A stretch of 64,000 nucleotides of DNA. Source: Novakomyces olei. Its lineage: Eukaryota. The notes under the pieces were generated by a model. It was not told the DNA's origin and made no database searches. It was given only the letters and a program-made list of their open reading frames with translations. Within the stretch, counting starts at the first letter, position 1; each line of letters starts with the position of its first letter. The stretch lies in NCBI GenBank assembly GCA_016906335.1, contig JADEYG010000002.1, positions 372,001 to 436,000 on the forward strand, in the 5' to 3' direction. Shown here in pieces: positions 1 through 64,000 of this stretch. The translations under genes were made by a program, and so were the position numbers.

Positions 1-855
1 CAGCTCGTACCTTACCCCACCCATGGGACAGTCACACGACTCTGGCAGCATTGGCGGGATAGGTGTCTCGAAATTATATACATACTCGCCGGCACTAAAC
101 AGCCTGTATCCACGCATTTGTGTAGTAGCAGCATCGTGTTTGCCAAAGGACCTGGACGAGAGGAACCCGGGCCCATTGTTCCGCTGCTTGTTACCCGCAG
201 CAGTATTACCATGCAGATCCTTAGCCTCGTTCGACGTATCCAGAACCACTGAATCAGCCCCGTGCGAAAGCTCAGCGGCCGGAAAATGGGCATTAAAAAA
301 AGGCCAAGTGTGCGTAATAAGCTCGCGCTCTTCATAAAACTCGTTCTTTCTAGGCGGAATCCCCTCTGGCCATTCGGTACGAGCAGTTCCCCGGAAAGTC
401 AGGCTCACCGTCTTGATCTTTTGCGGCTTTGCCAGCCGCACGACAAGGCTGCCACGCAGCATTGCAGGCCGTTCGTTGTTATACTCTTGCGGCTCAAAGC
501 CGGTTAGAAAAACGACTGGCTCAGCCAGGCTGACAGCCAGGGCAGTACCGCCACCTGAAGTAGCAGCTAGCGGCTTTTTAATCGGCGGCGGCAGGTTTCC
601 GTTCCGCTGAGGACTCGAAACCCGAGACGGTGGCGGTCCGATCGTAGTAGTCGTGCTGTTGCTGCTGTTATTGCCATTGTGTATCGTATCATCGGAGCGC
701 CGGCCACCTCCACTGCCTGTACTGTTCCGGTGCGTTGAGCGGCCGTCTGTGCTGCTTCCGCTGCCGCTCCCGCTGCGAGGCCGAGCACGGTCCGATCTGT
801 ACGGAACCGCAAGCGAAGCATCCGAGGATTCTCGGCTGCGGCCGTCTCCTATCAT
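1..855 (-). CDS. Alpha-arrestin (ART, Aly1/Aly2-like), 5' part; runs off the left edge
   Basis: Stop-free minus frame from ATG 855 to base 1, missing from the ORF track. Translates ...SLAEPVVFLTGF...MLRGSLVVRLAKPQKIKTVSLTFRGTARTEWPEGIPP...THTWPFFNA...GYRLFSAGEYVYNFETPIPPMLPES...GGVRYEL, a typical fungal arrestin N-domain. Confidence 0.9.
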   Translation of the reverse strand, partial: MIGDGRSRESSDASLAVPYRSDRARPRSGSGSGSSTDGRSTHRNSTGSGGGRRSDDTIHNGNNSSNSTTTTIGPPPSRVSSPQRNGNLPPPIKKPLAATSGGGTALAVSLAEPVVFLTGFEPQEYNNERPAMLRGSLVVRLAKPQKIKTVSLTFRGTARTEWPEGIPPRKNEFYEERELITHTWPFFNAHFPAAELSHGADSVVLDTSNEAKDLHGNTAAGNKQRNNGPGFLSSRSFGKHDAATTQMRGYRLFSAGEYVYNFETPIPPMLPESCDCPMGGVRYEL

Positions 856-2327
856 GCTTGCTGGCCTTTGTCGTCGTGCCGGGTCGGTTTATTATTATTT
901 TTATTATTGTTTTTTTTTTAATTGATTTTATTACTGTTTTTATTATTATTATTTTTATTATTTTCAAATTGCACTGTAATGCTCAGCTAAAGATGGGAAT
1001 AGTGATTGGACTATGATGAAATAAAACAGGTGTGAAAAACTAGTGTGTAATCAATCGATAACGGTGATGATGATGAATAAGGAACAGCGATAGATTATTA
1101 AATAATACAGTCCAGAATTATTGTTCTCGTCCTTTGAAATTAATAGTGGTTTTCTTTTAGTGTTGACACTCACTTTTCGCAAGTTTACTGTTTAATGTTC
1201 CTGCTTGTTTATTATGGGGACAGAGGCCACAGCAAGTAGGGCAGAGCAAGTAGGCCACAGCAAGTAGGTGTATTTCAATATGGCAAGAATTCGTATATTC
1301 AGAAAAGTCTGGTCCCTTATACTAAACGGCAGTTACTGTCGACACTAGTCTACTGTGCCGAATACTGCACACATCTTTTGTGCCTGTTTTTACCAATATG
1401 GACATGGTTCACGGGGCTTCTTGGCAGCCCGTGCCTGTTTGCTACTCTATAGATAGTAAAGCAGAATAGTCAGTTATACTCCCGTCTGTCTCCTATTAAG
1501 CCGACTCTGTTCGCCGGCTTGCATAGTACACGTTACCTCATTCATACTCTACGTGAATTATATTAGACTATACACACCGAATGAAACTCTGTCGCTCTCC
1601 ATGCGCCCGAGTGACCCTCGTTGCTCTCTGCTACTAAAGCTTTTCCTCCATTTACACTGAATTTTACAAAATTGTTAGGTCTCTGCCAAGCAAACTTGCT
1701 GCTTTGCAAATGACTCTGGTCGGTCGCTCAGTCTAGACCCGCATCTTACATTACTTTACAATAGCCTAAATGTTGGCTCATCCTTTGGAGGTAACTCGTG
1801 CCGACCAAAAATATTTGCAATGGGAGTAAGGATATAGTTTTACTCGACGCACTAATGGCCCTAACCCTAATTTGTACTGCCTCAGTGTTCCGAATACCCT
1901 ACCTATCCTTCTATCCAAAATTTGTGTTCTTGAATAAACCGGTCACCCAAAAAGTACAAACAAAACCGGGAATATAAATGTAAAGCGGCGATTGTCACAA
2001 GGGTCATACGCCGAGTCATATGCCGAAACTAAACAGATTCTGCTACAAGATTTCCGGTAGGAAATATGTTGTATTTGCCCTATTTTTTACAAAAAATCTA
2101 TGGCTACCACGGTCTGCACTCATAGAGAATAATCATGTATATCTGTGTTAATAAATATAATACAGCTTCTACACAACAGGTTTTTCGTACATCGCACTAA
2201 AATATAAAACAAAAGAAGGGCTCATAGAAGGTGAATACGAACAAGTACTCGCTCAGGCTGACCTGCTTGCACGCAAACAGGTCAGGAGAAAAAATTGGTT
2301 TTATTAACCGACCAATCTGCTAGCAAT

Positions 2328-3697
2328 CTACAAGCTGGTGTAGAGCTTGCCGAGATCAGACAAGTCGCCGTTAGAGTCAGAGATCAGCTGGTTGTTGGCG
2401 CCAACGTTAGCAGGGAGATTGGTGGAGGCACCAAACCAGGCATACTTCTCAATCCAGTCCTGGCTCTCCAACCAGGACACTGAATCCTTCAAAAAGTCAG
2501 ACACTTCACCGGCAGAGGGCAATGACGCGGTGTCCCAGTTAGTGCAGGCAAACTCTGTGAGCCAGATCTTGTAGTTGGGGTACTTGGAGTGGATGTTCTC
2601 CAAGTAAGACTTGAGATCATCTGCAGAGGTACCGTACCAATGGACATTGATGAAATCAATGCCACAGTCACTGCACTCGCTCATGAAGCTATCAAGCCAG
2701 CCTGGACCGTACGGGCCATTGGTGGTTGATGGAGTACCCAGGTACGAGATTTTGCCGTTTTTCAGAGGCGAAATGCTGCTCTTGTAGTCCTGAACAGCAG
2801 TAGATACATCCATGTTGGATTGGCCATTGTTGTCTGGCTCGTTGAAGCCCATGACAGTGCTGCCATCACTCAAATCAGAAGAAAGAGACGACAGCAAGTC
2901 AGTCTTGACAGTGGGGACGAATTGAATGCCCGAGTCGCCAGTCGAGCCAAAAGGCTTGGGGCCCCAGTTGTAAAACCAGCTGCTCTGGCTTGCAATAGTG
3001 CCAAACTCAGATTCTGGGTTAGCCAGATCCCAAGCGACACCACGCTTACCGCCGCCAACAGACGGGGAAGAGCTTGAAGACGGGGCAGGAGTAGAGTCCG
3101 AGCTGGAGGCAGCAGGCGAAGGCGAGCTCTCTACGGGGCTTTCAGCAGGCGCGGAGCTGGCAGGAGCAGAAGAGACGGCCGGAGCAGAAGAGACAGCAGG
3201 AGCCGAGTTGGCGACCGGCGATGGGTCAGCGGAAGAGACAGGCGTGTAGCCAGAGTTGTCGGTAGATCCAGCAGCAACAGTGGCATAAACCGTAGCATAG
3301 GCTGTTTCGACCTGAACTTCTTGGCGTACGTGGTGGCGGTGCTTAACATCACCCAGTGCTGATACAATTAGTATTTGAAATTGACAATATGGAATTTTGT
3401 ACTGCAATGGCCATTGCAGCATTAGAAAAACAAAACAAGACAGGCCGAAAGCATTCAAAGCAGATAGATCAATTTAGCTCAACATCTATTGAGCGTACTG
3501 TTTGTCGAAAACGTACTGACTCTGGTAGAAATGCGACTAAATTGAACCCAGCCTGATGGGAGGTGCAGCAAAATAAATGATACAAAAAATTTGTAAATTT
3601 GTAAAAGCTTGATCAATATGAATGTGCAAATCTACTTACGCTTAGCGTGAGCCGCGGCGGCAACCAGTGCGCAAGCAATGGCAGTGCTTGTCTTCAT
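2328..3697 (-). CDS. asl1: Secreted GH128 beta-1,3-glucanase-like cell-wall protein (Asl1-like); 1 intron (3639-3359)
   Basis: Signal peptide MKTSTAIACALVAAAAHA in exon 1; GTAAGT...ACTAAT...CAG intron joins in frame; Ser/Ala/Pro linker, then KRGVAW, WFYNW, GFNEPD, VHWY and IWLTEFA motifs. Confidence 0.88.
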
Positions 3698-4995
3698 TGT
3701 GTGTATGTATAAAAATGTAAACAACGGCAATTAATCTGCAAAACTTATAAACAGACGATTCCTCTGCCCAATTGAACAGGGAAAAAAAATTGACCAAAGA
3801 GTGACCCGAGTTGAAGACACAAAGAAAGGCGAGAGCGAGTGCCGAAGCAGAATCAGCTCAAATTTTGAAAAGAGAGTGTGTTGGGGGCAGTTGGGAACGG
3901 GAAGTGGGCCCGGTAGGATCAAAATATTTATAAGGTTTCTATTGCGTGCATTCACCAAGTAAGACACGAGCCAGGGGTGCATCTCCAACAAGTTATATTA
4001 TGTGGCATATGCAATTATAATGGAAAATCTGTTGCTATTAATTTAGACGAGCCGCTCTGTTTGAATGGCTTTGTTACAATCTGCTCGACTGGCACTTAAT
4101 GGAATCAGTTGAGAGAGCAATTGAATGAGTCGTTTCCGAACTTTGAATTGCTGTGGTCTGTTTGGGTACCGGTGAGCGTTACAACGGCTCTGGGTAGGGT
4201 TTTCAAGCCCAGATGAGAGGGATGATCGGGTATCCAGGAGACCCAAAGGGTAATGTTATATCCACTCAAATTAGCATATAGACCACAAGGCTGGCTATTT
4301 GAAGCAGGTGGCCGTGGTACAGAATAGCACCAAAAAATTTTATACCAAGTAACCCTTAACATTTTAATCTTATTTCGCGCATTACATTACATGGTAATAA
4401 GAGATTTATCCCCACTGTGCCACTATTTTGTTTTATGTTTCAACTACGTTGCGTTTGCCAGGTACACACGGGCATTTGGTTAATACACAAACGGTCGACA
4501 ACCCTTTGTATAAGAATCCAACTAAAATGTGATCGCGGTTTTTTCCAGTAAAAGTTAAAGGGGGTAACTCTTGCGTGCAAATAAAATTTTGCAAGCTCGC
4601 TAATTGACGGTTTCGATAGAACAAGGAACCAATGGTGGCTTGCGCTCTTTGCATTGTGACCTCCTTTCTACTTTGCCTCTTCTCCATACTTTATTTAATC
4701 AGGTTTGATTGTCGATATTGAAGATCGATAGTGAAACCCTTTCCTTAAATTACAGCTAATCTTTGCTTTTTCTAATACGCGCTTACCTGGAAAACCCAGT
4801 TGTCAAAATGGCGTAACGCTGGCGCATATCCTGTCTACTTTTGATAATTGCTCTGCCACCTTGTTGATATTGTTTTGCCTAACGTAACCAAATATAATCT
4901 TTTCTTTGCATTTGTCTATCATCAATCATTTGCTCTCTACCTACCAATTGACATACTCGCTAACTAAACAAGTTGAATGCCCACCTTGCTGTGTA

Positions 4996-5511
4996 CTAAT
5001 GATCGTCCTCCACTGCGTATTTCATTGTGGGTTCGCTGATTGTAGCATCTGTATCGCTAGCAAACTCGATTGGTACCACTAGTTTTACACGTCGAGTTTG
5101 CCGCGCTAGAGCATTCACCGTCTCTGCTGGTAGAGCCATAACGCGTTGACGCACTACAGCCAATGCGCGATCCCTCACCTGTGTCGGCAACAGTATTCTA
5201 TTCGCTTCGTCCGCGTCCTTTCCTATATCAGCCGGAACTTGCGAATCGCCATTTGCCGTTATCGATTTTGCGCTACTACCTTTTCCCTTTATTTTGTTCT
5301 TATCGGTGAGGCCATTGACCTTTTTAGCCATATCGCCCTTTGGCTTTTTAGATTTCCCTTTAACATGGCCATGTAATGGCTTGGCCTTGGCCGGCACCGT
5401 TTGCTGGCCATAGGCAAGCCGAGTTCCGCAGCCACAGCCCAGACGATGAAAATTTATTTGCCATACCAAAGTCAGCAATTGATCTACATGATACGCTGAG
5501 CGTCGGCGCAA
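4996..5511 (-). CDS. Hypothetical Lys-rich protein or exon; start uncertain
   Basis: 171-codon open frame with a protein-like basic segment (KGKSKKPKGDMAKK); no family recognised; the ORF start is not ATG. Confidence 0.3.
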   Translation of the reverse strand: MRRRSAYHVDQLLTLVWQINFHRLGCGCGTRLAYGQQTVPAKAKPLHGHVKGKSKKPKGDMAKKVNGLTDKNKIKGKGSSAKSITANGDSQVPADIGKDADEANRILLPTQVRDRALAVVRQRVMALPAETVNALARQTRRVKLVVPIEFASDTDATISEPTMKYAVEDDH

Positions 5512-7274
5512 AAGCCGTCGTATTCAAAAAGCCAACAACAAATAAAACACGTTTGAGACTATGTAAATCACACGAAGAGAAAACTGGTGGAATGTATCAT
5601 ACAGAAAGGTGTTCGTTCGTATACAAACATAAAAGGTTAAAAGGCGCGATCGAGGTGAAAACTGTAAAATTAAAAACTTAAAAGTATAGGATAGGTTATG
5701 AATAGAATATAACAACAGACAAATCACCTGTACTCAACGCGAAAATCATGATCGGCAGCCATTATAACCGTAGCCAATAAACCTCTAGATGCGAGCAAAA
5801 AGCTAGATCAAAACTCAAGCGAAACATTGACCTACCAAACTTCGTATGTAAGAGTGCAACCAGCCTGCGAGAATCGAAGAAATACACTCTCCGAAGCGAA
5901 CGATACCAGAAGTCATTTTGATGAATAATGACTGCCTATTTTTTAGAAGCCCCAAATGGTTGAAGATTGGCACAGCTAATTTCTCGTGACAGGTGCCGGC
6001 CGGTTTTAGTGGATTGCGTTTTACGGAAGAGCAATTGGGGACAGGAGAATGAATCCATGGATTGTGTCTTATTTTAAATACCCCTGAACAATAGATTTTG
6101 TTCCGAGGCGGCATTACTCCTGACTTTCGTTCGACACTGTAAGCGTCGAAGTGTACATTAGCTCATAATAATCCTGTGTGTAACAGGTTGACTCTAAAAG
6201 CTCTTTCCAGGTTTGTGCTTAATATTAGATTACATGGCATTATTGCACGCATGTCGCGCTACAAGGCATACGCGTTACAAGTATGACGTAGTTTGCTTAC
6301 ACAATCGCCTGCCTGAAGAGCTGACCTTTCTGATGCAAAAGCATACTGTAATACCGCTGTTATACGCAAAACATTAAATGTACGCGCAACGCGTTTACAT
6401 CGAACCAGACGCGGGTTAATGTGTATGATCTGCATAACCTCGGCTCGGCTAGTACTATCCGGCACTTGTATTTTTCTCTATTTATAATTTATACATAGAA
6501 GAATATGGTCTACTGTTTAAGACAAAGTTATAGTGTCGGGGATATGTAGCAACAAGTAGTAGGCAGCGGCAACAGCATAGAAGAGCAAATTGCAAAAAAT
6601 ATTTCAGAGAGCAAACATGTATAGGGCGCTTTAGGTCTTGATGGCCATCAAAGCAACGAGGAGAGAAAGTATTTGTTGAATAAAAAGGTCTAAAACACTA
6701 GCAAAGTATGAACGAGCATATAAAAGAAGTTATTTTGAACAGTCGGCGTTTGCTACTCCGATACTTTTTAAATAGTCTTTTAATTTTCAAAGGTGCCTGC
6801 CCGAGTTCCCCGATTAGCAACACTGGATGCTTGATTACATAATTTTACTATAAGCGTCTACAGACAACAAAAAAAATATACGAAATCATGACAACCTCGG
6901 TAACGGATTTCGGTATAAAAATCGTGCTCGGGCATCAATCCAATGCTTTGAGCAATTGCCGCCCAATTGCACACTGCACAAGAGCGCCAACAAATATATC
7001 ACACTGGCATTGAAGGGTATTAAAGCTCAAGCAAGTTCTATTAACGGCATAGTGGACGACGGAGCTGGAGGACGTACAAGGACAAGGGCGATAAGGAGAT
7101 AGATAAGAGCGCCGAGTCAAAAAAATAAGGAGGACAGAAAAACAAAATAAAAACATTTGGGCTCATCAGAATTGAGCGAAAGAATTGTTAAACTCTGGGG
7201 ATAAAGAGCAATAGCGACAAATCTTGATTGAGGAAAGACACATCTTTCTTCCTTTAAATCACGAATTGTTAGGC

Positions 7275-9258
7275 ATGGAGGCTACACCGTCCAATACGGC
7301 GCCTGATTCATCGACGAATGCTGAAAACGGTACATATACAGCCAATACGGCAGGTACATCGCCGGCATCACAAGCACATTTGAGCAGGAAATCGAGTGAA
7401 TCAGACTACAACGATGCGAATAGGGTACAACTAGGTGAAGATGAACAGGCACAAAATCAGCGATTGGATCGTTTAGCGAGCCGGCTTTCACGAGTCCGTA
7501 CTCAGGATTCTGACACAGTATCACTAGCAGCTCCAGTAGTTACTGGTACTTACCGTGATCTAGAGCAGACGCTTTCGAAAGAAGAACAAAGTGATCTGGA
7601 CAAGTACCTAGTAAAATTTGAAGGTGCCGATGATCCAGAGAATCCACAAAACTGGTCCCCACCAAAGCGGTGGTGGCTCACTGTTTTCACCGCAGCTCTT
7701 ACATTCTGTGTGGCACTTACAAGCTCAATTTACACTTCAGCCATTTTCACTCTGCAAAGGCAGTTTGAAGTATCCCGTGAAGTAACGATATTAGGTGTAA
7801 CTTTTTTCGTTCTCGCTTTCGGTCTGGGACCGTTGTTATGGGCACCTTTGAGTGAAATCGTGGGACGTACTCCTGTGTATCTTGTTTCATGGGCAGGGTT
7901 TATCATCTTTCAGATTCCTTGTGCTGTTGCTAAAAACGCTCAGACCTTAATCGTTTGCCGATTCTTTGCTGGAGTATTTGGGTCAGCTCCTCTTACTAAT
8001 GCTGGAGGTACGCTGTCTGATATATGGCGACCTCATGAGCGTGCTATCGCAATGGCAGTCTTTGGAGTTATGCCATTTTTGGGGCCGGTTATGGGTCCTA
8101 TTATTGGTGGTTGGATCGTTACTGCTCACGCTAGTTGGCGCTGGGATATGTGGGTCCCGTGTATTTTCAGCGGATTCTTGGGGGTCATAATGCTTTTTGC
8201 CCTACCGGAGACCATGCACAAGGCAATTTTGCGTAAAAAGGCCATAAGACTTCGTAAAGAAACTGGCGACGACCGTTACTGTACTGTGGAAATGCGAGCT
8301 CCGAGACCTTCACTGGGCACTTTAGCAAATATTATATTTGTGCGCCCTATAGCTATGCTGTTTTTAGAGCCCATTGTGTTTCTCATGTCACTCTACCTCG
8401 CCTTTATTTACGGAATCCTTTATTTATCATTCGAATCCTACCCATTTGTGTTCTTTGGTCTACGTCACTGGAGTCTGGGTTTCAGCGGACTCGCGTTCTT
8501 GGGGATGCTTGTCGGCATGCTAATAGCAGCCGCTTTATCACCCTGGCAGTAAGTTACGCTTTATTATAGCGACTACTTTGTCTTTTACTTTTTCATGGTC
8601 ATTGCGCATTCAAAACTATTAATCTCTGAATTATTATTACTATTTGTTTTTTCTACTGGCTCTTTGTTCATCTTTATTTGACTCGTTTTTCTTTTTTGAC
8701 TAGTTTAACAAATTCTTACGTACAGAACCAAAGTTTACATCAGCATTTGCCGGAAGAAGAACGTCGTTATCTGCCCAGAAGCAAGATTACCGTTCTTGAT
8801 TCCTGCGGCTTTTCTGGTCCCTATCTCGCTCTTCTGGCTGGCTTGGACATCCAACCCTAAAGTTCACTGGATCGTGCCTATCTTGTCGGGCATTCCTTTC
8901 GGTTGTGGAATGGTTACGATCTTTTTAGGAATTCTCGTACGCTAAATTATCCTCCGTCTTATTCGCTCTAGTTTATTCGAATTTTATTATTAAACTTTGT
9001 TTACTAACTCAATAGAACTACCTCGTCGATTCATATTTATTAATGGCAGCCTCGGCTCTTGCGGCTAACAGCCTCATGCGATCCGTTTTCGGCAGTGTTT
9101 TTCCTTTGTTCGCAGAGCAAATGTACGAGAACATGCATGCAAATTGGGCGTCTACTTTACTGGCTTTTATTAGCCTGGCTTTGGCTCCAATACCGCTTTT
9201 ATTCTACATATTTGGCGAGCGTATTCGCAAGCGGTCAAAGATGGCTGCTAATGTTTGA
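7275..9258 (+). CDS. MFS drug:H+ antiporter, DHA1 family; introns 8549-8725 and 8937-9015
   Basis: DDPENPQNW, GPLLWAPLSEIVGR, GGTLSDIW, PFLGPVMGPIIGG, LPET, PEARL and NYLVDSY..AASALAA motifs; both introns splice in frame. Confidence 0.93.
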
Positions 9259-12200
9259 GGCGATTTCAGAGCTTGATACAAGGACCTGGTCGCCGGGGTT
9301 CACATTTCGTCTTTGGAATTTTGCTACACCGTTAAATTGCGTTAATTTTTGCACTTTTTAACTTTATTTTATCTTGTTTTGGTCGGCTTAGGATTCATTT
9401 CCAACTGATTGTGTAAAGGATGTCTTTGTTTCTAGTGAACAGTTTGTACAAGCGGAAACGATTGTTTAGACGGTGACCATATGACTTATGTCTCGAACTC
9501 TGCTTTAATGATATGATCATTGTCTGTTTATTATGCGAGTTTTCATAGAATATATATTTTACACTTTATCTTTAATGTTTCACTTTTTTGATCTTTTTAT
9601 TATTTTAGTTCTTTTATCTCTATGCCTTTACATCAAAATATATACATACTAGCTAAAATTATTGATACCAATAACGATCTGTATTTAGCCTCTTTTGTTT
9701 TGAAATCTCGACTTTTCGTCTGCTCATGTGCCTTTTGCTGGGGATATAATTGTTTCGCTGAAGGTTTGCGAGTGGGGTCGTCGAGTAGTAATTGCAGTCT
9801 GTTGGCATTAGAAACAAAAATTAGGTTTATACTGTCTTAAAGCAAAGTAAACTATATGTAGAGATAATTGTACGTGAACGTCAATAGTGTTTGGCACATC
9901 AGCAGAAGCCGAAAAGCGTATTTATACAATACTTTTCTAATACCGAACAACTATTGTACAAGTACAATCTATACATAAATGAAATTGAATAACTGCAAGC
10001 AACGTTATTGCTACGATTGACATAATGCGGCACATGTGCCAGTCTTCAATCGCCAGTATGACGGCTTCCTTTTAAAGTAAAAGCGCTAGCACATGCGCCC
10101 ACGATACCTGTTACGGATCACGTGTCTTGATATGAAGACCAAAATATTGGGCGGCCACTTGCCCTAATAATGTATGTTAAAACCCACTTTAAGTGCACAA
10201 ACTTGTCGAGCTACTTAAAATAAAACCTCCATCGAGTTGTGTAGTGAGATGCTACGGTTCATGAATTTGCGGGAGAATAAGATAGAGCGAACATGCTTGT
10301 AAAGCAGTATCGCCATTGCAGCCTTCGTGAATACCGTCTACAATGCTAGGTGTCTACAATACTGGGTCCGAGCCTTCAGCGATCCGCCACCCTTTTATTG
10401 GCTTGCAAAAAATGAATGTATACCGGAAATTTATAATTACACGTGCGAACAACAAACAACCTGGGGAGGGAAATTAAAAATGGGGAAGATCAGCCCTCCT
10501 CGATCCTTCTATTGTTCAAACACCCAACAGCAGGAAAGCCCTAAATTCGTGAATGCACCTCTTATGCCATTAAGACATTGTTTTTGTGAGCAAAATAGCA
10601 ACATTTAGCGCTTCCTTTCCCTCACCGTAATCGAGACAAGTATAGCTGAAGCAAACGTAGAGAGTTATGGACCCTTGCTATTAATCAGAACAGGAACGAT
10701 GGATTTGACTTGGCACAATGGATTTGACTTGGCACCAGCAATGTGTAAAATATACCTCGTTACGTCAGGGACCCTTTTTACATAATCATGGATCGTATTC
10801 TATATAAAATTGTCTGCTAGGCACAGGTAATAGTACCTACTCTCACCAAATGCGGGGACAGGCTGGTGCCTCGTCCGAAAGCGAACTGTATTCGGCAAGC
10901 TGCACGGTCCGAATTCTCAGCCCTGAAACGTGATGTGGCTTAAATTAATACATAAAAGTTACGAAAAAACACTCTCTCTAGTAATCTATACGGGAATTTG
11001 ACAAGTAATATTAGAACGTTCTTTAATACATATTGCTATGAGACATGTTCACCAAAAATCAGTAATCAGCCCATTTATGTTTTAAATCAAAGAAAACAAA
11101 AGCAAAAAAAATCGATGCACGACAATATTCTACTTTAGGTCTGACGTAAGCAGGCTTCTGGGCTCATTCGATGACATTTGCGAAGTAAAAAATTGAAGCA
11201 CATTCGTTTTGCTGTGTAATGATTTTTCTAGTATTTAACATTACGTAGTCTATGTCATGTAATAACTTCCATCTTAGTCATCATTATTAATGATCTCTGC
11301 GTCTTTTAAGTACATGGTGTGTATGCTTGTTCTTCTCAACTACCTCTGCAATACTGCTTAAATGTATTACAGAAAAGTATGAAATACCGCGACTTCCTTT
11401 CTGTTCTCGCAGTGCTAGCTTTAGTCATAATATGCTTTTCTAAACGGTTTCCAAAGTCGGATTTGGCTTGCTGAGTGGTAGAATTGTCTGACTTCCACAC
11501 TCTTTCCTGATTCGGAAGCGTCCAATTGAAACAGCTTTGGCGCAGAACAGATTTTCTCCGCAAACATCGCCAAGTAATGCAGCAAGCCAGAGGCACGGCC
11601 CATAAAATAGGACGAGTAGCGCAAGTAATTGCGACAAAGGCCAACGGTCAACGAGAAGGCACAGAAAGTTTGAACATTTTGACTGCGTCTGCGCTCGAAA
11701 TTTTCCAGGCAAGCACTAAAAATCACTCAGCATTTGAGGCGAACAGCTGTGGCTATTGGTATCGGCCTAACGCTTCTAAATATACTCGCTTATATATTTG
11801 CCAAGGGACCCATCTAGACAATATCTCTGCGTCCAACGGGGGAAAGCTTCACTCTTGCTCCTATTTCAAGGGAAAAAAACCTGCGCGAACAAGGAGGAAT
11901 TTGGCACACAGTGCATTCAGCAACCACTCCCTCTCTCGATCACTCTCACACTTTTGACGATTTTCGCAAAAGACATTGCCGACACACGTTCGCTTACACG
12001 CACGATAGATTACTTACGTTTTTGTTACTTAACATTCTATTCCCCGGATTTCAAAGTACTAGAACACACGACAGGAGAGGGATAATACTAAGGAAACAAC
12101 ACCAAACGGAAACGAGTAATTTGCTGAGAAACAAACAAGGAACGCGACACTTACGGGAAAGGGACAGCAAATCAAGGAACCAAGCAACAAGCAAGACAAG

Positions 12201-12384
12201 GTGCGTTGGCGAGGAAAACAGACAGTGCGCCAGTACGGGAAAGGTTCATCGACTAAAAGCAACCATATTTGTCTTGCCAATTGAGCCCACTCAAAGGAGG
12301 AGGACTCGAAGAAATTTATACTTAAACTGCGGTGTTGTTGTGTAGAAAAAACTCGGAACTTTGAAGCAGAGTCTCTATCGCAAT

Positions 12385-14205
12385 ATGGACAAGCCGCGAC
12401 CGTTCGTGTGCGGTATGTGCCAAAGAGCCTTTGCTCGAATGGAACATTTAAAGCGGCACGAGCGTAGCCATACTCACGAAAAGCCTTTTGCCTGTGAGGG
12501 CGATCTCGGTGATCGCATTCAAGGCTGCGGCCGGTGCTTTGCGAGAAGGTAATTCTCTTCTATCATAGTGACAGTTATACTTTACTTTTTATGCAAAGAG
12601 CAATTGCTCAACTGATTTAACAGGGACCTACTCCTCCGCCACCAGCAGATTCACCGTAACCCGAGCTCACGGAGGGGCAAAGCACGGCACGGTTCGCTGG
12701 CAAGTAACCCACTAGCTCGGCAGCCAAATGCAGATCCACGAAAACCCTGTCGGGGCCCAAACACGGCGCGGAGACAGAGTGCTGTTTCGTCTACGGCCAG
12801 TGAGACTCTGAGGGGAACGGCCAGTACGTCAGGTTCGCCCATCGAAACTGGCACGGGCTCTCTAGTGGGCGACAGTTCAGGTTCGAGGGACACGTCTGAC
12901 TACCGTGACTCATTGCCACGTGGCCTGAGTGACGCTGTACAATCAGGATCGCTATTCAACACCTTTTATGAGGATCCTAATATGGTGCCTCAGGTCGGTG
13001 CCTCTCATATGGCAGCAGCAGCCTCGCGACTGAGCTCTGAGGAAATGTACTATGCCGGCACAACAAACAGCTCAAACGACTGTGCAGTGTCTGATTCCCC
13101 ACTCTCGCAATTGTCCATGGAGGACTATTCATTATATTACAATGGAAGCAATGGAAATAACCCTAATGAAACTGTTAATCCCGCGGCTCTCATGAATGAC
13201 AACAGGGAGATTTGCCATTCACGCTCAGTTTCAATGCCCACTTCGTCGCGTCCCGCAAATTTATTTCCGGGGCTGTTTGGCGCTGCTCCTCAAAGCCAGC
13301 AGCAGCAGCAGCAGCAGCAGTTTTCTATAGGAGATTCTTGTTCCGCCACGGCAATTAGAAGCTTCCCAGAAGTACAACAACAGCACATGTTCAACTCGCC
13401 TTTTCAATCGTACCTCGGCGTCCAGCAGCCCGATTTGGTGGATTCGCCTATTACGAGTTCTGCGTCCACGGGCTCAGAGTTTGATGCTCAAGTGTTTGCA
13501 CGATCGCTACAGACAAACGCAAATATTATGGAAATCTGGTCGGATAATGAATCAGACAGTCGGGCGAATAATAGCAATAATTTTACCAACAGCAATAACA
13601 ACAACAGCAATAGCAACGACTACAAGGATGCAATCTTCCGTGATATTCATCCTTCACTGTTTGCTCTGTCGACATCGACTCCACAGTATTCGAGGCCAAA
13701 CCTGCATGCAATTTATTCGCACAGGCCTTCGTTTGCTGCGGCTACTGCCTTTGACAGGAGCCTTCTGCAGAACAAAGATACTGACCGGGATCCGTCTGGT
13801 TCAGCGGACGCTTCCAGTTCTGCTGCAGAGGGCAATGACGCAATGTCGATTCTACTTTCACGATACTTTCCACAGATAAGCGATGCAGAAGACGGTGGTG
13901 ATAAAGCTGCAGCTATAAACGAAGCCTGGCCTGATGTTTCTATGGCTCAGCTCAACTTGTCCTCGCCTCAAGGACAGCAGCATCATGATCGTGTCAAGCA
14001 GGCACTGGAAAGAATTGCAGCAGAGCGGCAGGTGAACAGTTACCAAAGTTATATGGCCGCCAACATGACGGGATACGACTTGCCAAGGAGAGTCAAGGAC
14101 GAGTCTGATTTGTCGGGATCAAAATTGAGCGATGGCTCAGAGTACAGGCAAATGTACCAGAACATGTCGAGCGACGATCTGATAAGTTTTGCTTTCACGA
14201 CATGA
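12385..14205 (+). CDS. rst2: C2H2 zinc-finger transcription factor, Rst2/Adr1-like; intron 12549-12623
   Basis: [30 protein letters not shown]10[18 protein letters not shown] after splicing. The expanded Cys spacing in finger 2 resembles S. pombe Rst2 as I recall it. Q/N/S-rich tail. Confidence 0.8.
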
Positions 14206-14949
14206 TACAATTGCTACATAAAGTGGGCCAAGGGGAAAAGAGTGTAAATGTATGAGTGCCGTTCTACATTTGTGTATATGTGTTGCTGCATACAATTATA
14301 CATACATTAACATGGGGCTATATATTCAAATTTCCATTTGACTTAGTGTACGTCAGATACTAGATCTGTATTCTCATTATTCAAATGTGTCCATTTTACG
14401 GGATATTTAGGCGTAACGGCGTTTTGTGCATTAATAGCATCTATTAAAGAACGAGCATTTTTCCCGTATTGCTTAAAATCGGGAAGCTCTGAAGGGGGCA
14501 CTGACTGCCGATTGTTGCGACGGCTGGCGGAGAGGGAAGAAGGCCGTACTAAAATTGAATATGAATAATTTTTTATTCTTTTGCTCTGTCTTTATCGTTC
14601 GGGTGGGATGATGGTACTCTTGTGACTAAAAAAGTGCTTTGTTTTGTTTATTTATGCTGTCTTTGAATATACTGTCTTCATATTGAATTGTGCATAGAAT
14701 ACAATAATCATAATGACGATGAAATGTAATTCACAGCGGAATAAGTCTAGTCTATTAACCCTAATTAAATTTAGTTAACCCTAAGTATGGTCGGGACTCT
14801 GGAATTAGCAGAAGGGTTAATAGTCATGAACTTGACCATAACCTACTGTATGTATTCCAAAAGACTAGAACCTACAGCAATCTGGAATAATTGAGTCCAA
14901 AACAAACAAATCCAGAATAAATGATACATCTGATTCCATTGATTCATGT

Positions 14950-17900
14950 CTAGTCTACTGCATCAAGACCTGCTCGAGTAAGCATTTGCCGGTAAGTTTG
15001 CAGGAGAGCACGAATCTCTATTATCAAATCCCCTTTCCCGTCCCCAACACTACCGATACCCGCAGCATCGATCGAAGCAGAACCCGTACGAGCAGCATCA
15101 AATCGCTCTAGAGCCCGAAAAGTTGCCCGGGCAACTGCTGTATAAACAGGATCCATTTTACCAGTATTTTCTTCCAGGCTGATATGATGCACGACCCCAG
15201 CAAGGGCAGCGCACAGCACGTATTTCACAAATACTTGTAATACTGTGTGCTGCAGCAGGGTTACTTGCGATCTATGCTGTTGCAGACGTACCCACTTGTC
15301 CAGCAATCCCGCGTTTCTAATATCCCGTGCGCCAGCAATGCTATCAGCAATCCGAGCAACAAGACCCATTTGCACAGTGAAGCGTAAAGCGTCTTGGCCG
15401 CCAATCATTAGCGCCTCCCAGTACAAGGCGCTATTGGTGTTTGCATCATTTTTGCTCTTGCTTTTTAATTTATTATTATTATTTTTATTGATAATATTAT
15501 TATTATTGCCATCATTATTGTTGTCTGCCGGTGACCCGGTAACAAGTGCAGCCGTAAACTGATCAATGTCCTTACAAATCATAGACACAAGGGCGCTTGT
15601 AGTATTTGCCCTCTGCAATTGCTGCAACAGAGGGTTCTTGCCAGTGCTGCTGCTGATAGAGTAAAGCACTGAAAGGCAGAGTGATGCGTACAACTGGCAC
15701 AGTCCTCCTCCACGAAGCACGTCGTCGATCAGGTACCGCAACACTCGGCCGCCCAGACTGGCGAGGATGTGTAGAGTTGCCTGCTCAGACAATTTGTTTG
15801 CAGTTTGAGAAGAAGGGCGGTTCGAGTGGCCATTTTGACGGGACAAGCTATGTGCCATCGAGGCAGTTGCAGCTGTCTTCTCCCCTTTATTGCAGCGGTC
15901 ATTAAAGACAACGAGTGCAAGGTACATTGACCGGTAAACTGCCTCGCGTAGAAAACTGCCTCCAGAGACGAGCACGGTGCCGTAAGCAAGCAATATTTCA
16001 TGCAATACGCGATTAAACCCTCCGGCTCCTTCGTCGTCGCTGGGCAGACGGTCAAAGAAGTCGCGGCCGTGCAACGTCATTTGTGAGCAAATGTCCAAGA
16101 CGGTATTAGCGACAGGAGTACTATCTGTCTGCAGACAGGGCAGTAGCAGGTTGAGCGTCTCAGATACCAGGCTTTCCAGGCCAGTAGGGCTAAAGAGAAA
16201 ACAGCACTCTTCCACGATAATCTCTACCAGCAATGACCAGCGCCGTAGAGTTTCTGCACAAGCGTGCCGGACGCGGATGCTGGAATTGCACTCTATAACC
16301 CTGCCCAGTGTATCGGCAAATGTGGCATTTGCCAGGGACTCTGTATCGGGAAAGGCAAGAGCGTTTCTTTCTTTTTCTTTTATATTCAATTCTTTTATAC
16401 CTCTCTCTTTTATATTTCTCTCTTTTATACTTCTCTCTTTTATACTTCTTTCCTTTGCATCTCTTTGTTTTACACTCCGTTCCTGCCTGGCTTTCTCCCA
16501 CTCTCTGCTCCGTCTTACTTTGAGCAGCCGCTCAATTCTTTCCACGTCCAATACCTCACAGTCGCTGCCGCCTTTTCGCGTGAAATAGTCTGCAAAATTC
16601 TGTAATAGCGCCTCGTCCAGCTCGGGGACTGGGACCCGTAGCACATCGGCAAAATCAAGTATTCTCAGCACTGATGCTGAGCTGTTTGAGATTCCTCCTG
16701 AAGAAGGCCCATTTGCATTTGGCATCGAGGCTCCAACAAGGGCATTTAACAAAGTCACAAGTGGCGAATAAGTCTCGCTCTGTATCATTGCACGGATCCT
16801 TATAGCCAGCAGTTCAAAGAGGTACGCTCTACACAAGAGTTGGTCTTGCAGTGCCCGTGCAAAGGAATAACGGTCAGCTTCGTAAAGCTCTCCGCCATAA
16901 CCACCAGCGCCGATCAACGGCGCTTGCTGGGATAAAAGAGCCAGAAAAATATGGTCATGGGCCCCTACATAGTCCAGTACCTGCATCATACTGGGACCTG
17001 ATTTCAAAAGGGCCACAACAAGGTGCAAGATCTTCGCCTGAATATCCAAGCGGCCACCATCCGTCTCCAAGTACTGCACAAGCACATCGAGTAGGGAGAC
17101 ACCGGACGCCAGTCCAGGAGCGTCCTGGGACCCATCATCATTGTACTTATTGCCGCTATTGCTTTCGCCATTAGAATCGTGCCCACCATCGTTGCCGGAA
17201 TTAAAGGCAGCAAAACCCGTCATGAACCCACCGAGTCTCAGACCCAAAAGGTAGTGCGACGTCACGGGGACGGCGGACGGCTCCTGCAACAACTCTGACA
17301 GCATAAAATCCAAAATTGCATGTACTAACCCTAACCCTGACTCAGTATCAGTTGAATCATCAGGGTTAGGGTTAGTGGCGCCGGTCAGACCAGCGTCTAT
17401 CGCATTAATAAACCCGTAAACGATTCGCTTGGAATCTTCGCTTGTCCGGACAATATTAAGCAGCCGATTGCCGACGAACGAAGTGGTTGTTTCCGAGGCC
17501 GAAGCGCTACGGAACTCGGGAGATCGTCGAATCAGGTCGAGCAGCCTGACTGCCTTTAGAGCAACTCGGGGGTCTGCCTCGTTCCCAACGCACAGAAATA
17601 TCTGGACTAGACACTGTGAGTGGCATAAGAGAAAGGTGAAAGGCGATCTTAGTGGTTTAGCACTATGCTGCTGTTGCTGCCTTTGCGATAAAAATACAGG
17701 CCAGGTAGGCGCTGAAGCACTTCCACTCTCCTGCTCGTCAACCTCCTCCTCCGTGTCTGTTGGCGTATTGCTGATTGCATCCAGTACACGTAAATGCTGA
17801 GGTAACAAATGGGATAGATCGTATATTAAATCGAGCGATAGCTGGCAAAGGCGAGTTGACGTAGTCGAGGCCAGATCCAAAGCTGAACAAGAATGCAAGA

Positions 17901-20507
17901 AAATGCTAAATAAAGCCTCCAGGCTCTGTGCAGACATGAGCATATTGAAAAGGATGGGCGCTGGATGTTGCGAGTAATAGTGTTTAAGAGAGGCAATTTG
18001 TTTGACGACATCAAACCGTTGTTTGCCCGCGTCAGCAATGTACTCCAAGTTATACGATTCGACTATAGTAACAAGGCAGAAAACGATCTCCTGTGCCAAA
18101 CCGAAAAAATTTGTGTCGCTGGATTCGGCTGCGAGCAGGGCGGTATCTGAAAGGATTTGGACAATAAATTTTACATAAACACTGAGCCCGGGATTACGAT
18201 ACTGTGCGCCCAAATTTGCCGGGTAGCAGAGCGGAGATGCTGCTGATTCAGAGGGACGCAGCAACTTGCTCAAAAGAGCAAAAAGTGATCGAGCGTCAGA
18301 ACCGTCTCTGGAGCACAAGAGCCTCAGGTTTTCATACAGTCTTTGCTCCGGTTCAAGTGCTTCTGCTGATCTAATGCTCGAGAGAACCATTGGCGGCAGC
18401 GAGTAAACATCTCGCAGAGGAAAGAAGCAGAGCCAGTGATCAACAAGTCGCCAAATTTCGTTATTATGCTGCTGGTAGCTAGAACTAGAGGCAGCAGCGA
18501 GCAGGAAAAGTAGCTCGGCTTGCAGGTCTGGAGACACGTAGCAGTTTAAGAAATCAACCACTATTTGAACAATCCGCAGTGTTTGATCCTCAATCAAATC
18601 GAGACACTCTGCTTGATTATGAAGCATGATTGAAGCGAGTAAGCGCAAGTACGACTGCAGTACGAGATCAGATTCAGCATCAATTTCAATTTGGTCCGGG
18701 TCCAACAGTCCACCGGTGTTTGCCTGCTCTTGTTTTATAAAAGTTACATAGTACCGTAGGGAATTGGCAATAAACGCCAGCGAGAGTTGGCCAGCTTCAG
18801 CACCACTTGTTAGGCTTGCTGGGGAAGGATTGACCATGGAAAGAAATTCTCTGCAGGCAGCAGAGTTGTCCTGACCCCGACAAAGGCTGGCCAGGAGTAC
18901 AGCATTAGCACAAGTCATACTAGGAGCAGAAAAAGACCGACACCAAGATAAAAAGCCATAGATATCGCTCTCGGGATCCTGCCAAACTTGGCTTACAACC
19001 GACTCTGGACTGCACAAGTAGACGAGTGAGAGAGTGTACAGAAACGTTTCAAGAGCCGGCTCGATCGTTTCCCGTTGGAGTACTTCCGTATACCGCTGAT
19101 TTGATACTATTACATCCTCCTCAATGAGCCTGATTTCTTTCAACACATCCGGCACAAAGCTTATAAAAGCATGCAAAAAGTCCCGCCAGACATCGAAATA
19201 GCAGGTGCAGAATTCAGAGCTTGCTTCCAATTTAGCTGTGTCCTGCTGCTCCGTATTATTGACAGTATTGCTGTAAAATTTGTACCACCAATCTACGGAG
19301 GTCGAGCCGCCGGCAGCACAGGGACTCAGCAGGTACAGATACCTAATAAACCGGAAGAGGAAACCATTCAACAGACTCGTCAGCGCCGGCTGTTCGATTT
19401 GCTTAGAGTACTTCAAGTCAGGGATGTGAGCCATTGTCTGTTTGAGAAAAGCGCTCAGCTCAACCATCCATGAGAGGGCGAGGAGCTCCTTCAGCTCTGG
19501 CGTTTGCCACCTCTGAGCACTGTCCTGTGCAGCGACAAATTTGCTCTGCAAGTGCTTTACTCTTTCCTGTAAAAGAGTGTCAGCGTTTGTACCAGCATCC
19601 ACAATTTTGCCAAAAAAATCTGCCATTGCACGTTTGGGTAAGACGAACAATGCTGGTACAAAATGCACAATGCACGCAGTATCCTTTTGCTCAACAGTAG
19701 CAGCTATCTTTAAAAATTGCTCCATATCACTCTCGTTGAAATCCGTGTACTGGAAAATATCGTAGATAATCAAACTGAGCTGCTCGTGGTGCGACAAGCA
19801 TGAGTTTACCATTAGGGAATATATTTCCTCATAGCTATTGTCTTGCTGACCTACGAGTAAAAGCCGAGCTCTGCGTTGCTCCTCCTGGACCTGCTTCAAC
19901 TGATTTTGTAATAGGCCGAGACTCTCACAGCATTTCTGCACCGTTTCATCACTCGTTAAAGGTTTGGTAACGGAGCAAAAGATTTCACGACACTCACGGG
20001 GCACATCTGGGCTGTAGGACAGACGTACAAGGCTGTAAAATGTATCTAGCACGAATCCGCGCCGAGCATAGAATACGTAAAAGGCCGCCTGTAGCGCCGA
20101 GCGGTCCAGCCGTTGGGCATTTTTTGTGCCCTGCAGGAGAAAATAGGCGGCTATGTCTTCACGCAATTGTAAAGTATCAGCCAGCCTTAGGGTATCATGC
20201 TTGAACTCTTCATTGATCCGGTAGACATCGTCACCAAACTCAATCGTATCTGGACACATGTAAGCATTGTGCAACGCTTTGCCATTTGTATAATTTGATT
20301 CTCTTTCATTCTCATACCTGATGAACGAATGCTGTTGCGGCTCTGCTCGCTCTTGCCCGGATGCACGAGCAGATCAGTCAGTAGTGCAAGCCGCGTGTCC
20401 ACGTACTTTGCACATTGTTCGCTGTACAAAGGATCAAAGTCATGGCGAAACACACTGGAAACAAGCGTGCTCAGAGTCTCAAAGCTCTCCGCACTCCATT
20501 GATCCAT
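14950..20507 (-). CDS. NUP192: Inner-ring nucleoporin Nup192/Nup205 (S. pombe Nup186-like); intron 20317-20250
   Basis: About 1830 aa, helical; family-like segments YRINEEF..LADTLQLRE..AA, YPANLGAQYRNPGLSVYVKF, EDSKRIVYGF, SHYLLG; the GTATGA...CAG intron joins the MDQW exon in frame. Confidence 0.88.
16366..16480 (-). repeat. Coding 15-bp minisatellite (KERSI/KERNI/KERGI/KELNI) in NUP192
   Basis: Plus-strand units resembling TCTTTTATACTTCTC. Confidence 0.88.
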
Positions 20508-20558
20508 TAGGCTTCTTGCTCAAAGCACTGCCAGTGCCCTATTATTTATTATATACGC

Positions 20559-20561
<3 letters not shown>

Positions 20562-20621
<60 letters not shown>
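20562..20621. repeat. Perfect 60-bp palindromic (AAT)n/(ATT)n microsatellite
   Basis: Read directly; the centre lies between 20591 and 20592. Confidence 0.9.
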
Positions 20622-20622
<1 letters not shown>

Positions 20623-21164
20623 CTACAGAGATGGCAATTGACAAATTTCGATTAATTAGGGCAATTTAGCTTAAGTAAAGACACAAGGTTTACCTGACAG
20701 AAACTGCCGGGCTGGCGATTATAAAGCGGTCGAGACTCGAGGTTACAGCGATGTTTAGGTTTGCACGGAGGAGCATTGACTATGGTGACCTTTTGCCATT
20801 CACATAATTGAACACATCACAAAGGATTAATGTGTTTGATTTAATTATTTTTTTCCGAAATATGTTTAATATGGCAGCATTATGAGCTCAAGAGTAACTT
20901 TAAACGTAGGTATAAGAACAACGATACATTCAAGACTACGTTTGCCATAATAATAGTATGAACAATTGTAGAAAGGATATTTACTACAGCAATACGCGTC
21001 GTATTAATTAGCCAGATAATATTCATGGATGCGTCTTTAACTCGCCTTTTGTATAACGGCCAAGGCAACGAGTCGCGATTATAAAACGAAGCATTGTTCA
21101 TTTCAGAAATGAACGTTGGCATTGCTGTTGTATGGGACCGCATTGAGATTGTGACTTTCTATCT

Positions 21165-24100
21165 ATGGTAGACGCACACCGAACTGTGCAAGAACTACTC
21201 GATGACATTTCGTCGAATAGGATAAAATCACGACAAGATGGCTGCGCTGCGCTACTGCAATGCTTTCAAAGCTCACGTATTAGGGAAGCCTTGAACGACA
21301 AATCTTATTATACCGTTCTCGAAACTTTGTTTGATGTCATACGCTCAGAACAATCGTCGCTATTGGCTGCACGGTCAACGAGCCAAGTTTCGTTGCACTC
21401 TGATCGGTTGAATGATTACGTGAATACGCTGCGACGTTTTGTCGATTTATGCTGTGATCATTTACGGCAAAAGTCTCTCAGAGCTCTTTATGTCCACATT
21501 AAAGATGTGTTTAACGAGAACTTGCATAGCCAGCTGATCTCCGAGTACTTCAAGGTTGTGCGTGCCGTCTTCTCCCGGCCGTTCCACGTGGAGCATTTGT
21601 CACGTGAAGATTGGGATCTGCTGGTAAAACTTGTGCTCCAGCATTTATCGTTCAATCAGCCTACAAATGACAAGAGCCCTTCGCCAAAGCGACAACGGCT
21701 CGGCCTTTCTGTTCAAGATATTGATTTAATGCACATCCTTGGCAACGCTTGTGCCTGCTCAAATGCACCTCTAGAGCTTGAGAAATCTCGCATTTATAGC
21801 GCCGTATCGGATTTTTTTGCCACCTATCCGGAGGAGAATAGCGCTACGTTTCCGGCATTAAAAGTTGCTCGCTCTCTCGTAGAGTTTTGCAGCTTTAACG
21901 ATGTTTTCTTGGCGTGCTCTTTCACTTTACTTGTACTCAGCCAAATGGCACACAATGGCCCGTATAAGAATAAATTTATTCAATCGCAGGCAATGCAAGT
22001 ACTGCTGCGGTCATCGGTCTTATGGCCTGCCATGAGCGATGATGCTAATCTGTTTTTCAACCCTGAATTTATACCTTGCTTAGCACAGTTTTTGAAATCA
22101 AATGTTTTGCGATTTGAAAAATTGTACACACCACCTTTTGAAGACATGACGGCAAGGTCTAGCAAGAGGCAAAGCAGCAGTCTTTCGGATGCTTGCCCTA
22201 TTTATGAGAGGGTACCCGTCAGCTTTAATGTATCGCAGCATTCCCCACCGGAACAGACACTTTATGCTCTTTTGTTTATGCTTGGATCTTTTCTCGTGAT
22301 TAAATATGAGCCAGAGCGTACTGGAACGCTTAATCTGGAAACTCTGAAATCGGTGTTGGGTACTAGATCTGTCACATTTTCCCTCCGAATGCTGATGGTG
22401 GGCCTGGAGTACAGGCTCTTTGATGATACTATGATAAGCAGCAATTATAGCAGTATTTACGATGGTCTGATAAACCTCTGCCAGCATGGATCTGACCAAG
22501 TACAGTCTTCCGCCTTTTTTTGCATGGCGTCCCTTTTACGCTACGTTAAAGAACTATCGCTGCCGCTTAGCAATACAGACCAAAACAGCCTTTTTGTACT
22601 TGCTTTGAGAAGCATTCCGTCAGCCAGCACTTGCCGTTCAGCGGCTTTTTTAGCATGCGTATTGGTTCAGGAGGAGTTCGATTTACCGACGGTTTTCGAG
22701 AAGTTTTCTTCACTGAATGGAAGCCTTCTCAATATAGTAGCTCTTTTGCAGATAAATGACTGCACTGTTGTGCTATGGATAAGTGTTGCACAGTGTATGA
22801 AGAAATTTTCTTGTCTACAATTGGGTGCAGTTTTAAAAGAATCGCTGACCTGGTTGACTACCAATCTTGCTAAGAACAATAGCTGGCTTGGCCGCCTTCA
22901 GCCCGAGCTCAATACTATACTTTCTTACTTTTGGCCTGCTTTATTCGCGAATACTGGCGTGGGGGACATGGAGCTGAGGAATAATAGCCTTCAGCACTGT
23001 CGATACGAATTAATCCTAATGAGAGCCCTTCACTTGCAAGAGTTTCAGTTTTTGCCAACCAAGAATGAGCTGATTGAAGCGCCAGCGGCCCCAGTGTCTT
23101 TTGAGATCGGTACTGATATTGGTACGTTTGTACGTAAAGTGGGAATTACGCCTGATGGTGCTGTTAGTTTCGTGCCCATTATCATGAAGCTTCATATCTA
23201 TCACAATGACACAGAAACGCAACTTCTTTTGCCGCTTGTATCTGAGTGGCTCGAAAGCGTCTTGCAAAGCTCCTTTGTACCAATGTTGTTTTCATTGATT
23301 AATGATGAAATTGATTTAAGTACACTGGAAACTGCTGCTCATAAATTCAACAGTTTAAATGGTACAGAGTTTGTTACAATTTTAAGTGATATTAATAAGG
23401 CGTACATGAACAATGTCAAGCAGCCGTCTGACGAAGTATCCGTCTTTGCTAGATCAGACGCGGATTTGTTCAAAGGCTTCGATGAATCAATTGCGCAATT
23501 GCGCGGAGCATTGAAAATTAAGCTCCTGAGAGCTTTCTTTGGCGAAGGGTTTCAGAGCGAACTTCATGATTTTATTGCCTCTCTGAACATTCATCGTCTT
23601 TTAGACATTTCTCCAGAGCTGATTGTAATAGCTAGTATGCGGAACTGGATAGGCCGCGAGCAATATTTGGATTTTTTGATATCCCGTGTGCTTGTAAACG
23701 TCGCTAGAGAGTACGAGTCTGAGCGCAACTCTGAGGTTCTTCTATTTATATTGGATATTTGCCTATGCGGATTTGACAGTCATGTTTTGAAAAAGTTATG
23801 GCTTTGGTTGAAAAGTTTAACCTTTGAAAACAGGGCTACATCCGCGGCTTTTCAAGGAGCCTTTATCGAGCGGATGGCAAATTGCCAGCTGGATACGGTG
23901 GAGCTAGGAATCGGCGATATGGATGTTTTTGAATTACTATGTGCTGGATCCACTGACTGCAGACCTTCAGCTGCTTTTGCAGACGCTGTGACGTATTTTA
24001 CAAATCTCATGGACGCTGCACAACAAAGGCAATTTTTTAATAAATGCTTGGAGCGTCAGTGCCAGGATGAAGCAAATGTTGAGCAGTTCACAGCGAGATC

Positions 24101-27100
24101 AGTGGTAATAAGCTCATTTTTTGTATTTCCTGCAATAAGACCTTTGGCTCTTTGGTACATTTTAGAACAGGGAATGTTTGCCACACAAAGACGTATTGTT
24201 TCAGATGTCATTTGCAAAGTATCAACTTTTCTCAAGTACGATTCCCCTGCTGAAATGCTGAAATGCTATGCACAATGGATTTTACCATCGTGGTTTGACT
24301 TGATGCCAGAGAACTCCTTGGCAGAGTTTCCTTTCCAGCTCTTTCGGCTGGATATAGGCCAATTTTTCGCTCAGTTTTCCGATTATCTTGCTCCTTGTAT
24401 TATTGAGATGGATCGAGTTCATGATATGAACTTGTTGTCAGTGACATTGAATTTATCTCGAGTCGCATTATCAAAAGCCATGCGTGGCCGGTGCCTTGCC
24501 ATAGTTTTGGGCGAATCGAGAGATAGACAAGCTTCAGAACGGATTAGAGAATTCATAAATATGAGCGGCAATGTAATGATAAATTCGACTAATGATCTTG
24601 TGGAGTGTATGATGTTTTGGTTGAAAACATTACATTTTTACGATTATCAGGAACAGCTAATTCAAAAGGACGCGAGCCTGGTGGCGCTTTTACGAGACGT
24701 TTTGCCTCCGAGCCTGGCGGATGTTTGCTTTCAGCATAAAAGACTGAATATTTCAGCATTGAACTTTTTTCTGTTATGGGAGTATTATCTGGACCGTGTG
24801 GAAGTACGAAAATTACCCAAAATTGTTTTCAGCATTTTCTTGCAAGTTTTTGATTCCTTTGTTGAGACTGATGACTTTAGCTTGCAGTCTCAATATAATG
24901 CAAAGCTGGGTTTATTGGTTTATCTTTGCAGAAATGTTTTATTTGAAAACAGTCAAATTCTCTCTGCTGTCGTTGATGGGATCATTGATACTCTGGAGTT
25001 TGAGTCTCAAAGGCAGCCTCGGCATTATATCATTCAGTTTTTATTGAAATTTGTCGGGGAAAATTCGTCGGCTAACGGGTTTGTGAACAGTGAAGCAATA
25101 ATCTCGCTTAGTGCAGCAGTGGCTGCTTATTTGATCGATGGTATTAGCACAATTCAGGAGGCTGTTTCTCCTATTAGCTCATTTATTGACATTTACATTC
25201 GATCGTTCTCAACAAAAAGTGTGCAGCGCTTCTTCAGTGAACTTTTGCAAAATAAATCTGCTTCAACTGAAAGCTTGGATCAAGCATATAATGATGTATT
25301 GTTAGAGAATGCAGTCTCAGAACTGACGCAATACGTTACGAGCTCACCCGTGTTCAAGCGCTTTATTATGAGTCTGATTAAGCAAAGATATATCAAGAGC
25401 AGTGATCTTGATTCACGTTGTCTCGATTTTTTAGTCGCGTTTTACGAGCCGTTGGGCACAGAAGATTGTGTTTTCATGAATAAAGTAATGGCGCACAAAA
25501 TTTTTCATCAGGACTCTCATCTTAATGAAGATAGACCACATGGGGATGCAAGTAACTTGGAGATAAATGCGGGTCAAAGTGAGAATATTGCCACAATAAT
25601 ACTGACTTCATTTGCTTCCAAAAATAGCTGGAAATCCTGTGGAAGCGCGCGCCAAAGACACGACATGATTAGAGTGTCTTTGGGAATCAACAGTGCAAGG
25701 CAGGAGTGGAAGAAAATTAGCCCAGAACTATTGAATTGCTATGCCGTCAAACCCGCAGAGGCTGACTTGGGTCTTTTGCTTTCACAGCAGGCAATAAAGA
25801 AAATGAAGCCTGAATACCCACTGCCGGGTGCCACTTTTTCAGACTGGTGTAGACAAAGTTTGTTCAAAATCTCGGTCAAAGTGTCCAAAGATGAGCAGAA
25901 ATTGCTTGAGATATTACTGATGTGCTCTAGCACGTTTCCGATCACCTTAATATCAGATCTCTTGGGCGTCTATGGCTACTATTTGGTTAATACAAGAGAC
26001 AGGAGCGGCCTGGAAGAGCTTTTAGAATTTGTTCACAATACACTGTCTAGCAATGCGGCTGAATGCAGATTTACCGAGATACTGACGGCTTCTTTGAGGG
26101 GCATTTTGTGTTATCTAGTTGCGGCAGACAAGATTCAAGACTATACCTTTGTCTTAGACCGGCTTGATACCCGCTTGATATGCCAAGAATTAAATAAGAG
26201 AAACGAATTTATTAATTGTCTTTATTTAGCTAATTTTAAGTGGGCGCTCTCTCACTCAATCGACAGTGTGGTCCCCTTGATTAGGACTGCTTTGAAAGCC
26301 TTACACGATATAGACGGATTTTATGGCTTTGAAGACGATCATCCGACTTTTGAGAACCTTTTGCTACAGTCCCAGTTTGAAGGTCGATCGGATGAGTCTG
26401 TAAAGCTGGTGGACGCATTTTACGCTGTGAAAGCAAATACAGTGGACAAGGAGCACCTTGTCCCTTACCCGCAGCTATCTAATATACTCCGCACTGCCGG
26501 CTATTTTGGCTTATCGTTATCTCAAGCAAGCACGACCAACATAATGAGCTCTAGTAACGAGTATGAGATCGGCAGAGACGAATCATTTAATTTACTACAA
26601 TGGGACTTGCCAAAGGATGATGCGGGTTGGCAAGGTATTAGTGATGTATTGATCAAAATAGAGTTTGACCATGCATATTTCTCGGATTTCAACCCGTTGA
26701 AAATAATAAATGCCAAAAATCAGATAGCTTATCCCGAAACGGATAGCAAACGCTTCCTGAATGGCGCAAGTGCATTACGGGAGCTAGACGTTGAATCAAG
26801 ATCGCGTATACTTGCCTTGGTGGAAACTGCAGAGCTGTTCCAGACTTTGCAAAGTTCTGACGAAAATAATTTTGTTAATTTGATGGATGAGTGGGACAAA
26901 AGAATACTTGATGCTACCAGCACAGAGAAGTAAGTATATTTTCTACCAAGGAAATTATTAATGATGCTCTTTAATTAAATTTTATTAATTCATTCTTCTA
27001 GTGACCCCCCCTTCAACGTCCAATCTCTACTTCAAAGTCGGCAGGACGAATTACAGGTGTACATTTCCCTGCTAGAGCGCAACTCGCCCAGCAGCCATGC

Positions 27101-29733
27101 TCGGCCCAATGCACTGAAAGCATTAGCCAAATCGTACATTCATTATTGCGATTTTGCTTCAGAGACGGGCGATGCGCAACGCCGGCTATACGCCAATATC
27201 CGTGCGAGTCATTTGATGCAAAAGTCTAATATTGCAGGGCTGCAACCCGAACTGGCGCTTTCCACAAGCCGATCAATGTGGAGTCTCGGTGATCACAGGC
27301 TGTCCATGAGAATCCTTGACTCTGGTCTCCGCTCGGCAACTAAATCCAGCATGGATTATAGAAGACTGCAGAACGAGATTGCCTGCCGGTCGGCAGCTAA
27401 AGCTAGCAAAAGCCCATTATCGATTATATCTGATCATTTCGGCCCGGCTACGGCTGACCTGGATTTTGTGGCAAAGAGTGATGAAGCTTCCCGCCTCTTT
27501 TATGAGTTTGCAAAGTTCTGCGAGAGCCAATTGATGGGCTATGCAAACACAAAAGAGCTAGAAAGGCTTTACAGGCTTCAGGACTCGTCGCTGCGTGCAG
27601 TTGAAGCCCTTCAAAAAGCGAGTGCTGCAAATGGTAGCGGCAGCCATTCCCAGCAGACAAGTATAAAGCAGGCAAAGCGCGAACTTCGCAAAGCCAAATC
27701 ATTGTACGATTTACAGAATGCTCAGTATACTCAGCTTGCACATGAATCCCGTCTGTTCAAGTACAAGGCCCTTCAAAACTACTTGTACTGTCTATGTGCT
27801 TCGGACAAGCATGAGCAAGTCGTTTTGCATGTTTATACGCTATGGATGGAGGACTCGAGCGCCCAATCTGCTTTGAGCCATAAAGGTCAGGAAGAATTGC
27901 ACGCTTTACTCATGGAGACGATCCCTAAATGCCCGAGCTACAAGTTTCTGCCAATCTTTGGGCAATTGAGCTCAAGACTGGGCGGCACTGTTACGCAAGA
28001 CGGCACAGTAGACAGTGCCGGACTGCAGCTGCTCAACGACGTTTTGTTTCGGTGCTGTACCGATCATTATTATCATACAGTCCACCACCTTTTCGCCCTT
28101 GCCCAGCCAATTTTGCCCGACAAAGCTAAGCGAGACAGTAAAGAAAAAGAGCGCAAAAGTAAAGAAAAAGAAGGAGAGAGCAAAGAAAAAGAAGGAGAGA
28201 GCAAAGAAAAAGAGCGCAAAAGTAAAGAAAAAGAAGGAGAGAGCAAAGAAAATAACCGCAAAAGTAGAGACTATTCCCCCTTGCTTCAGGCAGCTGCCTC
28301 TGCGTTTATAGACCGACTGCTAATCCACTCCCCCTCACATACAAAGCTTGAGCGCATTCTAAAAGCGTGCCGAGCACTAGCCGTCTTTGCAGAGCACAAA
28401 CCGGCAGCAAACCCGGGTCAGTCTACGGCAATTGCGTCTGCTTCTTTCCCACAGTGGCGCAGTATCCTGCACGATCTGCCACAGCTGCACATCCCTCCAC
28501 TAACGAGACGGGTCCCCGTGGACCAAACCTGCAAGTACTCTGCAGTCCCGTACATTACAGAGATCGATCCGACAATGACAATTGCCTCCGGTCTCAGTGC
28601 TCCCAAGATCGTTACTTGCCGGTGCAGTGACGGCCGTCAGTGGACACAGGTCCTTAAAGCGGGCCACGATGATTTACGGCAAGATGCAGTGATGGAGACG
28701 CTCTTTGCCGAGGCAAATGCCATTCTGGCGAGGCACAAGGCGACCCGTCAGCGGCAGTTAAGAGTGCGTACGTACACTGTTGTGCCACTGGCGAGGAACA
28801 GTGGCGTTATAGAGTACGTGAGCCATTCAGTGTCGCTCATGGACTACCTTGGCCCGGCTCATGTGCGGTACAATCCAGGAGACTTGAGGCCAGAGGAGGC
28901 GAGAGCAATTTTGCAAAAAGCTCAACTATCAACTCAAGCACAGAGGCGCCGTGCCTTTGCTCGTGTAGTACAGCAGTTTCAGCCGGTAATGCGGTTCTTT
29001 TTCTTGGAGAACTTTACCAGTCCGCTGGAGTGGTACAGGGCACAATTGCTCTACTGCAAAAGCTGTGCCGTGGCCTCAATGCTCGGCTACATCCTCGGCC
29101 TTGGCGATCGGCACTGCAACAATATCCTCCTCGATACACGGACTGGCCAAGTCATACACATCGATCTCGGGGTCGCCTTTGAGCAGGGCCGATTGCTGGC
29201 AGTGCCAGAGTGTGTGCCGTTCCGACTCACACGGGACATTGTTGATGGGATGGGAGCGAGTGGAGTCGCTGGCTGGTTCAGACGGTGCTGTGAGCAGAGT
29301 CTGAGTGCCGTCCGCCTTGAACGCGAAGCGTTCAAGGCAATTCTTGACGTTTTGCGCCACGATCCTCTCTACAACTGGACGCTCTCTGCCTGGCGACGAG
29401 AGGCAGTCGAGGGCAGAACTGGAGGCAGTTTTGCCGACAGCAGTAGCCGACGGGTCCCGTCAGCGACTGCCCCTCCTATTCTAGAGACAAGGGATGTGCC
29501 CTTGGAGGCGACCACCGCTATTGATACAGTAATGCAAAAGCTGTCGTCCTCTCTTTCCGCAGAGGCTGTCGTTGACATTGTCATTCGTGAAGCCAGCAGC
29601 CATGACAATCTTGCCCTCCTGTTTCCGGGTGAGTAGACGAATATAATTGTTTATTTAATTAATTAATTAATTAATTATTTATTTATTTATTTGATACAAC
29701 TTCTAACTTGCAGGTTGGGGCCCGCATTTTTGA
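21165..29733 (+). CDS. TEL1: Tel1/ATM PIKK kinase; introns 26930-27001 and 29629-29713
   Basis: N-terminal TAN-like SSNRIKSRQDG; kinase motifs GLSAPK, DDLRQDAVME, GLGDRHCNNIL, IHIDLG, PECVPFRLTRDIVDGMG; spliced FATC end NLALLFPGWGPHF*. Confidence 0.95.
28137..28265 (+). repeat. Coding 21-bp minisatellite, about 6 copies (SKEKERK/SKEKEGE), in TEL1
   Basis: Units AG(T/C)AAAGAAAAAGA(GCGCAAA/AGGAGAG). Confidence 0.9.
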
Positions 29734-29871
29734 CAAATTTGGACAGGGTTATACTCACTAGCACACGGACGCAATGGATCTTGGATTTTAATAGATATAC
29801 TATTATATATTTAAAGTGCCGGCCCGGTGAAATGACTGAGCAAACGATATGACATCTCGTTTCTTTAGTGT

Positions 29872-32800
29872 TTATTCAGAATTCCACTCGAGTGCGCCAA
29901 TGCCTATCTTTGAGACTTGAGCGTACGAGCTCGCGTTTTGCAGACGCAAAAACGTCAAATCAGGCAGATTCAGTGTTTTATGCTCCGGAGCCGGTCGAGT
30001 CTCGCTCCTTGCTGGAGCCTCGTCGGTAAGAGGCGAAAGAAAAGCGTCTGGTTTCCCAACGAGATCGTCAATACTAAGACTCTCTCCCGGCGAGATCGGT
30101 GTGGGATGGGACGGCGTTACACAGTCCATGTCCACCTCCTTTCGCAAAACTCGGTCCACATCAACAGCGGAGAAGAAGGCAACGCCCTGTGGAACATCGT
30201 CGATGCCTAGTTTCTGGCAGAAAAGAGCACGAACCCAAAGGTTGCTTATCTGCAGGGCCATTGCCACTCTGTACCGATCCTCATCCGCAGTCAGGAACCG
30301 TATTTCGTCGTGGATAGCAATCGACAAACGCGCTTTCAACCCGTACTTTTTTATCAAATAATCCATAGAAACAACGAGCAGGTGCAGGTAATCTACACCG
30401 GAAGACTGGATGGCCCAGTTTGTCCGTGACGTCATGAAATTACGTCCGACTGTACGTGACTGCAGTGCGTTTGTCAGCCGGGCACCCAAGGCAGGGGTAC
30501 GGGGTTCCTTTTGGTAGGCTAATTCTTCCAGTTTATTGAAGACAAAAGACTCTGTCCCGCCGAACCAGAAGCCGTGCTCCCTGTACGATTTCGATTTTTG
30601 ACCCTTGGTGGAGGCATACAGGGCAGAGGCAATTTTCTTGGCCTCTTTTTCCTGGAGCCCAGGTCTCTTTTGCAGCAAAAGCCGCTCCGTAAACTTGAGC
30701 CCGGCTCCGTATATCCGCCCATAGTTGAATATTTTAGCATCGTTCCTGGAAACGCCCAGTATTTTAGCTGTTTGTGAATGCATATCAGTACCCTCTGACT
30801 TTGAGCCCTCGAGCGTCATCCAGCCGAGGGCAGTGGCCCCATGGTGACCAAACTGCGAATCGCCTACGAGGGCAGCAATCCAAAGCTCTTCAGAGTCCAC
30901 ATCCGCTCCGACAAAACTATAATTGGGCGGAGCACGAATCATTGCTTTCAGCTCGGATCCGATTCGGTTCTTTTTCGCATTGCTGGCTGTAAGCCATGTC
31001 TTTTCCACTGCCCTGCGAGTAATTGTGCCCATTACTACCGTCTGTGGCAGTATTATACCCGTGTCCTTATAGTCAGAAGGCTCTTGGCTTTTGCCTACAA
31101 GATGGTGTCCCAACCCAAAGTCAGTGTCCTGTATATTCCACACTGGCATCTGCCGCTGGATACGCTCACGTACTCCTGTCCAATACGTGACAGACATGCT
31201 CATATCCAAGATCTCTGCTGCTTCGGGGTACGCGGATGTGAGCTCTCCGCTCTCAAAGTACCGCATATAATTCTTTCCGATGGGACTCGTGCATCTCTTG
31301 TCCGGCCCGTCCAAGTGGGGCAGCTTGAAGAAATAATGCTCCGTATCCTGATCACGCTCTACGTACTTGAAGCTCTTGTACTGCTCCAGAGCGTTTGGAG
31401 CAGAGGCCCTGTCCACTATAAACCCCCACCCTTGCTTGTCGTCCCACCGCAATGGGTTTCCCATCCAGCTCAGTTTGAGCAGGTAAGGTGTCGCTCGCTG
31501 CCTTAGACTTATACGCAGCTGTGCCGCTTTGCCCTGGCACAGTTGCCTGTACCACTCGGGGAGTCCCGGGAGCCTCTGTGACTTGTGCAGCCGGGTTTCC
31601 CCTGTTTTTTTGTCCACAGTGTACCGTGCAGGGTGAATAGTCCAGTCCAGGCCAGAGAGCCAAGGATCGTGTTGCCACTTTTTTTTGTTTGTATCATCAG
31701 CGGGCAAATACGTGTCAAGTGCCTCCTGCACTAGACGCGTCAGGAGAACATCAATCTTTTGCAGACTCTCCTGGTAAATGTCGCCCGTCCTCCGCAGGAA
31801 ATCGTCCCACTGTCTCGTAGTCGGCAGCAGCAAACTGCCCAATTTTATCATTGCCTCAATCGTTACTGGGTGAGGCGAGTTTGCAATAAACGGCTCCAGC
31901 ACTTTTTGAAATATTTCATGAGTTGCTCCAACGTCCTTTGCACAGTACTTTAGCAGACTGTTGGCATTTTCACAGACTTGCTCCCTTGTAAATGTGCCAA
32001 AGGCATCACGCACCTGTTTGTCCATGCCCTTGTTGCAATAGAAATGATAGAGTTCTGCTAAACTTGCTGTGCTGGTAATACTCAGCCAGTCTGCGTGTTC
32101 CTTGTAAGCAGCATCGGCACCATCAGCCGCTTCTGCTGCCCCTCCATCAACCGAGGCAGCAACAGATTCTGCCTCAAAGTCAGGCTGCTGCCTCGACCAT
32201 TTCTCGTACAGCGGTCTTTGCGCACTGGACATGCCATTAACTGCCACGTGCAGGCTCATTGTGTCTATGAAATAATTTGTGGGCCCAAAGAATCTGTACT
32301 CCTCCTTAACCCTAATCCGATCGTAGCTGACAGCGTGGCCCAGCACGAGCTTGCCTCCGTTGCCCAGCGGGATTAGATGCCTCGGCGACGGGGACTCTTT
32401 AGTTATCCAGGGCGAAATCCAAGCGTAGAAGGCTTCATGAGAGGCAGCTGTGGCCATTACAGAGAACTGGGACTCGTTGTAAAGAGTCTCAGTGTCAAAG
32501 ACCAGCTCATTTTCCAGCGGGCAGACAACACGCTCCGCCTGTTTTGAGTCGGCAGTGTACCTTGTCCAGCCGGACTGCAAAACAAACCGGGACGGCGGTT
32601 CTGCCAAAGGGCCCGACGCTAATCGTCGGGCCCTTTGGATAATTTTGTCACTAAAATCCTGGCTAATGCGTCTAAAATGCTCGTCCAGACAACTGCCTAA
32701 AAGCGGTGGCAGTTTCAAGTCCACTACGGGCGCACGAGCGGCCTTTTTTGATAAAAGATCGTAGCGCCTTAAATGATCTTGGGATATTCGTAATAACTCT

Positions 32801-33057
32801 CGGCTCGGAGCCGGCCGTGGGAGCGGGAACAATTGGCGATGAAGGCCATGACCAATGTACTGAATGCCGACGGCGTTTACACGCTCCTCCTCTTGGCCGC
32901 TGCCGGTCGATAACTTTGGCACTTGCAAACACGATTCTGAAGTTGCAGTCGCCGCGCTCGCTTCCGCCTGTGCAGAATAATAGCGCTTCAATACGACATT
33001 GACGCGTTTTTTAAGCCGAAGTCGGCACCACGAGCATACGCGCTCAGCTTTGAACAT
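29872..33057 (-). CDS. pog1: Mitochondrial DNA polymerase gamma, intronless
   Basis: Exo motifs VFDTE, GHAVSYDR, YCAKDV; Pol motifs GADVDSEE, AKIFNYGRIYGAG, IHDEIR; first ATG at 33057. Confidence 0.96.
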   Translation of the reverse strand: MFKAERVCSWCRLRLKKRVNVVLKRYYSAQAEASAATATSESCLQVPKLSTGSGQEEERVNAVGIQYIGHGLHRQLFPLPRPAPSRELLRISQDHLRRYDLLSKKAARAPVVDLKLPPLLGSCLDEHFRRISQDFSDKIIQRARRLASGPLAEPPSRFVLQSGWTRYTADSKQAERVVCPLENELVFDTETLYNESQFSVMATAASHEAFYAWISPWITKESPSPRHLIPLGNGGKLVLGHAVSYDRIRVKEEYRFFGPTNYFIDTMSLHVAVNGMSSAQRPLYEKWSRQQPDFEAESVAASVDGGAAEAADGADAAYKEHADWLSITSTASLAELYHFYCNKGMDKQVRDAFGTFTREQVCENANSLLKYCAKDVGATHEIFQKVLEPFIANSPHPVTIEAMIKLGSLLLPTTRQWDDFLRRTGDIYQESLQKIDVLLTRLVQEALDTYLPADDTNKKKWQHDPWLSGLDWTIHPARYTVDKKTGETRLHKSQRLPGLPEWYRQLCQGKAAQLRISLRQRATPYLLKLSWMGNPLRWDDKQGWGFIVDRASAPNALEQYKSFKYVERDQDTEHYFFKLPHLDGPDKRCTSPIGKNYMRYFESGELTSAYPEAAEILDMSMSVTYWTGVRERIQRQMPVWNIQDTDFGLGHHLVGKSQEPSDYKDTGIILPQTVVMGTITRRAVEKTWLTASNAKKNRIGSELKAMIRAPPNYSFVGADVDSEELWIAALVGDSQFGHHGATALGWMTLEGSKSEGTDMHSQTAKILGVSRNDAKIFNYGRIYGAGLKFTERLLLQKRPGLQEKEAKKIASALYASTKGQKSKSYREHGFWFGGTESFVFNKLEELAYQKEPRTPALGARLTNALQSRTVGRNFMTSRTNWAIQSSGVDYLHLLVVSMDYLIKKYGLKARLSIAIHDEIRFLTADEDRYRVAMALQISNLWVRALFCQKLGIDDVPQGVAFFSAVDVDRVLRKEVDMDCVTPSHPTPISPGESLSIDDLVGKPDAFLSPLTDEAPARSETRPAPEHKTLNLPDLTFLRLQNASSYAQVSKIGIGALEWNSE

Positions 33058-33174
33058 TATTGATCTTTTCAATTAAACATTTTCGCCTTTCGCGTCTCGA
33101 TTTGTCGGCGCTGCTTTAGTGCTGTTTAATTTGCATCTAGCATTGCTTGGTCAGTTTGGTTACTAAATCCGCTA

Positions 33175-33364
33175 AATTATAATTTTATAATTTTATAATT
33201 TTATAATTTTATAATTTTATAATTTTATAATTTTATAATTTTATAATTTTATAATTTTATAATTTTATAATTTTATAATTTTATAATTTTATAATTTTAT
33301 AATTTTATAATTTTATAATTTTATAATTTTATAATTTTATAATTTTATAATTTTATAATTTTAT
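33175..33364. repeat. (AATTTTAT)n octamer tandem array, about 23 copies
   Basis: Homogeneous 8-bp period in the pog1/TPI1 divergent intergenic region. Confidence 0.95.
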
Positions 33365-33561
33365 ATAATAATCGACCACTGTGACATGTATTGATTATAT
33401 TATTATACGATCCGAATGACTCAATCCATAGTCACTTATTACATACATTAATTTTTCAATGGCAGACTACGTAATATCGCGAAAGCTCACTCACCTAATC
33501 GTCTGATTCCGCGGCACAAAAGCACTCATTTGCAAACGTCTCAATTCACGAAAAGATCAGA

Positions 33562-34620
<1,059 letters not shown>

Positions 34621-34978
34621 TTATGTGCTCCAGCATAATTGAGCACGAGTAATTTAGTTCAAAATGGAATCTATAAAATGAGTCTTTTAGCCAGTAGATA
34701 GTGTAGTCAATATGTTGTTTGTATTATAAACAGCGCATTATTATGCGCGTGCAATTAAAGCCAGTACGGAGTTAGACTGATGTCTGATATTGTCGATGAT
34801 GTCGCGTAATACATCTGCGAGATCTATACATTGTGAATTAGAAAAAAACATTACTAAAAAGGCTGTTAAAAATGATAATAATAATAATTATTATTATTAT
34901 TATAATTATAATTATAATTAAAATATATCTGGAGTCAATGTTTGACGAGTCTCAAAATTGACAAAATAGAATTCAATC

Positions 34979-35393
34979 ATGGCAAAGTCAAAGAAAGGTA
35001 AACTGACCCCAAAATATTTAGCTAATACAGATAGGCGAACCTTCAAAACATTCTCGTGCTGCGCGGAGGCAGCATTCTCCAGATATCGATATCGGTGCTA
35101 CGGAGAACGAGAGCAATAGGGAACGAGTAAATAGGGAAATAGCATCTTTGGCATTACGGGGCAAAGGCTCTGAAGATTCTGGGATCAAAAAGCAATCGAA
35201 TCGAAACAATTCAAAGGCACACAAAAAGCGCAAATTGGCGGCGGCTGCGCGTGCAGAGGCAATCAATGATCGATTAGAGGCTGATATTGCCCGCAGCAAG
35301 CAACGTGGCCATGAGATTAAGCAGCGGAAAAAAAACTGGGATCAGGTTAACAGTGAAATAACAGAAGAGATTGAGGAGCAAGGCACTGTCTAA
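34979..35393 (+). CDS. Alb1/Ecm1-family pre-60S factor; intron 34998-35034
   Basis: Spliced MAKSKKGEPSKHSRAARRQHSP...AEAINDRLE...RKKNWDQVN fits the small basic Alb1 family pattern. Confidence 0.75.
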
Positions 35394-35698
35394 TTGCATT
35401 TATTTTTCAAGACAATTTTGTCCTTTTTTTTTATTTTATTTTTATTTTCTAAAGTTTTTCTATTTTATTTTTCCATTCTTCTTATCAATGTCATTTAATA
35501 TTTTCATTTTTTTGGATTGTTTATTGCCATCAGTACCAGAAGTTGCATGATAAAGGTCACAAGATTACAAAGGAAAAAGTACGTTTTGTATTAGAATAAA
35601 AGTTGTATTAATTCAGACATGTACATATACTAATTCATTAACTTAAAATACTCTGTGGATCACTATCGCACGTCTCTTATATACTGCCTCCAAGGAAC

Positions 35699-38299
35699 TT
35701 ATTCCTCAAGTAATTCCAGGCACCGATGTGCAAGTACTGCAATATCCGTGTCCGCATCATCTTCTTCATTTTCCTCGTCCTCGGATCCACGGTTATTCTT
35801 TTGAGACTCGTCTTGTTCCTCAATATGGTGGAGACTGTCGACTATTTTCTTGTTTGAGCGGATCAGCCGTGGCATCACTTCCTCGTCCGACTCGACAAGC
35901 TGCAAAACTGTCCATACCGCAATGTGCTGGAAAGTTTCGTCGTCGCTTTGGAGGAAATCCCCCAAGTACTTTTCTAATCCACCGGCAGGCTTTGACCAGC
36001 ATCTAACAAATGCAGTGTTATCTCCGACTGAGACAATGGTCAGCAAAATCGGCACCAACAAAGAATAATTAAGCAGGTAAAGAAATAGAAGATGAAGAAT
36101 GGAGCAGAATACAAGAAATCGAGAAATAGTGCAATATATCATAAAACAAAAACAGAATGTACAAAAGCAAGTGCCTTACCTCGCGAAGACAAATTTCCAA
36201 GAGCGGCTGCACTGTTTCCTTGTATTTCAGCACTCGTAGACTGGGTCAAAGGCAGCAGTGCCTCGTATACGCCGAGGTTCAGCAAAATAGGTTTGAGTTC
36301 GTCTATCCAACTTAGTCAGCCATAAAAGAATTTACCAAAATTTTCAAATTAAGGTGCACAATTGCAAAAGTTTTGTGCTCAAAACGATGGCAAATGGCAC
36401 ATGGCACTGAAACGGTAATTTAGAGTAATAAAGTATTAAACAAAAATTTAAAAAAAAAATGGAAAGTATACCGCTTAATGCCAAAACTGCAAGACAGGCC
36501 GTCATTTCACTTTGAACGCTGAGTGGAACAGTCGCCAATAGCTCAACACATTTGTGAACAGACCCAGCCTCGACAATAGCCCTCTTGTTCTTTTCACTAC
36601 TGGCTGCCAGGTTTCGAAGAGTACTAATGGCATGACACTGGATCTCCTCGTTCTCTGTGTAGCACAGAAGGCTTACTAAAGGCCGCAAAAACCCTGCGTC
36701 GATTATAGGAGCTTCATTCAACGGATGAATAGATATATTTCGAATGCAGGCAACAGCCGCAAGAATAAGCGGAACGTGGGGCGATTGAAGCAGCCTCAGT
36801 AGGCCTGGAAGGCCGTTCAAGCGCACAGCGTCAATTTGATATTTCTCGTCAGAAGCAAGGTTTCGTAGAGCCAGGGCTGCTTGGCATTGAACTTTTGCAC
36901 TAGGCGAATCCATCAATCGAACGAGAGAAGGCACCAGTGAGGGTTCTGTCTGAGCTAGTTTTTGCCGATTAACAGCTTTGGGGATTAGTATTAGTGAGAT
37001 ATACAAAAGCCATTTTCAACTACCAAAAAAAAAAAGGCGCAATACAAAACCATGCATCGTTATTAGGAGTGGAAACGGCCCAACAAAATTCATAAAATTG
37101 CAGAGAACAAAATTAAAATAAGAAAATACAATCACCATACCATCTACCGCCAGATTGCTTAAAGCTGTGGTACAATAATACTGCACATCAGTATCCGTAG
37201 AGTTCAGAAGGGACACTAAGACAGGAATCGCACCCGTCTTGACCAACTGAGCACGTGTCTCCTCTAATGCCATTGTTAGTCTCAAAATCCAATTATTTTT
37301 TACAATTATCATTTATTTCTTATAGCTGTTATTCCAATATCATGTATAGAAAACCCTCTAGCAAAGAATAAAGAATAGTTTGCCATCGCTAGGCTTATTA
37401 AAAATAAAAAGAAAAGATGTTTAGCTTACCAGAGTGGGTCATATTCAAAAGGGCTCCAGTCGCGTTTCTTTGCACCCTCATGTCGCTAGATAGAGCAAGC
37501 TTTGTTAGGGGTATAAGTGCTCCCGAGCGGGCGATTCGCAATTTGTTACCATCGTGTGTAGCAAGGTTTGTAATACAGCCAACGGCATTGCATTGCACTT
37601 CAATGTTTGGGGACATCATATGGCCAATGAGAATCTCAAGACCACCAAGCTCTACGGTGATCAACTTATTCGGATCTAGAACATTAGTAAGACTAGGCCT
37701 ATATTATACAGGGGTCATATACTCTCCACTGCCAAATTGCCCAGAGCAGCACTTGCTGCTCTCAGAATCTCTGGATCATTTATCTGCAGCAAGTACAAGA
37801 TAGGTTCGATAGCTTGTTTGTCGACGGGTCGAACATCTAATCCACCGTTAGCATCAACATTTGGAGGCACTCGTTGCCTTGTTTACCCTTTTCTGTGATC
37901 TCAGCAAAAGCCAGAGCTGCACTTCTTTGCAAGTCCAGGTTTTCAGAGTAGACCAGTGTCTTGAGGCATTGCAAAGGTTCCCCCTTGTAAAAATCCGTGT
38001 CTTGTCGCTAAATGTGCATTAGCAGCAGACCAATAGATGACCAATGGAAAAGAAGATGATCCCAATTATCGAACGGGAAGCATAAGAATTACATGTTCTA
38101 AAAACGAAAGCAAACGGGCTACTGCCTCGCGTTCACGGTCTGCGAGTAACGGCTCTCGAGCCTCGTCATCTCGAGAACGGCCACTGCCCTTTGACGATCC
38201 TATAATATACAAAAAAAAAGGGTCAGTAATCAGCGGCCGAAATACTCCTTTGGTCTTCCAAAGGCACCTACGTTGCAGACAAGAGCAGCACGAACCCAT
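35699..38299 (-). CDS. VAC8: Vacuolar armadillo-repeat protein Vac8; 8 introns
   Basis: MGSCCSC acylation start, [41 protein letters not shown]. Introns 38271-38200, 38092-38008, 37886-37837, 37722-37676, 37429-37264, 37140-36976, 36471-36303 and 36179-36028 restore the frame. Confidence 0.96.
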
Positions 38300-38663
38300 T
38301 AGGCTCTGTTGTGTCCGCAGACGCGTTAACCGCTCTCGATCCTCTCGACGTCAAATAATGTATGGCGAGTGTTTAGTATACTGAAAGCGGTACCATAATT
38401 GTACGCATGATAGAATATAAGGAGAGGGCTTGGTCTAATGATAATAATAGTAGAATATACAAGTATACAATTTAATTGTCTCAATAAAGCTATGATTATA
38501 ATGCCATTGAAGCAGAAAACGTGTGTGCGTACATTCATAGGCCAGGAGACCGGCAAAAGTATACGTCCTTTAGGCGACGCGTATAATTCACACTTTACCT
38601 ATCTTTCGTCTTTTGCTCTCCTGTAAAAATCTCCTGTAAAAATCTCCTGTAAACTTGTTTTGT

Positions 38664-40945
38664 TTATATCCTCACAAGGTCTATTCTAGTATGCTCATAT
38701 ACATCGTGCGGCGAACCTGCATTTGACGCTGGCCGTGGCTTTACGTACATTCTGATATACGCTCCGGCACCACGCATTTTCGCTGCTGGTCCGGGGTTCA
38801 AAGCAATCACATTGTCAATGACTTTGACAAAATGATACAATTCGGAGGGGAGTAGAAGCACGTCGGGGAGGCAATTACCAAACTCGGCTAGACCGATCAT
38901 AGCAACGTCTAATTTGGCCCCTGGCCGGCCTTCACGGGCGCCTTCCGTTTCCGTTGCTGGGCCTGGAAATAGAGGGTAAAACGTTTTAGAATCTAAAACG
39001 TGAGAAACAAGTCTCTCGTGCATGTTTATTCGTTTTGGTTCCCTGGAGAATTAGTATTGAAAGAAAAATAAACTATCTAATTTTGAATTTAGGAATAGAG
39101 CGCATGTGCAGTTACAATCGTGAACAGCACGTATTAAGCTGCTCTTTAATTAATTTATTAAATGAATGAATGAATGAATGAACAGAAAGTCAATAGAAAT
39201 TTTTGAGGGGAGACGGTACCGATTAAACTCCTCTTTCGACAAATGGCTCAAAATGTCGTTTGTACTTATACCGAAAACAACATCGTTTATGGTAATCACA
39301 GCGGGATTCGGTAAAGACTTGATGTTGGAGTTGAGGCCCAAGCCTTTGCGGTCCAAAGCAGTTTGTGGAAACACACAATGAACATCAGTCCATTCGCGTG
39401 TGCAGTTCATTAGCAGCACCGTGCTATCTATTATCTTGTTCAATCTCGGCGTTATCAGTGTCCGGAAAACATCGCCGATATGAAAGGCTGAATTTCCACC
39501 ATTCGAATCCACAACACGGCTTATGATCTCTCCTGAACGAACTAACGGGTGAATTCCATCGATAAAAGGTCCAGTCTTAGATTGTTAGAGCAGCATAGAA
39601 GGAAAATAAATTTCAATATCTGACTAAACCAGTTCTTACCAAAATTACTAGAGACGGCTTTTCGGAAATTACACGATCAACAATCTCGTCTAGCGCTTCT
39701 AACAGCAAATTGTCATTCGTAGTATAAGGCCCATTTGCAATTAAAACATTGAAGCCTTCTTGCTCTAATTGCTGATCACCAGTGCTGGCAGGTCCCAATC
39801 GAGGAATATTTAGAAATTCCTTTACAACAAAGGTAGATCCACTAGGATTGTTGCCCTTTAATGCTACCAGCTGTCCAGGAAATAATGAGCAAGATTTGAT
39901 ATTATCGATATTTAAAAGAGTGCGAGACCCTGCTCCCAAGCGTCGAGATGTTTCGATTATAAGGCTGCTGGCCGTAGGCCGTCCTCCACTGGCCGAATCT
40001 ACTGCAATTCGTCCAATCGCAATTACGTCTTCCTGTATGTCAAAAGTAAGATCGATATTCACATATTTTGAGCTGTTTCTTTCTGCGTTGATTTATTTCA
40101 TACCTGTGAGCTTTGTGCGGGATTTCCAATGTCTTCTTCCGACAAATTATGGTGTTGTACTACGTCTTGAGCACATAAATCTATTGTCTCGTCGAGGACT
40201 GGTTCCGGGTTAGCACACGCTATTCCATCATTGCATTACCTTCAGAAACGTCCAATAGCCGCTGATACATTGTCTTGTAGTTGTATTTTTTAAGTTCAAA
40301 GTTGGCGACAACATTAAGGGAAGAAGCAGAAGTATGGGATACATCAAGCTGAGGATTTATTTGCTCGATTATTTGACCACGATTCTTGCGAGTCGAAAAT
40401 GGAGTTCCATCAATCGAGCTCTGATGGTCCAGCGCATTCTCACTGGGCGATGAAGTCGCTTCCAGAGGCCGCGCCTTTCTTTTTGGCACAGGCGTTTCAT
40501 AATTGCGCGCAATACTATTTCGTTTAGACGCTGGCGTAGACGGTGTTAACCCCAAGCTTTGTTGATAGAAAATAAGGGTTAGCAAACGTTGGTCCTTCAC
40601 AGAAAAGTCTTACACTGTATTCAGACTATTGGCAAAATTATTTGTTGCTGGACTGGCCTTGTTTTTCAACGCGCTATTGTTGTTACTACGTGCTTCACGA
40701 CGAGACGCGCGTTCCATCGTGTCCTGCAGCTCTTGTCTCAGCAGCATAAAGTTGTCGTGGTTGAGTGTAGGATCGTTCTCCATTTTCAGGGAAAAAGCTT
40801 CCCATTTGTAGAAGAATTCTTGGGCAGAAAGCCCATAAATCCCAAGGCATAGAGTTATCTCCCTGTGCAGATCATTGTCCTTTTGTAGAGCCGGCAGCAA
40901 ATCCAATAGCTCATCGCCATCCACAGCTTCTGCAGCATCAACCAT
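38664..40945 (-). CDS. POL12: DNA polymerase alpha B subunit; 5 introns
   Basis: FFYKWEAF, YNYKTMYQRL, SLFPGQLVALKGNNPSG, GPYTT.DNL, LPNP, FYPLFP, PDVLLLPSEL, ALNPG. Confidence 0.93.
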
Positions 40946-41071
40946 GATCCTACTTAGATGATTTTCCGGATTTTACAATTTAAATTGTGCCACTTGAAAA
41001 GGCCTATTATAAGCACTTTTGCGCAGTCAATACTTGCGCATTGGCCGTGTCGGAGCGTGGAAGGCTGCTCA

Positions 41072-41136
41072 ACGCGTTGAACGCGCTTTTTCGCGAATTA
41101 ACGATATATTCATTAATTATCATTACTTGAACGCGG
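41072..41136. promoter_or_regulatory. MCB-like (ACGCGT/CGCG) cluster upstream of POL12
   Basis: ACGCGT 41072, ACGCGC 41081, TCGCGA 41091 and ACGCGG 41131, 130-190 bp upstream of a replication gene; MBF control is inferred. Confidence 0.65.
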
Positions 41137-41541
41137 TACGTTGCACGTACCTGTACGTTTATTTTGCTACTATTTAATTGCGTCTCACTTTATATATATG
41201 AGCCATACACCAAATACGAGTCGTCCTTTTACACGCGAGTATTCGGATATTATAACACGACGCCCCGACTTTAGTGTACACACTACTCATCACATGCAAA
41301 GAAAACCCTAACCACAGTTGGCGCTCCAAATTACAGCATACGAGACAGCAGTACTGTGTATCGATCGCTTCAGTATTATATACGGCAAAAGGCCTTACAA
41401 CGTCTGTTCCCACGGACAAGGCAAACGGCTTAATACGCCCCGGCATTACATTTGCTCGGGTGTGATCAGTTCTGGGCGTCTTAGTGTCTGAGGATATAGC
41501 TCTTGAGGTGAACGTACTACTGCGCCTACTGTCCAAGAGCA

Positions 41542-42800
41542 ATGTCGAATCCTACGGAGCCAAAGGACCGGATCGACTCTGACCAGCAAGAGGCTCTGGT
41601 ACTATCTCCCTCCCGAACTGCAACGCATTAACTTTATGTAGGAACGTATTCGTGCATACATCAAGTCCAAGACGAGCTACGATGTTTTACCGTTCAGTTT
41701 TCGCATGATTGTACTGGATACGAATTTGTTGGTCAAAAAGTCGCTAATTGTGCTTTTACAAAATAGTAAGGGGGCTTTGAGGCAAATGCAAATGCCTAAC
41801 AAACAGATATTGTGTCTGCACCGCTATGGAAGAGTGAAACCTCCACTTTTGGCGGGTTGTTGACCTCGCAGGATTTCATCAACGTTATCCAGTACTATTA
41901 TCAAAACGCTATATATCCAGAAGCCTTGAACGAGATCAATTCTCTCAAGCTGGAAAGCCTTAGAGGTAATTTTTCACATTATTTTATTGGTTCTAAACTT
42001 CATTATAGAGGTTGAAAAGCGGATCGGTGCTCCGCCACCCGAAACAAATCATATTAGCCCCGTCGCTTCTGTGTTTGAAGCATGTCAAAAGATGGTCAGA
42101 TCAAGAGCACGGCGTATCCCACTTTTGGACTATGACGACGAAACTGGCCGTGAGATGATTTTGTCCGTTCTCACTCAGTTTAGAATATTAAAATTTATTG
42201 CATTAAATGTAAGAGCTGATTAAACTTTGTACTTTGTTTCTTACATTTTTGCGCTTGATATTTGAAACTTTTTTTTCGATTGGAAACTAACTGGCTCTTA
42301 TAGTGCAAAGAAACACAATTGCTCGAAAAGCCTCTTTCTGAATTAAATATTGGAACCTACGAAAATTTAGCTACGGCTGATCTGGACACACCGGTAATTG
42401 ATGTGATCCATGCGTTTTTCCATCGTGGCATATCTGCCGTACCTATTCTTGACGATGATGGAGTTGTTATCAATATTTACGAGGCTGTTGATGTGATCAC
42501 ATTAATTGGATCTGGCTCTTACCAAGATTTGGACCTCAGTGTTGGTGAAGCTTTACTACGCCGGCCAGATGTAAACTAATTATTTTCTAATATGTGTGTT
42601 AACTCAAATTTAAGGACTTTTCTGGAGTAAAAACGTGTCAAGAAAACGATACAGTTAGCTCTATTTTCGATGCCATTCGCAAAACAAGGCTTCACCGCTT
42701 GATAATTGTTGACGAGCAAAATCATCTTCGTGGAATGCTCTCACTTTCAGATATCCTGGCATATATAGTCGATGAGGCATTATCACCTAGCGCGCATTAA
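41542..42800 (+). CDS. SNF4: AMPK gamma subunit Snf4/Cbs2; 5 introns
   Basis: [71 protein letters not shown]. Confidence 0.95.
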
Positions 42801-43427
42801 ACATCAATCCAAACGAGATTGAAGGCAAGACAAATGATTTTTTACAATTTTCGGCATGTACATGAGGTTTTGCAACTCAGTTTATGTTTGAATTTATGAA
42901 ATTTTATAGTATACATATCCAGGAACGCTCGTTGATATGCGGTTCTGAAAATTCGGCGTGATGACAATTACGACAAGTGCTACTTTTAGGTTATAAGAGT
43001 TTTGTGTATATAGTCTGGGAACCTGATTTACATTATTTTATTTTTGTACATTTTAGCGGACAAGTTCATGAGAAGCCATCTTTTAAGTTTTCCTGGATTT
43101 GATTTGACTCAATGTTTTTTCATATTGGCTTAGTCGTCCAGAATCACTTGCAATCGTGTGATGATAGTATTAAGCCCTTTTAAAGACAACATTCTATTTT
43201 CAAAAGCTTAAAGTTTTCTGGAAAGAGAAATGAGCTCGTACTTACGACAATGCTTTGTCTACTTTTGTCTACTTCCAAATCTCGAGCTGCCTAACTGTTG
43301 TTAATTTATCAGATACAAAAACATATTTTAAATCTTGGTATTGATATTTATTATTTTATTTTGGCATTCTTTAATCTTAGCGTTCTAACAAAAGATAAAA
43401 AATAGAAAACACATCCTCTCAACGATC

Positions 43428-45022
43428 CTAGTCCAGAATCTTAGTTACGACCGCAGTACCAACGGTACGTCCACCCTCACGCACAGTAAATCGCTGACCG
43501 ACTTCGAGCACTATGGGATTGTGCAGTTCACCAATAAGCTCGACGTTGTCTCCCGGCATAATCATCTTGCCCTCGCGATCAGGCATGTCCTCCGGGTAGG
43601 TCAGATTTACGGTAACGTCACAAGTGCGAGTGAAAAGTTGTGGGCGGTAGTATTCAACAAACCCCTTGGCACGGCCTCCTTCGTCCTTTGTAAGAATATA
43701 GAAAGAGCCAAGGAACTTCTTGTGAGCCTTGACGCTGCCAGGAACAGCCAGCACCATACCGCGTCGAACATCATCGCGTTTGATTCCACGAAGCAAAATG
43801 CCACAGTTATCACCGGCAGTAGCCTGGTCAAGATCCTTCTTGAAAGCTTCAATACCAGTGCAAGTTGTCTGGATCGGCTTCTCATTCAGACCAACCAGTT
43901 CAAGAGGTTCATTTTTTTTCAGAGTGCCACGTTCAACCCGGCCACAGACTACAGTACCACGTCCGGCAATAGAAAAGACATCCTCAACAGGCATTAAAAA
44001 GGGCTTTTGCAAATCACGTTCCGGGGTAGGAATCCACTCATCAATAGCGTCCATAAGTTTACCGATAGCTTCAGCACCAATAGCAGGCTCACGACCTTCC
44101 AAAGCACATAAAGCAGAGCCGAAAATAATGGGAGTTTCATCACCGTCAAAGCCGTACTGGCTCAAAAGTTCGCGCATTTCCATGTCCACCAATTCGATCA
44201 TGTCAGGCTCGACCATATCGGCCTTGTTGATAAACACAACAAGGCGTCCAACACCGACTTGCTTGGCTAGCAAAAGATGCTCACGAGTTTGGGGCATTTG
44301 ACCATCCGTGGCAGATACAACAATAACTGCACCGTCCATAGTTGCTGCACCAGTAATCATGTTTTTAATGTAATCCGCATGTCCCGGACAATCGACGTGA
44401 CTACTCGTTAACACTAGTTTGCTAGATTTATGCATCGCTGTGGTATTGATTGAAGAACCGAAAAATAATAATAATAATAATTCGAAAACGAGGGTATTGA
44501 CTAATTCGCAAAAAACAAAAAAAAAACAAAAAAAAGCAAAAAAAAAAAAAAAAAGGATTCAAACAGTGGCAACTGCTCCGATCTGGCTGATACTTACGCA
44601 TAATGGCGCTTGTCAGTCTGGTATTCCACGTGAGCAGTGGAAATCGTGATTCCACGAGCCTTTTCCTCCGGTGCCTTATCGATCTGGGCATAGTCAAGGA
44701 AGCTAGCACCGCCCTTCTCCGCTAGGACTTTAGTAATAGCCGCGGTAAGTGTGGTTTTTCCATGATCGACGTGGCCAATAGTGCCGATATTGACATGAGG
44801 CTTTGTCCGATCAAACTTGGACGCATCCAATACGGAGGCCGCCGCCCGGACTAGTTGCGCATGTCAGTCTGTATCGTAAAGAAAAATGCAATAACTTGAA
44901 GGATAAAAAGAAGAAAGCGTCAGCATACCCGACGAAGTCACAAACGAGCGAGAACAGCAAGACTGCGGCAGCCTGCTAGAGGCTGCCGAGAGAAGCGGAC
45001 GCAATGAACGCACCACGGACAT
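43428..45022 (-). CDS. TUF1: Mitochondrial elongation factor Tu; introns 44928-44851 and 44597-44401
   Basis: Presequence [45 protein letters not shown]. Confidence 0.97.
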
Positions 45023-45439
45023 TGTCTTGACCCGAATAGAGAGATCAAAGATTTTTTTTATTATTTATACAGGACCGCACATAAATATATTTGGATTTCT
45101 ACGATAATTTCCAAATCGTACTTTTGGGCGTTGTACTAATACTATTAATCGTCCCGGTGTGAATCTATACATAAAACCAAACCTGCTTGGTTGTACAGTA
45201 AAGTATGATTGTACAATATTTCGGACCTTTATTACTGTGACTTTTGTACGATTATCGTGACAAAGCCATATGGAAGCTGTGCACGCAAAGTTACTTGATG
45301 TACTGTCTGCGTAGAGCGATACTCGAATAATTGAACTGTTAGCGCAGCAGCAAAAACAGGATTCGAGTTTGACGACAGACTCGACGAGCACAAAGGCCAG
45401 ATTTGCTCTTTGTCAATTCCAGATTTTAAAAGTTCAAAA

Positions 45440-45883
45440 ATGGCGTAAGCTGAGCCGAGACGAATATCTCATTTTATTTTGCACTAACAAATTTAAAGCG
45501 ACCTGGTAGACAAGCCAAAGGAAGAGCTTTCTGAGCTTGATCTCGCACGGTTAGAAGAATATGAATTCACAACGGGTCCGCTTTCGGTGCTTCAGCATGC
45601 AGTGAAAAACCACAATCAGGTGTTGATTAGCCTGCGAAACAATAAAAAGCTCTTGGCCAGGGTGAAAGCGTTTGATCGGCATTCTAATATGATCCTTGAG
45701 AACGTGAAGGAGGTAAGACAATAATTTGTAAAACTTGTCGCCTAACAATTCTTGTAGATGTGGACGGAAACGAAACGCAATGCTCAAGGAAAGAAGGGCA
45801 AACCTGTGAATAAGGACAGGTTTATCAGCAAAATGTTTTTACGGGGCGATAATATTGTACTAGTGCTGCGTAACGTCGTATAG
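45440..45883 (+). CDS. SMD2: snRNP core protein SmD2; introns 45445-45498 and 45713-45757; not in the ORF track
   Basis: Spliced [33 protein letters not shown]...[28 protein letters not shown]...[12 protein letters not shown]. Confidence 0.96.
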
Positions 45884-46280
45884 ACACGAGGATTCCAAAC
45901 TGATAACGATGAATGCTTTACCCTATTTTTGCTTTATCGACTTGAACTTGTATCAAACGTTTAGATTATACTATTTACTTGTATTATTTACCTAGAATCG
46001 GTGCCAGAGTTGCAGTATAAAACATTAATCCATCTCCTTTCTAAAGGGCATAAATAAGGCAAGCCTGGTCTTTGTTCCTCTAACGTAATCGCACTCAGCC
46101 TTCTTCTAAAGACAATAAAAGTGTTGAGAGCCGTATGATCAAGAACAGTTCGACGCCGTCTGCCCTTTGGATTGCTTCCAATATTATCGAGCCATTTAAT
46201 CGATTACATACTGATCTTTAATTTTTTTAGTTGTTTTTTTCTTATACACGGAGGATCTGGGGAAGAAAAGACTAGGCCTT

Positions 46281-48769
46281 TCAATATATAACATCCTCCT
46301 CACACTCACGGATCACTTTTGCCAGCGGCCAGCGCGGTGGCGTAATGTGATGCTTGTCCGGCCGCTCCAAAAACTCCAACTGCTTAGGTCCAACGTCTTG
46401 TCCAGCAACACCTGATGCCACTTTAAGCCCCATAAGCGAGCCAATTTCGTCGCAAGCAGCAAGCAAATGATCCAAATCTTGCTTATTGTGGGACGCTGAA
46501 ACGCAAAAACGGACCCGGGAAGTCAGCAAGGGCGTTGCCGGGTATCCAACTATGACCACAGCAATCTTGCGCCGCAACATTTCATAAGAAAACGCGTGCA
46601 TTTTGCCCGGATGATAGACCAAAAGAGGAATTACCGGGGAGTCATCCTGTCCATACACGATAAATCCAAGTCTCTTGAGTCCGAGCCGCAAGTATCGGCT
46701 ATTAAAGGCGAGTCTTTGTACCCTTGTAAGTCCCTCACCTCCACGTAGATTAGAAATTATATTCATAGAAGTAAGAATCTGTTGCAAAATAATTGGAGAA
46801 GAAGCTTCTGCATAGATGTTTCCGGCATTGTAAAGCTCTAATCGCTTTATAGTCTGCTCATCAGAGGCCACGTATCCACCAGCCGCACCAAACGATTTCG
46901 TAAAAGTGCCCATAAGCAAGTCAACTTTGTTTGGATCTATACCAAAATAGTCACAGATACCACGCGATCGAGGGCCTAATGCTCCGACCGAATGAGCCTC
47001 GTCGACGTACAAATAAAATTTATACTTCTCCTTGAGCTTCACTAGACCCGGCAGGTTACAGAAATCGCCCTCCATTGAATACAATCCCTCCACGAGTACA
47101 AAGATCTTTTTCCAAGGCCGATGTGTACGAGGCTGCCCCTGGGCAATACTCTCACGCAAAAGCGCTTCTAAAGCTTGCATATCATTGTGCTTGAATACTC
47201 GCAAATAAGCTCCTGAGACACGTGTTCCAAACCGGATTGAGGCATGATTAAGCTCATCGGAGATAATGAGACAGTTCTTGCTGGAAAGTGCAGAAAATAG
47301 GGTAGCGTTCGTACCAAATCCCTGACTATATATACAAGCTGCCGGTTTTCCAATAAATTCGGCCAAGCGTTGTGTAACTGCACGATGCAGATCGGAGACT
47401 CCTGCCTCCGCTGGAGAGCTGCAGGTACTTAGACCGTATTTGAGTACTGCTTCATGTACAGCATCAGCACAAAGGCCCTCGCTCTCGGCAAACCCGAGGT
47501 AGTTATAGCTAGACATGTTTAAGCATCGGGTAGTCGTGCCGGTCAAACGAAAAGTCTGGTTCCAGTCGTCCGATACACGATCAAGTAACACGATAGTTCG
47601 GCCAGGGACACCCGTAGTTGGCCGGTGAAAAGCGTCATTGATGCGCATTTTTAGTCGACGCAGATAGAAACTGTCGAAATCTGAAAAGAGGGGAGCATAG
47701 CCATCCTGCTCGCGTAAATACTCGTATTCACGAGATTTGAATTTCTTGCCAAAGAAGTCCCGCACATGTCCAAATACAATGAGGATAAGATAGCTCAAGT
47801 ACGTTGTCACAAGTCCAAAGTAAGGCAGAGCATCTTCCACTGACGGGGGCATTTCGTATCCTTCTGGGAACTTGGAAACGCATTTCTGTCTCGGTGAAAG
47901 CAATGGACCAAATTCAAGCTGACGCTTCGTCTCCAAATCCATATGCTCCGAAGCCAGTACCTGTGCGGCAAGAGGAGTCTCGTTTAGTAAATCAACAGGA
48001 CGCGTGGATTTAAGCGCAGCCGGACTTGATGTCGGCATGATATTAGCAGATCCAGTGACCGGCGGTGAACTCGCTGTAATTTTTGTTTTACTGCCATATG
48101 GAGGGACTGCTGAACCATCGTAGACCGTATTCGCGTTCTCTTCCCCGCCTGAACGCGTGCTCGTAGTCCCGTTTGTACGAAAATCTTCCTCTGCATCGGA
48201 CAAGCTGTGCGAGTCTATAGCTGTTAGAATTTGGGCTCGTCATAAAGATGAGGAAATTAGGTAAAGGAGTATTGGCGAATTGAAGCAGTAAGGATTCAAG
48301 AGATCAAACTAAAAAGCAGGAAAAAATCAAATATGAAATAAATAAAAAATAGATTGATAGATTGATTGTAATTTATATTAATGTTGTTAATTGCCGTTTT
48401 TCACAGACGTCAGTAACAAACATCTCTCTTACCCTTGTGGAAAGAGTGCCCGTTCACGGCGGTGACAATGGGTTTAGGGATTTCTGATTTAGGGGAGCCA
48501 TTAGCAAAGAGGCTCGATAGTCGTTTGGACCGGGGAGTGGAGCCCACGGGCCCGGAAGCCGGATGCCGGGCATCTCCGTCAGCAGTAGTATCTGAGCCGA
48601 TCGAATGCCGGTGTTTGTGACCGTGTGTGGGAGTCGAGGAGGATGATGACTGCTGCTGTCCCTGGATTTTATTTTCAGACGGTGGCGACGCGGCTCCATT
48701 AACATCGTGGTGTTCTGAGGGAGAATGATGGACGCGTAACTTCATTGCGCTACTGCGGCGTCCAAACAT
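46281..48769 (-). CDS. LCB2: Serine palmitoyltransferase subunit Lcb2; intron 48432-48215
   Basis: SSYNYLGFA, SDELNHASI, EGLYSMEG, DEAHS and the PLP lysine motif GTFTKSFG; the upstream exon (MFGRRSS...) splices in frame. Confidence 0.94.
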
Positions 48770-51700
48770 TGGGACAAGATGAAGATCTTTTTGATGGGGA
48801 ACCGGCAGAGCCGCTATATGGAGAGTGCCGCAGCAACAACAAGTGCTGCACCGGACAGATTAAAACACGTTACTTCCAATTATTCGCAAGTAACGCAAAA
48901 GAAAAAAGTGCCATAACTTGAGAATGCTCACTTTTGACCGATATACTTGATATGTGCGCTGTAAACTTCCCTCTTCATATAAGAGATACTGTATATGATA
49001 TACGGATCGTTTTCTGCGTTCTCCTGAGTTTTCCAGAGTGGGCACATACAAAGGTGGATATTGATCCAAAGTTACATTGCTGCATGAGTAATTAATTTGT
49101 AACGATATTATTTCGTTGTTGTGTAATTATTTTATTTTCACCCTCATAGTAATAGTGTCCATATCATTCTGTAATTATGAACGAAGCGCACTTTTCGCGT
49201 TGCCGAGGACTGACTACAAACTATACAACAGATATTGAAGCCGCAACTACTGAAGATAATGTACAGCATCGATCCATTCATTCTCATATGCACTGCTAAA
49301 TAAAGCGCGCCAACCACTTTTCTCGTATATTACAAGTACTACTTCCCGACGAGCGTATTGTTTAACTAACCACAAGTTGAGCAGGGAGATTGTTGATGAA
49401 TTTACGCGGCAATGGTTAAATGGAATTGAACCCCTCCATACATAATTGTCGCAATATAGATGCTGCTATTTCGCCGATCTGTTACTAGTGTTATATGCAT
49501 GCGCATGGGTTCGCCAGCTATCCTCTTTATGTATTCAAGGTGCATGTTTTACACTATAGTGTCAAAAGGTGCATCAAGGTGAGAGCTTTCAACGCTGTAA
49601 ATTCTCGGCTCATATGTTAGCACAATGATCATGAAGCGGTCAATTCAATGTGAATGAATGCATTTGGACCTGGGTATTTAAAAACCTTGTAAAATAGAGT
49701 CAGGGTTAGGGTTAATTCAGGGAAAAAGCCATGAACTGTTGCGGAAATGGACGAGTAGCTAGCTCGCTTCAAATTTGTGTAGTTAGTAAGCTCCTGCCTT
49801 GTCTTTATTTATGAATATGCAAATAACGAATGTTTCGAGTTAAGCTGTCTAATCAGTCACAGACGATGATAAACAGGGAAAAAATATGGACAAACTGAGA
49901 AATCAAGCAGAAAACTCCTCGCTCTCTGCGTCAAACTGTAAGTAACCAAAAATACTGCTAGCCAATCATGGCAGTTTAATTGGCTGCAATTTTACTATAC
50001 GTAATGATCAGATTTTATGTAGAATAATCTAGTCGGCAGGCATGCACAAGCGACTATGCGACAGGGCGGCGGCACAAAGGCTAAATACGTTGAATAATAC
50101 TGCCATCAGATACATGAAGGACGCCTGCTCACGTTTTCCATCTTGATTACCAGTTTTGGATAGAGCGAGAGCCACGTGGCCGGGCGGCCGGACTCGGGAA
50201 CGGGATTGGTTCAATCTCCACATACGAGAAAAGTAACTGGCATAGAGTACAAAAACAACAGATAACGCAGCAAATACTCACGAAGCCTCGTTGCTTGTGG
50301 GGAACAAAAGCGCCAATACTCGATACCTTATGCGGCGACATATGGGTTTTCACGATACCGTAAATAAAAAGTGCGATAAATATAATAGCGAATGAATGAA
50401 GTAAAGTAATGTGCGATGAGCTAAAGTAAATAAATAAAAGCCGGAAAAGTAACCTAAGAAAAGCCGATTATGTTTAAATGGCGCCTATTCCGAAGTATAT
50501 TAGACACTTTGAGTCGCTTGTTCGTCTAATGACAGCAATCGTGGATTAAATTTGTAGATCATGCTGAAAGATTATATATAATTTGAGATTATTGTTGTAC
50601 AGCCCTATCTTTTGCCGGTCGCACGATACGATCTCACCAAAAAGGAAATGGGTCGTTCAGCGGCCGTTTACGGTCACTCGTCATACGAACGTTGGCAGGA
50701 AAACGAGCCATTGGCTTCCTTTTCCGTGCAAGCGGGACACCACGTTGTAGACACTGGGATCGGCTTGGGTGTCAGATAATTTGTGTACTGCAAAACCTCT
50801 TCTTAAGGGCTTCACTGTTGTCGCAGATCCCTTACAAATTCTGTCATCTAATCAGCTTCAACAAGCCGCCACAGATACGATGAACAAGGTTCCATTCTTA
50901 TATGCCTACAAATCTCCGGCCCTAGATACTAGAATAGGTTCCTTATTGTATATGATATTCAATTGTGGGCCTTTAAGAACTTGTATAATGGCCGTCTGTG
51001 TGTTATTTAGCTTAGAAACGGGGCAAATGTTGTTTGCTTCCAGTCCCTACGGCTTAGCAAACATTTATGCAAGATTTATTTAGTCACGGGAATCAAACTC
51101 TTACTGTGACCCTAATGCACGTTAATAGGAATAGGTTAGGCGTGTTTACACAGAAAGTAACGATCCCTATGCATGTCCAGTAGGATTGTATGGGTTAAAT
51201 AATATCAAAAATACGCACAAAAATGGGAGCTGATTCTACTAACCCTTGAATGCTCCGCCAAATCGCTCAAAGATTTCCCTTCTTGCTTACAAATTCCCTC
51301 TAGTTGAGACCCGCTGTAGACAATAAAGCATCGTCAAACGATTTTCTTCAAACATGTATTCCTCCTCTATCGCTCTCTCCGTATCGCTCTCCCCGAGGAA
51401 AAAGGCCGCCGATTACACAAATTGGGCCACGCACCCCTATTTTCATACACATAATTAAAGGATTGGGTCCCGACCTTCCCTTTACGGCGGAGCTTCTATT
51501 ATTATTACCATTACTATTCTTATTATCGTTACTGCACGCGTACAAACGCGCCATCTCGGCATACAGAGTTACGCAGTAATCATACACGCAACGGACAAAG
51601 CGTTGCACGCACCTACTTTTCAGAGTCGTGAGCATTCAAACCTCCCCGAATAAAATCCAGAGGGAGAGGCAGAGGCAGATCTGACACTTCATATTTCCGA

Positions 51701-52056
51701 GCTTTTACTTTCTCCCCTTTTTTTTTAATCATTCCTCTCTTTTTCGAAAATTGCTATAGGCTTCCGTTCGCTAGTTCGCCGGCGGTGTCGTGTGTTACTG
51801 TCGTCTGTCGCGGGATTCTGATTTGCACTAGAGCATTAAGCAAGCAAGCCAAAAAGCCGGCTGGATCGACAAGCCCAGCAAAGCCGAAAGCCAGGCACCG
51901 AGTCTGCCAACCGCAAAGGCTGAATCGCACACAATTTTATAAAATTTGCCTCGAATTAGGGACGGGTATAGCAATTATCGGGACAGCCAAAGCAAAAAGG
52001 GAGTAAGAGAACAGAGGCTGCTAAAGTCTCAGACTCGTACTTTTCCGCGTCGGTAA

Positions 52057-55000
52057 ATGGCCGCGGCTGCCACAATGCCGCCGCCGCCGCCGCCACAGGG
52101 ATTTAATTCGGGCTCTTCCGCAATTGATACATCAGCAGACTCTTCTGCTCGACGGCCTTATGAAAACGCTGTGCCGTCAACTTTACGCAAAACTGCTCCA
52201 CCGCCGGCGGCAGTGGCTTCACAAATGTCTTCGCCTCACTTTCCTGCCCCGCGTCGTGGTAATAGCAAGAATAGCGGCGGTGGTGGTAGCAAATACGGCA
52301 ACGATTATCCTGGTACATGTATGACTTTTGCTCTTAATCTGGTTTATTCTATGTCTGTTTCATGGGTTAACGTGCCCTTTGTGTCCTTCCCTTTTATGCT
52401 CATCCTGTTGACAAATTTTTTTTTTTTTTTGAGGAACCTGAACTCTTACCTTTTACCCATATTCATTCAATCGCCATTATTATTGCACTGCAGTCTGCTT
52501 CGTTTCTTTTCCGCATAATCAGGCTTTGAATAATGTAGCAATGCTGTGGCCCTCGAATTGGTTTGCTCATCTCAATTCGTACAAAGACACGCTTCTTCCC
52601 AATTTTTCTTCTATCTCAAAAGTCTTTTTTTGGTTCACTATCTGATCACTGATATCAATACATATTGATCTAATGCTAACAAGCAGACACAAACCAGGCG
52701 CATAAAATTCCACACCGGCCCCAAACACCGGTCGGCCCAATCGCAGGCCGACACACTCAACCAACTGCAATTTTACCTCCACTGTCACGCTCCATGTCTG
52801 CACAAGGCCTCTATGGCCCCCGTACAGAGTCCGATTTCCGCTATCCACAGCATCACCAGCAAAAGCAGAATCATTACTATCAGCTCGCCGATAGAAATTT
52901 CGTTTCGAGCAACAGACCAGGACGTGAAACGAGACAACGGTTACGTGTTAGCGGCGGCAATGGCTCAGCTGGTCAATTGCCAGCTCCTTCCGCCACAACA
53001 AACGCCTACCGTCGAAAGCTGATTGATATGCAACGCGATCAGACAATGGCTTTTGACTCTGCCGCAGCTAGACAGGAGTCTAGCCAAGGTCATTCATCCA
53101 CTGCTCCAACAGCGTCTCGGTACCACCAAGTAGCAACAGGCACAGGCACAGGTACAATTGCCCCTCAGCAGCCTTATGTACGCTCGCCTCTGCGTATGCG
53201 CTCTTCGAGTGCTATTGGAGCCTACCCTCCTGGACCAGTAGCAGCTTATAGGCAACCACAGGCACAAGCTCCACAGGCACAGCAGTACACGCATGCGGCC
53301 AGACCTAATGCGCCTCTTAAAGGCGGCCTTGTTCGTGGCCAATCGCTGCCGGATGTTCGTGTGGCACGTACCGGTGCTGGTCACGTCCCAGCAAATATGA
53401 TTAATCTTCCTGGTCATATGCCTGTTATGTTTGCTAATAACAATCCTGGTGCCAATCCTGGTCCAGGCAACGAGTACCAGAGGCACCAGCCTATGAACAA
53501 CAATGCTACCTTTCAACGTAAACCTACGGCAGCTAATTTGCCTGTGCCCAGAGCAATGCCTGTTCAGAGAGCGAATAACAATGAACCATTGAAGGCAGCT
53601 GTGCCTATTCCTACAAACATGTCTGCATTACCGGCAGCGACTGCTGCTGCTACTGCTGCTGTCGGCAGTATTCACCCTGATGTTATGATTAGAACAGACT
53701 CTGAATTGTCGGAAACTGCACCGAGTCTTGATCAAAATTCGCAAATTTCTTCATCTTCTCACACGAGTTACTCTGCGGCAACAGTAGATGAAAGTGTTGG
53801 CATTGAGCCGATCGAGGAGTACGCGGCTGATGATGATCGGCTCAAGGCTGAAAATATGGAGGCTAATACGGGGCCAAGAACGGAAAGGTTGGAAAAAGAA
53901 AACGTAATTACAACTAAAGATGCTTCAAAATTGAAACCGAGTCAGTTTCGTGCTCAATACTCTGCATCGGCTCAAATGCCTGGACGCGGCACTAAAGCAC
54001 CAGAGGCTAAAGAGCTGAGACTAACAACATCCGCCTCTTCTGCCTCAACATCAACATCAACCTCGCAGCTCTCGACGCCTGTTGCTGCAAGTCAGAGCAA
54101 TGAAACTAGTGCTAGTGCAACAGCCGGCAAGGCCTCAGGCGGTAGTACGAAACCTGTAAAATCAATGGGTGGGCGGTTAAGACGTGCAATCTCTTTCACA
54201 TCATTTACCCGCTCAAACAGCTCGTCCAGTAGCACATTTACTACTGGATCCGATGATACAGAGCCGTCGGCTGTGCAACAAAGGCCAGGAACACCGGCCT
54301 TTTCCCATAGACAGTCGAGTTTCAATGGCACTGTGCCAGACCAGGACGACATGGACAGTGCGTCTATCTCGAGCTCAACGTCTACTGCCTCACATATGAT
54401 GAAGGCTATGCGATCTGGATTCCATAAGCACAGACGCTCTATCAGCGGCATATTCCGTCGCCGTAGTCGATCTGGTGCCGAAGGCCCGGAATCGACGGGT
54501 GCAGAGACGTCTGCACGTCTAAACCTTTCGCATTCGCTGTCTGTCCCAGAAGATTTAGCTTACTTGTCGCACGGCAATGAGCAGGAAAGGGATAGAGCCG
54601 CCGTGATAGCCGGCGGTGGTGGCAACACTGGCAATTCAACAGCAGGTAAAGGAGAGCAGGCCAGCCTGTATACAGCACAGGAGCCAGTAATAATCCTTGA
54701 TTCTCTGCACTCGCCTCCGCAGCCGATTGCTGCAGTGGACCCCTGGACCTTTGACAGCCCGAGTGTGGGAGGGGACAATCTTATGGCCGGAGCAGAGACA
54801 GTGGAGGGCGCCAATATCCGTCGATCGCTGAGCTCCCGTAAACGGAACAGTGGAGAGTCGAGTCGCAGTGGGATTCACGCTGAAACTGGGGCCGATGGAC
54901 ACGGTGGAGTTGGATTCCCACTGCTGAATCCAGACACGGAGGAACTCCGCAATGATGTATTGCAAAATGGCAACAGCGATGCTGATGTTGATGCTGATGG

Positions 55001-55943
55001 TGCTGCTTATACTGGAATAAAGAACGATGAGAATGATGCCCTTACTGCGGAGGAGGAGCCAATGCAGGCACCGGAGCAGGAGGAAACGTTTGAAAACTGT
55101 GTTGAGAATGCATGGGCAAGCAAGGAGGGCAGTTGCATAGATTGCCACGATGTGCAGAACCCGTCGAAGCAGACTGGCAGTATTGATGAAGCTCATGTGT
55201 CGTCCCGGATGGTATCTCGACCATACCCTCATAGCATGCCCAAGAGTATATTGAAACGCCGAGTCTCTTACGAGGCAATGAGTGCTGAAGAATGGTATGA
55301 TGAAGGAGCTGCAGCTCAATACTATGAAAAAGATTCAAGTGATGAGCAAAATGGATTGGAGTATACGGGCTCTTTTGCGTCTACTGGGCCATCGGGCGGT
55401 TCTTTGGGGGCCTCACCTATCAGAACCAGGCAGAGCTCGTTTACAAACACTCCGGACCGTGAAGCTTTAGTGGAGAGAGCCGACCGCATCATGCGAGAGG
55501 CTACTCTGCCCTTGAGCGAAAGGCTGGAGTTAGATATGTCTATTTCCGCGGAAGGGTTCGCATCTGACTTTGAGAGAATTGCTCAGGAGATTGAGGGAGA
55601 ACAGGATACAGCAGGGTTTGGCAACAGTCATAAGGAGACTCAGGATAGAGGCATGAGCTGTCGCGCAGACACAACACAAACCGGAGGGGTACAAGAACAA
55701 GTATCGCCCGAGTCGGTCTCTTCTTCATCGTCTTGTTTGCGACGGAACTGTTCTTTTGCACCTCATATTAGTATCTGCGATACATGGACGGCTTCAGAGT
55801 ACGATAGGCGTAGTGAGCAGGCTACTTGTAATCGTTTGACACCTCTTCTGGCGCAAAAGATCAAAGAAGAATTAAATTCGTTTAAATTGAACGAAATGAT
55901 GGTGCACGAGCACTCGCGCAAATTTACTCAGCTTTTTGCATAA
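52057..55943 (+). CDS. Bni4-like putative PP1-targeting protein, mostly disordered; intron 52313-52686
   Basis: C-terminal DTWTASEYDRR..ATCNRLTPLLAQKIKEELNSFK..EM.VH..SR.FTQLF and KSILK; exon 1 joins the 1049-aa ORF in frame via GTACAT...GCTAACAAGCAG. Confidence 0.8.
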
Positions 55944-57638
55944 TTTTAAATGGAAAGAGCACAGAGACGTAAAAATGTTTATGCAATCTGTTCCTACCGG
56001 ATTGATCCTACCGACTTAACACTGGATCAGATGCTAAGAGCGTTAAACATATTGTGACGACAGTGTGCTTGTGTTTGTCGTTGAGGTGACGAAACTGACT
56101 ATTACGATCTTTTTTCTAACTCTAATTTTCATTCATTCATTTTCAGTTTGGAATTTATATTAGAAATTGCAAAGCGCCTCTGTGCGCAATAGAGCAATTT
56201 GGTTTTTTTAACTAATATTAAAATGATTTGTTTTGTTTACATGTGGTTACGGTATCATTTGGCGCTTGTTATGAGATTTTAAATCAATTATTACACAATG
56301 ATTATAATTGGATGCAGATGAAAGGGGCAAGTTTGTTGATGTCAATTCAATTGGCAAAATTATATGGCGAATTGATTGTTTTTTTTTTGTTTTTTTTTGT
56401 TTTATAAGTATGTTTTTAATCCTTGTATTTACGGTCGTGTGTGCAATTGAATTTCTATGCTACGCGTAACGTTACCTACGCATGTTTTCAAGATCGCGTT
56501 AATGATACTGAATGTTTGTTGTACATCACGAAATGTCGCGTTGTACATTGTACTGCATATTGAATAAGGACAATGCAATGTATTCGCGACTTTGGGAATG
56601 AAAACGCATTTTTATGATACGCGTGCGTGGCTTTTAATGAACGAAACCTTGGACATAGATCGGCGTCTATTTCGATCTTACACCAAAAAGACATATGTTT
56701 ATCGTGTCTAGTGTCCCCGTATATAATAATATTAGATCTAATCTCGCTTTGCAAACTCCAAATTGAGGCTTGTACGCAGGAGTAGAATAATTCATCGGCT
56801 CAATATGTCAGCTATCGCGAATTACTTGTTGTTGAGCTAAATAGTACATTCCTTACATATTCACCGCACGATCTACAGCTTTGGGTTTTACTTGAACACG
56901 TCCTCGACGTATTGTAGACTGCTTATTACCCAAGCTGGATCCATGCATTGTGTTTGTATCTACAATATAGAACGATAAACATTACGTCATTGACTGATAT
57001 TTATGATAATATAGAGATGGCAATTCATTGCGGTCAATCACAAATAAAAAACGCCGCAATTACGGTGCAACCAAAGATGTAGAATGTCGTCGTTTGCCAA
57101 TATACCGAGCAAGGTAGCCAAACGGTTTATCCCCTGATCTTTGTCGCTAATTTTATGATGTAGCTTGATGGATACCTGCAAGTGATAGCCGGCTACGTTA
57201 TTATTGTACTAGCATGCGTGACAGGAAAAAATATCCAGTATGCCGTTGGTGAAGATTGGGTTCGTAAAGGCAGGAGCACGCTACGACTTTCACGTTCTGT
57301 AGGAACTTCGGAGAAAGCACCACGGACCCGCATACGGGGTCTATACTATGCAGAAGCGATTCAAGCTTTTGGACTACTGTTGAAATGTATGGCTATACAT
57401 TGCCCAGGTTGGGGCCTTGAAGGAATCGGTGAGCGATTCGAAGAAAGAGGAAAATTCCTGTATGATAGGAATGTTCAAGAAATTACTAGGCTCGGATGGT
57501 ACTGCCGGCCGCACCCGTCACCGGCTATTCAAGGCCGTTCTTGACAAAAGTTGAACTATAAGGCTAAAGTTACCATACTACCATGACAAAAAAATGTTTC
57601 TCAATTATTAAACTGTTTCTTTAACTTATATGTAGACT

Positions 57639-59351
57639 CTATTTAAAGACCTTGCCGTCAGCAAATGGCCACGTTTTGCCATCTCGCTGCAAATCTTTGT
57701 CCCAAGCCCAGGAATCTTCCAGAAACTCTTTATCTGCGGCATTGCTGATGTCAAGCGGCTTGAAGTCATAAGATTCCCAGTCTGGCGCAACATCAAAGGC
57801 AGGTGCAAAGTCTTTACCTTTGATTACAAAGGCACCAGTGATGAGGTTATTGTTGTTTTCGCCGTAGACTGCCAGACAGCCAAAGATGAACTTGCGAGAT
57901 GCCTCCAGCCTTTGGAAGAACCCCCCAATCAGGTTGTTGGACTGGAAAGTCAGACCCAGCTCATCATTGTATTTGTAATCAACTTGCCACAGAGAATAGT
58001 GGTCCTTATCAAAGTGCTCGTAAAACCAATTAAGAGCATCGGGGCGAGTATCAAGGTTCGAGTATGCACGCTTCCAATCGTCCAAAACAAGTGAACCGTT
58101 CGAAAGCTCTGCAAGAGGGTGCTTTGGCTTGGGAGCAGGCTTTGGCTCTTCCTCCTCGGCTGCAGGAGCTTCTTTTGCTTTAGGCGCTTTTTCTTTAGCA
58201 GCACCTCCAGTCTGCTTAGGCTTAGCTGTCGCCTCAGTCTGTTTAGGCTTAGTAGCATCCTTCTTCTCCTTCTTAGCGGGCTCTGGAGTCTTTTCAACCA
58301 AAACTAATTCGCCAACTATTTCCGAGAATCGGGCCTGTCCATAGACAGTGCGGAACCATCGCATGACATTAGGATATTTTTGGCGAATCTCAGGACCTAA
58401 AAACTCCTTGAAGAAACGCACCAAGAGACCTGCTACAAAAGCATCAGCCAGTGTAAGACGCTCAGACACGAGGAAAGTACGGCTGAGCAGAGCGAGTTCG
58501 AGATTGTTCAGTGCTTTGTGAGTGTTGACAATAGCCTTGTCAACATTAGGCTTCAAATATGGGTCAAGACCAACTGTAGGACGCCACCAGCCAGCGCAAG
58601 CAGCTGCAAGACTGCTGGTACCGAAAGAGCACCATGAGAGCACACTTGCGTATTCCTGCTTTGTCTTGCCAAGTAAGGTGGTATGGGGATCCTGGCTTGC
58701 CACTTCACGATGAAAAGTTAGTGATTTCAACGATAATCAACAATGGAGAGAGAAAGAAAAAGTAGTTGTGTTTGAATGCAGAATGAAAAACATAAATTAA
58801 GTTTAGCTTTTAGTTTATTCAGATTCAACTTTATCAACAATAGTCTTCAGACAGGGATAACTGATGATAAAATTTTTCATCATTTCAGAGCTAAACGAAA
58901 TGCAGCAAAGCAGTAAAGAGACCCTCATCGATTCAAGCTAAATAGCAAATCATTGCTTTTAGATAAATAGCTCCCAACAGTAAAAGTGAAGGTATTGTGA
59001 AAGTCCAGCACAAAAAAATCTTCAGGCCCAAAGGACCTCAATTTCACCTTGAAGTGAAGATATGCAAATTCTCACTTACGGTAAACGGCTATGGCCAGAC
59101 ATTCAGTCAATGCAAAGCCGTCAGCGCCAACAAAAGCCGGAATCTGTCGCATTGGGAACTTGAGTCCATATTCGGCAGGGATATCATTAGACACGGTCTC
59201 CACAAGTTTGACGTCGAGCTTGTTTTCACGAATTACATAAAGCAGGGCTAGAAAAAAATACTTAGAATATGGACTACATTTGAATGCCAAATGATGACTT
59301 ACGCACTGAGCGTGTATTTTTTGCGCTGCCATATAGAGTGCCGAACGACAT
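57639..59351 (-). CDS. TEF4: Elongation factor EF1B-gamma; introns 59302-59248 and 59079-58703
   Basis: GST-like N-domain (KFPMRQIPAFVGADGFALTE), Lys/Ala linker, C-domain KPKHPL..LDDWKRAYSN..FQSNNLIGGFFQRL..APDWESY. Confidence 0.97.
58816..58888 (-). ncRNA. snR38: Intronic box C/D snoRNA, snR38-like
   Basis: Box C ATGATGA 58883-58877; guide CAGTTATCCCTGT 58863-58851, complementary to LSU rRNA ACAGGGATAACTG; D' CTGA 58850-58847; D CTGA 58822-58819; lies in EF1B-gamma intron 2, matching the yeast TEF4 host. Confidence 0.9.
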
Positions 59352-59591
59352 GGTGGAAGCAAAGTTTGATATCAATTCGACAAAATTTTTTCGCCTTGCT
59401 ACAAGCGATTTCACCTCACATTATAATTCAATGGATAAATATATAGATAATCTTTTATATTATTATATGTAACATCAAAGAGCGGTAGATAAATAATTTG
59501 CATTATATAGCCTTTTGGAACCTTGGGACTAGATATTTTTTTAGGAGACTGAGGCAGGCCTATAGGGCATAGAGTACATTACGGTGGCACA

Positions 59592-60554
59592 ATGATTTGG
59601 CCTAAACGTCTGTATGCTCGGCCTGCAACTAATATAGGAAGGATTTTAAGACAATTGTCAGGCGGCCCAGTACAAGGCCGTAGTATAAGGGTCGACTTTG
59701 CTCCGGCGAGTCCTTCATATTTTACGGGCGAGGCCGCCTTCACTGATAATTTATTATCAATCGAAGATGTGGCGCGCCGAGCATCCGCATTACCGCGATT
59801 GCCCGCTGACAGGGCTCCGCCGACTTCGTGGGTCACGCTTGAGCAATACAGGATCATTGGAAATGATCCTCTTGCTCGGATATCGCAATTACGCAAAATA
59901 TACAATTTACTCTCAGATTTAAATCGTATTTTACCGGAACACCAGACCGACGAAGTCAGGTCGGTGATCGCACGTTTTGCACGGACAGAGCTACAAACAG
60001 TCTCCGAGCGCAAGCCCCGAACACTGGACGCACTGGGGAGAGCTTATGAAACAGGGAGGCGCAAGTCTTCTTCAGCAAAGGTTTGGCTCGTTCGTTCAAG
60101 ACCAGAGGAGGTAGCAGACGATTCCAGTTCGAACAATATTCTTGTAAATGGATCGTCTCTTTCAGAGTATTTCTGTCGTATTAAGGATAGATCAAGTGCC
60201 ATTTGGCCTTTGGTGGCAACGGACCGGCTTCAGAATTACAACGCTTGGATTCGCGTTGACGGAGGCGGCAACACTGGCCAAGCAGACGCTGTCAAACTTG
60301 GAGTTGCTCGTGCGCTTTTAGTGTTTGAGCCAACGCTAAAGCCGTTGTTACGTGCAGGTATATTTTTACCTCTCTATTTTTATGTTTTTGGTGTACAAGA
60401 GGTAGCTGACAAGTACAGCCGGTTGTGTTACCAGGGATGCGAGGGCTGTTGAACGGAAAAAGCCAGGCCAACCTAAGGTATTGTATCGTATTTTCATAGA
60501 ATTTTATCTAATGCAGCACAGGCACGCAAGAAGTTTACATGGGTCAAACGATAG
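59592..60554 (+). CDS. MRPS9: Mitochondrial ribosomal protein uS9m; 2 introns
   Basis: GRRKSSSAKVWL, GGGNTGQADA..LGVARAL, spliced end TRDARAVERKKPG..KARKKFTWVKR*. Confidence 0.95.
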
Positions 60555-60907
60555 GCGAAAAATTATCGGTTTACAATTTTCATTCGAACAAGGGACACTT
60601 CATTATTCATCAATACTCTTTCGGCTTACTAGTGTCGGCAGAGTTTCAATAAGCCCTCCTTTACGGCTTTTGTCATGGAAACATAGATGGACAATACCAT
60701 GGATTTATTCCTTCATTGAATATAGAAATGAATTTTGATAATAATCGTAAAAAAGCAATATAACTATAGAATAAGAAATGAATAAGTAAATAGTTGTGTA
60801 GAGAAAGAAGTATGAAGCATAAATTCGTTCGGTGATAAGCAATACTCAAATTATAGAAGAAGCATAATTGGGTTGTCCTAACAAAATATTTTTTTAAGCA
60901 GCCAAAG

Positions 60908-62020
60908 ATGACGGAGGAGCAAAAGATTGTTCCCTCAAATGAAGGGCTAGAGGCCGAGGCTCTCAAACAAGTTGGTATGCATGAAACAAAAGTTCCTTAT
61001 CCCCTTAAAGTTACTAATCGTCTTTTCAAAGAATTTTATTTTAGCGATTCGAATTTGCCTCATGACAAATTTCTTTGGACAGCGACATCAAAAAATCATG
61101 GCTGGATACCAATTGCATCACTGGCAAGCTTCAAGAGAATGCGACGCTTTGGAGGTGACCTTAAGTTCATCGCGTCTGCGTTGCGCAAAAGCCCCGACCT
61201 TTTGGAAGTCGATGCCAAAGGTGAAAAAGTTCGCCGGCGTACGCCCCTACTGCATCCTGCTGAACAAAAGAAGCTTATACAGCGAGGTGAAGCAGTAGCG
61301 CCTGTAGATCGTAGCGTCTATCTTAAAGGGTTTTCAGTCTTGGATCCTGAGCCTGAGGATTATCAGATCACGCTCGAAAAATGGATCAGTAAACTGGGTG
61401 AACGTCTTAGCCTAGGAAAGATTAATTTGGTGCGTATGAGACGCGATGATAAAAAGGGATTCAAGGGATCCTTATTTGTTGAGTTTTCGAACCAGGATGA
61501 TCAACGGAAGTTCTTAGAGTCTGGTCCTTATTTTTATAAGAATGGAATTCAAGCAGAGGCTGAACACAAATCTTCAGCTGAAAACGCTGAACAAATTAAT
61601 GAACTGAGCACATCTTTGGATGGCGATAAAGGTTATCAAGATAATCAAGCATTTCAAACAGAAGATACTAGAGCCGAGAAAGAGGCTGGAGACGTGAGCG
61701 TCGAAGATAAAGAGCAAAATGTTACAATTACCGTAAATACGTCTGAACAAAAGTCCGCCATCACTACTGAAAACAAACCGAGCGACAAGGAAGAGCAGCC
61801 GCTCTTATTGATGTCAAAGAAGGCCTATGTGGATATGAAGGCTGAGGAGTATTCCAAGAACCCCGACAAGCCGGGCCGCAAACCAAACTTCAACGCATAC
61901 AGAGAAATGTCACAGCGAAAGAAACATAAATCAAAGGCACAAGGCGAGGCTGCCAATAATACCTCAAAGAAGCGGAAACGGGAAGCGGAAGAAGTTTCTG
62001 AACAAGATGTAAAAAAGTGA
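60908..62020 (+). CDS. LHP1: La protein (La motif plus RRM); in-frame intron 60975-61031
   Basis: Spliced [55 protein letters not shown]. Confidence 0.93.
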
Positions 62021-62883
62021 CTGTTCTCAATCTTTTAGTCCTTGTTCGGCCTGTCTTTAATAGAAAAATATTACGTGTCGGTTTAATTCTAGGCATATTT
62101 CTGATAATTAAGACCAATAAAAGATCAGCGTTTGATTTCTAGCTACTAATAGAGTCACGGCACGAAATAAAGGAACTTCGTCTTCGAAATTTACATTCTA
62201 TTTGTTGATGTCTTCCATTCATTAAGACTTTTATTTCTGCGGAATGCGCTTCACAAGATTGTTTCCTGAGAAGCACTTTTTGTAATATCAGAGATTCAGC
62301 CGTAATAATATTGATAAAGTCTCCAGAGATGTATGAGGTACTCATTTCTGAAAAGCCCAGCCTTTATTTTCAATGATGCCTGACCGGAGACAGAACGAAA
62401 CTAAGGGAGATACCAATTGCTTTAATTAATTGATAGCAAAGCCAAATAGATTATTTCAACAAATGATGAAGCCACAATGCCATGGATTCCAATGATATAA
62501 ATAAAAGAGGCCAATCTATATCATATCAATTTGCTCGTTGACAAAAAAAGTGAATTCAGGGAAAGTGAGCGCTGTATATTTGGATCGCAATTTAAAGGGA
62601 TGCGTATATAAACAGGTTTGGGATGGGATGCAGAGAAATTTCCAGATATAAATATAGTCTAAGGGTGCATTATATCAAAATCTAATAGACTAATATTATT
62701 ATTACTATTATTATGTTAGTGGTCAATTCTTATCGCACTTCTAAGAGTATTAGGAATCGTAATTGAAATCGGTGATTGTAATTAAGAAGGCGGCCACCAG
62801 GGCGCCGTAACAAATACTCGTAGTAAAACAGTTAATAACTCTGGCTTTCAAAAGCGGCGGAAGGCCGGCCTTTTATAGCCTTT

Positions 62884-63060
62884 AAGACAAAGAACAAAGA
62901 ACAAAGAACAAAGAACAAAGAACAAAGAACAAAGAACAAAGACAAGGACAGAGAGCGAAGGCCCATACAATATTTCCCTTTTTAGAAACTACCTCTACAA
63001 GGGAGGTAAGGGGCCCCATAGTCTTATATGTTATTCTTAGTCTTATTCTTATTCTTATTC

Positions 63061-63108
<48 letters not shown>
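62884..63108. repeat. (AGAACAA)n heptamer array, about 8 copies, then (TTATTC)n/(ATT)n microsatellite
   Basis: Read directly at 62884-62945 and 63030-63108. Confidence 0.9.
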
Positions 63109-63109
<1 letters not shown>

Positions 63110-63166
63110 GTAAGTATCCACCGTAAACTACATCTGAATCGTTCCCTTGTAGACCAAATAGGTAAT

Positions 63167-63961
63167 TGTAAGGTGGCCCTTAGAGGGGAGCACCGCGGTG
63201 TAAACTCGCGTGTCGCTACAGGCGAACACGGACTGTCCTTTGCGAGACCGCTCGACAAAGGAAGTTCAATCGGGTACCGCGCGAAGCGAGTACCGAGAAA
63301 CGGGAACGTAGACTTGCGCCCGGCGCAAGAACTAAGGAAAAGGAAAAGGACGTTGTCCTTGAAAAGGCGACGGCGCTTCTCTAAAGCTTACCTGCTACAA
63401 GGTTATGTAGCAACTTTGAGATTATAAGCCCGTGGAGAGAGTTCTCTCCATGGGCGACTATGTAGACTATCCTATGAGGCTTAGCGGCTCGCTTAGCCAC
63501 TTCGCGGCCTAAGCCTCATCCCACCACGATCTCAATGCGATGGTCCCAGACCATCCGCATTGGGAAAGCGGTGGCGAGCTATGAACTCTATGGATCGATC
63601 TATCTAGCTTCGTAGCGATGCGCGATCGCTACTACTACTGTCATGCGCCGCGACGTGCCTACGTCGCGCGGGCATGGACGTGGACCTGCTTCGCGCGAGC
63701 CAGGTCCAACCTGCTCGCGAGCTAGGCCACTTACGCGCTTCGCGCGAGTAATGTCCAACATTACCTCGCGCGAGCTATTTAGATCTATCTAGCCTGAAGT
63801 CATCGCCTTTGGCGCTACAGGACTTCAGGCGTCGTTCGCTGTCGTGGTTCACGCGAGGCGGGGATCATGACACTATCCCCCCTTTCTAGGGCGAGGTCTC
63901 CGCGCCTATGAAAACCACGTTAGCTACTAGACTGCTATATAAGTGCGCTTTCGGCAATAAA
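63167..63961 (+). other. GC-rich non-coding array of about 15 consecutive hairpins (structured RNA or LTR-like element, unassigned)
   Basis: Hand-paired stems include 63236-63262, 63428-63455, 63474-63519, 63530-63565 and 63792-63830; no credible ORF. Confidence 0.8.
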
Positions 63962-64000
63962 ACTATCTAAGTAATATAAAGTAATTTGCGGATGCAAAAC

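Follow-up and report, generated by a model that had tools for sequence, protein, structure and literature searches.

What is the block of closely packed hairpins that lies near the right end of a stretch of DNA from Novakomyces olei, and do these hairpins speak of a folded RNA or of the DNA itself? The stretch, referred to here as the window, comprises 64,000 nt (assembly GCA_016906335.1, contig JADEYG010000002.1, positions 372,001-436,000 of the forward strand) and is fungal nuclear DNA carrying long and mostly uninterrupted ORFs for housekeeping proteins. The Pfam names found among these ORFs are Tel1-type TAN, PI3/PI4 kinase, Nup192, mitochondrial DNA polymerase and EF-Tu, together with EF1-gamma, ribosomal S9 and a La-domain protein; no transposon domain was detected in the 15 long ORFs of the window that were scanned. 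The gene for the La-domain protein, the last one in the window, ends at 62020, and is followed by a 1.1 kb AT-rich spacer with microsatellites that extends up to the start of the block at 63167. Since housekeeping genes free of transposon domains continue up to 62020, the block is situated at the end of a gene block. An earlier note on this DNA, made from its letters, had described an abrupt switch from AT-rich DNA to a hairpin block, and the base composition bears this out: G+C rises from 0.34 (62021-63166) to 0.56 (63167-63930). The features of the block and of its edges are collected in Table 1. Two other repeats are present in the spacer: the perfect 11-nt inverted words TCTACAAGGGA / TCCCTTGTAGA, at 62994-63004 and 63143-63153, flank the (ATT)n microsatellite, and a 21-nt word ending in ATTATTATGT(T/A)AGT occurs at 62700 and again at 63095 (90% alike).

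Table 1. Coordinates, in the window, of the hairpin block, its hairpins and duplicated parts, and the features next to its edges
Feature	Position	Strand	Remarks
(ATT)n-type microsatellite	63022..63109	.	57 nt left of the block
GC-rich hairpin-dense block	63167..63930	.	G+C 0.56; CpG o/e about 1.28-1.29; first letters TGTAAG
Hairpin, 11 pairs	63236..63262	.	
17-nt palindrome / hairpin, 7 pairs	63313..63329	.	
Hairpin, 7 pairs	63393..63412	.	
Hairpin, 12 pairs	63428..63455	.	one G.T wobble on +
Hairpin, 11-bp perfect outer stem	63474..63519	.	nested inner stem
Outer extension of hairpin 63530..63565	63521-63574		one A.C, a wobble on -
Hairpin, 16 pairs	63530..63565	.	one bulge; one T.G wobble on +
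Internal duplication, first copy	63574..63733	+	about 190 nt, old; holds GATCTATCTAGC at 63597
Hairpin, 8 pairs	63612..63632	.	
Hairpin, 8 pairs	63649..63668	.	
Hairpin, 8-bp outer stem	63681..63708	.	CGCGCGAG core
Hairpin, 9-bp outer stem TCGCGCGAG/CTCGCGCGA	63740..63773	.	nested inner stem
Internal duplication, second copy	63770..63922	+	holds GATCTATCTAGC at 63782
Hairpin, 10-bp outer stem	63792..63830	.	nested inner stem
7-bp stem CGTGGTT/AACCACG	63843..63919	.	closes a small multibranch
TATATAAG, canonical TATA-box word	63936..63943	+	points rightwards out of the window; putative function
AATAAA word	63956..63961	+	13 nt past the TATA word; putative function

The hairpins are real features of the sequence and exceed what its dinucleotides would yield. 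All 13 arm pairs quoted in the earlier note were recovered where it had placed them, 11 as exact reverse complements and two with one G.T wobble each. When perfect hairpins are counted with a stem of at least 8 and a loop of 2-30, taking 200 dinucleotide shuffles as the null, the block contains 7, against a shuffle mean of 0.42 (sd 0.61, max 3). The whole window holds 81 such hairpins, 29 of which fall in two zones dominated by AT microsatellites; outside the block and these two zones there are 45 in about 63 kb, a few of them likewise microsatellite-like. The 11 local hairpins of the block amount to 127 pairs, only 3 of which are G-U. Isolated palindromes are also observed in other parts of the window, such as a perfect 15-bp hairpin (32604-32638, stem 73% G+C, loop 5) inside the mitochondrial DNA polymerase ORF (29872-33072, -), or a microsatellite at 20559-20621, in the spacer that separates the Nup192 gene from the Tel1-type one, which changes from (ATA)n to (TAT)n at its centre and so forms a perfect palindrome with arms of up to 30 bp.

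Comparison of the RNA MFE of each strand with shuffles, a check put forward in the earlier note, shows that the block folds better than shuffled sequence on both of them: -354.8 kcal/mol on the + strand (z -10.6 with 20 shuffles, -9.8 with 100) and -337.5 kcal/mol on the - strand (z -9.2 with 20 shuffles, -8.2 with 100). Relative to a background regression on G+C from 166 windows of 764 nt, it deviates by -5.7 SD on + and -4.0 SD on -, more than any other part of the window; the next most extreme is an AT microsatellite at 32853 (-2.8 SD on +, -3.7 SD on -), beyond which the block lies just slightly on the - strand. The MFE and centroid structures are concordant for most local hairpins, and in both of them the ends of the block pair with each other (about 63205-63233 with 63830-63857), closing a multibranch.

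On the other hand, strong folding does not by itself point to one strand. The earlier note had seen a signature of folding on the + strand, since several imperfect pairs were read as G-U on + and as A-C on -, and had proposed selection on a single-stranded + molecule; neither the wobbles nor the energy proved to be biased between strands. The MFE structures of both strands have 146 pairs in common. Among wobbles with shared pairs on both sides, two are on + (63432/63451 and 63532/63563) and one is on - (63526/63569); when a shared pair on one side is enough, the count is two on + vs two on -, and G-U pairs total 17 on + vs 13 on -. The MFE difference between strands (17.3 kcal/mol) is reached by 28 of the 82 non-overlapping background windows (sd 20.2). 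Given this lack of strand bias in both wobbles and energy, the signal is one of DNA palindromes, silent on which strand, if either, serves as RNA, and the proposed selection on a + molecule is left unsupported. The folding of these DNA palindromes is about the same whichever strand is taken. In this sense, a very strong folding z-score for one strand does not constitute RNA evidence unless the opposite strand and background windows serve as controls.

These results bear directly on whether the block could be a gene for a novel long structured ncRNA, transcribed from one strand, in which the hairpins would be kept by selection on the RNA. The very strong folding z-scores and the agreement between MFE and centroid on most local hairpins are what such a gene would be expected to give, and a slight additional pointer is found in the + strand of the block, which has no TTTT (about 1.8 expected by chance) and four AAAA runs. 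We nevertheless consider it quite unlikely, as wobbles and energy are not strand-biased, Rfam gives no match to E 10, the telomere template word is lacking, the sole canonical TATA word stands after the block and not before it, and no homologue was found in which covariation could be followed. The known classes of ncRNA were rejected on the same searches, as neither gathering scores nor an E of up to 10 gave a real match. The earlier note had failed to match the cores of RNase P/MRP, SRP, snRNA, introns and telomerase, and Rfam 15 agrees, with no match to them. At E up to 10, the region 62500-64000 gave four matches, which score 14-21 bits against models of bacterial sRNA or snoRNA, far below threshold, and none to ribozyme families, hammerhead included. 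Telomerase RNA was rejected because neither CCCTAA nor TTAGGG is present in 63167-63930; CCCTAA has 23 matches in the window on both strands, the last at 51956. Likewise, a tRNA or SINE origin was rejected, as the window contains no tRNA genes.

Two further observations concern other parts of the window. The only match in the whole window at Rfam 15 gathering scores is a box C/D snoRNA (snoR38, 46.7 bits for a gathering score of 45) at 58812-58891 on the - strand, just upstream of the EF1-gamma ORF (57639-58730, -), and probably situated in an intron or the leader of that gene. Inside the long ORF with a Nup192 domain (14950-20274, -), two telomere-type units (ACTAACCCTAACCCTGA ... TCAGGGTTAGGGTTAGT) make up the arms of a perfect 17-bp inverted repeat at 17324-17376.

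If the hairpins belong to the DNA, their history can be approached through the internal repeats of the block. CGCGCGAG is present 3 times and GATCTATCTAGC twice, the latter as a 12-mer shared by the two copies of the internal duplication, past which each unit has a different hairpin. Once aligned, the copies show 107 matches, 27 mismatches and 45 gap letters, being 60% alike over aligned columns; the alignment score of 49 compares with 25.4 +/- 5.2 for shuffles (max 46). Because the duplicate units are only 60% alike and yet the hairpin arms are near-perfect, the arms were formed or renewed later than the duplication. The same comparison is an argument for a neutral origin, according to which the block would be a fast-evolving, non-coding and palindrome-rich accessory spacer, where template switching during replication makes and refreshes hairpins that have no function. 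Template switching is a published source of hairpins (10.1101/2021.04.15.439925; PMC5453318; PMC8604942), and the symmetry of the hairpins between strands, the contrast between arms (3 G-U in 127 pairs) and duplicate copies, which implies arms younger than the duplication or recopied, and some loops that repeat parts of their own stem, as in the hairpin at 63474-63519, all fit with it. Such a spacer would however leave the G+C jump, the foreign dinucleotides and the TATA word at the edge unexplained, and the other spacers of the window have no such excess of hairpins once microsatellites are set aside; we thus regard this neutral origin as unlikely, while granting it a real chance.

The dinucleotides set the block apart from the rest of the window. 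Observed/expected ratios in the block are 0.65 for CpA, 0.80 for TpG, 1.25 for TpA and 1.29 for CpG, compared with 1.13, 1.07, 0.80 and 0.97, respectively, in the first 62 kb, and the left flank is host-like in composition. A RIP-type composite index of 0.56 places the block beyond all of the 327 background windows (327/327; mean -0.46, max 0.39; z 3.6). RIP is commonly called where TpA/ApT is above 0.89 and (CpA+TpG)/(ApC+GpT) is below 1.03, and the block, with values of 1.39 and 0.83, lies on the RIP side of both thresholds while its G+C is still 0.56. The composition of the block is therefore foreign to the unique DNA of the host and of the kind seen in repeat-derived DNA, although the RIP-type index could instead reflect the motif content of the palindromes and not a history as a repeat. 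The only other clearly positive RIP-type index in the window (0.39 at 1147) belongs to the region 1147-1900, which includes a tandem of CCCTAACCCTAA at 1859-1870.

No coding capacity and no relatives of the block were found in the material covered. There is no ORF in the block: the longest stop-to-stop frame touching it has 128 aa under the standard code and is partly microsatellite, and under code 4 (mitochondrial) no frame in it is longer than 128 aa, so that a coding remnant was rejected on both code 1 and code 4. Within the window there is no second copy, the best other BLASTN match being 27 nt long (81%, E 2). A decayed or RIP-mutated copy in the left flank was rejected as well, as the best purine/pyrimidine diagonal scored 47/60 vs 46-47/60 in six control stretches. 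A distant blastn search of plasmids and phages gave no match to the block, and a bacterial, plasmid or phage origin was rejected on that ground. Pattern scans of metagenomes returned 6 loci, which by BLASTN have no more than 17 nt in common with it and are taken as chance palindromes; those of viral contigs returned 0, 1 and 0 loci, the single one sharing 10-nt arms only. In an index of sequencing runs, 3 rows from 2 studies contain at least half of the words of the block (0.93, 0.84 and 0.73), one of them possibly being the source of the window, so that they lend no independent support. None of these is an RNA run, and the remaining rows, all at a share of 0.00, do not speak for absence.

The block could also come from some other high-copy spacer, either at the border of an intergenic spacer of the rDNA or as hairpin-bearing mitochondrial DNA copied into the nucleus. 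Spacers of rDNA do contain subrepeats, hairpins rich in G+C and a start word resembling TATA, and the left flank contains, at 62780-62870, AT-rich DNA with small G+C hairpins. Against these likenesses, Rfam matches neither rRNA nor 5S anywhere in the window, a G+C of 56% would be high in the mitochondrial DNA of a fungus, which makes a NUMT origin unlikely, and there is no ORF under the mitochondrial code. We consequently judge a high-copy spacer of either kind to be highly unlikely.

The right edge of the block offers signals of a different nature. The block ends 6 nt before TATATAAG, and this word and the AATAAA that follows it would together form the layout of promoter and poly(A) signal expected in an LTR, as far as the letters can tell; both are present as words only (63936 and 63956, +). 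Of the words expected at LTR ends, TGTAAG is found at 63167 and a second time at 63109, abutting the (ATT)n microsatellite, and its inversion, CTTACA, is absent from 63000-64000, which would place a 3' end, if there is one, outside the window. When 9 TG starts were paired with 8 CA ends, none of the TG...CA combinations in the window had a target duplication of 5-6 bp, and the test gave two 4-bp matches only, both of them inside the block. Two complete elements were rejected on these grounds, a complete solo LTR in the window for lack of a target duplication, and a MITE or foldback DNA transposon because no inverted repeat joins the block edges; the nearest one, an 8-mer at 63205/63850, falls short of the block ends by about 40-80 nt.

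A TATA word pointing rightwards would also suit a regulatory region lying upstream of an ordinary host gene that starts past base 64000, in which the palindromes would be putative sites for dimeric factors. Repetition within the block is in keeping with it, as TCGCGCGA occurs 3 times and a 16-nt family has 6 copies, mostly 22-27 nt apart. However, stems of 8-16 bp with loops of up to 24 nt exceed the usual factor sites, and the composition is unlike that of the other spacers of the host, and we find such a regulatory region very doubtful.

Our leading reading, held tentatively and with less than even confidence, takes the block for the promoter-side (U3-like) portion of an LTR retrotransposon's terminal repeat, or for the end of some other mobile element, running off the window. 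A mobile-element end would account for the sharp boundary, the subrepeats and the foreign composition, for the words TATA and AATAAA near the right end of the block, and also for the lack of any coding or RNA-family signal and for the position where the gene block ends. The earlier note had listed a structured mobile element among its candidates; the mobile element stands as the best reading, on the indirect support of the RIP-like composition and of the TATA word at the edge, while the part that tied it to selection on a + single-stranded RNA does not. That the block belongs to a mobile element, which way transcription would run and what the hairpins might do are alike inferred from sequence. 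Against a mobile-element end, there is no copy elsewhere in the 64-kb window, and dense hairpins are, to our knowledge, no recognised LTR feature; nothing on point was found in the literature on hairpin-rich LTRs.

Should the block be a mobile-element end, the element would start at 63167, or possibly at 63109, and extend past the right end of the window, with transcription putatively starting some tens of bases past TATATAAG and proceeding rightwards into the element. The hairpins would be palindromes at the DNA level and not a strand-specific RNA fold, and may have arisen by local inverted copying, through template switching in reverse transcription or in replication, to which one tandem duplication of about 190 nt would also have contributed. 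Likeness between arms might then be kept by continued recopying from arm to arm, or by their serving as paired half-sites of dimeric DNA-binding regulators. If the same repeat were read at the other end of the element, the hairpins could act there as a structured 3' UTR. An end of this type would be of an ordinary kind, yet would show with unusual clarity a terminal repeat made up almost wholly of distinct, near-perfect palindromes, and would bear on the evolution of terminal repeats, by inverted copying in reverse transcription, and on the regulation of the elements. Going further, the block may be imagined as a self-contained module of structured RNA, present in the terminal repeats of the retrotransposons of this fungus or parasitic on them, with a core of about 650 nt whose paired ends close it and about 12 hairpins that would be kept as such while their sequences drift. 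Such a module is a long shot in our estimation; if true, it could represent a platform for packaging or dimerisation, give rise to small RNAs, or be a counterpart of retrozymes that has no ribozyme.

Among known systems, retrozymes and viroid-like circular RNAs resemble the block in its predicted fold, which is closed, multibranched, about 650 nt long and paired at its ends; unlike them, the block has no ribozyme match to E 10, no strand bias, and no tandem or LTR-flanked copies. As to LTRs, we know of no description in which some 12 distinct hairpins per block are a trait, and the block differs from an LTR U3 in that a second copy, a target duplication, a primer-binding site and gag/pol are all missing from the window, with no sequence likeness to any element. 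Hairpins made by template switching share with those of the block the near-perfect inverted repeats, the short loops and the symmetry between strands, and the better match of the arms of the block than of the nearby direct duplicates agrees with that origin (10.1101/2021.04.15.439925; PMC5453318); template switching is described as scattered single events, whereas the block would need about 12 in 760 nt of compositionally foreign DNA. With the U3 of fungal Ty3/gypsy and Ty1/copia LTRs, such as those of the Boty-like elements of Botrytis (PMC8365987), the block has in common that it is non-coding, several hundred bases long and starts with TG, and that it contains internal subrepeats, is followed by a TATA word and AATAAA, and has a composition unlike that of its host.
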